Below, piece after piece: positions 1 through 64,000 of a DNA stretch of 64,000 nucleotides (its first letter is position 1; each line of letters begins with the position of its first letter). The notes under the pieces are model-generated. The model was given only the letters and a program-made list of their open reading frames with translations. It had not been told where the DNA came from and ran no database searches. The stretch covers positions 22,258,001 through 22,322,000 of the forward strand of contig CM022672.1 of the NCBI GenBank assembly GCA_012295275.1, read 5' to 3'. This DNA comes from Chrysomallon squamiferum (lineage: Eukaryota > Animalia > Mollusca). The translations under genes and the position numbers were made by a program.

Positions 1-556
1 AGTACATTGTTGTTGTTGTGCATCTTAGCTATTATTGCTGTTGTTAATTTAATTTTCATGAAGATACATTAAATTTAAACACATCTGACATTAAGAGATG
101 AATATATACGTCTAGCATCTAGGTCTTTAAACTGAAAAATTCGAAATTTTAAAAATTATTTTTGTTCCAGTATTAAAACATCGGAACCAGCATTAGCGAA
201 AAAACAAAGCACTGTATGCACGTTCAAACATTTGTCCGTGCTCCGGCTGTATCGGAATGCACGTGCACGGCATGCACGGCATGCACAGACACGAGACGTT
301 CACGTTCTGACCGGGTAAAGCCGAGAAGCCGCGCGAGACAAACGAGTTAATTGTTTTACGCAAGACATACGACATTAATGGCATCAATGGTGCAATTTCA
401 TTTCAATTACCAACCAAGTACTGCATATCGATTACGTGTCAGTCATCCTTTTCCTTGAGCAGGTCGAATTTCTTGTTGCTCTTGATAACACAACCGTTTT
501 GGCCCAGTGCAGGGATGATTATAGGCTTCGGACAACAACATGTCAAGTGGATACCA

Positions 557-1400
557 GATGCTGAAATAACGGTTTACCAAAAGATGAAGTAACGGTTTAC
601 CAAAAGATGAAATAACGGTTTACCAGATGATGAAATAACGGTTTAGTAAATGATGAAATAACAGTTTACCATATGCTGAAATAACGGTTTACCAAAACAC
701 GAAATAACGGTTTATCAGATATTGAAATAACGGTTTATCAAATTGAAATAACGGTTTAGCAAATGCTGAAATAAAGGATTGGTCTTTATTGAAATAATGA
801 TATATTAAATATGGAATAAAACTGTTTGTTATAGTTGAAATCACTTGATACTGAATAATCGTTTACAAATTTCAGTTTATTATAAATCACAATTACGAAA
901 TGTTAAATATTGAAATAATGATTTGGAAGATGTTGAAATAACGGTTTACCAAACTGAAATAATGATTTTTAGATACTGAAATAATGGTTTACCATAAGAT
1001 TTCCGAATACTGAAATGTTACTTTAGTCAATGATGAAATATAAAACTGCTATATGCTGAAATAACTTCCAGAAAATGATGAATATAACAGGTTTAATTTT
1101 TGCTTAAACGAAGGATGTCTAAATACTGAAATATCTGTTTGCTAGCGTCTGAAGTAACGTTTTATTAAACAGTAAAAAAAAACATTTAACAAACACAGAA
1201 ATACAGATTTTACTAAATAACTGAAATCACTACTGAAATCACTTTTTATTAAAAAAAAAAAAAAAAACCTGAAGCCACTCTTACAAAATAATGAAATCAC
1301 TATTTGTGAAATACTGAAATCACTCTTACAAAAAAATTTAAATCACTGTTTGAAATAACTATTTACTAATCGAATATCGTTTTACTGTTATTAAAAAAAT
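557..1400. repeat. ~23-bp minisatellite, consensus GAAATAACGGTTTACCAAANGAT, decaying rightwards
   Basis: Repeated tgaaataacggtttac units are directly visible. Confidence 0.9.
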
Positions 1401-2853
1401 GTATTTTCTTTAAAAATATCGTCTTCGTTTTCTCTGTTCTTAGTGGAATGCATCCTTCCTGTCAGTTACGGAAATATATTTACCAAAAATAGAAACAGCA
1501 ATTTACCGATGCAGACGTAACCGCTTTCGCGTACCAAGTGCGCTAATGAAAACATCGATAGAGAATTGGCAGTTGAAGATTCTAATACAAAGGTTTATTA
1601 GCTAATGAAATAATATTTTAATGGATAAAGAAAAATTAATAGTTTTCACAGATGCTAAAATTGATTTGGAGTATCTCAGCTTTTCAACAGAAGATTTTTT
1701 ATTATTTTTAATTTTATTTTAAATTTATTTTAGTCTTTATTTTTATTTTTTTTTTTTTTTTTTTTTTTTTTTTCTGTTCCTGGTAAAAGTATTGGATTGA
1801 GAGATGATTGGCCTCATTTTCAATTTTGATCCATGTGCCTATTCTGTTATTTATCCCGTTCAACCCAGTAACTGGCTTGTTAAAATCCGTGTTTTGTGTT
1901 TTCCGTTTCATAAGAAAATGGATATAAAAGATACGTTACCACTCGATGATGATAGCTGTCTACACAGCAAATGGTTTCGCTCATATGTCATTATTATAAA
2001 TATAAATTATATTTTTTATTTCATTAATTTTTTTTTTTTTTTAGAAAGTATTAAATGTTTCTTTTTATTTCATTTAACTGAGAATTAATTTTTTATTATT
2101 ATTATTTTTTTTTTTTTTTTTAGGGTTGAAAAATTGATAATCGCACGAATGAACGAAAGAACGAAACATTAACAAACGGACGAACGAATGAATAAATAAA
2201 CGAATGAATGAATGGAAGAACGAATCAACGAATGACCCATCTTTAATTATTAAATTATTTATATTCAGTCACATTTTCGGCTTAGTTGTGAAATTTCACG
2301 TTAGAAAACTGTAGTCGACACGTCATCAGTCTTCTCTGCTAATCTGAAACAGCGGACTCTTTTAACGACATAAAAATTATTTTCACTATTTCCATTAAAT
2401 TGTCTAAAGTACTGTTATTCATTCTCCAGGTAAAAAGAAAAGACAGCACTTTTTTTTTCATTTTTTTTTTTTTAAACTTTTCTGAAGCCTCTATAAAATA
2501 ATGATCTCTCATATCGCACGATTCTTATATGCAGCCAATGACATAACAAAGTACGACGAACGCAAATTTATTCAGCGTTAAAGCGACCTTGTTCTTGTTG
2601 ATAAAAACTAAGTTATGTCAGCATCCGGAATGAGAGGCCGGTCAGCAAGGATATTAGAGTTTGCGGAATTCATTACACGTGAGTATAAATGGTTTCCGAT
2701 CGAGCCGGCCACGACGTTTTCAAAGAGCAGATTTATTGCCTTAAATATCCCGGCATTTGCATACATATGAGCCGCGTGTAGGCTTTGTCATGCGATGTAT
2801 CATTTTATACCGGTAGTAGAGAATGTTAAATTTCGTTTTCTCTTCCTCTTTTT

Positions 2854-2856
<3 letters not shown>

Positions 2857-2905
<49 letters not shown>

Positions 2906-3048
2906 GTCTCTCTCTCTCTGTCTGTCTCTCTCTCTCTCGGTCTGTCTCTCTCTGTCTCTCTCTGTCTGTCTCTGTCTCTCTCTCTCGGTCTGTCTCTTTC
3001 TCTCTGTCTGCCTTTCTCTCTCGGTCTGTCTCTGTCTCTCTCGGTCTG

Positions 3049-3090
<42 letters not shown>

Positions 3091-3136
3091 GCAGAAGCAT
3101 ACATACATATATCTATGCATAGAAACACACACACAT

Positions 3137-3175
<39 letters not shown>
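2857..3175. repeat. Compound (CT)n/(CTGT)n plus (CA)n microsatellite
   Basis: Direct inspection. Confidence 0.95.
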
Positions 3176-3176
<1 letters not shown>

Positions 3177-4338
3177 CTATACACAAACACACAAATCCTC
3201 CAGTATATCGTATTCTTCGTTTTCTTTTTTTTTCTCTCTCTCTCGCTCTTAACTTTCTTTCGATATTTTCTCTCTTTCTCTTTTCCTTTCTTTTTATCTC
3301 ACCGCATCTTTTCTCTTTATTTCTTGAACAACACATGTTACCAACGTACGTGACTGCGTATTTCAAGCTTTTCCAGGCTTTCTCTGTTTACATTCATCAT
3401 CAGTATATTGACATACAAACAAAAAGAGCAGATTACTTCTAAGAAAAATAATAGCCTGTATCAATAAACTTTAGACCTTGTGTGGATAACACGATTGACT
3501 GTTGCAGGACATGTGTCTGCATTTAATATAAAAACCTGTCGATTTTCAGATAATGAACATGAATCTGAAAACAGAGAATCCAAAACAGAGACCAAACGGC
3601 GAGAAAGAAACAAAAAGTTTAAAAATATATTTAAAAATAATAATAATAATAATAAAAAAAAACGAAAAAATAAAAATAAAATTCAAATTAAAAACAAAAT
3701 ATTTGCATATAAATCTCTTATAACAATGAGAATATAACATTTTATAATTTACATCATTCAGTTAAAGTTTGTAAACCTTGAAGCGTTAACAAAAATCGCA
3801 AGTTTGAACCTTCAACGTGAAATAAGAGGTACAAAAACACCCTTCATATATTGACAACATAACTAACTTACATACAAATATAATTATGACTTGTTACATT
3901 GATTCGGTAATATTTAATAACTCGTGTTATTTTAATCAGACATTTCTGACGCTGAAAAACTAACATCAAACCGCTTGTTCCACCTTGTAACGTCTGAACG
4001 ATACTGCGTAACGTAAAACAGAAATTCGAATCACGTTGACACGCTGTTCATTTTTGGTTTGTGTCGTTCTCAACAGTCTAATATAACCGATGTGTTGATG
4101 AATGGGACAATCTGAGTCTGCTAAACTTTTTTTTTCAGTTTCACAGAAGAGCTATAAGAGGTTTAGATGGTCAGGAAATGTCATAAACTAAGGTGACGTT
4201 AATTCTGTATTTTGAGTTCTCGTGATATAAAGTTTAATTCCAAAATATTTTGCTGCATATCGTTGTTGTTTGCAAGAAAAACTGTTGACTGGTTCATTTA
4301 TTTATTTAGTGTGTTCACGTGCAAATTCAGATTTTTTT

Positions 4339-4374
<36 letters not shown>

Positions 4375-5431
4375 GGGCGTTTTGGGGGTTGGTGGAGAGT
4401 TCTTTTCTTTTTTTTTTTTTCTTTTTTTTTCATTTTTTTTTTTCATCTATTTATTATTTTTTTTTTTTTTTTTTTTTTATCGAAAGTCTTTTTTACTGCT
4501 CTTATTTGTCAGTTTGATAATTCCAATAATTTTATGTTGTTGCTGCTATGTTTTTAATTACTTTTTCTTCATATTCCGATGTTTGCTTTATTCATTCAAA
4601 GATTTTATTTACTGATTTATATTTTTGGGGCTTTTCACGGGTTACCATCATTTTTTCTTACAAGATTTCTGGTTTTTGTTCTTCTTTTTCAGGTTTGTGT
4701 GTACTAGATTTTTTTTAGAGATGAGTTATTTTAAAGTTACCTTTTTATTATTACCGTTGTTGTTGTTTTTTCATCTTCGACATTGTTGGATTATTGTTTC
4801 TGATGATGCTGATGATGATGATGATAATGATTATTATGAGGGTGGGATGGGTGGTGGAACTGGTGTTGATGATGCTGTTGATACTTTGACAAGTTTTGAT
4901 ATCTACTGTTAATTACCCATCATTATTTTTATCTGCTTTACAATATCGAAACAAAGTATTCCAACCATCAAACGTAAATCGTGTATCAGTCGACTGATAC
5001 CCAGTATGAAAGTGTAACATTTAAAGTTAATTAAGTGAATTTGCACGTCTGCTTACTTCCCTTCTTGTCATTCATATATTCATACGGCAATTGCCGAGTG
5101 AAAAGGGCAGTTGGTTTATTCGGTATCGGGTGAAGGCAAAACCAAATTATGACCAATAACTTAATATTAAATAATATCCATTGATCGAGCACTATGTGAG
5201 TAATATGCGACAGATTATCACGCCAAATAATTCACTTTTGATAATTTGATAAAAATGGTTCTTGCAACTGATCATAAAGCAGACGTTGGACAGTTTCCAT
5301 GACTATTTTATTTTTCGTCATTTTTCGGTTTTTTTTTTTCTTTCTTTGTTATTGTTTGTTTTGTTGTTGTTTTTGGGGGGGTTCTTTGTTATTGTGTGTT
5401 TTTTTAATTTTTTTTTTTGTTGTTGTTTTTA

Positions 5432-5470
<39 letters not shown>

Positions 5471-6389
5471 TTTTTTATTATTATTGGGCTTTTTTCTTTC
5501 AACTGTTATTGTTAGAACTGGATTTAGATATAACGTAAACAAGCTACAATAAATTTAGGGCCTTATAATCCGTAGGAACCTCAATAAATGAAAACAACAA
5601 GAAATTTAGTTTAAATATTTGTCAAATAAAGCAATTTTACAAGGATTCCAAATTTTATATATCTTGGGACCTCAAAAAGTCCAATTCCGGTACTTGATTT
5701 TTTTAAACACTATAATCATTTGGTCAGTTTGTGAGCTCATTCTTTAAATAAGGAAAATTTATTTTTCCAGGTATAACTTCTAACTATAAATCCTTCAGAC
5801 AGAACCAGTGAAATTTTAATCTTTCTACTGAAGCACTTCATTTTCTTACACTGCTCATTTTATGTTAGTCTGCGCATGATGCAACGAAAGTACACGAAAC
5901 ACACCGACAATTCCCGAACGCATCTCGTCTTTCCGTTTCACTGCTTTTCGTTGCTATTACGTTTTCATTACTTTCCAAACGCGTTAAGCCGATGACATAT
6001 TAATTATCCAGCTCTGCTAACAACAAACAATAAAACGCTATCGCATTTACTGTAACTATTTAAGACGGGCAACAACTGGAAATAAAGCCTCTCATTCCGT
6101 CAAATGAACTGCATTGTTCGGAAAAGAGCGAAAGGCGGCGGAAATAGGTAGGCCGGTATACTGATCGAAGTGAAATTCGATTTTCCCGTCCACGGGATGG
6201 CAATTAGGCTGGTGGTAAGTGTGCCTGCAGAAACAAACAGAGTGACACAAGTCTTAACGCGTTGTTAGTTAGCGGCGTTAGCGTTGCCATAATTGTACGT
6301 GCGTGTGGGTGAAATTTCAGAATGCTTCCTTCCCATGGAGAGCGGCGGCTGTGTCATTATTTCGTGAACTCGAGTGGTTTTTGCTGTTA

Positions 6390-6446
6390 ATATTGTTATT
6401 GTTATTATTATTGTTATTATTATTACTATTATTATTATTATCATTA

Positions 6447-6525
<79 letters not shown>

Positions 6526-6544
6526 TTATCATTATCATTTATTA

Positions 6545-6602
<58 letters not shown>

Positions 6603-6609
6603 CATTATC

Positions 6610-6682
<73 letters not shown>
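6390..6682. repeat. (ATT)n microsatellite
   Basis: Direct inspection. Confidence 0.95.
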
Positions 6683-7079
6683 TTAGGCCCAATTATTCGT
6701 TAGTTATTGGGCAATGTAATAGGAGAGAGATTAATTTTATACATATATATATATATATATATAATTTTGTAATAGTCTTATCTGTTTTGTTTCTTCGCTT
6801 AAATTTATTTATTTATTTACTTACTTACCTATTTCTTTACCTTTTAACTTATTTAGTTACTCGCTTGTTTGTTTGTTTCTTTGTTTGTTTCAAATTATAA
6901 AAGGTATTTTTGTCTACTATGTTATGGTTATGCATTTTTTAATGTTGTTGTTGTTGTTGTTTAATCGCGGCAGTAACAGGTTTTATTTTGTACTGTTTTC
7001 TGTGTCTATATGTTTCATCTAACATGCCTTAAATACTGTTATGTGTGTCTATATGTTTCTATTTAACGTGTCTATAGTA

Positions 7080-7098
7080 TCTATCTATATATATATAT

Positions 7099-7135
<37 letters not shown>

Positions 7136-7144
7136 GTATGCATG

Positions 7145-7202
<58 letters not shown>

Positions 7203-7355
7203 CATACATATAGACAGATAGAGAGATAGATAGATAGACAGATAGAAACATATATAGATACATACATACATACACATATACATACACACATACATACACA
7301 CAGACACACACACACACATATATGTATACACACACAAACACACACACACATACAT
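7080..7355. repeat. Compound (TAGA)/(TA)/(CATA)/(CA) microsatellite
   Basis: Direct inspection. Confidence 0.9.
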
Positions 7356-8112
7356 CAAGATAACTGGAAAAAAAACGCAGTAAAACTTAAGTATAAAGAG
7401 TTAGTGATCTGGAGAATTCTAAAGACTAACGTCATTACATGTTTCCCCCCTTTCTTAGAGCAGGAAGCTATTCTGCTGAGACACAAAGAGGGAACAAGCG
7501 AAAGCGAGTTTGCAGACTGAATTAAATATCTCTTTATTTAACAGTAATTATAACTAGTGACAAACACAAACAAACAAACAAACAAACAAACAAACAAGTA
7601 AATAAACTTTTCAAATTCCTCATACTCCAGTAGTCAAAAAGTGATTTGTTTTTTTTTTTTTTTTTTTTTCTGAAACCTTCCATTGCGTTCTTATTCGCTG
7701 GTACGGAAAATTATCCTCCCATTACTAATAACAGTAATTTTATTAGTTGTGACAATTCCCAAACCTTAGTGGTACGCCAAACAGACCATCTGCACGATAA
7801 CCTCAACCCGATAGCTGACACATTGCAACAGTGGATCAACAACAGCAAGAGACAAATCAATTTTATTTCTATTCGTTTGCCGGCACGCCAGTAACCAGAT
7901 TAGCGAGCCGGGTTTGCTAGATAGCTTTGTCATGTCGCAAAGTAACTAAACAGATTAGCTGCCTCTGGGCAAGCAGTGTTGTACAATACAGGGGTATCGC
8001 TTTACTGGCGCGGCGTTCCTTCGCACGATAGATTAGCTCAATTGGTTTTTAAATATGTTTACGTTTCTTTTGATACGCTGTTCGGAATCTCGCTCTTTCT
8101 TTCTCGTTCACT

Positions 8113-8114
<2 letters not shown>

Positions 8115-8206
<92 letters not shown>

Positions 8207-8433
8207 CTCTTTGCTATCTATATTTATAATCAAATATATTTTTCTTGATCTTTCGTGTTATTTTTTCTATTTATTCTCTATCTTCTCTCTTTCTTCTTTC
8301 TTTGTCTCTACCTCTTCTTTCTCTTTCTTGCCCTTTTTCTGTTTTTTCTGCATTTATTCCCTCCCTCTCCTCTTCTTTTTTTTAGTTATTCTCTTCTCCC
8401 TCTCTCTCTTCTTTTTTTCTCTCTCTTTCTTTT

Positions 8434-8518
<85 letters not shown>
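8115..8518. repeat. (CT)n tracts flanking a pyrimidine-rich stretch
   Basis: Direct inspection. Confidence 0.9.
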
Positions 8519-8523
<5 letters not shown>

Positions 8524-11171
8524 GTCATTTATCAACGTATTTTTCGTGCTGGGGTGTCGTTAAACATTCGTTCATTCATGTATCAATAAACAGGATTTCA
8601 GAGCGTATGTTTTAAGAAACTTAAGAATTTTAAGAAACTTATAGTGGATGGATCTAGAAAAATATTTTACTTAATTTAATCTTACAACTAATGTATACAA
8701 AAATATTTAGTTTACTGAAACTTTCTATATTAATTCCTATTTTCCAAAAATTCTGAATAAAAAAAAAGTATTAACCGTTATAATTTCAAAATGATATGAC
8801 GTTTACTACAAGTAATGTAAATATTTGTTGTCGCTCTTCGACATAAAGGTTCCTATTAATATTCGATAAATGTTGTATAGATCGTAGATAGATAATGTTT
8901 TAATTGTTTTTATTTATTTATTTATTTATTTATTTATTTCGGTTATAACATAATTTCTCAATATGCGGCATAGTTCAAATATATTTAATCTTTTTTTTTG
9001 TTATTATTATCATTATTATTATTATTATAGATATGACATAATGGCGTTTACTAGAAGAAGGACAAAATAATAATAATTTATTTTTACCGTTACCTTCCTC
9101 AATCGTTATCAAAGTGTGTTGGTTGGTGGCTAGTACTTCTAGAGACAACTTCAAGACTCAGAAAAAAAGAAAACTGTTATAACGTGACAAACTGTGACAG
9201 AAGGTTTCAGACATTACGGTGAAACAAAGGCAATGAAGCTGTTGGGGAGCAGTTATTACGATGTCTCGTACGGAGATAACAAAGTAGACGAAAAGCAATT
9301 ACTTTGCAAATTCAATTAGTCAGTAAGCTAAGAATATTCACGAATTTTTTTGTCAGTTTCGCAACTTCTCCCCCGCATAGAAGCATTACAATCAAACTCA
9401 TTGTTTTAAAAAAAAAAAAAAAAAAACTGCGTCCGTTTCTATTATTGTCGAATTTTTGTTTTTCTTAACATTTCAAGGTCTCGGGTCGCTGATCTTAGTT
9501 ATTTAATAATAACTGGATTGATTCCGCTGTGTTTTTCTTCTTCCATAATTCTATTTATAACCGCGTCTCTGAGATAAAAATTAAGTTGATACGATTGATC
9601 CAAAGAACGAATGAATCTGTTTTACATTAGGAGTTACCCATATGTTATAATTAATACATTTCAAGATGAGTTTAAAAAATATATAAAAAAAATCGCCCTG
9701 ACCCAGCCACTGTCTCTAAGACACATGCACATGTGCACAGACTTAAATACACGTACATACATACATACATACATACATACAGCTCTATATTAGTCAAACT
9801 GTATTTTTAGTCGGAACACTATCTAAACTACGCGTGCACAGAATGCACTACAATCGTACAGATTTGACTACTTTATCACTGTTTTAACGCAAACCTGATA
9901 CATTTTTTGTTTTACGTGTTACAGTCATTGCCGTTTACGTGTTCATCTGCAACGTTTGCCTTGTCGGATGTTGGTTACTGCAGTGTCGTTACGACTTTTT
10001 GTGCCGCGTAACGCCCAGTCATCTTACGCCACACAATATAGTTCGCTGTTCGTAATAATGAATCAAGGTACACGACTCGGATTTTCAGATTAACAGAATT
10101 AGTGTTAATTCATTCGAATGTAGGAATGTTCGTAAGCTGGACTCTCATAATTCGATGAATACATTATTGTATCGCGATTATATATATATATTTTTTTTTT
10201 TTCTGTACAGAATGATAAATATTTTTCAATTACTGTAGATTTTATAATTTATTTTGCTGAAGAAATTATAATGTATTAGTAGCACAGTAACCTTATGACA
10301 AAACAATCTGTAATTTTGACAAATAATTGTTTTCTTCTTTTTATAACACAGTGCATATTTATAAAGAAACTAGTGCTTATTATTATTATTTTTGTCTTCT
10401 TCTTGTTGCTTGATTTACACATTTTGTTATCTTTATTATTATTTTTGGATGATCCTGTATAATTGTTTTTGTTCTCTTTGGGGTTTTGTGTGTGGTGTAT
10501 GTGTCTGTCTGTGTGTCTGTTTGTGTGTGTGTTTATGTGTTTGTGTGTGTGTTTGTGTGCTGTGTGTGTTTTATGTGTGTGTGTGTTTTTGTGTGTGTGT
10601 ATGTGCGTATGTGTGTATGTGTGTATGTATGCATGGTTGTATGTATGTAAGTATATATGTTTGTACGTATATATATGTATGTATGTATGTATGTATATGT
10701 ATTTGTGTGTGTTTTTCACCTTTCAGCTGGTTATCACTTTTTTAAATTCCATCTCACTGTTTTGTCTACGTCTGTGCATTCATTAACTTACTCCACTTTA
10801 TTTTTCATTACCGTCTGTCCACACATTCGTGTCTCTGTCTGTTTTTCTGATTCTTTTTTAACAAAAATTCTGAAACCTTATGAACATGTATTGATCTTCA
10901 TTTTGAAGAGATAAAGTATTTTGTTTTTGCTTACACATGCACAGTATATGACGTCAGAGAAACACAAGAAGTGTTCGTTAAAAAATAATAAAAAAAAACA
11001 AATTTAAAAATCTTTAAAAAATGATTTTTTTTTTTTTTTTTTCTTTTTTCTGTAATTTCCAGAATTCATTGTGTCGTTCACTGACGACGAATCTTTGCAA
11101 AAGAAAAAGAAGCTAGCCAAATTTTATCTTATTTTATACAACCTTATAAGTCAAATACATTGATTACGTTA

Positions 11172-11280
<109 letters not shown>

Positions 11281-11489
11281 GTATATATACACACACACAC
11301 ACACACTGTTATTTATCTGTCTTCCTATGTATCTGTTGCTATCTGTCTCTATATTTTGAAACCATTTGTTTCAAAGAAAGAGAATTTAAAAAAATAAAAA
11401 TGTATTTATACGAGGTGAATACGAATGTTAGATATAAAAATACATTTAATGGATGCATGTACAGATAGCGTATACACATACAAACACGC

Positions 11490-11523
<34 letters not shown>

Positions 11524-12572
11524 AACACATATATATATATACACACACCTGCGCACATATACACATTCATTTTAACATTATTTTCAGTTCTGCGGTTGCT
11601 AGGTATTACACATAATATGCATTATTAATTTAGATTTTCGTCTGACAAACACGAAATGAAAAAAAAAAAAAATATTTGATATCTCTGTATCTGTCTACAT
11701 CCTACCTATACGCGTACGTCTAATGTTTGTCTAATAAATAGCAAATGTCAAAACGAAATAATTTTATAGGAAATCTATTTTTGTATAATGAACTCAGAAT
11801 AATTCTCCGTGTTTGATTTTATGTGAAAATGTAAAAAAGCATAAAATATTTAATTAAAAACGACGTTCGATAGCTTTGCAAAGAAACTGTGTTCACAAAG
11901 TATTTCTTCTTAGGACGGGATAATTAAATATAACTAACATTAATTTATAATACGTTTTTCTTGCAAACGCATAAAACAGATTCTCTGTATCAAAGTTTAG
12001 TGCATCTTAATAGTCCGTCAGATTTTTTTAATGTTTTTAAGTACAGGTAGACAGATACCTGCTTAGAAGCATAATGAAATTTAAAAGCTTCCGTGTGTTT
12101 TAAAGGTCAGTTGTATTAATTTTCTTATTTATTTATATTTATTTTTTGTTTTTTTGTTTTAGTTTTTTTTAGTCATTCTTCATTATTTATTTATTTTTAT
12201 TTATTTATTTTTTTAGTCATTCTTCATTATTAACAAAGACAGCTAGCCAGAAATAAATAATACTAACTTAGAAATACAATAAACAAGAGAGACATAACCA
12301 CAACGATTAATAAACCAGCTACACGCAATGGTCGGAAACGGGAAAAAAAAAAATTCAGTGGAGGTTTTATTGCACTTATAATTATTATAAAAGGATAACC
12401 CCTGGACTGCATTGCAACTGCACATCTATCAAACCCGTGGCAGAGAAACGATGTATGATGCTTTTTCTACCTCTTAGCTTAATGCAGTTTGGTTTTCATC
12501 TGACAAGCAACAGAAATGGATTATAATATAATTAAATTCATTTGGAAGTAATAACAGTTCTACACGAGAAAA

Positions 12573-12659
<87 letters not shown>

Positions 12660-13309
12660 CCCCTCTCTCTCTCCGTCTTTCCTCGATCTTTCTCTCCCTT
12701 TCGCCATTCATCCTCTCTCTCATACATCTATCCTTCATTCTCTCTTTCTTTCTTTCTTTCTTTCACACAGACACACATGTGCAAAAGCGCTCACTCATAA
12801 ATGCCTACCAACTTAAAATGCACTGCTGTCATTCCATTTCCATTGCTTCATTATAAAACTAATTTCAATATCTCTGAACGACATGGAGTAGATTAACCTC
12901 AGACTGATATGGCCTGAGTGTGTACACGAATGATGGTTATTGACTCTAATATGTCAGTCGTGACACCACTTACTTCTTGATATCCTTTTGCATCGATTTC
13001 TTAATAAACTCTACGAAGTGACGTAATTCTTCGTATGCTTCAACGTATGTCATTTTTTTTTTTTTTTTTTTAAATACGTCAGAAATCTTGTTTACACAGC
13101 AGAGCAGTCTGACGGCTAAGACGTTTTGAAACAGCCAGATATTAGTAACTTTACGTGTATTTTTACAGTGTGTTTTGCATGCATGTGTTTGTGTCTGTTT
13201 GTGTAAATGTGTTTTAATGTGTGTGAATGTGTTTTTAGAGTCTGAAAGATAGATGTATGAACATAGTAGACAGACAGTAGACAGACTGAACATATCTGTC
13301 TATATATAT

Positions 13310-13780
<471 letters not shown>

Positions 13781-14064
13781 AGATTAAAAACAATTTAATT
13801 CGGAGACACGCGGTACAACAAAACATTATGAAGAGAAATGCAAGTAATGCTCCCACTTCAGTCTGCTCATTCTTACTATATATAGCATATATAAGTGGCG
13901 CCTGATTAAATAGTCGACTATCTCTCTGAGGTAAACTAATTTCCATGTTTTCCAAAGATCTTTTGATCTCTCGAGCTCCAGGCATCCCGCTATTAATGTC
14001 ACTCTACTGTCATACCAATTCATTTTGCATCAAACTCAGACATCCGAGAACAACAACTGAAAGC

Positions 14065-14205
<141 letters not shown>

Positions 14206-14327
14206 GAAGTAGAGATACATAAATAGTGATAGAAAGGCGACACAGTTTCTAATGAAGTATGTAAATATTGATTTGAAAATTTGTATATGAAAAGTACGTA
14301 TATTTGTTTATGTATGTTTGTATATAT

Positions 14328-14381
<54 letters not shown>

Positions 14382-15119
14382 ATGTGTCTGTGTATAGGAA
14401 TACATGCATGCGTCTCTGTATATGTGCGTAATCCAAAATATCAACATAATAGTCATGGTTACCACAAACTTTATACGTCAAAGCCATTCACAAACGTCCA
14501 GACCTTGACAAGGTTAAATCCAAATCCTCTATAAAACATTAACATCCTTCTCGCTATCGAGGGAATATTTATCGTCCAAAATCACCTTATTCGAGTCAGA
14601 GTGCAAGACTGGGACACCCAGAGGGTCGTGATCGGTCATGATTCTTCATCCCCTGGCTAATGAAATGTTAGTCCAGCCACACAGATTGATTCCTGATCAA
14701 GAAGATGACAGGACGACAAGCTGCAAGTTTCCACGCTTTTTTTCCTGATTCCATCGTTACTAGGCTTTGTGGGCTTTTATAGTACTGCCCAGTACCTATG
14801 ATTCCAATCAAGATGGAACCGTTATGAGGACGCTGCCTTTTTATCTTTCGACCGAATTCCAGAATGTTATGGAATTATGTGATAAGAGTTGTTTCCGAAA
14901 ATAATCATAACGGTTTGATTTAAACAAGTTCTCCCGGTGTTATCCCGATGTACAAAAGTAATAAATATAACTGTGTGAATAAATCGTTTGCACGAATAAA
15001 TACTAAATGTTTGTATGTTTGTTGTTGTTTTCTGTGTATATTTTGACAAACAGACAATACATACATAATATAGAACGAACGTTTAAATCTGTATCTACCG
15101 ATAGACGTAATGTATCGAT

Positions 15120-15307
<188 letters not shown>

Positions 15308-16996
15308 ACTATCTATCTATCTTATTGTCGTTTTCCCTCACCAATATTTTATTTTTTTTTATTATTATTATTATTTTTTTAATACGTTTCTGTTATATTT
15401 TTCTTCTTTCCTGCCTAATTTTCTCCTGTGGGAATTATTTCGTAATTTCTGTTGTGATTATTATTCTCTTTCCGTAAGAAAAATGACATCTTTTTTCCAT
15501 TTGTCTACACGTCGATAATGCAATGTAGACTTCGCGTGTTCATTGCATGCTTCCTTTGTTTGCGTTGAGTCATTTATTGTACGCTGTAATCGACGTTGTG
15601 GCGACAATCTTTACGGAAATAACAGAAACGTCAGTTCTTTTTAAACAGGGAATTACGTACGATTATTCTCCGAAGACTTTTCGTTTTAGTTTTTCAAACA
15701 GACTTTGTCTCATTATATTTTTGAAATATTGTATTATTACCACTAATTTCAATAGTGTTGTGGTTATTGTCACTGCTGTTTTTGTTTTTTTGTTGTTTTT
15801 GTTTTGTTGTTGTTGTTGTTGTTGTTGTTGTTATTATTATTATTATTATTATACAGTATTACTGGTGGTTTTTGTGTATTTGTTGGGCTTTTTTCTTTCG
15901 TATGTTTTATTCATACGCTTTAAATATTTTTTATTTATTTTTTTTTTTTTGGTTTAATTATTTTATTCTTTTTTTTTTTTTTTTTTTTTTTTTTTTCTCA
16001 CATTTATGCAATTATTTCTTTATCATCACACAAGCAATTATTAATTTCGAGACAAGGTCAGCAACGTTATTATAAAAATCATTCTTGCGTAACACAACAT
16101 GCGTTGTATTCGAATAAAGACATTCGAAATCATAAACAGTGGATGACGAATTCACAGTATTATTTCTGTGAATAATGGCGCTTGTATGTCCGTTATAATT
16201 CTACACACTTGTACTACTCCTTATAATACTCCTTTGTCTTAACCCCAGAACCACTAAAGAAAAATAATGTTATAATTATAAAAATTTAATGGAGTAATAA
16301 CTCTAATACTATTTTTCAAAACAAATTTTAACTCTCGTTCACTTAAACTCAGAGCGCTTAGCTCAGTCATGATTGGTCGATCCGTCTTCTGTTATATACG
16401 TGCGCTCTTCAGTTTAAGGGAAGGTTTATACAAAATAGTCCATGCTGCTAAATAAAAAAAAAAAGTAGCTGATACTGTTTGTTTGTTTATTTTTTATTTT
16501 TTGTTCTGTTGTTGGTTTCATTTTTTTTTTCTCGTGTATGACCTAATGTACAAGAGTAGCCCAATATGATATATCGGAAGGATTATTGTGTTATTTTATC
16601 TGTGTTGATTTTTTTAGCCGTTTGCCTTTTTAAATAAAGTATAGCTTCGTCCTTCCCTCTCAAACTCGTGTCAGTATGAATTAGCCAGATTTTAATTTAT
16701 TTTAATCAATACTTTTACCGAATCTCTAATTATCTACGCTCTGTGACAACAGCTGAGCCATGAATCTGGAAATAGTCTCTGAACAATACAAACAACGTAT
16801 TTATTTATATATACAATGACTTCTGAGATCAATGTCAGGTTATTGTGCTCGTCCTTTAATGAAAAACATTTCCACGGTTAAAAAAGAAGAAGTATTTTGT
16901 AATGACCCATACTAAAGTACTTCAGAGGCACATATGCACTAGTAAACTTACACATACACATACACAATTATATGAATAGAACGTAAGTATTGGTTT

Positions 16997-17122
<126 letters not shown>

Positions 17123-18035
17123 TTTGTGTTATTACGTCTTAATGGTGAAGTTCATTTCATCTTGAAAGTTACCCTAGTTTTCTTAAAACCGTATTCGCCC
17201 CTCAGAAAGTATCATACCGTTGCTTGAAGATTAAAAACTTAGTAATATTCCCGAACAATTTGTTATGAGTATTGGAAAATCTTTAGAATTTCTATTACTT
17301 TAAGCTGAAATATCAGTTGTTGTAAAAATTCTCAAACGACCAGAACAGACATTAAAGTGTTTGATAGAATATTAAAAAGTCTTCGATACAACCGTTGCTG
17401 TCAAGGCTTTATTCTTTTATGAAAATATTCCGTAAATATTAATACGCCAGATGACTGATAAATAATGATGAAGACGACTTTAAAAAATAACAACAAAGAT
17501 TACACTCAGACACACACACACACACACACACACATACACTCTCATGTAAAGAACGAAAATGTCCTCCCCTGATGATATTTTCAAGAACGGCCCTCAGAAT
17601 TCTGAAAACAAAATCTCAGCTTTTTATTATTCGTCGGCGTTGATGCACTTCAGACCGCGCATTCATCCGAGTTGACAGAGCATGCACGAACTTCCGGTAC
17701 ACGGGATTGTGGGAGAGATTTAATGTTTAGCGAGATAATGATGTTGGTCGACATAATCTGAAGTCTTTGATACGCTTGAGATGCTTATTGGCATTGATAA
17801 TTCACAGAACCAGTCTCTTCAACAGGCCGCAACAATTTATACTTTTACTACCATCGAGATCGAATATTCGCTCGATACTTTTAAAATAATGATGTGTGGC
17901 GTGCGGATTAAGAAGCACTTGGCTTCCATAACGATGTACTGGCTGGTGTTAATCGACGTCTCAGAGACAACTTTTAATGAGTTTCTCCACGACGCTGTAA
18001 CAATTATCTTTTATTCTTTGTTTTTATAATCTGCC

Positions 18036-18110
<75 letters not shown>

Positions 18111-18973
18111 TGCTTACAATGAGTAAGTCTTTCTTGCTACTCACAAATACGGCACAAAAAAATAAAAAATAAATAAATAAATAAAATACATGGCTAAACT
18201 AAAGATCATCCCATACACGATCCATCCAATACAGGACACATAATTATATCGAATTTAATGCATGAGTAAATACACGCATAAATATACGCATTAATAATAT
18301 ATACACGTGTTTATTATGTCAACATTTTCTCCATAACATTATATATATATTTTCTAACAGACAATAAATAACAGCTTAAGTCTTCTTCAAACGACTGCAA
18401 CAAAATAATGATAAAAAAATAATTACTTTTGGGGTTTTTTTTTAAAAAAAAAAAGGTGAGAAAGATAACAACGTCAATACAAACATTTTTTTTTTTCAAG
18501 AAGAACACATGATTCATGATTCGGATGAGATAAAGGTCCAAGAGCCAGACGCAGTAAACGCAATTAATTAAGCGTACAAACCGTTACGGCCTTTTCTTCA
18601 ATAAATACTTTATTCAATAAATCATCATTATATTCTTTGACAGTGCACGTTTATTTCCTCAATAAAGTTTTATTCTGTTGCGTTCAAAGACGGGACAGGG
18701 GCCGTGAGAGAGATATGAGTATCAGCGAGTGTGATCAACTCAAACAGAAATTGTTTCAAACAGTAACTCTTTATTGTGTGTGTCAGTGTAATAGCTGTCC
18801 GTCAGTGTGTTGTGTTGTTTGTCCATTCTTTAAATAATAATTATTACTGTGAGTTTATTTATAAGATGACAGTAATAATAATAATAATAATAATAAATTA
18901 ATTAAATAAAAAATAATAAATAAAAAATTAATATATATATATATATATATATATACAATGTTTTATATAGTAA

Positions 18974-19006
<33 letters not shown>

Positions 19007-19163
19007 GAGGTAGTAGTAGTAGTAGTAGTAGTAGACGGTGGTGGTGGTAATGTTAGTAATGTGACAGTAGTGGTAACAGTATAATTATTAGTAACAGTAA
19101 TGACTGAAAACACTAGTTGTTACGGCAGTAATGGTAGCCATAACGATCAGAACAGCAGACTTG

Positions 19164-19215
<52 letters not shown>

Positions 19216-20049
19216 AAAACGTGAAAGAAGAAAACCTAATCTGAATGGGTGATCGGAACAGAACGACATAAAGTGACGCGGACTGTCGGCTTCTCAAGTT
19301 CTCAGACAGTCTACCGGCGACAAAGAAAGATCGCAGTGATCAGCTTTTCTGCGCGCTGACATCGTTTACAGCCCATTAAATCTGCGCCAAAGAATAATCC
19401 TACAGAAAGGAAACAAAGAGAGTTGACACTAACTTGCCTATCATGAAGATGATAAAAGAGTGTACGAGACAGCCAAATTAATTAGCATCCAACTTATGGG
19501 CCGTTTTTTTTTTTTTTTTTTTTTTTTTCTGTTTTTTTTCCTCTTCGTTCTTGGCCATTGCTAGTGATATGTCTGTTTCTTGTTGTTTGTTTGTTTGTTG
19601 TATGTCATATTATAGACGGTTAGTGATATTTCTATGTCTGTATATACGAGGGACTGAACTAAAAGCACCCAGTATAATCTTTGGTTTCGCTGAACATATA
19701 TAAACACCATCAAGGCGTCTGAGGTTTATTTCTGTTTGTTTAGACTTAAAGGTACTTGGGAAATTCTTCCGAGACAATTCGGACATTAATATATGGTAAA
19801 ACCGTCACCAGGGCGTTTTGAGGAACCTATGCATTTTACATATGTATGAATGTATTTATATATTTATGTATTCAGATATATATATATCCTATGTGCTACA
19901 ATTTCTAATGATATTTCTTTCCAATTTTTAACTTTTTTTATTATTTTTATTTATATATTATTTATTTAAAATAAAAAAATTCTTTTTTTTTTTTTTTTTT
20001 TTTGTAATTGTTCGTAAGAACAGTACAGACATATAAACAAAGATTAAAA

Positions 20050-20170
20050 AGAGAATCAGCAAAATATTTTTTATAAGCACATCATACCCAATGACAGGAC
20101 AATACACACCATCCCCTTTCATAAACTTGCTCTGTCAGTAACGGAAAACACATCAGTGGATGAACAGAGG
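20050..20170 (-). mobile_element. Degenerate SINE body fragment
   Basis: cagcaaaatattttttataagcacatcatacccaatgacaggacaatacacacc resembles, from memory, the reverse strand of gastropod tRNA-SINE bodies and is related to 30855-30990. Not searched. Confidence 0.4.
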
Positions 20171-20857
20171 AAATGTTTAGACGTGAAAGAGCGCAACGCA
20201 AACCAGTTTCCGTTTGGCTTTGCCGATTTGAAAGTAATTTGCAGATCTCAGAGAAAAATATCGTGATTTAAATCTCTCTGTATTACATCCACAGAACAGC
20301 GGAATTAGAAAACAACTACTGAACTTGCTAAAAGCCCGAAATGGCCGTTCGATTTCATTATCGTGTGTTGGTTATGTTTTCTTCTCGACCACATGAAGAA
20401 AGAAAAAAAAAAAAAAAAAAAAAAAAGGAAGAAAAGAATTGGCCTCCTGATATTACATTAGGAGGTAATCGGGTTTGTCCTTTGCGAAAAAACAGCGTCG
20501 TTTGGAAATAGCAGAAGCAATAAAATGGTTTAAATTGTGATTCACGTAATCTTTATTGCGTTCCACCAGTGATTTCGTTTTCCTCTGGTCTTTGTAATTT
20601 AATACATCGCTAATTCGTTTTCCACTGAGGTCTCTTTATTATTTTGACTCTCGTGTCTTTGTGTCTGCTTTTTTTTTTTTTTTTTTTACGACGCTGTTGC
20701 GATGTTAATGGATAAGGGCGAACTCAGGGTTGTGACCCTCACGTTGTACATTTACTGACAAGGTCAAAAAGGGAAAAAAATTAGGGCTTCTGGGATTTTG
20801 AAAGCGTTTCTGAATAATTTTAAAAGTAATTAATTAATTAATAATATATATTTCTGA

Positions 20858-20892
<35 letters not shown>

Positions 20893-21777
20893 TAAAACAT
20901 AATATGAACTGTATCAAAATATCGACAAATTTGATCGTATGCTAGTAATTGTAGTTGCAACAGTAAAATTCAAAAATAACATTACTAACATTATTATTTA
21001 TATTAAAAGAAATTATTTCCATTACATAATAACTTTCAAAATTAAATATAAATCTATCTTATATCTTTTGCCAAATGAATAAAGTAATTGGATAGCAGTT
21101 TGATCAGTTCTTTGTCTTGTTTTTAACCACGTGTTAGACAGAATTCTGAAGAAGTCTGAATATATGCCGCTGACAGGCACACTTAAACAATTTGCTTACG
21201 AAAACATGTTCAAATTCACTTACACCACGTCAACCCTAACTACAGATTACATCAGTGTCCGTGAAAATGAACAGAAAAAACAAATGTCTTTATTCTGACT
21301 ATGAGTTATTTCTGAAGCTCGAATATCGAGGTATGCAATAAATTCCCATAAATTGCCACTGACCTCTTAGTTTGTTCTGTGGTCTAAATGAAATATGTGG
21401 TCTTTGAGAATTCTGCAATCCCACGGAGGATTCTGCAATAAATTGTCCAAACTAGATAATTGTATTCTGTGCGAAATCAAATGAGTAGATGGACTTGTGC
21501 TGAATAAGCAGGCAAGGATACGCTGATGACCAAGAGGTTCTGAACCTTCCCTTTCCCCGATCCCAGTTTCTTTCCTTCAGTTTCAAATGGTACTTGTATT
21601 TGCAAGAAATATTTTTTTAAACTTTTTTTTCTTCTGTACATGTACAGATACAGATTTGTATTCGCCATCAGCTCCGTTATTTTTACTTGTTCTCATTGTT
21701 AGGGTCTGAACTTTTCACAGTGGAGAACTTCTGCAATTATTTATGTCTTGACCCGTTGTAAATATCTTGGATTCTCT

Positions 21778-21817
<40 letters not shown>

Positions 21818-22112
21818 GACGGGTTTCAAGAAACATAGCAAAATGGTGTCTTCTGGTACAATGAAATTCATAAGGATATAGAGTTATTTGGAATTCTTTA
21901 AATGTATGGCTATGATTTAAAAAAATCTTATACATAGGAATAAATGTATAGGGAATTAATCATTGAAAAATTGACAGTTCTAAGCTGAAAGAATTTTGTC
22001 CTATAAGAAAATGCACTTATACATTTGGTGAAATCTTGTAACGGGATGGAGTGTTCCTGTTTAAGCCAGACATAAATAAAAATCGATTTTACCACAACTT
22101 TTGAAAAAAATT

Positions 22113-22395
<283 letters not shown>

Positions 22396-22839
22396 CATTC
22401 TAATACTATTCTGATCGGAGAACGTAGGTATCTGGCTAGGGAGACGTTTTAGTTTTCAGTGGATAAAGGAAGAGTTCATTGTTTCATGTTGTTTAGCTAT
22501 AAGAAAAATCAGTAAGTATATTCTTTATATCTGTAACTGTCAGTTATCAAAAAGTGTATTAGTATTATAAATAATGTAAACTGAATAAACTAACTAATTA
22601 ATGAATGAATGAATGAACTAATAAATGAAGATCTGTAAACATAATGACTTCTTTTATATTAAACGATATCCTTTAATTTATTTTTATATATTATTTTTAT
22701 TACGTACATGAGTAAATGTATGTGTGCGTGCTTGTTTGTATACCTATTCGTCTGGTGTGAGACTGTGCGTATATATTATTTGTTAATGTGAGTATTTGTG
22801 TTGTCTGTGCGTGTATGCATGTCTGTATGTATATATGTA

Positions 22840-22876
<37 letters not shown>

Positions 22877-23445
22877 GTATGTATGTATGTATGTATGTAT
22901 GTATGTATGTATGTATGTATGTATGTATGTATGTGTAAGTATGTATGTAGGTATGTATGTCCGAGTGTATCTTTTATGCAAATGTGACTGTCTGTTTGTT
23001 TGGGTAAAAAAAAAATCTCTGCTAGAATTGCTTCTGTAAGAGATGATTCTGAAATTTCGTCTCAAGAAACCAGATAGATAATTATATCCTGAGCTATGCC
23101 TGTAAATCCCAAAATGAAATAGAAAGAGTTTGGACTTCTTAAGACTATGATGGCAAACAGAATTGTCTGAAATAAATCGTGTGAATTATATGTGTATCAA
23201 ACCAGATCGATATCACCCAGACCAAATTAATCCTGGATACCTTCTATATCAAACAGAACTGTAATAGTCACTGCGGACTTGTTTCAAGTATATGAATAAT
23301 GTTGATATAGGAGTCATAATTTGAGAATAAAACATAGTGTAATAGATGTAATGTTAATATGGTTTTATCTTATTTCTGTAAGTTAATATGTATATGAATA
23401 TATCCCTTTTTAATTATGTTTTGGTGTGGGTGTGGGGTATGTATG

Positions 23446-23540
<95 letters not shown>

Positions 23541-23994
23541 ACTGATATAATGTTAGTGTGGTCTTGTCTCACTTCTATTATCAATGTAGACCATTTTCTG
23601 AATCAGACAAAATTAAAATAGTCTACTGTTGTATGTTTTTTTTTAAGCTATGTTAGTAATACGGATCCACCATGCAGATCGAGATATTGCTGGCAGTTAT
23701 AATACTGACAATGTTACAGCGGCTTTGTGCTATTTTATATCTAAATTAATATAAATCACATTCAAAGATCCTTCTGATAGTCCACAATGTCACTGTGGTG
23801 AGGTCTAAAGTTTCTGTTTATATGTATAATATTGACATCTTCTAAATTACAGTCTTTAGCTGATCTTCTTTTACATGTGTAAATAACACAGACACTGCTG
23901 ATTATAATTAAAGACTTTATGAATTATAAATAATTAGAACAGTTATAAACGTATGATGTTCTCGGCTTATTTATACGAATATTATTTATAAACC

Positions 23995-24360
23995 AAACAA
24001 ACCAAATTATTACTGACCTTCAAAACTAAATATAATTATTATAATAGTTAAAATGCTGACGTATATTTGTAATACAGACTTCACCATGCAAACCAAATTA
24101 ATATCGCCGACCTTCTGAATCACACATAATTATTATAACAGTCAAAATGTTATTACTGTCTTGGTTTTCGTATATCCGTATTGCAAACTGAATCATGCAA
24201 ACCAAATTATCACTGACCTTCCTGAATCAAATATAATTATTACAGTAGTCAAAATGTTATTACTGTCTTGAGTTAAGTGTGTGTGTAATACAGACTGCAG
24301 CATACAAACCAAATTAATACCGACGACTTTCAGAGTCAAATATAATTATTTGTAACTGTC
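23995..24360. repeat. Four diverged ~90-110 bp tandem units (AAACCAAATTA..GACCTT..AATATAATTATT..GTCAAAATG)
   Basis: Units start near 24000, 24090, 24200 and 24306. Confidence 0.8.
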
Positions 24361-24750
24361 GCAGGTTATAACATTTTTGTTAGTAAGTAGCATGACCAGT
24401 ATTCGCAATCTTACGATCCAGCAGAAACATAACGTTTATGTAATCTCTCCACTTTATGTAGATGATTAATACAAACCACATCATCCATGATTAAAATAAT
24501 AATGACGACCGTCTGATTTTTAACAGTCACAAACCCATTGATTGTTGTGTTTTATGTATATAATACAGACCGTCTTATGATCAAAATGTAATTATATTAG
24601 TCATGATTTTAGTGAAGCACTGTTTTATGTGTCTGATATAATAATTCCGAATTTTTCGGATCAAAATAATTTCGATTCAAATCGATTTCTTCCTCTTTTT
24701 TTTAAAGTTTTCTTAAAGTGTTTTATGTTTTTCTGCTTTGTTGGTTGTTG

Positions 24751-24805
<55 letters not shown>

Positions 24806-25272
24806 TTAAGGGAGATTTAAAAAATGTTTTTGTTCTATTTATAGAAATTTTATACTTGTTTTTTTATTATTCTTTTCTTTTCTTTTTTCCGTTTTTTTTA
24901 TTTTAATTTTTTCTTCTTCTTATTTTTTCTGTATGAGCTGGGTTGTTTGGTGGGGTTTTTGTTGTTTGTTTTTATTTACTTTGTTTGATGTTGTTTTTAG
25001 GTGGTATTTAGTTAATGAAAAAACGTTTTCAAGCAAAACCAAAAAAAAGCAGCGGATATTAAGATGCTCAGCGTCTGAGCAGTGACTTTTAAAGAGTATA
25101 ACAACAATAAGCCGAAAGCGCAATCATTAAAAAAAAAAAAAAAAAAAAATTCTATATAAAAAATTATAATTAAAAACTTACCTTGTGGAAAATTAAAATT
25201 CTGACATTAATCCAAATCGAACTTGGAATAAGCGAAACAGGAAAACGTACTCCAAACGAACTTTCCAAACAA

Positions 25273-25320
<48 letters not shown>

Positions 25321-26820
25321 TAAATTTCAAAAAATAAAAAACGAATATATTTTTAAACGTAAATCACGTAGTAACAAAAATATGTTTCCTTTATGGTCTC
25401 AGAATGTAATAATAGTCACTTCTGTGTCCAAATTTCCTCCCAATCTATAGTTTATCCTTGCCAGCTGAAAGCACGGAATTCATTTCTGTGTAATAGCGCC
25501 TGTTTTGGGGAGGAATTTACGTAAAGCATACGAACGCCATGCTCTTAGACATCGGTTATGATTGGGAAAGTACCGGCATGTTTCGCCGCCGACAAATGAA
25601 AACAGGCTTGACAGTCACGTGACGTTAAGTAGCCAAAGGCACATAAAGGTGTGTTCTTTCTAATCAGGGAAAGAAAATTTAATAAGTGCATTCTATTCCC
25701 CAAATATTAATTTGGACAGACACAGAACAGGCCCGAAGTGCGATGAACCAAAGCAATTTGTGTCTCCTTGCGGCATCGGCAAAAATCGAACGCTTTAGTA
25801 TTGAGTGGGGCCTTGTTTTTCTCCGCTCTATTCGCAGACGCGAGTTGGTGAGGTTGACGATTGTGGTGGAAAACACGACAGGAAAAAGACGGCCTTTCTG
25901 TCATTATCGCGGCGTAATTCGTGGCGTACGGTCAACGTTTGTCTCGCGTCTTTTTGGTTTGAAATAACACCAAACTGCCATTGATTTGACACTTTAAAAA
26001 TGAAAAAGTGAAAAATAAAATCTCTTTAAATCTGTTTTCGATGTCTTTCTAAACTATTAAATTGAAAAAAATATTCTGGTTTCTTTAACGTATGAAATTA
26101 TCGAATTATTAATGGATCAATAGAATGTTATTGTGCATAGTTCTTTTTTTAGTTTTTTTTTTTTTTTTTTTAGTTTTTTAATAGAAAATCAGGATTTCCT
26201 CTTTCATTACAACATAAGGAGCTAAATTAATTGCAGATTTCATTCAAAATGTTTATTGCTTTATGGTTTATTTAAAATGTTATTTTCAGCCAAATAACAA
26301 TATTAATTATTCATCCAGTATAATATGCTTCAGTACAATTTGATTCTTCTTCGAAAATTAAAAAGCGAATAATCAACATTATCCTTACCTGTATAACTGT
26401 GTCACAAACTCAGCTACTAGAACTGGTTTCTTCTTCAACTTCTTCTCAATCTTCCTCTTCTTTTAAAACAAATAATAATAATAATCTATGAATCTCAGAA
26501 ATTAATTTCAAAATTAAGTACAATAAAATTGTATTCGACGTTTAGCATTCTATCCACAGATGACATAAACAAAACAATGACGTCATAAAAGGCCTTCACG
26601 TAATCGGATTGTAATCGGAATATTTCGACTACTATCGGAAGCGTTTGGTTCCGAATTTGACCCACGCACACACCAGCAGAAATTGCATATAAAAACAGGC
26701 AATGTTCCTTCTTACCGCTTCATCTTGGTCATGCACCATTTTCAAAACTTTCAAACGATCTTCTACAGTCTTACACAAAAGCAGACACTTCTAATGAGTG
26801 TGATGTGTAGTTTTTCATAG

Positions 26821-26862
<42 letters not shown>

Positions 26863-27023
26863 GACTGACTGACTGACTGACTGATTGATTGATTGATTGA
26901 ATAACTTATTTACTGATTTCTGCGAAAGAAAACACAGATTTATTTAGTTATTAATTTAAACTTTTATTTATTTCATATTCATCATCCATTTTTTCTTTAT
27001 ATTTTTTTTTTCCATGTTTTCCA

Positions 27024-27131
27024 GTGTAACGTAATATATTTAACTATTTTACCGAGTACAACGTAATTTATTTAACTGTTTTAACAAGCGTAACGTAATT
27101 TATTTAACCAATTTACCTAGTGTAACGTAAT
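27024..27131. repeat. ~32-bp tandem repeat (GTGTAACGTAATTTATTTAAC..), about 4 copies
   Basis: AACGTAAT recurs at ~32-nt spacing. Confidence 0.8.
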
Positions 27132-27693
27132 CGTAGCATTGTTTTCTTCGAGTTACAGAACCTGTCTGATTATTATTGAAATACAGTAACGTAAAACTCT
27201 TCAAATCCCAAGATGTATGAATTCCAGACTAAACAGTTTCTCTTCTTGTTTGAATTTATTTCAGCTGTAAGAATGATCATAACTGAACTGTATTACTCTA
27301 TAATTCGATAAATTTAAGAAAATGAAAACATGAAATAACTCTATTTTCCTTAATATTCTTAACATGTGTGTGTATGTATTATACTTTTTTATTATTATTA
27401 TTATTACTACTATTACTACCACCACTGTTGTCATCATCATCGTCATTATCATTAGTAGTAGTACTAGTAGTAGCAGTAGTAGTAGCAGCAGCAGTAGCAG
27501 TAGTTGTTGTAACAGTTGTAGTATGTACAGTTTACATTTTCGATAACAAGACAAAAATTATCCACGAGTTACTTGCACATTTTATAATAAAACTGTATTA
27601 CTCCAATATAAATCACCATTTTGCTTCTTCTTGTTTTTTCTTTTTCTTCTTTTTCTTCTTCTTTTTTTCTTTATTTTTTTATTTATTCAATTT

Positions 27694-27726
<33 letters not shown>

Positions 27727-27932
27727 TTGATTCCGTCATCAGAAACTTATGACACTAAAGAATTATCACTGTGGCAGACGGCAGCAAAAGGCGAAAAAAA
27801 TCAATATTCTTCATCTTTTTTTTAAGTAACCAGTTTCGTAAAATTGACATAATTTACGGTTAATCCTAGTTCGAAAGAAAAACAAATTATCGTCTTTTGA
27901 TGGGTTTTCTTTTCATTTCGTATTGTTTCTTT

Positions 27933-27986
<54 letters not shown>

Positions 27987-28015
27987 TGTATATATATATA
28001 CAACATTTTAATTTT

Positions 28016-28097
<82 letters not shown>

Positions 28098-29088
28098 TTC
28101 CTTTCTTTTCTTCCTTTCTTTATATTTATTTATGTATTTATTTATTTATTTATTACTTTATTTTTTATGTTCTTTGTATTAATAAAATATTGCGTGTGAC
28201 ATTTAGTTTCGCCATTTGCAGAAATATTAAAAAGACTTCTCTTCTTCCTTTTCTCCAGTCTCGCTCTGTCGGTCGACATATGCGCCATCTACTTCCGTTT
28301 CAGTCCTCTTATTTTATGTTTCTCATTCGTTTTAGAAGTAACGAGTTGTACTGAAAGGAAACGACGACTATTTCTTCTATGGACCAATAAAATTGTACTA
28401 AATTTTAGTCTAGATGTATTATTACATACACATTCGAACATATAACAATACAATGTCTAAAAGGTGTTTGAATGTAATGTATATATGTGTGTGTGTGTGT
28501 GTGTTCTTGTTGATTTTAGGTTATTTCAGAGCAGAATGGGTTGGTTTTATTTGTTTTACTTATTATTTTTCGCGGATTTTCTTCATTTCGGTGCGAAGTG
28601 TAGATTTTTATTTATTTCTGTTTCTTATTTCAGAATCATCATCATCATCATCATTATAGATAAATTAGTATTGTTTTTGTTAATTTCCTTCTCTTTTTTC
28701 TTCTATGTTTTAACCTTTATTTCTGACAAAGTTATCTGCTAACTCAGTGTTTTTATTAACATATTAATATACCTCTAAATCATATATACTGTTCTTAATA
28801 AATGTCAAAATTCTTTTTTCTTCATTTTTCCAAATGTCAGCTCACATACAGAATTATTCCACTCGGTGATGTTAATGGCTTTTTGTCATCATTAGTTTTT
28901 TTATGTCTTGTAGCGATTTTTTTTTTTTTTTTTTTTTTAAACAGCCGCACTCCCATAATATCAGAGAGTTTAATTATTAGATTATAATTTATCTACAACA
29001 CCTGATACCAGGACGTGCTAATTATAAAATAATTTTAAAAAAATACAACAACAACGGCAATAATAATAATAATAATTATAATTATAAT

Positions 29089-29130
<42 letters not shown>

Positions 29131-29384
29131 TAACAAATAAAATAAATAAATAAATAAATAAATAATGATAAGAAGAATATGAAGCACTTAAAATAATAGT
29201 ATAGAGAATGGATGATTTTTTATTTTTTATTTTATTATTATTATTTTATCACCAATATCATTATAATCATCGGTGGCAGTAGCAATAGTAGAAGTTGCTT
29301 TGTTGTTATTGTTATTCTAATAGTATTATTATAATCATTATAATAATTATTAATAACCTTTTTTTCTGTTAACTCTAACACACA

Positions 29385-29444
<60 letters not shown>

Positions 29445-30024
29445 TACATATTTATATATGTCTGTAGATATCGTCATGAGACAAAACAGAAAAGAAGACA
29501 TAAAACCAGAAACGCTGCACCGTTTATTTACAGGCCTGTTCATCGACATACACTGTCCTCCGTATCTTCTCCGTTTTATCACTTTCTACCCTCTTTTGTT
29601 CTTTATTATTCTTTTGTTCTTTAACGACCGACGAGTCATAAATTAACAACCAGACTCTTATTATAAAAGCATTCGTTACAGCAGGGTACGTACGTTCGGT
29701 TCCGTCAAGAACATTAATTATTATACATAACGTGAGTCTTTGAATGCGATCGTTAGATGCTCCATCCATCACCGTACTGCCTGTAACACAATATACTGTT
29801 ATAGCTTTGTTTGATCTCTGCAGAAACACAAAACTTTTATTGACAGTTTCTAATTAGCAAACGCTATCTATACGTCTTTTGCGAAATCCATCTTTATTAA
29901 TATGATTCTCCTACCTGCAAGTTTATTGCCTCGCTGATGACAGTGATTTTTGACCTCGCAAAATAAATGACTCATGGATCTGATGCTCTAGTTCATGTTT
30001 GTGGGGGTGTATGTTAATAGTAGT

Positions 30025-30816
30025 CATGTTTCAGTTTTAAACATGCTTTCTTGGGTAATACACCACAAGCTAATGCACTAGATAAGATTCCTGTGTGTAT
30101 ATTTTAGAAATACTGTCCCTATTTTGAAACACTGCCTAATACTATAAAGATTAGGTTCTTTGGAACGATATCTTTATAATACTATCTCTCAGTTTCAAAC
30201 ACGCTTTCTTGGGTAATACACAGTCTAATGCAGTAGACAAGGTTCGTGGAGGTGTATTTTTGTAGCAGTTTCTCTCAATTTCAAACACATTTGCTTTGAT
30301 TAAATGACAGTCTAAATGCACTAGGTAAGGTTCATGAGGGATATTTTCGCAGTCGTTTTTTTTCTCGATTTCAAACACACGTTTTCGGGTAATATACAGG
30401 CTAATGCACTAGATACGTTTCATGGAGGGATATTTTAGAAATACGGAATCATTTCACACACGTTTTCTTAGGCAATATACTGTCTGATGCACTAGATAAG
30501 TTTCATGGAGGGATATTTAAGTAACACTGTAACTATTTCACACAAGTTTTCTTAGGCAATATACTGTCTGATGCACTAGATAAGTTTCGTGGAGGGATAT
30601 TTAAGTAACACTGCAACTATTTCACACACGCTTTCTTGGATAATAATACACAGTCTAATGCACTAGATAAGGTTCTACGAAGGAAACTTTATTACCAGTT
30701 TCTCTCTCAGTTTCAAACACGCTTCCTTGAGCAACACACAGTTTACTGCATTAGACGAGATTCACGGAGGGATGTTTTGATAACAGTGTCTCGCTATTTC
30801 AAGCACGCTTTCTTGG
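30025..30816. repeat. ~85-bp tandem repeat, about 9 copies (TTTCAAACACGCTTTCTTGGGTAATACACAGTCTAATGCACTAGATAAGGTTCATGGAGGGATATTT..)
   Basis: TGCACTAGATAAG recurs regularly; the central units are nearly identical. Confidence 0.92.
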
Positions 30817-30854
30817 CCACTTCGGTTTGAAACCCAACTTTCTTGCAGACGGTC

Positions 30855-30990
30855 GCTAATGGAACGGCAGAAAGGTAAGGGGAGACCCGCTTCCGCTGTT
30901 TGGGCTATTTTCATCCGTTTAACGGTAAAAGAGATGGATTGTTACGTCTACTGAACAGCGGGGATGAAGAAAGCTTTTTGTAACAGACAC
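30855..30990 (-). mobile_element. Degenerate SINE fragment
   Basis: ggagacccgcttccgctgtttgggctattttcatccg resembles, from memory, the reverse strand of gastropod SINE tails. Not searched. Confidence 0.4.
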
Positions 30991-31075
30991 TGGCCGTGTT
31001 TGTATCTCGAGGGTGTCATTTTGTAGCGTAAATGCATGTTTAAGATTACAGTTTGAAAAGAAATGTGTATATCTG

Positions 31076-31111
<36 letters not shown>

Positions 31112-32586
31112 ACCGTTTCTGTATAGTTATTTTCTCTCTCAGGAGTTATATAATTCAAAAATTATTCCAGCTTCCGGAAAGACTTGAATGTGTTGATGTA
31201 ATTCTTTTTATTTTGTTTTTTATTTTTGTTTGTTTAGGATTGTTGTTGTTGTTGTTGTTTTGGGGGGTTGGGGGGGTTTGGTTTTTTTGTTGGGTTTTTT
31301 GTTTGTTTTATTTCTTTACCTGTTTGTTTTGGAATGGGTTTCTTTTTTTTGGGAGGGAAGGAGGGAGTCTTGTTTTTACTGCTTTGTTTCTGTTTACTTT
31401 CCACTTTTTTTTAAATTATTATTATTATTTTTGTTGTTTTTCTTTTTGTTTGTTTGTTTTTTTTCTTTTCCTTTTAAATCGTTTCATTGTTTTTTTTTTT
31501 TTTCAATTTCGTATCCCTCTGCAACATTACTGCTTCTGTGAAACGTTATTCCTGGGATCCCCACGCTGAAAAATCCAAGGAAATTAATCTAAAAGCCGAG
31601 TCAAGGTCATTAACGATTGGTAAATTTGCACACCAGGCAGAAACGCTATCTGTAAGGTTACATATTTCCATCTAATGTGTTATAAAGAGAATATCCTCTT
31701 ATGTTTAAGAGATTGGCAGGTCCATTACTGAGAGCCAACTTCCATTTCCTTGACAGTGCTGGTCATCGTTTTTGTGACTATAACTTCTAAATCACAGGAT
31801 TAAAAATCACCACGTCTGCTCGCAGTTTCTGGACAACCTTGGCGCGACACCGGCGCTTGTTCGTGTTTATCTTTATTTTCTTTCTTTTCTTTTCTTTTTT
31901 TTTTTTTTTTCGGTTTTGTTTTTCTTTTTGTTGTCGTTGTTTTTTGCTGTTATTGTTTATGGCGGGTTCGTTATTTTTTTGTTTTTTCACTTTTTTGGGG
32001 GTGGGTTGTTGGGGTTTTTTTTTTTTTTTTTCTTGTTTTTCTCCTTTTTTAGTTGTTTCCAATTATGACTGGTAGATAAATAAATAAACTGTTGTTTTTA
32101 TGAGTAATGGAAACCAGAAATAGAAGTAAGAAAAATAAACAAAAATATTGTTTTTTTGGAAAAAGGTCTTAGCACGGGGTTTTAATATCTGTTGTTGTTG
32201 TTGTTGTTGTTACTTTATTTTCATGTTTCATTTTTTTCCATTTATTATTATTTTGTTTTTAATTTTTATTTATTCTTCTTTTTCAACAGCCTAAGGCTGC
32301 GGAGGTCAAAAAATATCTAAATATATCAAGCTATAAAAAAGCTATATCTATTTTGTACAAGCTATAAAAAAAATAATAATAATAAAAATAAATAATACAC
32401 ATGAAGTACATTGCCGGTCGTTTTGATACGGGAAATATGCTTCGTGGTTTTTCATTCATTCATTCTACATTGTTTGATACTGTAAAATACACTTCATAAA
32501 TTAACTAATTAGAATTGCGTATAGGTTGCCTATGGGAATATTATTATTTTTATTTTATTGTTGTTGTTGGTGTCGTCTTTGTTTTA

Positions 32587-32639
<53 letters not shown>

Positions 32640-33191
32640 TTTATATCATCATTATTAATATTTAAAAATAAAGAAATAAAAATAATTCATTATTATAAGA
32701 AACTTCAAAATATCATTAACACTAAGCTACAGCATCAATAATCCAGTATCATCAATCGTCTGAATGTTCTACATTGGTAGCATCTATAACGATCGTTACT
32801 GATAAACTTTGATGTCCTACATTAAAGATTAATGCTGGCTTTTAATATCATTTCATTATTGTTATTTCTCGTTTTATTGACCCCGTGTTTTGTTCAGTAT
32901 TGCTTTCTTACATTTTAACAAGCAAAGCCAAAGAGTTAGCAAAAATATGAATCTATACAACACCGCTAGCTATATCGACATATTATCTTATTATATTCAT
33001 GTACTTAGTATAAGTAATATAGTTGTTTTATTATTTCATACAGAATTATAATATAGCGACTAATTGTTTGTTTTTGTTGTTTTTTAAAGTTGTTTGCTTT
33101 GTTAATGTTGTTGATTTTGGTTTCTTTTCAGGTTATTTTAAATCATTTCTAGTTTGTATTTACAAAGCTTACAGATCATGCACGCACGCAC

Positions 33192-33338
<147 letters not shown>

Positions 33339-33697
33339 GAAGTAGTTAATCCAGTTTGTTCAAAATTATAAAAAAAAATAAAAACATGTCAGTATGATAA
33401 AAAAAAAAAATTAAAAAAATATAAAAATTGTAAATTATGTAATGCTATAGAGGTCTGTACGTATAACCGAGTCCCTAGCACTAAAGATGTTTCTTCAAAA
33501 TTATGTCATTAATATGGTAGTTTCCAGAATTATTAGAATAAGGAAACAGATTAAAATGTCTCCCAACATAAGGCTATAATAGAATAATCTAAATAAACTT
33601 TTTAGTTAATACAAAAAATAAAATTTAATGCATTAAACTGTTTTGTGCTGTGGATGGAAGGTAATCGACCCATTTACCATCATTAGTTTGGCCTCAT

Positions 33698-33733
<36 letters not shown>

Positions 33734-34164
33734 TTTTTTATTTATATTTAAACTGATGATAAACATTCTTAAAAAGAAAGCTATTTTTGTTGAAAGTCGA
33801 AATCTGGAAAGCGCCAAATCTGAAACTTGAGAAAAACAATTTCGAGCGGGTTTTAAACATCATCTTCACACACCGAGTTAACAACGCTGGGTCCAAAAAT
33901 AAAGCTGAAAACCGTCATATCTTGTGTGACATTTTATTTTAGTGACACTGTTTAAAAACAGTTACAAATTCATTCCCCCACACATTTATAAAACATACAG
34001 TATAACACAATATCTAATGTTAATCTGGATAAGAATAGGACAGAAAACGCGAATTATAATTTACCTGTCAACTATGTACAAAAATACTGGTTTCATGAAT
34101 AACCGTATCTTGTAATGAGTTAGATGTCGGGGAAAATCTAGCAAAAATAAAATAAAATAAATAA

Positions 34165-34264
<100 letters not shown>

Positions 34265-37200
34265 TGAAAAACTACACTCATACATAAAAGCAGGCACTTC
34301 ATTAGGACAAACAGTTTATTTATTTTTAGTTTTATAAAAGAAATATAAAAATCCTTTCAAATTGAATATACCTTCAATATTAATAATACATATATAATCT
34401 ACTTCCATGAAGAAAATGAAAAAAAAAAAAATAATAATAATAAAAACTGTGGGACGACTTTTAATCAGAACAGTTGATTTGAAAATATTTAAAATAACAA
34501 AGTTTTCTGTTTTTCATTCAAATGAGTCAATTCAAACTACTTTTGACACATGTCATTTCAATAAAATATGCACTGAAACGAGCCCTATATACATTTTTTT
34601 TTTTTAAATATGTACATACATTTGAAGGATATGGTACATTAAAATAAGTTTGCTAGATGCATACAAAAATTCGTGTTTTCTTAACAATAGTTGTTAAGCA
34701 TCAAGGCAAGTAAAAAATAAATCCGCTGAACAATAATTACGTTCACGAAGATTTCATTGTTTGAAATACAAACCTAATCAATAAACATATTAAAAAATAA
34801 TAATAATAATGTACATGTTTTTAGTTTACAAATCAAATGAGTTCCCTAAGATAAAATAATCTTAATACAGTAGGGTTCATTTTTAAATTCATTACAAACT
34901 GATGGTTAGCAAGCTATTCAGTACATAGTCTTGTTGTTAGTTTATCTTTACGAGAGGTTAGCAGAAAACGATAAAAAAAAATAAAAGGTAAAATGTCGGC
35001 CTTTGCATTTCATCATTATTTTATTTACCATACTTTAACATAAAATTTGCTATGAATAAAACAGAAATTCAGAAAAAAAAAAAAAAAAAAGTTAAATATA
35101 GCTGTATATTTTGAATGTTATACAGATTTGCAGTCAGAAGACCAATACTTTTATTTCAGGCTTTCGACTATAGTGGCTTGCATAACTACTGAGCTACAGT
35201 GTATATTAATTAGGTTTTCAAATAACCTACAAAGTTTGTATACAAATCAAGACAATGTAAGTAATTTTTATCACAATGAAAACTAAATACACAATATTCG
35301 TAATTCCAGTTTAACGCAACAGATGAAAAAAATAAAAATTACTTTTATTTAATTACAATTTAAAGCTACAAATAAAAATTAAAAATTAAAAATTAAAAAT
35401 TAATGTTTTCAAATCTACGACGTTCCTAAATAACGAATGAAAATATTTTTCAAAACGACTTTATAACGTTTATTTCTTGTTATTTAATAAAAATCTGGTA
35501 GGAGGTTTTTGAAAGAGGAGTAGCTTTCAGTTTTTCAAGATATTTTAAAATACACGACTCTAACTGCATTCCAGTCGAAGAAGGAAAAAAATTACAAATT
35601 CCTCTTCTTGCTCTATTTCAAATTAACACTAACAGTTTTAAAACTGTGTATAGGGATAACTTTTAATACCACAATTAAGTTGCACAGCAAATTTTCATTA
35701 CATTTAGTTATTTTTAACAGTATATCCAATAAAGATTTGGAAAAATAGTAAAATTATCATGATAAACACTTATTTTCCACACATTAGGGTTTTTGTTTTT
35801 CCCCTGCAGTTATTCGATTGATGGAATAAAGCATCTTTATTAACACATTTTTATTAAAAATAAATATAATAAAAAAATAATAAATTAGTTTTTTAAAATT
35901 ACATGTAATATTAAACACAATATCCAATGACACACTGATGAAAAAAAAATATTTTAAGTAGCTAAAAGCAGTCAACAGTATACCAACAAATCAAATAGAA
36001 AAAAGATATGGCACATACCAACACATTTATAGAAATCACGGTTTAATTAGTATTTTACAATTTCAAATGTCTCTCTGAAATAAAATTCTAAATCAGTTAT
36101 AGAAAAAATGCATTTGAATATAGATTATATCCAAATTCATTAACAATAATTGCTTTAAAAAAAAAAAAAAAAAAAATAAAAAAAAATTTGTCCATTCTAT
36201 ACAAGAGTTATTATTTCAAACGAATCAGTTTTGAAGAATAAAATACCGAATATAATTTACAAAATTCTCAAATATACACAAGTTTATTTTTTCTAATAAA
36301 TTAGTTTTGAGGAATAAAATATTGCAGGAATATAGTTAACATTAAAATTAACAAACCGTTTACTTTTGATCCAGGTTAAGTTTAAAGATACACATGTAGA
36401 TAGCATCGTCAGATTAAAATTAATGCATTCAAATCACTGTTCTCAAATACACAAGAAATTTCTTTTTCTAACAGATCAGTTGGGATGAATGCAGTATTGG
36501 ATTGAATATAATTTCATTTTAAATTAATTAAAATTTTATTTTAATTCAAAATTAACTTTACAAATTCGTAGATGATATCAATACAGTAATATTAATGGAC
36601 AAAAATCAATATATTCCAGTATAAATGAGTGTATTAATTCTAGCAGGTAGTAAAATTTGAAATAAAATATAATATCAAACAAAACAGATTCACATTTTTC
36701 TTTATCTTATTAATTATTATTTTGTTTTTGTTATTCTACTGCACTACCTGTGTGTTATTTATTATAAATAAGTAGAAATGACAATGTATATTTTAATAAT
36801 AATAAAGTTAATAACATAAAAAAAAAAAAAAAAAAAAAAAAAGTCAAGGAATTCATTTAACTGAAGGCACTGGGGTCTGCAATATACATCCCGAGAAAGA
36901 TGACTTTGATTTTAATCTGTAACTAGAGTATGAAGAGGAAACACAAGAGCAACAATAACAAAATGAAATATGTTTGTTCCCTTTTGTGTAGATATGTGTA
37001 TCAGTATTCTAGTTCTTATTTAATTTTTCTCAATAATGGTATAAGATTTAGTTACATTATTATTATTATATAAATATGTTTTTTTTGTTCTCATTTTTGT
37101 TTTGTTTTGGTTTTTTTTTGTTGTTTTTTTTTTTTATTATTATTATTTTCTTTCTTTATTCTACTGTTAACTTTTTTATTTTATTTTTTTTTGTTGTTGT

Positions 37201-39641
37201 TGTTGTTGTTGTTTTTTATTATTTTGTTTCAACATTCTTCTGTTAACTTTAAATCTAAGACAAATTAACTTGTTTAAACTCAGTTGCCAAATTCCAAAAA
37301 TACTTTAAAAATTAAATTCCCAGTTAAAAACAATTTTTTTTTTTTTTTAATATGGTTGCATAACTTGAAATTTAACTTCAAGAGTTATTAGAACAAAGAC
37401 AAATTTAAAAAAAAAAAATATAAAAATAAATATGTTGTAAAATATTTCAATGCTGACAACAAAACCATAAATAATAAACTTGGTAACTATAATTCATTTC
37501 AATGGAGAGCCTGAAAATAAATACACAGCTTTAACCCAAGCATGATTATAAGAAAGAAAAGTAAAGCAATAAAACAACATCAATGTAAAATAGACAAAAT
37601 CACTTTTGTATGTTAATAATTTCATTACTTTGGTCACTCTGATTAAATATTTAATTATATTTATAATTAACAATTTTTACACAATACATTATTATTGTTC
37701 TTTTTCTTCCTAGTAATAAAGGATAGATTTAAATTTTTAAAACAAAGATATATAAAGTCACTTCCTGTGAATGATTCTTATAATACAGATTTAAAATGTA
37801 AATATAAAATAAATAAATAAAATGACACAAGTAATAGCATCATGAATATTTGAATGAATTCATTTATACTGAGCAAAACAAAATATGTATATCCTCAAAA
37901 ACCATCTCATGCAAAGTATTCAGCTGCAATTTTCTAAGCGGTAATCAATTTAATAATCATTGCAACATTAACTTTTACTTAAATACCACTGTGAAAATTA
38001 GTTCTGAAAAACTATTATGACAATCTTTAATAACTTCACTTTCAGCATGACAATTTCTAAACAGAATTTGTTGCATTTTGAAATATTACAAACAGAAGAA
38101 AGATTTGGTTGTTGTTAAATACCTTTCCCTTTTCTTTTTTTTTCCCCCCTTCAAATTGTTCAATTTTTTATTTTATGTTGACAACCCAGTGATAAATATT
38201 TACCATCTGACTGCATGTCAGGCCAATTATTAAAATTATTTTTAAATGGTTTTGTAATTTGTAACAGTAGAAGATTGGTCTATTTTCACATTTCCTATAG
38301 AGCTAAACAAAAGAGCAAGGAAAAGTGATGTTAAAAATATGACACCAAAATTTCAAATACATGTATAAAAAATCAAGAAACAACATTATTTTAAAAAGTA
38401 GTAGTAGTAGTAGTAGTTGTTGTTGTTGTTGTAGCAGAAGTAGCAGCAATGGTATTAGTGGTAATAAAAAGTTACTGATACTGTTGCCTTTAAAAACAAT
38501 TAACTACATTCACCAAACAAAACTGACTAATATTTGGCAATTTGCCTAGCAAAAGTTTAATTTTAAGCTGTAAGGTTTTATTAATAAATAAAGTGTAATA
38601 TAAAACTTTGAAAATTATTACACTGATCTACAATTGATTAAAATTATATTCTATTCTACTAGAATTTTAGAATAATGCAGTGATTTTTTTTATTAAATAT
38701 GAAAAAAGTTAAAACACTAAGTGGATGACAATTTAAAAATAATTATGTTTGTCAGGTTAATTTCATAATTAACATAAAAATTGCATTGTAATAAACAAAT
38801 TTTTAACATAATACAAAACAATGTGTTTGTGCATTATAAATTATTGATCATTCTATCCATACTTCAATACAATGGAGTGATACAGAAGCACATTTTTATA
38901 ATAACGAAATAAAGGGACTGTATGTGTTGACATTATTTACTGAGATATCCAGATAATAATAATGTTACATCAAGACTTTTTTTATCACCAAAAAAAATTA
39001 TTATTTAATTGTTGCTTCTTAATTGTGCGCTTGTGTGTGCACAAGCCTAAATGTTATGTATCCTGCACACAGTGGAAATTAACTGCACACAAGAATATTA
39101 AACATGTTTGTTAAAAACAAGTCTAAGTGTAAAAGGTTCCAGACACTAAATATCCAAATTTATCACTGTGTTAACCCTCTGAACTATGATTTGCTAGACA
39201 AACATGTTCTCTTTACACAGAGCTTCACTTGGCAGAATGTGAAAAATACTCTTTTTCAGTTTCTACATGCAGATTAAAAATCCAAAAACAAAAAATAACA
39301 AGTGATGGTCAAAATTTTAATTCTGAGATACGAAACATTTTTATTTTTATTTTTTTTAGTTAAAATTTTAATCATTCAGGTTCAAAGGGCCACCCATACT
39401 TAATCAAAAACTGAGATAAAAATGTCTAACCTGATGAATTTATCTACCTATTTTCAAGATTACCTGCATTTTGTCACTGTAAAATAATAACTAGTACAAT
39501 ATATTGTTTACATAAACACAGACCTTTAAAATTTCAGTGAACAATGTCTTTAGCTAAAAAATATCTTTTCCCTGATTCAGTTTTTCCTGTAATTAAAAAC
39601 ACTGTGTTATTTTCTTCAGTACGAACCGTAACAAAAACAGT

Positions 39642-39798
39642 CTACGAATCCACTGTTCTCTCTTCCTCTAAGTGTCGTTTTCTGTAATCTTCCAGTGTTT
39701 TTTGAATGGTTTCATTAGAGTATTTACACTTTGAGTTGTTGCAAGCACAAGTAAACTGTTTCCATTTGATGATCCAGAACTTTTCACCATAGTCAAAT
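39642..39798 (-). CDS. EHMT1: EHMT terminal coding exon ([24 protein letters not shown])
   Basis: FDYG with Phe at the F/Y switch as in G9a, post-SET CxCxxxxC, and TAG at 39642-39644. Confidence 0.97.
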
Positions 39799-42173
39799 CT
39801 GAAATAGTGATACAGAAAAAGAAATTTCCATGAATAGTTTATAAGAAACAGGCTTAATGAAAATGTTACAATGAGAAAATATCTTTTTAATGTATCTCCT
39901 AGACAAGAAATTTTCTACAAGCATAAAGTAAATGTGATGGAATTAAAACTGTTAAATGATTTTTTTTAAATTCAGTATTTAAAAAATACAGAGTTAATCA
40001 GGAGCATTAGGAACCCATTATGAAACTGCATGTAGAGGTAAAAATATATTTTTATGTACAGGGTGTGCAAAAACTCATTGTCCATTTTGAGAAACAACAG
40101 AAATATAAGAGAACAAAAAAAATAATAATAATAAAATCCGTAATGCATATATATGCATACCAAACAAAATGCATACATACTTTACATTTAAAATGCTACT
40201 CCAAAAAAAAGAAAAGGAAAATCACTGAAAATGCCAACATGGCATGGCACTATCAATATTATTTCCTTTTTTCTCTTAAAACATTTCATAATGATAATCA
40301 TCTGAAATAGATGTTAGTATCAGTAAATAATCTTGCATTTTATATATTTTTTTAATAACAGTGTCTATTCATTGGGAGGCAAAAAAGAAAGACAGATCAC
40401 CGATACACAAGGTTGCACATTCCATAAAGTGACATTACTGCACAATTATGTTATTAAACAAGTGACTTAACCAAATGCTATTTCTAACTCACTTCACTAT
40501 TAATTGAAACCTAAAAATAAAATACTAACAAAGTACATGTACAGTCATTCTTTGTCATTCAAAAACGCAGGACTTACTACTTTCACTCAAACAAAACAGG
40601 GAAACCAGCACACGTAATGAATAGACTTTTTTTTGTTCGTAAATGCATCAGCTAAATTCAATCCAACTAACTTCAAGTCACAATGATTGTTCAGCGAAAC
40701 GCAAGGAAAGGTAGAACGTGACAAACATCTATTAGTAATCTTATCAATTTCCATTCCAGAGACAAACAAGCCGAAAACAGGTTTTTAAAAACCCAATTAC
40801 ATTTCAATCAAGACGCCTAATCAACTAAATGCAGACCTATTGTCGCTAATGTTTCAATCACAGCCTGTAACAAACAAACAAAAGCCTGCCGGTTTCTGGA
40901 AGAAAGAAAAAAAAAATGTACAGTATTCAATCTAGTTACCATTACATGCAAGTTGTTAGGTATGACTATGTGAATTAGCCGTCCGATGAATCTGAAAACA
41001 AGAGATTGAATGAAGACCGCAAACTTGTATCAATTACTTCAGGCTGTAATACCCAAATTTTGACAGGAAATAAGATAGTAATACTGCCAGAGGCTAGCAC
41101 TAAATGGCCAATCAATGCATAAAATGAAATAACACTGCACGGTAATGAACAATTTTGGGCAGTACAGTTCGCTCAAATTTGACTTGATGCATCACGACCT
41201 ACTGCAGACTGGAGACTTCAGAACTAATCTTTCTTGTTGTTCTCATTCTCTTTTCTTTATTTTTCTTGTGTTCATTCTCTCATTCTCTCTCATTCATTCT
41301 CTCTCATTCTCTCTCTCTCTCTCTTAAAACAAGACAGGCAGAATATTACAAGCTTACAAAATAACAATTGTTATTATTAGTTAATTACTGTATTCTAAGC
41401 AAAGATTATTTTAAATAACAGATATTTCAGTTATTTATTGTTTATCATTAATAGATTGTTGTTGTGTTTTTTTTTTATATATATGTGTGTGTGTGTGTGT
41501 TTTTATTCCTTTCTGTTTTTTTATTTTCATATTTAGGGAGGGTTTCTTATGTGGGTTTTTCTCTGGTGATAGGTCAGAAAATGAAAGGTGGATGGAACAG
41601 GTTTCCATTTTAAATTCTTGAATTTCTGACAGTTTAGTAATTCTATTTAGAAGTAAATTATCAGCTGAATATTAAACACATTTATATGAAACATGTTAAT
41701 GTCAATGTTATTGATAAATCAGATGTCAATAACATGAAGCTGACATGTGCAAATATAATTAAAATTTTTTTTTTAAAAAATTATTTTTATTAAATTTCAT
41801 TATTAGCATAAAATAACTTAACATTTTTTTTGACAGTAGAAACTAAATATTACTAAACACTGCATCATATGTTTGTGATAATAAATGTCATTTAAATAAA
41901 ATGGTTGCTTTCATTAGCATCTGCAACATTTCATCATCTGCAATAAAATAAATTATCTTTCTAATAAAAATAATAATTCAATGAAAAAATGTTATGGATA
42001 TGTTTTAAATAAATCAATAATTCATATCTGTGTAGCATCCAACCTAATTTAAAAATTCCATCTGTGCGTAAACTGATGGGAGACTGTAATAGGTCAAGGC
42101 CAAGGTGAAGATCAACCCTATTATCTTGATACTTTGTTAACTACATGTTTAACCAGATGTTAATCAACTTAGT

Positions 42174-42217
<44 letters not shown>

Positions 42218-43611
42218 ATTACAAATTGTTATATAATTATCTGAATATATATTTTAAACTATTATTATATAGTGATTTGGATTTTGTCTTCCAAACATTG
42301 TCTAATAAATAATAATAATAATAATAATAATAATATTACACACACACACACACACACACACTACAACAGATGAAGAATGTTACTCTAAGACAAACACTGT
42401 AAGAAACAAAAAATTAATAAAAATTTAAAAAAAAAAATAATAATAATAATAATAATAATAATAGTTATCAAGGGAACATGAATCTTCACACACTCATAAT
42501 GCAAGTTAAATCCAAAAGCCATGAGACAACAATACACATAAAAAGCAAAATCTTCCAATTATCTGAAACAACCTACGAAGAAATGCAGTGAGGGCTTTTT
42601 CGCCTCCGGTCACCAGAATGGCTAATCTTTGGGCTCTGTATTTGCCATTCTACTTAAAGAACGTCACAAATCTGTAGTAATTATTTTTTCTTTCTGTCAA
42701 GTTAAGAGCAATTTTCTTCAGCAAAATAGACATGAACTGAAAACTACAAGCTCGCCTGAAAAATCGATAGTGTCCTTTTTCTCAAGAACAGCTGATGGCA
42801 CTGGCACAACAAAGACAAATTCAACATGCTTTACAAAAGCACTAACATAATGAAAATATTAAACTGACAAGATGAAGGGAAAAAAGAAAAAACACTTTAT
42901 AATATATATAATAACACAAATACAGCTTGTTGTGAAAAGGATTGTTTAATACAAGTAGTCATTTAGCAATAAAAAAAGGACTGTTTGTACTGGGATTATG
43001 GGGGGATGCTTTTTGTTGGTGTCTTCCTTTTTCTTTTTCTTTTTTTTTAAAGCATGATTAAAGTAATTATTTTCTTAAAATAACAAAAGACAAACTAGGC
43101 ACTTTTTTATGAAGGTAATAAAATTAAAATAACAAACTGAAAAGAAAAAAGATTGCTTTATAAACATGTTTTAATAGTAAAACAAATACAGCTGGTAATG
43201 AAAGCAGTTTTCTAATTTAATGCAATTATTGTTTTTCAGAAATTAAAATGTTTTGTGTTGTTTTGTTTATTTATTTTTAAAAATAATTTAAAAAAAATTC
43301 TTTACTAATAAAAATTATTGTTTTTTTTTTTTCTTCTTAAATAATGAAAGAACTGTTTTTCTTAAGAAATAAAATTTACTGTTTTCAACAAAAAAAAAAT
43401 TTTTTTTTTTTAAATTTTTTTTTAGAAAACCTGCATTGGTTGAATTTGAAAGGATTTATTTAAAGCTGTTTATAACTACTTCTGTAATTTATATTTGAGT
43501 AATAATTTTTTAATTTATTCAGCAGAAAATAAAATTTAAAAAAACAGAGAAGATAAGGTAAGTACTGATTACATTTTGCTTGTAAACTTACAAATACATT
43601 CATTCTTTCTT

Positions 43612-43651
<40 letters not shown>

Positions 43652-46600
43652 AATAATTTAAAAAAAAAAATTAAATTAAAAAATAAATGGCTTCATGTGG
43701 ACAAAAAATTGTTATGGAGATAACAAAGATCTCCCCAAGTATGGCAATACATTAAAATTACTATTTTAAAAAAATAATAATAATTTGCTATTTGTCAAAT
43801 AACAGTCAGTTTAATTGTGACTAAGACTTAATTTCAACCTTTCTAAAAAAAAAAAATTAATTTAAAAGAAACATAAATAATAAGGAAAGAATAATAAGAA
43901 AAAAAAGAATGGAAACAGAGACACACTCACACATTATGACATAAACATAAATTCAAATTAGTACATAGCCTGTTCAGAACCACAAAATATTTGACTACAG
44001 TATAAAAAGATGCTACCTATGAAATCACAATGGACCAATGTAAATGTGGTAATATAGACTACCAGCAATTCTGTTGTAACTCAGTGTATTCTGACAGTTA
44101 AACTTAAAGTCACTATAGATACACAGGAAGCAAAACAAGCACTATACAAGTTAATAATTACAAATCAAATCAATTTTTAAATTTCTTCTTTTTCAAAACC
44201 TGGGATATTCTTTCCATGCAAACTTTAATGCACTTAAAAAACACACATTTTAACTGCAATATGATTGTTTTCCATTTATAAATAATGCAAACAAGAACAG
44301 TTCACAGATTAGATTGACCTACCGAATCACATGAGATTAGGCTTATTATAAAACTGAAGAACAGAGAATAAGGAAACAATTTTAAAAATTATTATTTCAA
44401 AATTGGATCCATTTTCCCCAAAGACTTAAAAGATGAAGTTTAGAATGTCAATTTTTTGAGACGATAAAAAAAAAACATATACAGATTCTAAAGATAATAG
44501 TTCAGAAGCCTTGTTTTAATTGCCTTTAAAAACACTCACACAACCAAGAAACTGATCTTTGAAAATAAATATATACATATATGTTTCATAATAATTACAA
44601 GTGCAGTGTAATAACATCTGTTCTGTAACAGAAGTTTAAGTCAGTGAAAGTGAAGCCTGGTTTCAGATTTCATGCCATTAAAATACAATGAAAACAACAA
44701 AACAACCAAAATAAAACACACCCACTTGTAAGCAGATTAAGACAGACTTAAACCATAAACACTAGTCATAAAAATGACATAAAAATCACATAAAATAAAA
44801 AAAACAAATCAATAGAACACACACACACACACACATGCACTCTCTCTCTCACATGCACACTCTCTCTCACACTCACATTCACACAAAGTTATTCAATAAA
44901 TATTAAACTTAAAAAATCTTTCCATTACCATGAAGCCATTCTAAACACTGATATAAAAAATTAATATACAAATATCATTCAAACATTAGAAAGAACAATC
45001 AATAATTGTATCCAAAATGAAAAAATAAACAACAATACACTGACGGAAAAACATCTGAAGCAATTACTAATAGTATTATTTTTTAAATATTCAAATAATG
45101 CCACATCTTTGAAGCAATTAGCCAATAAATTTATAAAAACATAAAAATCCACTAACCCGAGTTCTTCGTGTGCTTTAATTTCCCGTGAAGAAAAGAAACA
45201 AATTCTTGGAAAGCGAAGATCTTGATGATCGACAAACACTTTGACTGGAATGAGGTTTGGTTCACACAGATGGTTAATGAATCTGCTGATGTTGCCGTAT
45301 TTTCTTGCATCAATGCAGTATGTTTCACCATCCTGAAAAAAGTGTAAAATATGTAAATAAAATCATAAGTAATCAACAACAAAAAACAACAAATTTGTTT
45401 GTGCTAAATCAAGGAAATTTCCATTCTTTTATCCAAATAACTGAATGTTTAATGAAAGTTTGTTGAATAATTTACTTTTACACTTTACTTTCTTGTTCTG
45501 TTAACAAGCCTGTATAATTTATGATCTTTATATTAGGAATATAAACTGCCAATCATTGTAACAAGTCAGTGAAACATGTCATAATATCTGTGGAGTTTAA
45601 AATATACAGTATCTCAGAACACACTATTTCACAGTGACGTCCACTACTTTTAAGCTCAACAGTTAAAAACTGGATCTTAAAAATTTGAACACCTTCAAAT
45701 TTGCGCAGTGTTTGGTCATCATGGATACAGAAAAAAAATTCGGTGTTACTTATTATATGTTTATCTTCATTTATTAAAAATATCTCTCCCTTCCTTATAA
45801 TAACACACACAAACCATATTGAAAACTCTTTTGTAAATTCAATCATTCAAAAAAACAGTGAAACTATTATCTTATGTTTGTTCATATTTTTATTATGTAC
45901 CTATCATAAAACACACACAAACAGATGTATGTGTGTGCATGCACATGTGAGTGCACATATATACAAAAAATACAAAGACAATATTAGTTTTTCTGTCTTT
46001 TGAATGGTATCATTTACTAACATGCTTTTTTTAGCATGTTGAAACACAAATAAAACTGTCTTCAATACTTGGACTCTTATTTATTTATTATGCCTGTACC
46101 TCAGAACACTGAAGTTAACATTGACGTAACTTCCTTGTATTTAAGCTCAACAGTCATTGACTGGATCTCAAATTAGGGAACATCTTAAATTTTGCGCAGT
46201 GTTTAGTCATCATGGGTACAGATATTAATTAATTTGCTTTTTCTTTTTTTAAACTAGTTTATTATTTTATGTCAACATGCAAGTAGTATTAAAACAAAAT
46301 ACTTATTATTACACAGATCCTGGTTTTATTTAGAATGAAAAAGATAAATGGATTATTCTAAGAAAAATGTAAGATACTATCTGTCATTAATACCTAAAAT
46401 TAACAATTAAACAGTGATATTTCCATACCTACTTGCCCAAGATAAGAAACCGAACTAACTATTAAGTTTATTTTAAGGTTATTTTAAAATGATAAATATC
46501 CAATCCAAATCAACTTTGATTAGTACTGTTACTGCCAATTCCTCTGTCCAATTCTTGCTGCAAAGTAGGCATTCTCACAATCTTACAGTTCCAATATCAC

Positions 46601-49600
46601 AAATTTTGAAACCTACTGCTTGAAAAGAATTTAAAGAATTGTGAATAATCTTACCCTGTTGTCAAGATCAAAGAGGTAGGAATCATCTTCTCGACTGTCA
46701 GCCTCAGAATCTGAGATCAGCTCACCAATGTATCTAAGAAAAATATAAAATTAAAATTAATTTTAAAAAATATACCTTAAAATAAAATTAACATATATTT
46801 ATCATTCACTGAGATAAACAGAATATTAAGCTATCAAGATACACAAATAATAAAGACAGTAAAATTATCTGACAATATAATTTAACTTCAGAAACTTCTA
46901 GCAGTTATTATAAATCTTTGTTCAATTAAATCTTATTTCCTAATATGTGTAGATGTTTTACAATTATGTAATTTTTTGGATGCCAGCTCTTCAATATTGC
47001 AAATAGTGTGACTAAAAGAAACTCACTCGCAAACAAATTTTCCTTTTGGAATATCTTGTAGGGTCTTCACACCCCAGCCACGACCATTTGTTTTGAATAA
47101 CTGAAGTCGTACACTGAAAAAAATAAACAATTACAAAACTATATAAAATATTATTTATTTACTACAGTTCTGAGTTGAAAAAAGTAACAAAATATTAAAG
47201 TGTAAAGAATATAAAATATTATCAGAAATATAACAAATTTGTTATCATATTTTAGAGAAGAAAAAGTAACTGGGATATCTTTTTCAATTCAAAAATGGGG
47301 AAAAAATATATATGTATCAAAGTGCAAAAAAAGAAATGTGTTAATATCAAAATACTAATCTTTTATTTCTGAAAATTAAAAATCAAAATAATAAATTATT
47401 TTATAGGAACATTTTTTTAAAATAAAACATTAGTGAATTTTAAATAAAGCACAAAGCATTACACTGCAAAGAAGAAAACATTACTTTCAAAATACTGTTA
47501 GCTGAATCATTTCACACTAAATAATATTAAAAATTATCCACTGTTACAGTACTAAAAATGCAGTCAATACATGTTAACTCAACAACCTTGAAGGTCAATA
47601 TCGTACTTCTTAGAATGAAATTAATAAGAACTATTTCTACATGTTATCTTATTATCTAGACCTGTTTCAGAAATACAAAAAATTATGAATACTGTCCATA
47701 AAAGCTTATTGATTTTGCAATGAAAATCATAAAAATCATTTTTGGTCATAAAAATAAATGTGTCTACTTCTGCACTGCCTACATTTGCACTTTAATACAA
47801 CAATAAGTGAAGCCCCCCTAAAACACTGTGTGAGGATTTAAGAAAATTAAAAAAAAAAAACCCTTTTAAAAATTATTTAAAAGGATAGGCATTGTAAATA
47901 ATTAAACTTTCAGAGTTCACAAAAAAAGTATGATATAAACTGAATTCATGAACTTTGAATGAATTTAAACTCAAAATGGAAACAAATGCAGTTCATGGCT
48001 TAGATTAAAATGTTTTTATTGGGTAAAGAATCTATATTCTAAAAATATTTTTACAGTTAGTAGGTACAGCAGGCAAATTTTTTCTGACTTTAATTATGAC
48101 TCTGTCTCCAGCGGTTAAAAAGATATATGCAAATTGGTACGACAGGTATTTGGTTGTTTTTTAGCCCGATTTTGGCTAATTAGCAGAAAGGGCTACTTTG
48201 GCCACCTGTAGTTTGAAAGGTAATTGACACAAAAGGCTGAAAATCAACAAGAGTGATGGAACCAACTTGCTAAATGAGCTCAAATGTTTTCAGATCTGTA
48301 TGTTTGTATGTCTGTTGACAGTAACATGCTAAACATGCCAAAATCTTCAAAATGACACATGGCAGAATGAGTAAAAGTTCAAATAGACACTGTGGTTTCA
48401 GTTTTTGTCTTATTTGACAAATTTAACCTTGTGTTGTGAACAATTTATCAAGATCTTTCAAATGACAAACTTGAATTTAACATCTGTAATAAAAAATTTT
48501 AACAATTCTGCCAAGCCCATAAAAAAAAATTACCTTTTCAATTTATATAGAACAGCACAACTTTATTTACATAAGCAGCTTCAGTTTTCACTCTATTAAA
48601 TAATTGGTAGTAATAAGTTAAGATACTGTGATATGTATATATCATATATATTTAAATGTTACTTAAAAGATATACAAGCATTTGATGTTTAACCATAATC
48701 CTTTGCAATACATAAACTCAGCTAATCCTTGGAGTCAACTCCAGAAAGGTGCTGCATGTATTAATCAGGGACAATAAAATGTGTATAATCATGAGACAAG
48801 AGGCAATTAAAGACACAGGTGTTATAAGTCTGTCATTTGAAGCAAACATAAAATAATTTTCTTAGCTTTGTACTTGCTGTGATTTGACAGCAAACAGAAG
48901 TTATCTATCATCTGACCATTGTTGAAATTTTCTCTGATAGAGCTTATCAACAAGCAAAAATAATGTTTTAAAACTGATCAATTTATGATTTTACATTTTA
49001 AAAACAGTGATTAGATTTTTATTCAGCATTCCATCAATACCTCTGAATACATTGTTCTATTATGTTGTATAGTTTGTTATGTTTACGATTCTTAATTCAA
49101 CGTTTATCACAAGAATTTTGAAAGCAAAATAATTGACAGTTTTAAACTGAAGATAGTAATCAGCAAAACAATGTTAATTTTATTTATTTCAGAACGCCTT
49201 TTCGCTATGCACATGCTATAATGAATACGCTAAAAGTAGGAACATTAAAGAAAAACAAACAGCCAACAAGTTATTAAAAATATAAACAACATATAAATAT
49301 AATCATTTTAAACAGTGCCAGACCTTTCTAGCTGTACATAAGATCTACGGCAATTTGGGTCTGTAAAAAAAACATAACGTAATGGCGATTTCGCTAAGCA
49401 CATGCTACGTTCAAACACAGAGCTTGTTTTTGCCAAAGATGATACACCATAGTGATGCACATTGTTTGAAAGGTAATTGAATGATCTTTCATTTGATCCC
49501 GTGAACATAGGTTTTATTTTCAGCCAGTTTTTTTCAAAACAGGTTTGAAGGCATGAAAAAGTACATTTTTGGACACAACTTTTGATATAAGCCATTGCCA

Positions 49601-52600
49601 GGAACGACATGCACACTGTTAGAAAGATTGACCTTTGACCCTCCTAGGTGTGCTAAAAATAACATTGAAGCCAGTTTGGTGAAAACAAGCCAGGCATTTG
49701 TAGAGCGACCCTATTTTAGGACTTTTTACTCCACGCTGTTAATTGCTGACCACGGACACCGAAGTGCATTTACCCCCACCGCGTTTAACACTCTCATACA
49801 AAGAACTGACTAAACATACAACAAGAACAACAACACCATTTAAAAGAGCACATAAAGATCTTTAGTTACATGTATTTGTTTTTTATGGTAGGATTTATAG
49901 AAGGGATTTGGAAGTGGAGGAAAATGAAAAAAATCTGAACTTTTAACAGCTTCGACCAATTATATCGGTAGGCTACCGGTACCTACAGTTAGTATAGGAA
50001 AATTAAATACCTTCAAAGTTCTTTGATATATCAGAAGTTTTTGCCCATTCAAAAAGGTGAATAAATTAAAATTTAAATCTTTTAACTTTAGTATTCCACC
50101 GATTTTAATTTCAGTCTTTGTACAAAAAATTACAATATAATACATCCCAAGTGTATGTGTATGCGTGTTCTTTAACACTGTTTTATTTATTAGTGTAAAT
50201 ATCCAATATGATGCTCTAGGTGCTTTTATATTAATTTGTCATCCATAAACCTAAGTTTTTTTGTTTTTTTATATAATTAATTATCCAAGAATACCCATTT
50301 ATAATCAAGTGATCTTTACTGTTTCTTTTGTTTTTTTAAAACATAGTTATACTGCTGGTAAAGCTCAAACAGATGGCAGTAAAGAAATGCTTTTTTACTG
50401 AAGAGTCGCCATTTTGACTATTTTTTGCAGCTTTTCAAAAATATAATTTTATCATTATAAAAAATTTTAAAAATTAAATTATGGCTATTCTTTCTGTTTA
50501 ATGACATAAAAATACATTTTGAGCAATGATCTAGGAATATATTTTAATACTTCCAAGACATAAAAAACTCTTGTGTAATTGTAAAAAGAAATAATATTGT
50601 CCTTTAACAGATTAGTTACAAATGGAATAGGAGTAACAATTTGACAAATATAAAGTTGAAAAAAGTCAGTTTAATGTAATGAAATCTGCAGAACACTAGC
50701 TAATTGCAAAAATTAATTGCAAAAATTCAGTTAAAAAATAAATAAATAAATAAAAATAATGTGGGCTATCCTTTAACAAATTAGTTACAAGTGGAATAGG
50801 AGTAACAATTTGACAAAATTCCATTCTGGACAACTCTGTTATTGCAAAAATTCAGTTTAAAAAAAATAATTAAAAAAATAAAAATAATTCCATTCTGGAC
50901 AACTCTGTTATTGCAATTTGTCCAACATCGACAAGCCCTGTTACACTCAAACACTAAAGGAGGCTCTAATAAATTGGTTTCAGGTATCAAGTGACCCAAC
51001 TGCAAATTAGCCAGACATGCATAAACAATAAGTAACATTCCTGAACAAACAAAACAATTTCAAATATGGATACAGGTAAAATAAGAAAATTCGGTTTGTA
51101 AATGTTTTCGACACAATTTAACCAAGAAATATTTAACACTTATTATCACTATGAAGAATATAAATGTGAAGATTAAAGAACTAAAGTTCTTCAAAAAAAT
51201 ATTTAACTAACAAATCTATCTTCTTTTTTTTTCCTTTTGTAAATACTGTTAATTAAAATATAAGCTGTGCTGTTATTATACTGTTTTGAAAATTGTTTTG
51301 TTAATTTATTTTTTTATAAACACTACTATAACAATACTTTAAGAAATGTTTAAAACATACCTTATCATACCAGCATTTCACACTGCTTCTAGCACAAACA
51401 CAAAACAAAGACGAACAGTCATCTTTGCATCGACAACTCTGTAACATAATAATTTATGAGAAATATAAACATTTGGTTTTGCAATCAAGTATGAAAGAAA
51501 CAACAAGAAAGAAATGTATCAATATAAAACTATAGTTAACCACATAAAACCTCTTACACATATTTTTCTTATATACTGAATTTTTTTTTTCAAGTAGTTA
51601 ATTAGCTGAAAAATAAATCAACAATATACCTAAACTAGTTAAATATATCTGAGGCATGTTTTGCATTAACTGTTGATAATTAACAGTACAAAACCAGAGA
51701 CACATATCTTAAAACATACTGAAAATGTATTTATAGGAATTTAACTGTTAGCAAATTTATAATGAGAAGTAATCCAAAGTAAAATACCTGTAAACTAGTT
51801 AAGGTTCTATTTATATTGAGAGGTGTTGTTTCTATATTTTCATTTACATAGAGGTAGTCTGTTGGGAATGATTCATCATCAACTGCATTTGTACATGCAA
51901 TGGGATTCCTCTCTCGACCAAAGGCAATATCTCTGAAATAAAGAAATTTAATTTGTCATAGAGTGTCGATATTAATACATAGCTTTTAATTATATTTTTG
52001 TTTAAGTTTTCTTTTCTTTTTTATTTTTGTACTTCCCCTTCATGTTTCTATAACCATTTTTTCCTTTTATTTTTTTTCTTTTCATCAGCTTTGGTCCTGG
52101 ATGTTTCTGTTTCACTTCCCCTTCTATTGATGTTAGACTATGAACATTTGTTATTTTTTGTCTTCACTTTAAAACACAATTTAAAGCACAAATCTTTGGG
52201 ACTGTTTCAGTTTTTCAGGGAAAATGGTTATTTTCTGAATTCTTAAAATGACATAAGATTAAGGAAAAATAAATAAAATAATAAAATGAAAAACAGAATA
52301 TGCCGAAAAATGTCTGCAATTTTCTCAGTTTCATCCTTTTCATTTTACTGGGTTTTTGGGGGGTAATGGAAAATTAGTGAAAGATTATTTTTTCAAAACA
52401 AAATTTAAATACAGAAAACATAACAAAGTTGGTGAAATTAAGAAAAAGAAACCCTTTAAAGAACATCTGGAAAACATCAACTGAACCTAAAACCCAACAA
52501 TTTGAAATTATACCAAGGGAAGCAACTCTTGACCAAAACACTTCAAAGATTTCTGTAGAATACAAATATGTGGTGACATAAAAATATTACACTCAGATGA

Positions 52601-55600
52601 CTATGGCTGACTTTTAAAGATACTAGTAGCAGGTTTGTCTGGAGGCTTTAGCTAGTTTAGTTAGTTTTTTTATGTTGTTTTCTTACCTGTGAACTAATTT
52701 TTCAGTTCGACCAAGTTTTGCACCAAAAGCTTTCAGCTGTTTATTGACCTTCAGTGCCATCCAAGATGATGTATTTTGATCAATCATGCACTGAAATATA
52801 ATAAAAACACAGACTACATTATATATATAATCTCTTTTTTATTACAGAAAAATAATTTTTAAATGTTTTTTTTTTAAATTAATGTGACTGAATTTAAGAT
52901 ATTTCCAAAAACAAGAGTATTTATTATACAGTTCTACAGAGCAACTTGAAATAACAAAAAATACATTTTCCTTTATATGATTTAAATATATCAAAAAATG
53001 TTTTTAACAAATAGCTATTTGTGTTAGTAGGGACAACTTTGAACCGTTTGAAGTTATCACAATTCAAAGAACTGTTTATACATTAAAACTCACAAATATT
53101 TATCCTTTATGATGATGATTATCTATAATCATTACTACCTTTCTTATCTAAAAAATAATAATAATCACCTATTCAATGTTCATAACAACAAAATATAAAA
53201 CCCACTTTAAATTCAGTCTTAGAAAATTTAATTTCTCTGTCCTAAAATGTGATCAACTTATGCCATTGAAATAGTTAAATTAAAATATCCTCAACTTGTC
53301 TATATAGCATAGATATATTTTCTGTTTAATTTAATAACTGCTTACTGTCAAAGCTGTGTCACCTTCGTTATTTCGACATTCAACATCTGCTCCTCGTGCC
53401 AACAGCAAACTAAAACATTTATTAAAATATGTGATACAGGTTTACCATTAGTGTAATCCATGCAGCAACCATATTTAAGATCTTTTTACTGTATTTTAAG
53501 TTTTACATTTTATGACCTATAACACAAAGTGCAGACAATGCTGAGGATTTTCTAAGATTTTTATAAACTCATTTTCAAGATTATATGAAGTATAAATAAT
53601 TACTGCTATGAAATTATTTGCTAATTAATGTGGTTACATTTTCTTCTTTTTTAAGGATGTTAGTAACTGTTTTGAATATGAAAACAAAAGTAGAAATTTA
53701 AAATAAATTTTAAAATAGATATGCATGGACATGTAGAAACATACAGAGAGAAGACCAGAAATGTTTTAAAAGTCTGAACTACAGAAATTATTTTCTGTGA
53801 AAATGCTAACACATTATTTTATTTACATTTGACAGTATACTTACACTATACATTCATAATGGTCCTGTCTTGCAGCAATATGCCTTGAAAACAGAAGTTT
53901 TAAATGAATGAATAAACAAATAAAATGGTTAAACATTAACAATGAAAAGAAAAATACAGGTAAATTTCATTATTAAAACAGATACTACTACTTCAACCCT
54001 AAAAACAAAAATGAAATTAAAGATGGTGAAGGAAAAATGTATATCTGTCCAAGTTCTTTCATTTTTTCTCAGATTTCAGAGATAAACACATGAAAGCAAC
54101 AACATAATTTAACAAAGAAATACAAATTATAACTATAAAAAGAAACATGTATGTAGATGAGTTATTCATTTTAATAATTTATTTTGTTTGAACATGAAAT
54201 ATAAGCATAAAATGAAATAAACTGATTTAGATAAACAATCTTTGTAAACAACAAAACAGCTTGCAAAGATTAGCATTATTTTTAAATAAAAATTATTAAT
54301 TAAATTCTAAAAACACAAGTGACCAAACGATACTATCTCAACAGTTTTTAATCTTCATATCTCTAGATTAGCAATAATATTATTTTGAACAATCAGTATT
54401 AGCAAAAATAGAATTAAAATGAGAGAACTTACAGTGGTCGGTCCCCATGTTCATTTGGCGAGTTTATTTCACAGCCAGCTTCTATGAAGAGCTCAGTTAT
54501 GTCAACATTTCCTGAGTAGGCAGCCCAGTGCAAACCTGTGTTTTCTTCCTACAAACAGCAAAAATTCCTGTATTACCAGAACCTTATTTTTTTGCTTAAT
54601 TCTTATTCCCACTGAGGAGTATCCACACCATCATTACAAAATGGAATTTATTCCATCACTATGAAAGGGAATCCATTCTATCATTATGAAAGGGAATCCA
54701 TTCCATCATTATAAAAGGGAATCCATTCTATCACTATGAAAGGGAATCTATTCCATCACTATGAAAGGAAATACATTATTCCATCATTATGAAAGGGAAT
54801 CCATTCCATCATTATGAAAGGGAATCCACTGCATCATTATGAAAGGGAATCCATTCCATCATTATGAAAGGGAATATATTCCATCACTATGAAAGGGAAT
54901 CTATTCTACCAATATGAAAGGGAATACATTCCATCACTCTGAAAGGGAATCCATTATTCCATCTTTATGAAAGGGAATCCATTCTATCACTATGAAAGGG
55001 AATCCATTACATCATTATAAAAGGGAATCTATTATTCCATCATTATGAAAGGGAATCCATTCTATCACTATGAAAGGGAATCCATTCCATCATTATGAAA
55101 GGGAATATATTCCATTACTATGAAAGGGAATCCATTCCATCATTATGAAAGGGAATCCATTCTGTCACTATGAGGGAACCTATTCCATCACTATGAAAGT
55201 GAATCCAATCCATCACTATCTAATTATGCAACCTATTATTAATTGTTATAAAGGTACTAACAGACTTTTCATCTGCTCTTGAATTATTTCAGGTTAATTA
55301 TTTCTGTTTCACTCTGTTTTTTAACTACAAAATTAGCCAATACTTAAATTGATTGCTCATCTGTTTTAATTTATATTTTTAGTTTATTAACTAAATTTAT
55401 AATTCAGATTTTAGTCTGCATTTTATTAAAAACCATACTCTTATCCAGTGACTTCCTGTCATACCAGTACACTTTTTTCTAAAAAAGTAACAATAAACAG
55501 AAAAGCACTAAAACTTACATTATCTTGAATTTTGGGGTCAGCACCTTCGGACATCAGATATTTGACCACAGCCAAGTACTGGGATTCTGCTGCCCAGATT

Positions 55601-58600
55601 ATTGGTGTCCACCCTCCATCATCCTGCAATCAAATAAAAAACAAAATGTAAGTAACCACATCATATATTAATTAATCTAAATAAAAAAAGTTCTCAAATT
55701 CACACTCATTTTTAACCAATCTTGATTACCAGTTTTAATGTAACATCATCATCCTGCACTCAAGCTACATAAAAATTCTTATAAGCAAGAGACCTGTAAT
55801 TCAGAACATTCTACATTTGCAGAACACTTAAAATATTCTCCCAGATACAAGGGGATTTTAACAATGTAAACAGACATGGTGATAAATATACTAATTTATG
55901 AACAATGTTTGCTTCTATTTCTTTAATTGCTGAAGTTTGACTGAATTCAGCAGCTAAAATAGATTCAGACAATATCAAATTATAGTGTTGCTGCAGTTAT
56001 AACTTTCAAGATGAAATATGCAGAAAAACAATACAGGGCAGTGGCATATCAATCTGTCCTTCACATTAATCTACACATTGTGTTTGTAAAATTCTAAAAT
56101 GAAAATCTGCAATGTACTTTCTTTATTTCCAAACATTCATACAAAATGAACCAAATAAAATACAGCAATAACAAAATAAAAGTCAGAAGCAATGTTTTAC
56201 TTGTATGTTAGCATCCATTTTAGTAGTTTCTAGAAGAAATTTTATAATTTCTATGTTTCCTGCTTTTGCTGCATAGTGTAAACAAGACATTCCATCTTCT
56301 CCCTGAAGACAAAAAAAAAAAAATAATAATAATAATTAAATCAGTTTCTGTATGATGATATGAGAAAAGGAAAAAACTGTTGTCATCTTTATAACTTGTG
56401 ACTTTCAGTTATCATTAAGGAATCATTTATAAAAACCATTCCACAGATTTTGTTCAAATAACTGTGTTAATGAAGAAACAAAATGGAGATTCGGTAATAT
56501 ACAATTTGTTTTTACCCTGTCACTGACATCAGCCCCTGCTTTCACCAAATAGTGGACACAGGTAAGATTGTTGCGTTCAGCAGCATACATCAGTGGTGTT
56601 TTTAATTGTTTATCCTTTAGGTGTACAGATGCTCCAGCCTGTGAATTAGAAAGAAAAATAAATAAAGATATAGACAGATAGATAAAACAATGTAATATTT
56701 CAATCTGTTAAAATCACTAACTTGGGCTGGCTTCAACAATAGTGTGTCCATTGAGAAAATAATTATATTAAAGTTACTATTTCATTTATAATTACTAACT
56801 CAGAAAATTATGTAAATCTTTAAAACAATGGTACAAATAATAACCACAACATTTGAATAAAAATGCATTAAAAAAATGCATAAAAATACAGAGACAGAGT
56901 TATATTTCTACTAAGTAAACTGAATATTTACCTGAATAAGGACATGAAGTACAGCCAGATGACAGTTATATGCTGCAGCGTGAAGTGGAGTCTCGTCATC
57001 ATATTCTTCATGTCTCTGATTGGGGTCAGCACCATCCACTAATAAAAAATTAAAATATAAATCAGTAAATAACATATTTAATCATGAAAATCCTAGTTAT
57101 GAAAATTAAATATTTAACATTCCTAATTATGGAATAACTTATTGAATAATATATCGTTAAGGATCATTAATTTACAGATTTAATGATACTGCTAATTATG
57201 CAGGTAAAATATTTAATAATAATTCTTAAAGATCATAATTTTATACATGGAATTATGATATTTCTAATTATGAAGATAAAATATATAACATTCCTAATTA
57301 TGAGAATAAAATATTTTAATATTTATTGACTTCAAGATTACTATTAACAATTCACTTACAGATTTATTTTATATTTTTTTTAATTAAAAGCAGTTCACAC
57401 AGTAATACTGATAACCTTTGAAATTTATTCATTCTGGTGCACCCATGATCATGTGATGATTCACATAAAATTTGTTTTACAATCTACAACTTGCCAACAT
57501 AAACAACTGAGTATTTTTGCATGCAAGGGTCATAACATTTATTTAGTGCTTTAGTTAATTTTGGGGAATAAATTAATTCTGAATATGAATAACTTACTTA
57601 ACATGTAGATGACTTTCTCCACATCACCCTCAATGGCAGGCTGGTACAGTGACTTTGGAAGATTTCTGTACCGTTTGGGCCTGAAGACAATAAATCAGTT
57701 TATTAATGATATTATTATTATACAACTGTTAAATGGTTAAATCATGAATAATGTTTGTCTATCATAACATAAAATATCAAATTAAAACCTGTTTTGTTAA
57801 TAAACAAAAATATAAAATAAAAATAATTCTTAAAATAATAACAACACATTCAGTGCAAAGACAAGATAAAAATAGCAAAAAATTTTTGCTTTTTACTTTC
57901 CAAAAGCTGACAAATATGGCTTTAGCATATAACAGATGTATTTTTGTTTAAAAAGATCATTGTTAAATTATAAAACTTTTAATAAATCTAAGGAAAAAAA
58001 ATAATTATATCAATGAATTAGGATATTACCTTTCTTGATCAAGATGGCCGATGATTTTCTCCAAGGAATGACGATCTGGTCCAAGAGGAACATTAGCTGC
58101 AAAAAATTGTTAATTTCTGTATTTAAAAATAACAATAAAGTAATTAAAATTATACAAGTCATCAAAGAATGTAAATAGGAAGTTGTAAATTATTAAATGA
58201 TACAACATGAGCAAGAGTCAAATTGGTTACTCCTGTGTTAAGGAATTATATTATGATTTTTATCATTTTTAATAATATTATTATAATTAATTAAATTATT
58301 ATTATTATTATCTTTATCAATTATTTTCTTTAAGTAAATTCTATAAATTCAGACTGATTAAAAAGGATTGTTTTTAAGATTGACAAACAAAAAAAACAAA
58401 CCTGTGGATATTGTTTTTGATGAAGGAAGGGTATGGCTCACTATGTTTGTGCTGTTTGCACTATCACTGTCTTTCGCTCTCATTGATGGATACTGCATAT
58501 TCATTTTTGCCTTATTTCTGAAAACAATAATGCAATTTTAGATGTTTTAACATAATTACTGAAAGCATTTTTTATATATACAACTGATAAAACATTTCTA

Positions 58601-61600
58601 AACTGTTTTTTAAAATATGCAATGAGATTTCGATTTAGTTCAAAAATTCGATTTATCTGGAGATATGACCCCAGAAACTCTTGCAGCTAGGACCTTAGAG
58701 CATCACATAATTTACAAATCACCTGCTCTAATTATTAATGCTTCATGAAGTCATTATTTTAAACTTACGCTGCCAGTTGCTGCTGCTGTTTTCTCAAACA
58801 GTACTCTGTATTCTTCTGACTGCTGTCTGTCATGGTCATTGTCTGCAGTTCACAGGTGGAAATATTCACTTCAAACTGAGCCGATTCCTCACCACAGTGG
58901 GGACAGTAATATCTGTTGTCTTTAAAAACCTGGCACTGTTTATGGAAGCTGTGAGTGAAGTGAGCGCTGTCTTTTCTGCATTGATAAAATGTGCCCTGAA
59001 ACAAATAATGTTGAGTTTCGTAAATATACACAGAGACAGATATAAAAATCTAAATAATTATCATTTCAGTTGGCAGTAGGATGTGGCTGTTAAAAGCAGA
59101 AGTATCACATTTAATGTTATTTGTTACCGTAACATCTTTGAAAAAGACAGAAAACAGAAAATTAAAGTTTAAATTAACAATTTTAGGTGACCCCAGTTTA
59201 CATTTATTGACATCAGCGATTACTTACATCTTCATTAAGTCAGGGATTACTAAAACCATATTTCAAAATAAAATATAATTTGGTGTTTTTATTTTTTTCC
59301 CCACCCACACATAAAAGATGTAGTTGTATCAAGCAATGTGAAAAAGGAACAAAAACAAATAATAATAACAAAAAAATAATAATAACCAGTAGTAGTAGTA
59401 GTATCATAATCATAATCATCAATGTCACTGTCATGAAAACAACTGATTATTAAAATTGTAATTACCCTAACACAGAAGTGACCACAACCAGGACAGCACT
59501 GATGAAGTTTCAATCTTTTGCGATGATTTTCACAAATTGCCATAAATGGAATCTTCACTGCTGGTCTGACTAGCTGACTGTTGGAAACTTTGCTGCAACA
59601 GCCCAAAATCTGATAAAGAAGACATTACTGTTAATATTTCTAGCTTTCGTAAGAAAAATAATGTAGTAAGAATTTAGTATGTGAAACATTTTAAGAAAAC
59701 CATTATTAAGTAAATGAATTTTATGATTAATAGTTACTATATTAAATAAATCAACTAAGTGATTCAAGGTTCTATGTAATTAAAATACTACGTATAACTA
59801 AATTACACACACACACACACAAATCAGTGATTTTCATAAAAGTATTATAAAACAAATAGATAATTATAAATAATTATGCTCTTTATGATAAATGAGTATA
59901 TTCCAACTTACTTTCCCATCAACTGAGTCAAGAGCCTGGCAGTAAAGAATTTTTGATCCCAGTTTAGTAAATGATGTCCCATTGAGTTTACAGCAACACA
60001 ATGGAATGATACTTTTGTCTGGGGATACACCACTAGGGACAGCCTGAAAGAGATAAGTCAAATTTTAGAGCAGTTAGCTATGGCCTATCATACAATAAAC
60101 AAATATTTAAGGAAAATAATAAACTATAAAATGCTTGGAAATGCTTGCATGAAGAGTAAACAACATTCCCTTTCTGCCTTTGTGTATTTGTACATGGCTA
60201 TATGGTGATTCGTGTATCATATAACAAAATTAGAAATTGTTATTTATGAAGATTCAATACAAAACAAATAAATTAAAAAATTATTATTACTATAACCTGT
60301 TATGACACAAAATTCATTACCGTTTTCAAACCTTTAAGTATGAAACAAAAGTTAAACATATTTATAAATAAGAGGTTGTAGTGGGTTTTTTTGTGTGTGT
60401 GTATTATTTTCTAAAACTAAAAGAGTACTAACTGCAGTTGAACCATCTTCACCAGCAGCAGCTCCATCTTCTGGTGTTTTTGGAGGAGTTACTGGATAGC
60501 ACAATCCATTTGGAGTAGACATTATCTTTGTTTCTTGACCTATATTTGAATTCTTCATGGATGACTGTTTGGCTTCCTGGGTGATAGTCATCCCAGTTTG
60601 GTGAGGAATGTCTGACTGCTTACAAGTAAGCAACGCCCTCAAAGCCTCAGAGTTCTTAACTGAACTGCAATTCTGTGACAGCTGAGGAATGCCAGAACTT
60701 TCAGAGAACCACAGTTTGGAAATGTAACTGGAAACGTGGAGTCTTTGTTAGCACTACAATCCTGAGATGATGATGTTAGGTCATTTTTAGTCACTGCAAT
60801 GTAATGCTTAGATGAAACACTATCTAACTGAGAGTCCAAATTCTTCACAGCAACTAAACGAGTGGATGGAATGGACAGGTCAGATGATGAAGGGTTTATT
60901 GGAACAAGAGCTTGGTTAACACATGCTTGAGCAATAGTAGGGCTGGCCATGTCATGCTGACTAGACAGTAATGATGACTTTGGCAAGAGAGATCGAAGGC
61001 CTGGAGTTGGCGGATGGTGGCCAGAAACTACAGTGATGATTGGAATTTTGGGTGGGAGCTCTCCAGAAGACGATCTGTGCTTTTTATCTGAAATACAAGA
61101 ATTAAAAAATGATTAAGAAATTATGATTTTATTTAGAAAGATAGAAGGTCAACAGACTCTGAAAGTCACATGAGATGAACTAAAATGTCCAGTTTCTTTT
61201 GTTGTACATATAAATTTTTTATTTTGGAATATTAATGAACTTTTATCCTTAATTATATTATGTATAAAAAAAAACAACATAGAATTACATTGTAAACAAA
61301 ATTTCAATGACTGAGATCTTATTCTTCACTATACATAAAAAGTGCTTTCCTTTACCTTTTTGAAATATTATGTCCTTCTTGTTCTCACACACAATTTAAT
61401 GCATACAGTTTTCAGAGTTTTCATGAAAAGAGAATAATCAGTAACTTCTCACATTTAGATGCAGGAATACTTTTTCAACTTATAGTTTAAATGTAATTTA
61501 TTACACCACTTTCTTTGCCTTTTCTAAATGTTTATTATAAAGTTTATATGATGTACTATCACATCAAAACTCAAATATAAGAATTTTTCATTTCATCAAA

Positions 61601-63916
61601 CTATATATGAATTCACTTTTCTCGAAAAGTGGTTATTCACTGCCATAAAAACAAAAGTCCTTTTCTTTGTTATAGATCTCTGTTTAACATTTCACCTATG
61701 AATTTATTAACTTAGTTTCCAAACTACAGATTTTTGGAGCATCTGTTTTTTTTAATCCAAAATATTTTCAATACCTTATCAGTCATATTATTTTAAAATG
61801 AACCTGTATAATAATTTCTTATTTTCAAACAAATTCTACTGTATATTAAAATGAACACAAAACTGTACATAACCTATTTTATATATCTGAAGATTGTTAC
61901 TGCTTTGTTATTTTTTGGATTTGTTTGTCTCACATTGACAATTCACCAAGAATAAAAAGAAAAACCCATCCGTAACTTTATTTCCATCATTCTTGAAATG
62001 CTGAATGACTGATCATATCAGTAACTGACAAAGTAGTACTAGGTTTTAAAATGTAAAATTTCATATAAATACATACAACATATAGTCATACACACACTCA
62101 GTATTACAAGTGTGTGTGTGTGTGTCTGTGTGCATGCATGTCTGTTTTTCACCATTTTCTTTGTCAGGGGAAGGGATAAGGTTAAGACACTTAGATACAT
62201 GCGAAGCAAGCAAGAACAAAACAACAAAAACTAACCAGAAGTACAGACAGACATGTCAGGGCCAGCATCATGCGATGTTTGCAAACCACTTTCATCAGAG
62301 TCTGACGAAATAAACAAAAACTGCTACTCTTTAAAAAAGCTGAACTAATGCTTTAATTTTTAATCTAAAAATTACTTCTCAGAATTTGATTTTTTTTTTT
62401 TTTTCTTCCAAGCATATACAAAAACCATTTATCCAAAGAATCATTTTATTCTTCCATACAGAGAAGAAAAAAAGGCTGATGATAACAAGTATGTATAATA
62501 TTAATTTTTATAATGAAATGAAAACATTATACAACAAAAGTATATGTGGATAAAATTAATACTGTTTTATTTTTGCTACCTTTCTGAGAAAAACTGTGAC
62601 AGTGTCATTATAAATAATTTACACATGATGATCTTACAACCATTAAATTATTATTGACTATTCTCTCCATGCATAAATATTTTTGGATACAAATCAATAT
62701 CATTTACACAAAAAACATATATAACACAGACAATATTTATATAATAAAAAAAAAGACAAAAAGTAATTTTTGTTTGTTAATCTATATGCACACTAACAGA
62801 AAAAAATAATAAAGATTAAAATACACAATAAATACATATAATGTAAATAATAAAGACACTATCTATGCATATCTATATCTGATAAATTAAAACATAAACA
62901 GAACTAATTTTTGTTTGGTTAACCTAGCTGCACACTAACAGAAAATAATTGTTTTAAAAACTTAAAAAAGAAATTTAAAAATATAGATAAAATACACAAT
63001 GAATACATACCTGGAGATTTTCTTTTTCGGAGGGTTTTTCTAACACCATTTCTTTCTACCTCATTTTCACCTGATTTTATAAAAAAATCTAAAAGTTATT
63101 TTTAAATAAATCAAAAGAAAATTCAAATATAAATAGTAAGGATCAAATTATACCTAATTATGGATTTAAAATATTCAAAGAAAAACTATTCTAGAATAAT
63201 CCAAAATATTTTTTTATCAGAAGAATGCTAAAATTATTTACATTTAGAAAGACATTAAAAAAAATAAAGAGATTAAAAATGTGCTTAAAACATTAGATGA
63301 ATCTGCGTATCAGAGCTGAAATACAGTGTAGAAAAAACATACAGCCTTCTCTGCTTTCATCCAAGTCTGCTTCAAAACCATCAGTTCCTGAAAAAAAAAA
63401 AAAAAAACAGAGATAAAATCAAACTGAAATATAATAAAAACGTCCCAATGTTTTTAAAAAGTAAATTGAAATGAATAAATTTCTGTATTTTCTAATTTAA
63501 AAATTTCAAGGTCAGTTTAACATAGCATTGTATATGTAGTCTGATTTTCCGTATGCATGTTATTTGGTCAAATGAAAGGAAACACTTTCAAATGCAAAGA
63601 TAAGAGTAATTATTCTTAACCTGTGTACAAATTATTATATACCTATAAATAAATATGTATAAAGTGCTATTCTTTGAATGCCCCCCCCAAAAAAAAAAAT
63701 GTTAGTTAGCCAAAGGAAAGGAAACAGATTTTCAAATGCAAAGGTACAAGTAATTATGCCTTGACTTTTATACAAATATTTACATGCATATAAATCATAG
63801 TGTATGAAGGACTATTCTTTGTATGACCTGTATCTACAAAATGGAAATAAGAAAAGAAACCAGACAAACAAATAAAATGTGAAAAAAGTTCTACCTTGAA
63901 CAGTAGTGCCTGCCGA
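39642..63916 (-). CDS. EHMT1: Histone H3K9 methyltransferase G9a/GLP (EHMT1/2 co-ortholog), 25 coding exons in window, 5' end outside window
   Basis: Manually spliced GT-AG exons are phase-consistent except for the two anomalies in findings. They give the EHMT Cys-rich region ([25 protein letters not shown]), ankyrin repeats ([15 protein letters not shown]), pre-SET ([10 protein letters not shown]), SET ([28 protein letters not shown]) and post-SET (CACNNSKC), all recognisable against human G9a/GLP. Confidence 0.97.
45157..45332 (-). CDS. EHMT1: EHMT exon, SET core ([39 protein letters not shown])
   Basis: RFINH motif; canonical sites. Confidence 0.98.
45609..45728 (-). ncRNA. Intronic box C/D sno/scaRNA, copy B, U4-antisense (U91/SCARNA17 3'-domain-like)
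   Basis: Terminal stem GUAUC/GAUAC, box C AUGAUGA (45722-45716), CACUGCGCAAA (45710-45700) followed by a D'-like UUGA, internal hairpin, box D CUGA (45617-45614). Confidence 0.82.
46094..46221 (-). ncRNA. Intronic box C/D sno/scaRNA, copy A, U4-antisense (U91/SCARNA17 3'-domain-like)
   Basis: Terminal stem CUGUACC/GGUACAG, box C AUGAUGA (46213-46207), element CACUGCGCAAA (46201-46191), internal hairpin, box D CUGA (46104-46101). Sense to the host gene. Confidence 0.82.
46655..46733 (-). CDS. EHMT1: EHMT exon, SET ([26 protein letters not shown])
   Basis: Near-identical to G9a/GLP. Confidence 0.98.
47027..47113 (-). CDS. EHMT1: EHMT exon, SET N-terminus ([29 protein letters not shown])
   Basis: GWGV SET motif; GTGAGT donor. 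Confidence 0.98.
49180..49810. mobile_element. CpG-retaining non-autonomous DNA-element remnant in EHMT intron
   Basis: Internal repeat TTCGCTA(T/A)GCACATGCTA at ~49201 and ~49390. TGACCTTTGACC..CCAGTTTGGTGAAA motif recalls molluscan Helentron/HINE-like repeats. CpG-rich within a CpG-poor intron. Confidence 0.4.
50815..50999 (-). CDS. EHMT1: EHMT exon, pre-SET end ([27 protein letters not shown]); 3' boundary uncertain
   Basis: The acceptor is clear. Homology ends near 50886, and the only correctly phased GT follows a duplicated copy at 50814. Confidence 0.85.
51361..51438 (-). CDS. EHMT1: EHMT exon, pre-SET ([20 protein letters not shown])
   Basis: Pre-SET cysteines; canonical sites. Confidence 0.97.
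51788..51932 (-). CDS. EHMT1: EHMT exon, pre-SET start ([23 protein letters not shown])
   Basis: Pre-SET motif; canonical sites. Confidence 0.97.
52687..52790 (-). CDS. EHMT1: EHMT exon ([18 protein letters not shown])
   Basis: Resembles G9a WFALQLNRKL..RTEKII. Confidence 0.96.
53346..53409 (-). CDS. EHMT1: EHMT exon ([21 protein letters not shown])
   Basis: Ankyrin end; canonical sites. Confidence 0.96.
53845..53883 (-). CDS. EHMT1: EHMT exon ([12 protein letters not shown])
   Basis: 39 nt, phase 2-2; resembles LHIAARESYHDCV. Confidence 0.95.
54433..54548 (-). CDS. EHMT1: EHMT exon, ankyrin ([18 protein letters not shown])
   Basis: Resembles G9a EENICLHWA..HGDTP. Confidence 0.97.
54628..55219. 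repeat. 25-bp intronic minisatellite CCATTCCATCA(C/T)TATGAAAGGGAAT, about 23 copies
   Basis: Direct inspection. Confidence 0.95.
55519..55623 (-). CDS. EHMT1: EHMT exon, ankyrin with H3K9me-reading cage ([13 protein letters not shown])
   Basis: [11 protein letters not shown] matches the G9a motif. Confidence 0.97.
56201..56302 (-). CDS. EHMT1: EHMT exon, ankyrin ([16 protein letters not shown])
   Basis: Ankyrin motif; canonical sites. Confidence 0.96.
56516..56638 (-). CDS. EHMT1: EHMT exon, ankyrin ([18 protein letters not shown])
   Basis: Ankyrin motif; canonical sites. Confidence 0.96.
56932..57038 (-). CDS. EHMT1: EHMT exon, ankyrin (DGADPN..TPLHAAA..LHVLIQ)
   Basis: TPLH ankyrin motif; canonical sites. 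Confidence 0.96.
57598..57680 (-). CDS. EHMT1: EHMT exon, start of ankyrin region ([18 protein letters not shown])
   Basis: Canonical sites, phase consistent. Confidence 0.94.
58030..58096 (-). CDS. EHMT1: EHMT exon ([22 protein letters not shown])
   Basis: Resembles G9a PGPGREALEKAL; canonical sites. Confidence 0.92.
58402..58517 (-). CDS. EHMT1: EHMT exon ([13 protein letters not shown])
   Basis: ttttcag/GTTTG; phases 2 to 1 fit the neighbours. Confidence 0.85.
58769..58995 (-). CDS. EHMT1: EHMT exon ([19 protein letters not shown])
   Basis: Canonical splice sites; CPHCGE motif. Confidence 0.96.
59466..59609 (-). CDS. EHMT1: EHMT exon, Cys-rich ([18 protein letters not shown])
   Basis: Canonical splice sites; CCPGCG motif. 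Confidence 0.96.
59912..60043 (-). CDS. EHMT1: EHMT exon, start of Cys-rich region ([17 protein letters not shown])
   Basis: ctttcag/GTAAGT; resembles G9a CMATESVDG. Confidence 0.93.
60433..61087 (-). CDS. EHMT1: EHMT large low-complexity exon with an apparent 1-nt frameshift
   Basis: tatttcag acceptor and GTTAGT donor. The 5' part is in the frame of ORF 60639-60986 and the 3' part in the frame of ORF 60352-60642. Confidence 0.8.
63011..63070 (-). CDS. EHMT1: EHMT exon ([23 protein letters not shown]-like)
   Basis: cag acceptor, GTATGT donor, 60 nt, phase consistent. Confidence 0.75.
63343..63387 (-). CDS. EHMT1: EHMT exon ([15 protein letters not shown])
   Basis: polyT-cag acceptor, GTATG donor, 45 nt, open frame. 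Confidence 0.75.
63567..63825. repeat. Diverged ~140-bp intronic direct duplication
   Basis: GAAAGGAAACA..TTTCAAATGCAAAG..GTAATTAT..TACAAAT..TGTAT..CTATTCTTTG occurs twice. Confidence 0.75.
63895..63916 (-). CDS. EHMT1: EHMT exon (22-nt micro-exon, SAGTTVQ)
   Basis: tttttttcag acceptor and GTAG donor; phase joins the next exon. No homology support. Confidence 0.65.
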
Positions 63917-64000
63917 CTGAAAAAAAATAATTAAAAATCAGTTTTTAAATTGTGTACAACCAATGAGAATATTACAGTATTCTCTATCTTGACAAATCAA

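What the first reader, a model, noticed from the sequence alone, without database searches (positions are those of the whole stretch)
45609..46221. Tandem pair of intronic box C/D guide RNAs antisense to U4 snRNA inside the G9a/EHMT SET-domain intron
Seen: two diverged 120-128 nt copies lie in one intron, both sense to the host gene. Each has a terminal stem, AUGAUGA, an invariant CACUGCGCAAA and GUGUUCUGA. The copies covary: terminal stem GUAUC/GAUAC vs CUGUACC/GGUACAG, apical stem CAGUU-UUU-AACUG vs CAGUC-AAU-GACUG, and UUAAG/CUUAA vs UUGAG/CUUAA. A basal G-U-rich stem (GGUGUUC/GGACGUC vs GAUGU/ACGUC) is also present. Established: metazoan U4 begins AGCUUUGCGCAGUGG, so the element pairs with U4 nt 4-14, the U4/U6 stem II region. 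Human U91/SCARNA17 guides 2'-O-methylation of U4 C8 with a similar element next to box C. Inference: these are invertebrate spliceosomal guide scaRNAs, duplicated and maintained by selection in a chromatin-writer host gene. Caveat: D' is degenerate. UUGA in copy B would point to G7 by the +5 rule, not C8.
Basis: partly seen in the sequence, partly recalled or inferred. Interest (0 to 1): 0.8.

Follow-up and report, generated by a model that had tools for sequence, protein, structure and literature searches.

The report
Twin invertebrate U4-guide RNAs in intron
One intron of a histone-methyltransferase gene, likely from a snail, holds two copies of a small guide-type RNA gene that match the start of the splicing RNA U4 and likely direct a methyl mark onto it, as members of a widespread invertebrate family that the Rfam library does not catch and that is likely the counterpart of the vertebrate guide U91.

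Summary
Observation confirmed. Two box C/D units (45609-45730, 46095-46221, minus strand) lie sense in one 1322-nt intron of an EHMT/G9a gene; splicing is seen in RNA contigs. Their 11-nt guide pairs with U4 nt 4-14 and shares 10 nt, at the same place, with Rfam's U91 model (14.6 bits, threshold 40). A metagenome scan gave 36 homologous loci among 111 hits, in introns of RPL24, NAA40, KIF23, RPL11, MRPL18, eIF4B and others, none EHMT, so the chromatin host is incidental. The internal C'/D' motif is not the vertebrate one: in 23 of 23 copies examined it forms a K-turn-like motif whose register predicts U4 U6 (G7 with an extended D'), not C8. RNA contigs from four runs of one study cover copy B plus the spacer, which suggests a doublet RNA like SCARNA9; a third tandem copy exists in a DNA-like run and explains the apparent circle. 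Cajal-body location, mature ends and the methylated base are untested. This scan already noted the family in octopus and arthropod DNA. Verdict: new variant of a known kind; interest 0.45.

The parts
46095..46221 (-). Copy B, box C/D RNA unit (upstream copy): 7-bp terminal stem, box C 46213-46207, U4-antisense guide 46201-46191, internal D'/C' motif closing a ~62-nt hairpin, box D ending at 46100
   Evidence: covered by RNA contigs in runs X1-X4
45609..45730 (-). Copy A, box C/D RNA unit (downstream copy): 5-bp terminal stem, box C 45722-45716, guide 45710-45700, internal D'/C' motif and hairpin, box D 280 nt before the 3' splice site
   Evidence: present in DNA-like run X5; its body was not seen in RNA contigs
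46191..46201 (-). Guide CACUGCGCAAA of copy B, complementary to U4 nt 4-14
   Evidence: U4 gene L112; human U4 text
45700..45710 (-). Guide CACUGCGCAAA of copy A, identical to that of copy B
45731..46094 (-). Spacer between the copies (~360 nt), with two (UG)4 runs; present in RNA contigs joined to copy B; polymorphic
45726..46216 (-). 491-nt unit (copy B plus spacer) that occurs as an extra tandem copy in other individuals
   Evidence: joint 46216->45726 in RNA runs X2, X3; the same path as an 82-nt contig in DNA-like run X5
45333..46654 (-). GT-AG host intron (1322 nt) within the SET-domain coding region
   Evidence: spliced joint in 3 of 3 RNA runs laid there
45157..45332 (-). Downstream EHMT1/2 (G9a/GLP) SET-domain exon
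   Evidence: 97% to Gigantopelta and Haliotis proteins
46655..46733 (-). Upstream EHMT SET-domain exon

Best explanation
The two units are intron-encoded box C/D guide RNA genes, likely homologous to the vertebrate U91 (mgU4-8) guide domain, that are predicted to pair with nt 4-14 of U4 snRNA and to direct a 2'-O-methyl group near the U4 5' end, most likely at U6 or G7 rather than the vertebrate C8. Shown: the boxes, stems and guide, the sense intronic position, the family of homologues, the match to U4, RNA covering copy B plus spacer. Inferred: after EHMT splicing, exonucleases trim the intron until stopped by SNU13/NOP58/NOP56/fibrillarin bound at the outer boxes, giving a doublet RNA (unit-spacer-unit, ~610 nt) that may be cut further into 120-128-nt monomers; the guide opens on free U4 before U4/U6 stem II forms (U6 snRNA carries the same CUGCGCAA); fibrillarin methylates the base paired to the fifth guide nucleotide before D'. 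My odds for the site: U6 0.4, G7 0.35, C8 0.15, none 0.1; two neighbouring sites are possible. The host gene is a vehicle only; the pair arose by local tandem duplication, which is still going on.
For: Rfam U91 (RF00283) consensus has box C, then CACUGCGCAA, then a CUGA D' at the same place; it is the best E-value hit for copy A in that call and recurs weakly in 4 of 8 homologous loci. The guide pairs over 11 nt with U4 nt 4-14 of a U4 gene fetched here (108.8 bits to RF00015; 2 of 500 shuffles reach 11 nt) and of human U4 as printed in PMC13253345. Human Cm8 is listed with scaRNA17 as guide in PMC7960923. 36 of 111 metagenome loci are homologues with boxes, hairpin and D box; 8 copies not used in training score 31-59 bits over their full length, while chance loci stay at or below about 21. 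The basal hairpin stem covaries (95% of cells paired, 4 of 6 pairs with double changes, 0 of 500 shuffles as high). L036 has a canonical CUGA in that same register. The sequence before box D is not conserved, so there is a single guide. RNA contigs from inside the intron cover copy B and spacer in 4 of 4 RNA runs, beside a spliced mRNA contig that skips the intron. SCARNA9 and sno-lncRNAs are precedents for doublets (PMC4041459 Discussion; PMC5054931 passages). L004 holds an independent pair in one KIF23 intron.
Against: The Rfam score is far below threshold (14.6 and at best 22.6 bits against 40) and copy B gave no U91 hit, so homology rests on box C plus 10 nt. All homologues were selected for that motif, so its invariance is by construction; 19 of the 36 loci are one group of close relatives and 12 of the 23 copies come from it. 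This species' own U4 was not obtained. Five loci (L018 group) and L096 have CUGA one base earlier, which points to G7, so the register is not uniform. PMC5389607 shows that D' boxes lacking the 5' C can act as 5- or 6-nt boxes and shift the site by one or two bases, which would give G7 or C8. The U.A pair in place of the second sheared A.G may weaken SNU13 binding (inference). RNA evidence is contigs from one study: no strand, ends or level. Fewer variants in copy B than in the spacer (1 of 127 vs 15 of 364 places) is not significant (p = 0.08). Copy A folds only modestly better than shuffles (z -1.9).
Confidence: 0.75

Rival explanations
1. The RNA is a real C/D RNP but does not methylate U4: it acts as a U4 chaperone or U6 mimic, or as a sink for U6-directed guides, in the way proposed for the nucleolar human mgU4-8 fragment ('regulatory RNP').
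For: The internal motif lacks the second sheared A.G pair in 23 of 23 copies; the implied target base differs between lineages while the pairing with U4 nt 4-14 does not; PMC5612246 notes that the 5' loop of mgU4-8 holds a sequence found in U6 and proposes non-guide roles (passages).
Against: The spacing from guide to internal motif is fixed to within one or two bases and the motif is strongly conserved, as expected of a methylation ruler; degenerate C'/D' motifs are active in yeast (PMC5389607); human U4 Cm8 exists.
Confidence: 0.13
2. The guide targets another RNA (rRNA, another snRNA, a tRNA) and the U4 match is incidental.
For: 11-nt matches arise by chance: 2 of 500 shuffles reach 11 nt against one 133-nt U4, and copy A has a second 11-nt match at nt 107-117 of that U4. 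rRNA and other snRNAs were not searched.
Against: The same 10-mer follows box C in the Rfam U91 consensus, whose assigned target is U4 C8; the run of A after it in the homologues matches U4 U4-U6, and L036 extends the pairing with a G opposite C3.
Confidence: 0.07
3. The genes are ordinary monomeric guides, and the RNA contig over copy B plus spacer comes from pre-mRNA or carried-over DNA of a multi-copy tandem array (or, less likely, a true circular RNA), not from a stable doublet RNA. This concerns only the doublet part of the reading.
For: A third tandem copy exists in DNA-like run X5, and all RNA contigs carry its marker letter at 45753; run X1 shows three spacer variants; collapsed copies raise apparent depth. 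No DNA run from the RNA-sampled animals was available.
Against: In X5 the unit is only about 1.5 times as deep as its flanks (77 vs 51), which would not single it out; two C/D RNAs in one intron are known to protect the sequence between them (PMC5054931).
Confidence: 0.35
4. One copy (A) is a decaying duplicate or the pair is a dispersed repeat.
For: Copy A has the weaker terminal stem and fold; no whole genome was available to count copies.
Against: Copy A keeps every box, the guide and the hairpin with compensatory changes; no other copy in 64 kb; homologues with an identified host are all intronic and sense.
Confidence: 0.05

Closest known systems
U91 / mgU4-8 (Rfam RF00283, labelled SCARNA18), the 3' box C/D domain of vertebrate SCARNA17 (mgU12-22/U4-8)
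   Same: Box C followed within 5-6 nt by CACUGCGCAA, then an internal D'; antisense to U4 stem II region; box D with terminal stem.
   Different: Intron-encoded and free-standing, whereas human mgU12-22/U4-8 is made from an independent capped Pol II gene (PMC4041459); 120-128 nt against an 83-position model, owing to a ~62-nt hairpin; D' is UNAA three bases (or UUGA/UUUA two bases) after the guide instead of CUGA one base after it, so the predicted site is U6 or G7, not C8; scores below the family threshold.
SCARNA9 (mgU2-19/30) and sno-lncRNAs
   Same: Two box C/D domains in tandem in one intron; spacer present in RNA contigs; some UG repeats in the spacer.
   Different: Both domains here carry the same guide; spacer ~360 nt against 175 nt; the UG content is modest and absent from the L004 spacer; ends and location of the RNA are not shown.
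Yeast snR48, U18, snR13 (unusual C'/D' motifs, PMC5389607)
   Same: Conserved non-consensus D' region lacking the 5' C, with alternative registers possible.
   Different: Those target rRNA and dual methylation was shown by experiment; here it is only a possibility.
Chicken GGgCD77 (predicted U4-C8 guide in RFWD2 intron 11, PMC2653536)
   Same: An intronic C/D RNA predicted to guide U4 position 8 (table row seen).
   Different: Its antisense element is listed as 3' (box D side); its sequence was not compared here.

Membership tests
Box C/D guide RNA | 5' box C (RUGAUGA) and 3' box D (CUGA) closed by a terminal stem | tested here: met
   Both copies, 5-bp and 7-8-bp stems
Box C/D guide RNA | Internal C'/D' motif | tested here: met
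   Degenerate but conserved in 23 of 23 copies examined, closing a covarying hairpin
Box C/D guide RNA | 10 nt or more antisense to a stable RNA just before D or D' | tested here: met
   11 nt to U4 nt 4-14 of L112 and of human U4; this species' U4 not obtained
Box C/D guide RNA | Intronic, sense to the host (animals) | tested here: met
   Spliced joint across the intron; same for homologues with an identified host
Box C/D guide RNA | Accumulates as a discrete RNA with mature ends | tested here: inconclusive
   RNA contigs cover copy B plus spacer in 4 runs of one study; contigs cannot show ends or strand
Box C/D guide RNA | Binds fibrillarin and directs methylation | not testable with these tools
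   needs RIP and RiboMeth-seq
U91 / RF00283 | Score at or above the gathering threshold (40 bits) | tested here: not met
   14.6 bits for copy A, no hit for copy B, 18-22.6 bits for 4 of 8 homologous loci, none at threshold in the window or 20 loci
U91 / RF00283 | CACUGCGCAA guide directly after box C | tested here: met
   alignment
U91 / RF00283 | CUGA D' one base after the guide, giving C8 by the fifth-base rule | tested here: not met
   That register reads AUUU or UUUG here; none of the 28 copies tabulated has CUGA there
SCARNA17 (mgU12-22/U4-8) | Independent capped Pol II transcript with a 5' U12-guide domain | tested here: not met
   Units are intronic; no Rfam family reaches threshold anywhere in the window; a diverged U12 domain was not searched for separately
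scaRNA (Cajal-body RNA) | Cajal-body location / WDR79 binding | not testable with these tools
   needs FISH or WDR79 IP
scaRNA (Cajal-body RNA) | G.U/U.G wobble stem at the top of the apical hairpin (vertebrate C/D signal) | tested here: not met
   Apical stems are Watson-Crick; the G-U pairs are in the basal stem
SCARNA9-type doublet / sno-lncRNA | Two C/D units in one intron | tested here: met
   window and L004
SCARNA9-type doublet / sno-lncRNA | Spacer retained in a stable RNA ending at the outer boxes | tested here: inconclusive
   Spacer is in RNA contigs joined to B-type units at both sides; ends not visible; multi-copy pre-mRNA not excluded
SCARNA9-type doublet / sno-lncRNA | GU-repeat-rich spacer | tested here: inconclusive
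   Two (UG)4 runs in 359 nt against 0.3 per kb gene-wide; none of three or more units in the 692-nt L004 spacer

The most novel reading that the evidence does not exclude
The U4 5'-end guide is an ancient bilaterian RNA that was intronic and mobile before vertebrates fused it into the capped SCARNA17; its C'/D' ruler has slipped between lineages so that invertebrates methylate U4 at U6 and/or G7 where vertebrates methylate C8, and single-intron pairs (EHMT here, KIF23 in L004) are expressed as doublet RNAs whose spacer and conserved UU-bulge hairpin act as a Cajal-body address.
Probability: 0.25. Interest if true: 0.65.

Novelty: new variant of a known kind. Interest (0 to 1): 0.45.

Why it matters
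U4 nt 6-11 is the part of U4/U6 stem II where human variants cause recessive disease (PMC13253345 passage), and U4 Cm8 is the one human snRNA methylation reported to vary between cell types (PMC9241379 passage). A guide for this region that is kept across invertebrates, but with a shifted ruler, would say that methylation of the region matters more than the exact base, and it gives a natural series of C'/D' variants for testing how the target base is chosen. It also fills an annotation gap: no member reaches an Rfam threshold.

Tried and rejected
No whole genome is held, so genome-wide copy number and this species' U4 could not be read. Rfam at gathering threshold: 0 hits in the window and 0 in 20 homologous loci. 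EHMT as conserved host: tblastn of all window ORFs against 111 loci gave nothing at E 1e-5, with a working self-control; flanks were at most 6 kb and many contigs are short. A second (box D) guide: the sequence is not conserved. Circular RNA: the 491-nt back-joint has a DNA counterpart in X5 with the same marker letters, so I rejected it as the main reading (three of the twelve differing letters in X4 are not listed by the tool and are inferred from the count). Lack of cover: the body of copy A and the outer parts of the intron had no RNA contig in the runs laid; by the tool's own caution this proves nothing, and a short branch can be pruned in assembly. RNAalifold on the 26-sequence alignment gave no structure because the hairpins align poorly; a 15-sequence subset was used instead. 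L034 and L052 were dropped from the 38 flagged loci for want of a box D within 125 nt. No coding host was found for the L018 group, L024 or L096; the two Atlas look-ups gave no usable taxon. Viral contigs hold neither the guide pattern nor U4. Literature: searches found no paper on an invertebrate guide for U4 nt 6-8; Drosophila passages list only mgU4-65 for U4 (PMC3884663); PMC8522698 has no mention. Two papers I recall as most relevant (Tycowski et al. 2004; Marz et al. 2011 on exceptional animal sno/scaRNAs) were not seen: look-ups for the second failed and it may already list invertebrate homologues. No supplements were opened.

Full report
What is there. On the minus strand two related units lie 491 nt apart, copy B at 46095-46221 and copy A at 45609-45730. 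Each reads: terminal stem arm, AUGAUGA, five bases, CACUGCGCAAA, a short A/U-rich motif, a hairpin of about 62 nt, a UGU(U/G)AA motif, ten bases, CUGA, terminal stem arm. The units are identical at 95 of 127 aligned columns, the flanks at 67 and 59 of 126. The box C plus guide pattern has 2 matches in the window and 0 in 100 shuffles, and a covariance model finds no further copy. The flanking exon is EHMT1/2, 97% identical to Gigantopelta and Haliotis proteins, so the animal is likely a gastropod. RNA contigs splice across the 1322-nt GT-AG intron 45333-46654 in 3 of 3 RNA runs laid there.

Relation to U91 and U4. Nothing in the window reaches an Rfam threshold. With relaxed limits copy A aligns end to end to RF00283 (SCARNA18, the U91 model) at 14.6 bits, threshold 40; the consensus shows AUGAUGAC, five bases, CACUGCGCAA, one base, CUGA. 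Copy B gave no such hit; 4 of 8 homologous loci did, at 18-22.6 bits. A U4 gene fetched here (L112, 108.8 bits to RF00015) and human U4 as printed in PMC13253345 (passage) both begin AGCUUUGCGCAGUGG; the guide pairs with nt 4-14, -19.6 kcal/mol, and 2 of 500 shuffles give as long a run. In the Rfam consensus the fifth base before CUGA pairs with C8, which agrees with the human Cm8 assigned to scaRNA17 (PMC7960923 table; rule in PMC8162545 passage). This species' U4 was not obtained.

The family. One scan of metagenome contigs for box C plus the 10-mer gave 111 loci. 38 have a D'-like tail after the motif; I dropped L034 and L052 for lack of a box D and count 36 as homologues: 31 by a model built from 15 copies (30 bits or more over the full length, two cut by contig ends) and five (L018 group) by anatomy, with 7-13-bp terminal stems and their own hairpin. 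19 of the 36 are one group of close relatives. Hosts, by flanking exons on the same strand: RPL24, NAA40 (nearest named protein a bivalve at 91%), KIF23-like kinesin, RPL11, eIF4B and a dsRBD protein, MRPL18, and for L002 a protein I recall as U2SURP (translation; name not tested). None carries EHMT exons. So the RNA is conserved and mobile, and its seat in a chromatin-writer gene is not even pan-molluscan. L004 has two copies 807 nt apart inside one intron.

Which base. The hairpin's basal stem covaries (95% of cells paired, 4 of 6 pairs with changes on both sides, 0 of 500 shuffles as high, slid controls 27-54%; the sequences are related, so this is not a p-value). It fixes the geometry of the internal motif. 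The fifth-base rule then gives U4 U6, and L036 has a canonical CUGA in this register. Against this, the L018 group and L096 have CUGA two bases after the 10-mer, giving G7, and PMC5389607 (abstract, passages, Discussion) shows that D' boxes without the 5' C can act as five- or six-base boxes, which here would give G7 or C8. The site is therefore open, with U6 and G7 ahead. The bases before box D are not conserved, so there is one guide. A second conserved feature is a hairpin motif (C/A)UC-CAG...CUG-UU-GAG, a two-base bulge next to GAG, found by pattern in 15 of 28 copies from five host groups; it may be a protein site and contains UGAG, the CAB-like word named in PMC4041459, but it is paired and its role is untested.

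Expression and copy number. Five runs hold part of the intron, four RNA runs of one study and one DNA-like run of another. In all four RNA runs a contig from inside the intron covers copy B and the spacer (45787-46209, 45726-46216, 45726-46216, 45693-46207), beside a separate spliced mRNA contig in the three runs laid over the exons. Two runs show a joint 46216 back to 45726, a loop of 490 nt. The DNA-like run X5 has the same path: an 82-nt contig leaves the spacer at 45753 with a marker letter, takes on B-type letters and ends at the 30-mer where the copy B contigs meet, at depth 20 against 51 for the path into copy A. All three RNA contigs laid carry that marker, and X4's count of differing letters fits a run into a B-type body. 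So some animals have a third tandem copy, and a linear unit-spacer-unit RNA would collapse into exactly this loop. That fits a doublet RNA as described for SCARNA9 (PMC4041459 Discussion) and sno-lncRNAs (PMC5054931 passages). It does not prove one: contigs give no ends or strand, there is no DNA from the same animals, and pre-mRNA of a longer array would look alike. The spacer has two (UG)4 runs, the L004 spacer none.

How it most likely works. EHMT splicing releases the intron; trimming stops at protein-bound outer boxes; a doublet and perhaps monomers result; the guide pairs with free U4 at the stretch that later binds U6 (U6 carries the same CUGCGCAA) and fibrillarin methylates U6 or G7. 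Boxes, guide, family and intronic RNA are shown; processing, protein binding, location and site are inferred. The main rival is a non-methylating role such as that proposed for the nucleolar human fragment (PMC5612246 passages).

Comparison and novelty. It works like U91 and is likely its homologue, but it fails the formal tests of membership (score, D' spacing, gene organisation). Human mgU12-22/U4-8 is an independent capped transcript; a chicken intronic U4-C8 guide was predicted before (PMC2653536 table). Paper searches found no invertebrate guide for this region, but two recalled key papers were not available and no supplements were read. This scan's notes already record the same kind of RNA as a pair in an octopus EEFSEC intron and in arthropod SPT6 introns (unchecked). 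I rate it a new variant of a known kind, interest 0.45: real, uncatalogued and with two testable twists (shifted target, doublet RNA), but not a new mechanism.

Noticed in passing
window 45726-46216: The 491-nt unit (copy B plus spacer) has an extra tandem copy in other individuals: copy-number variation of a guide RNA gene.
   Followed up: yes
L004:5912-6030 and 6723-6837 (-): An independent pair of the same guide RNA inside one intron of a KIF23-like kinesin gene, 807 nt apart, the two copies strongly diverged.
   Followed up: partly
window 46140-46170 and 45649-45679 (-); L002, L004, L010, L007 group: Conserved hairpin motif with a two-base bulge beside GAG in 15 of 28 copies from five host groups; possible protein or localisation site.
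   Followed up: partly
L018: about 3245-3300 (-) and nearby: A further short AUGAUGA...CUGA unit about 500 nt upstream of the guide RNA, with no coding host found: possibly a non-coding snoRNA host gene or cluster.
   Followed up: no
L112:193-325 (-): A complete U4 snRNA gene (108.8 bits) in a contig titled as a bacterial MAG: eukaryotic contamination of that assembly.
   Followed up: partly
L052:4363-4386 (-): Box C, guide and a CUGA three bases later, but no box D within 125 nt, at an exon boundary of a gene whose translation I recall as a phosphodiesterase; chance hit or decayed copy.
   Followed up: partly
window 50781-51059 (-): The end of an EHMT pre-SET exon (peptide [10 protein letters not shown]) appears twice about 70 nt apart in one frame, suggesting a small duplication that includes the exon end.
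   Followed up: no
window 45609-45626 (-): The 3' end of copy A matches an internal stretch of the Rfam U91 consensus over 13 bases, but other invertebrate homologues do not keep it; probably chance.
   Followed up: partly
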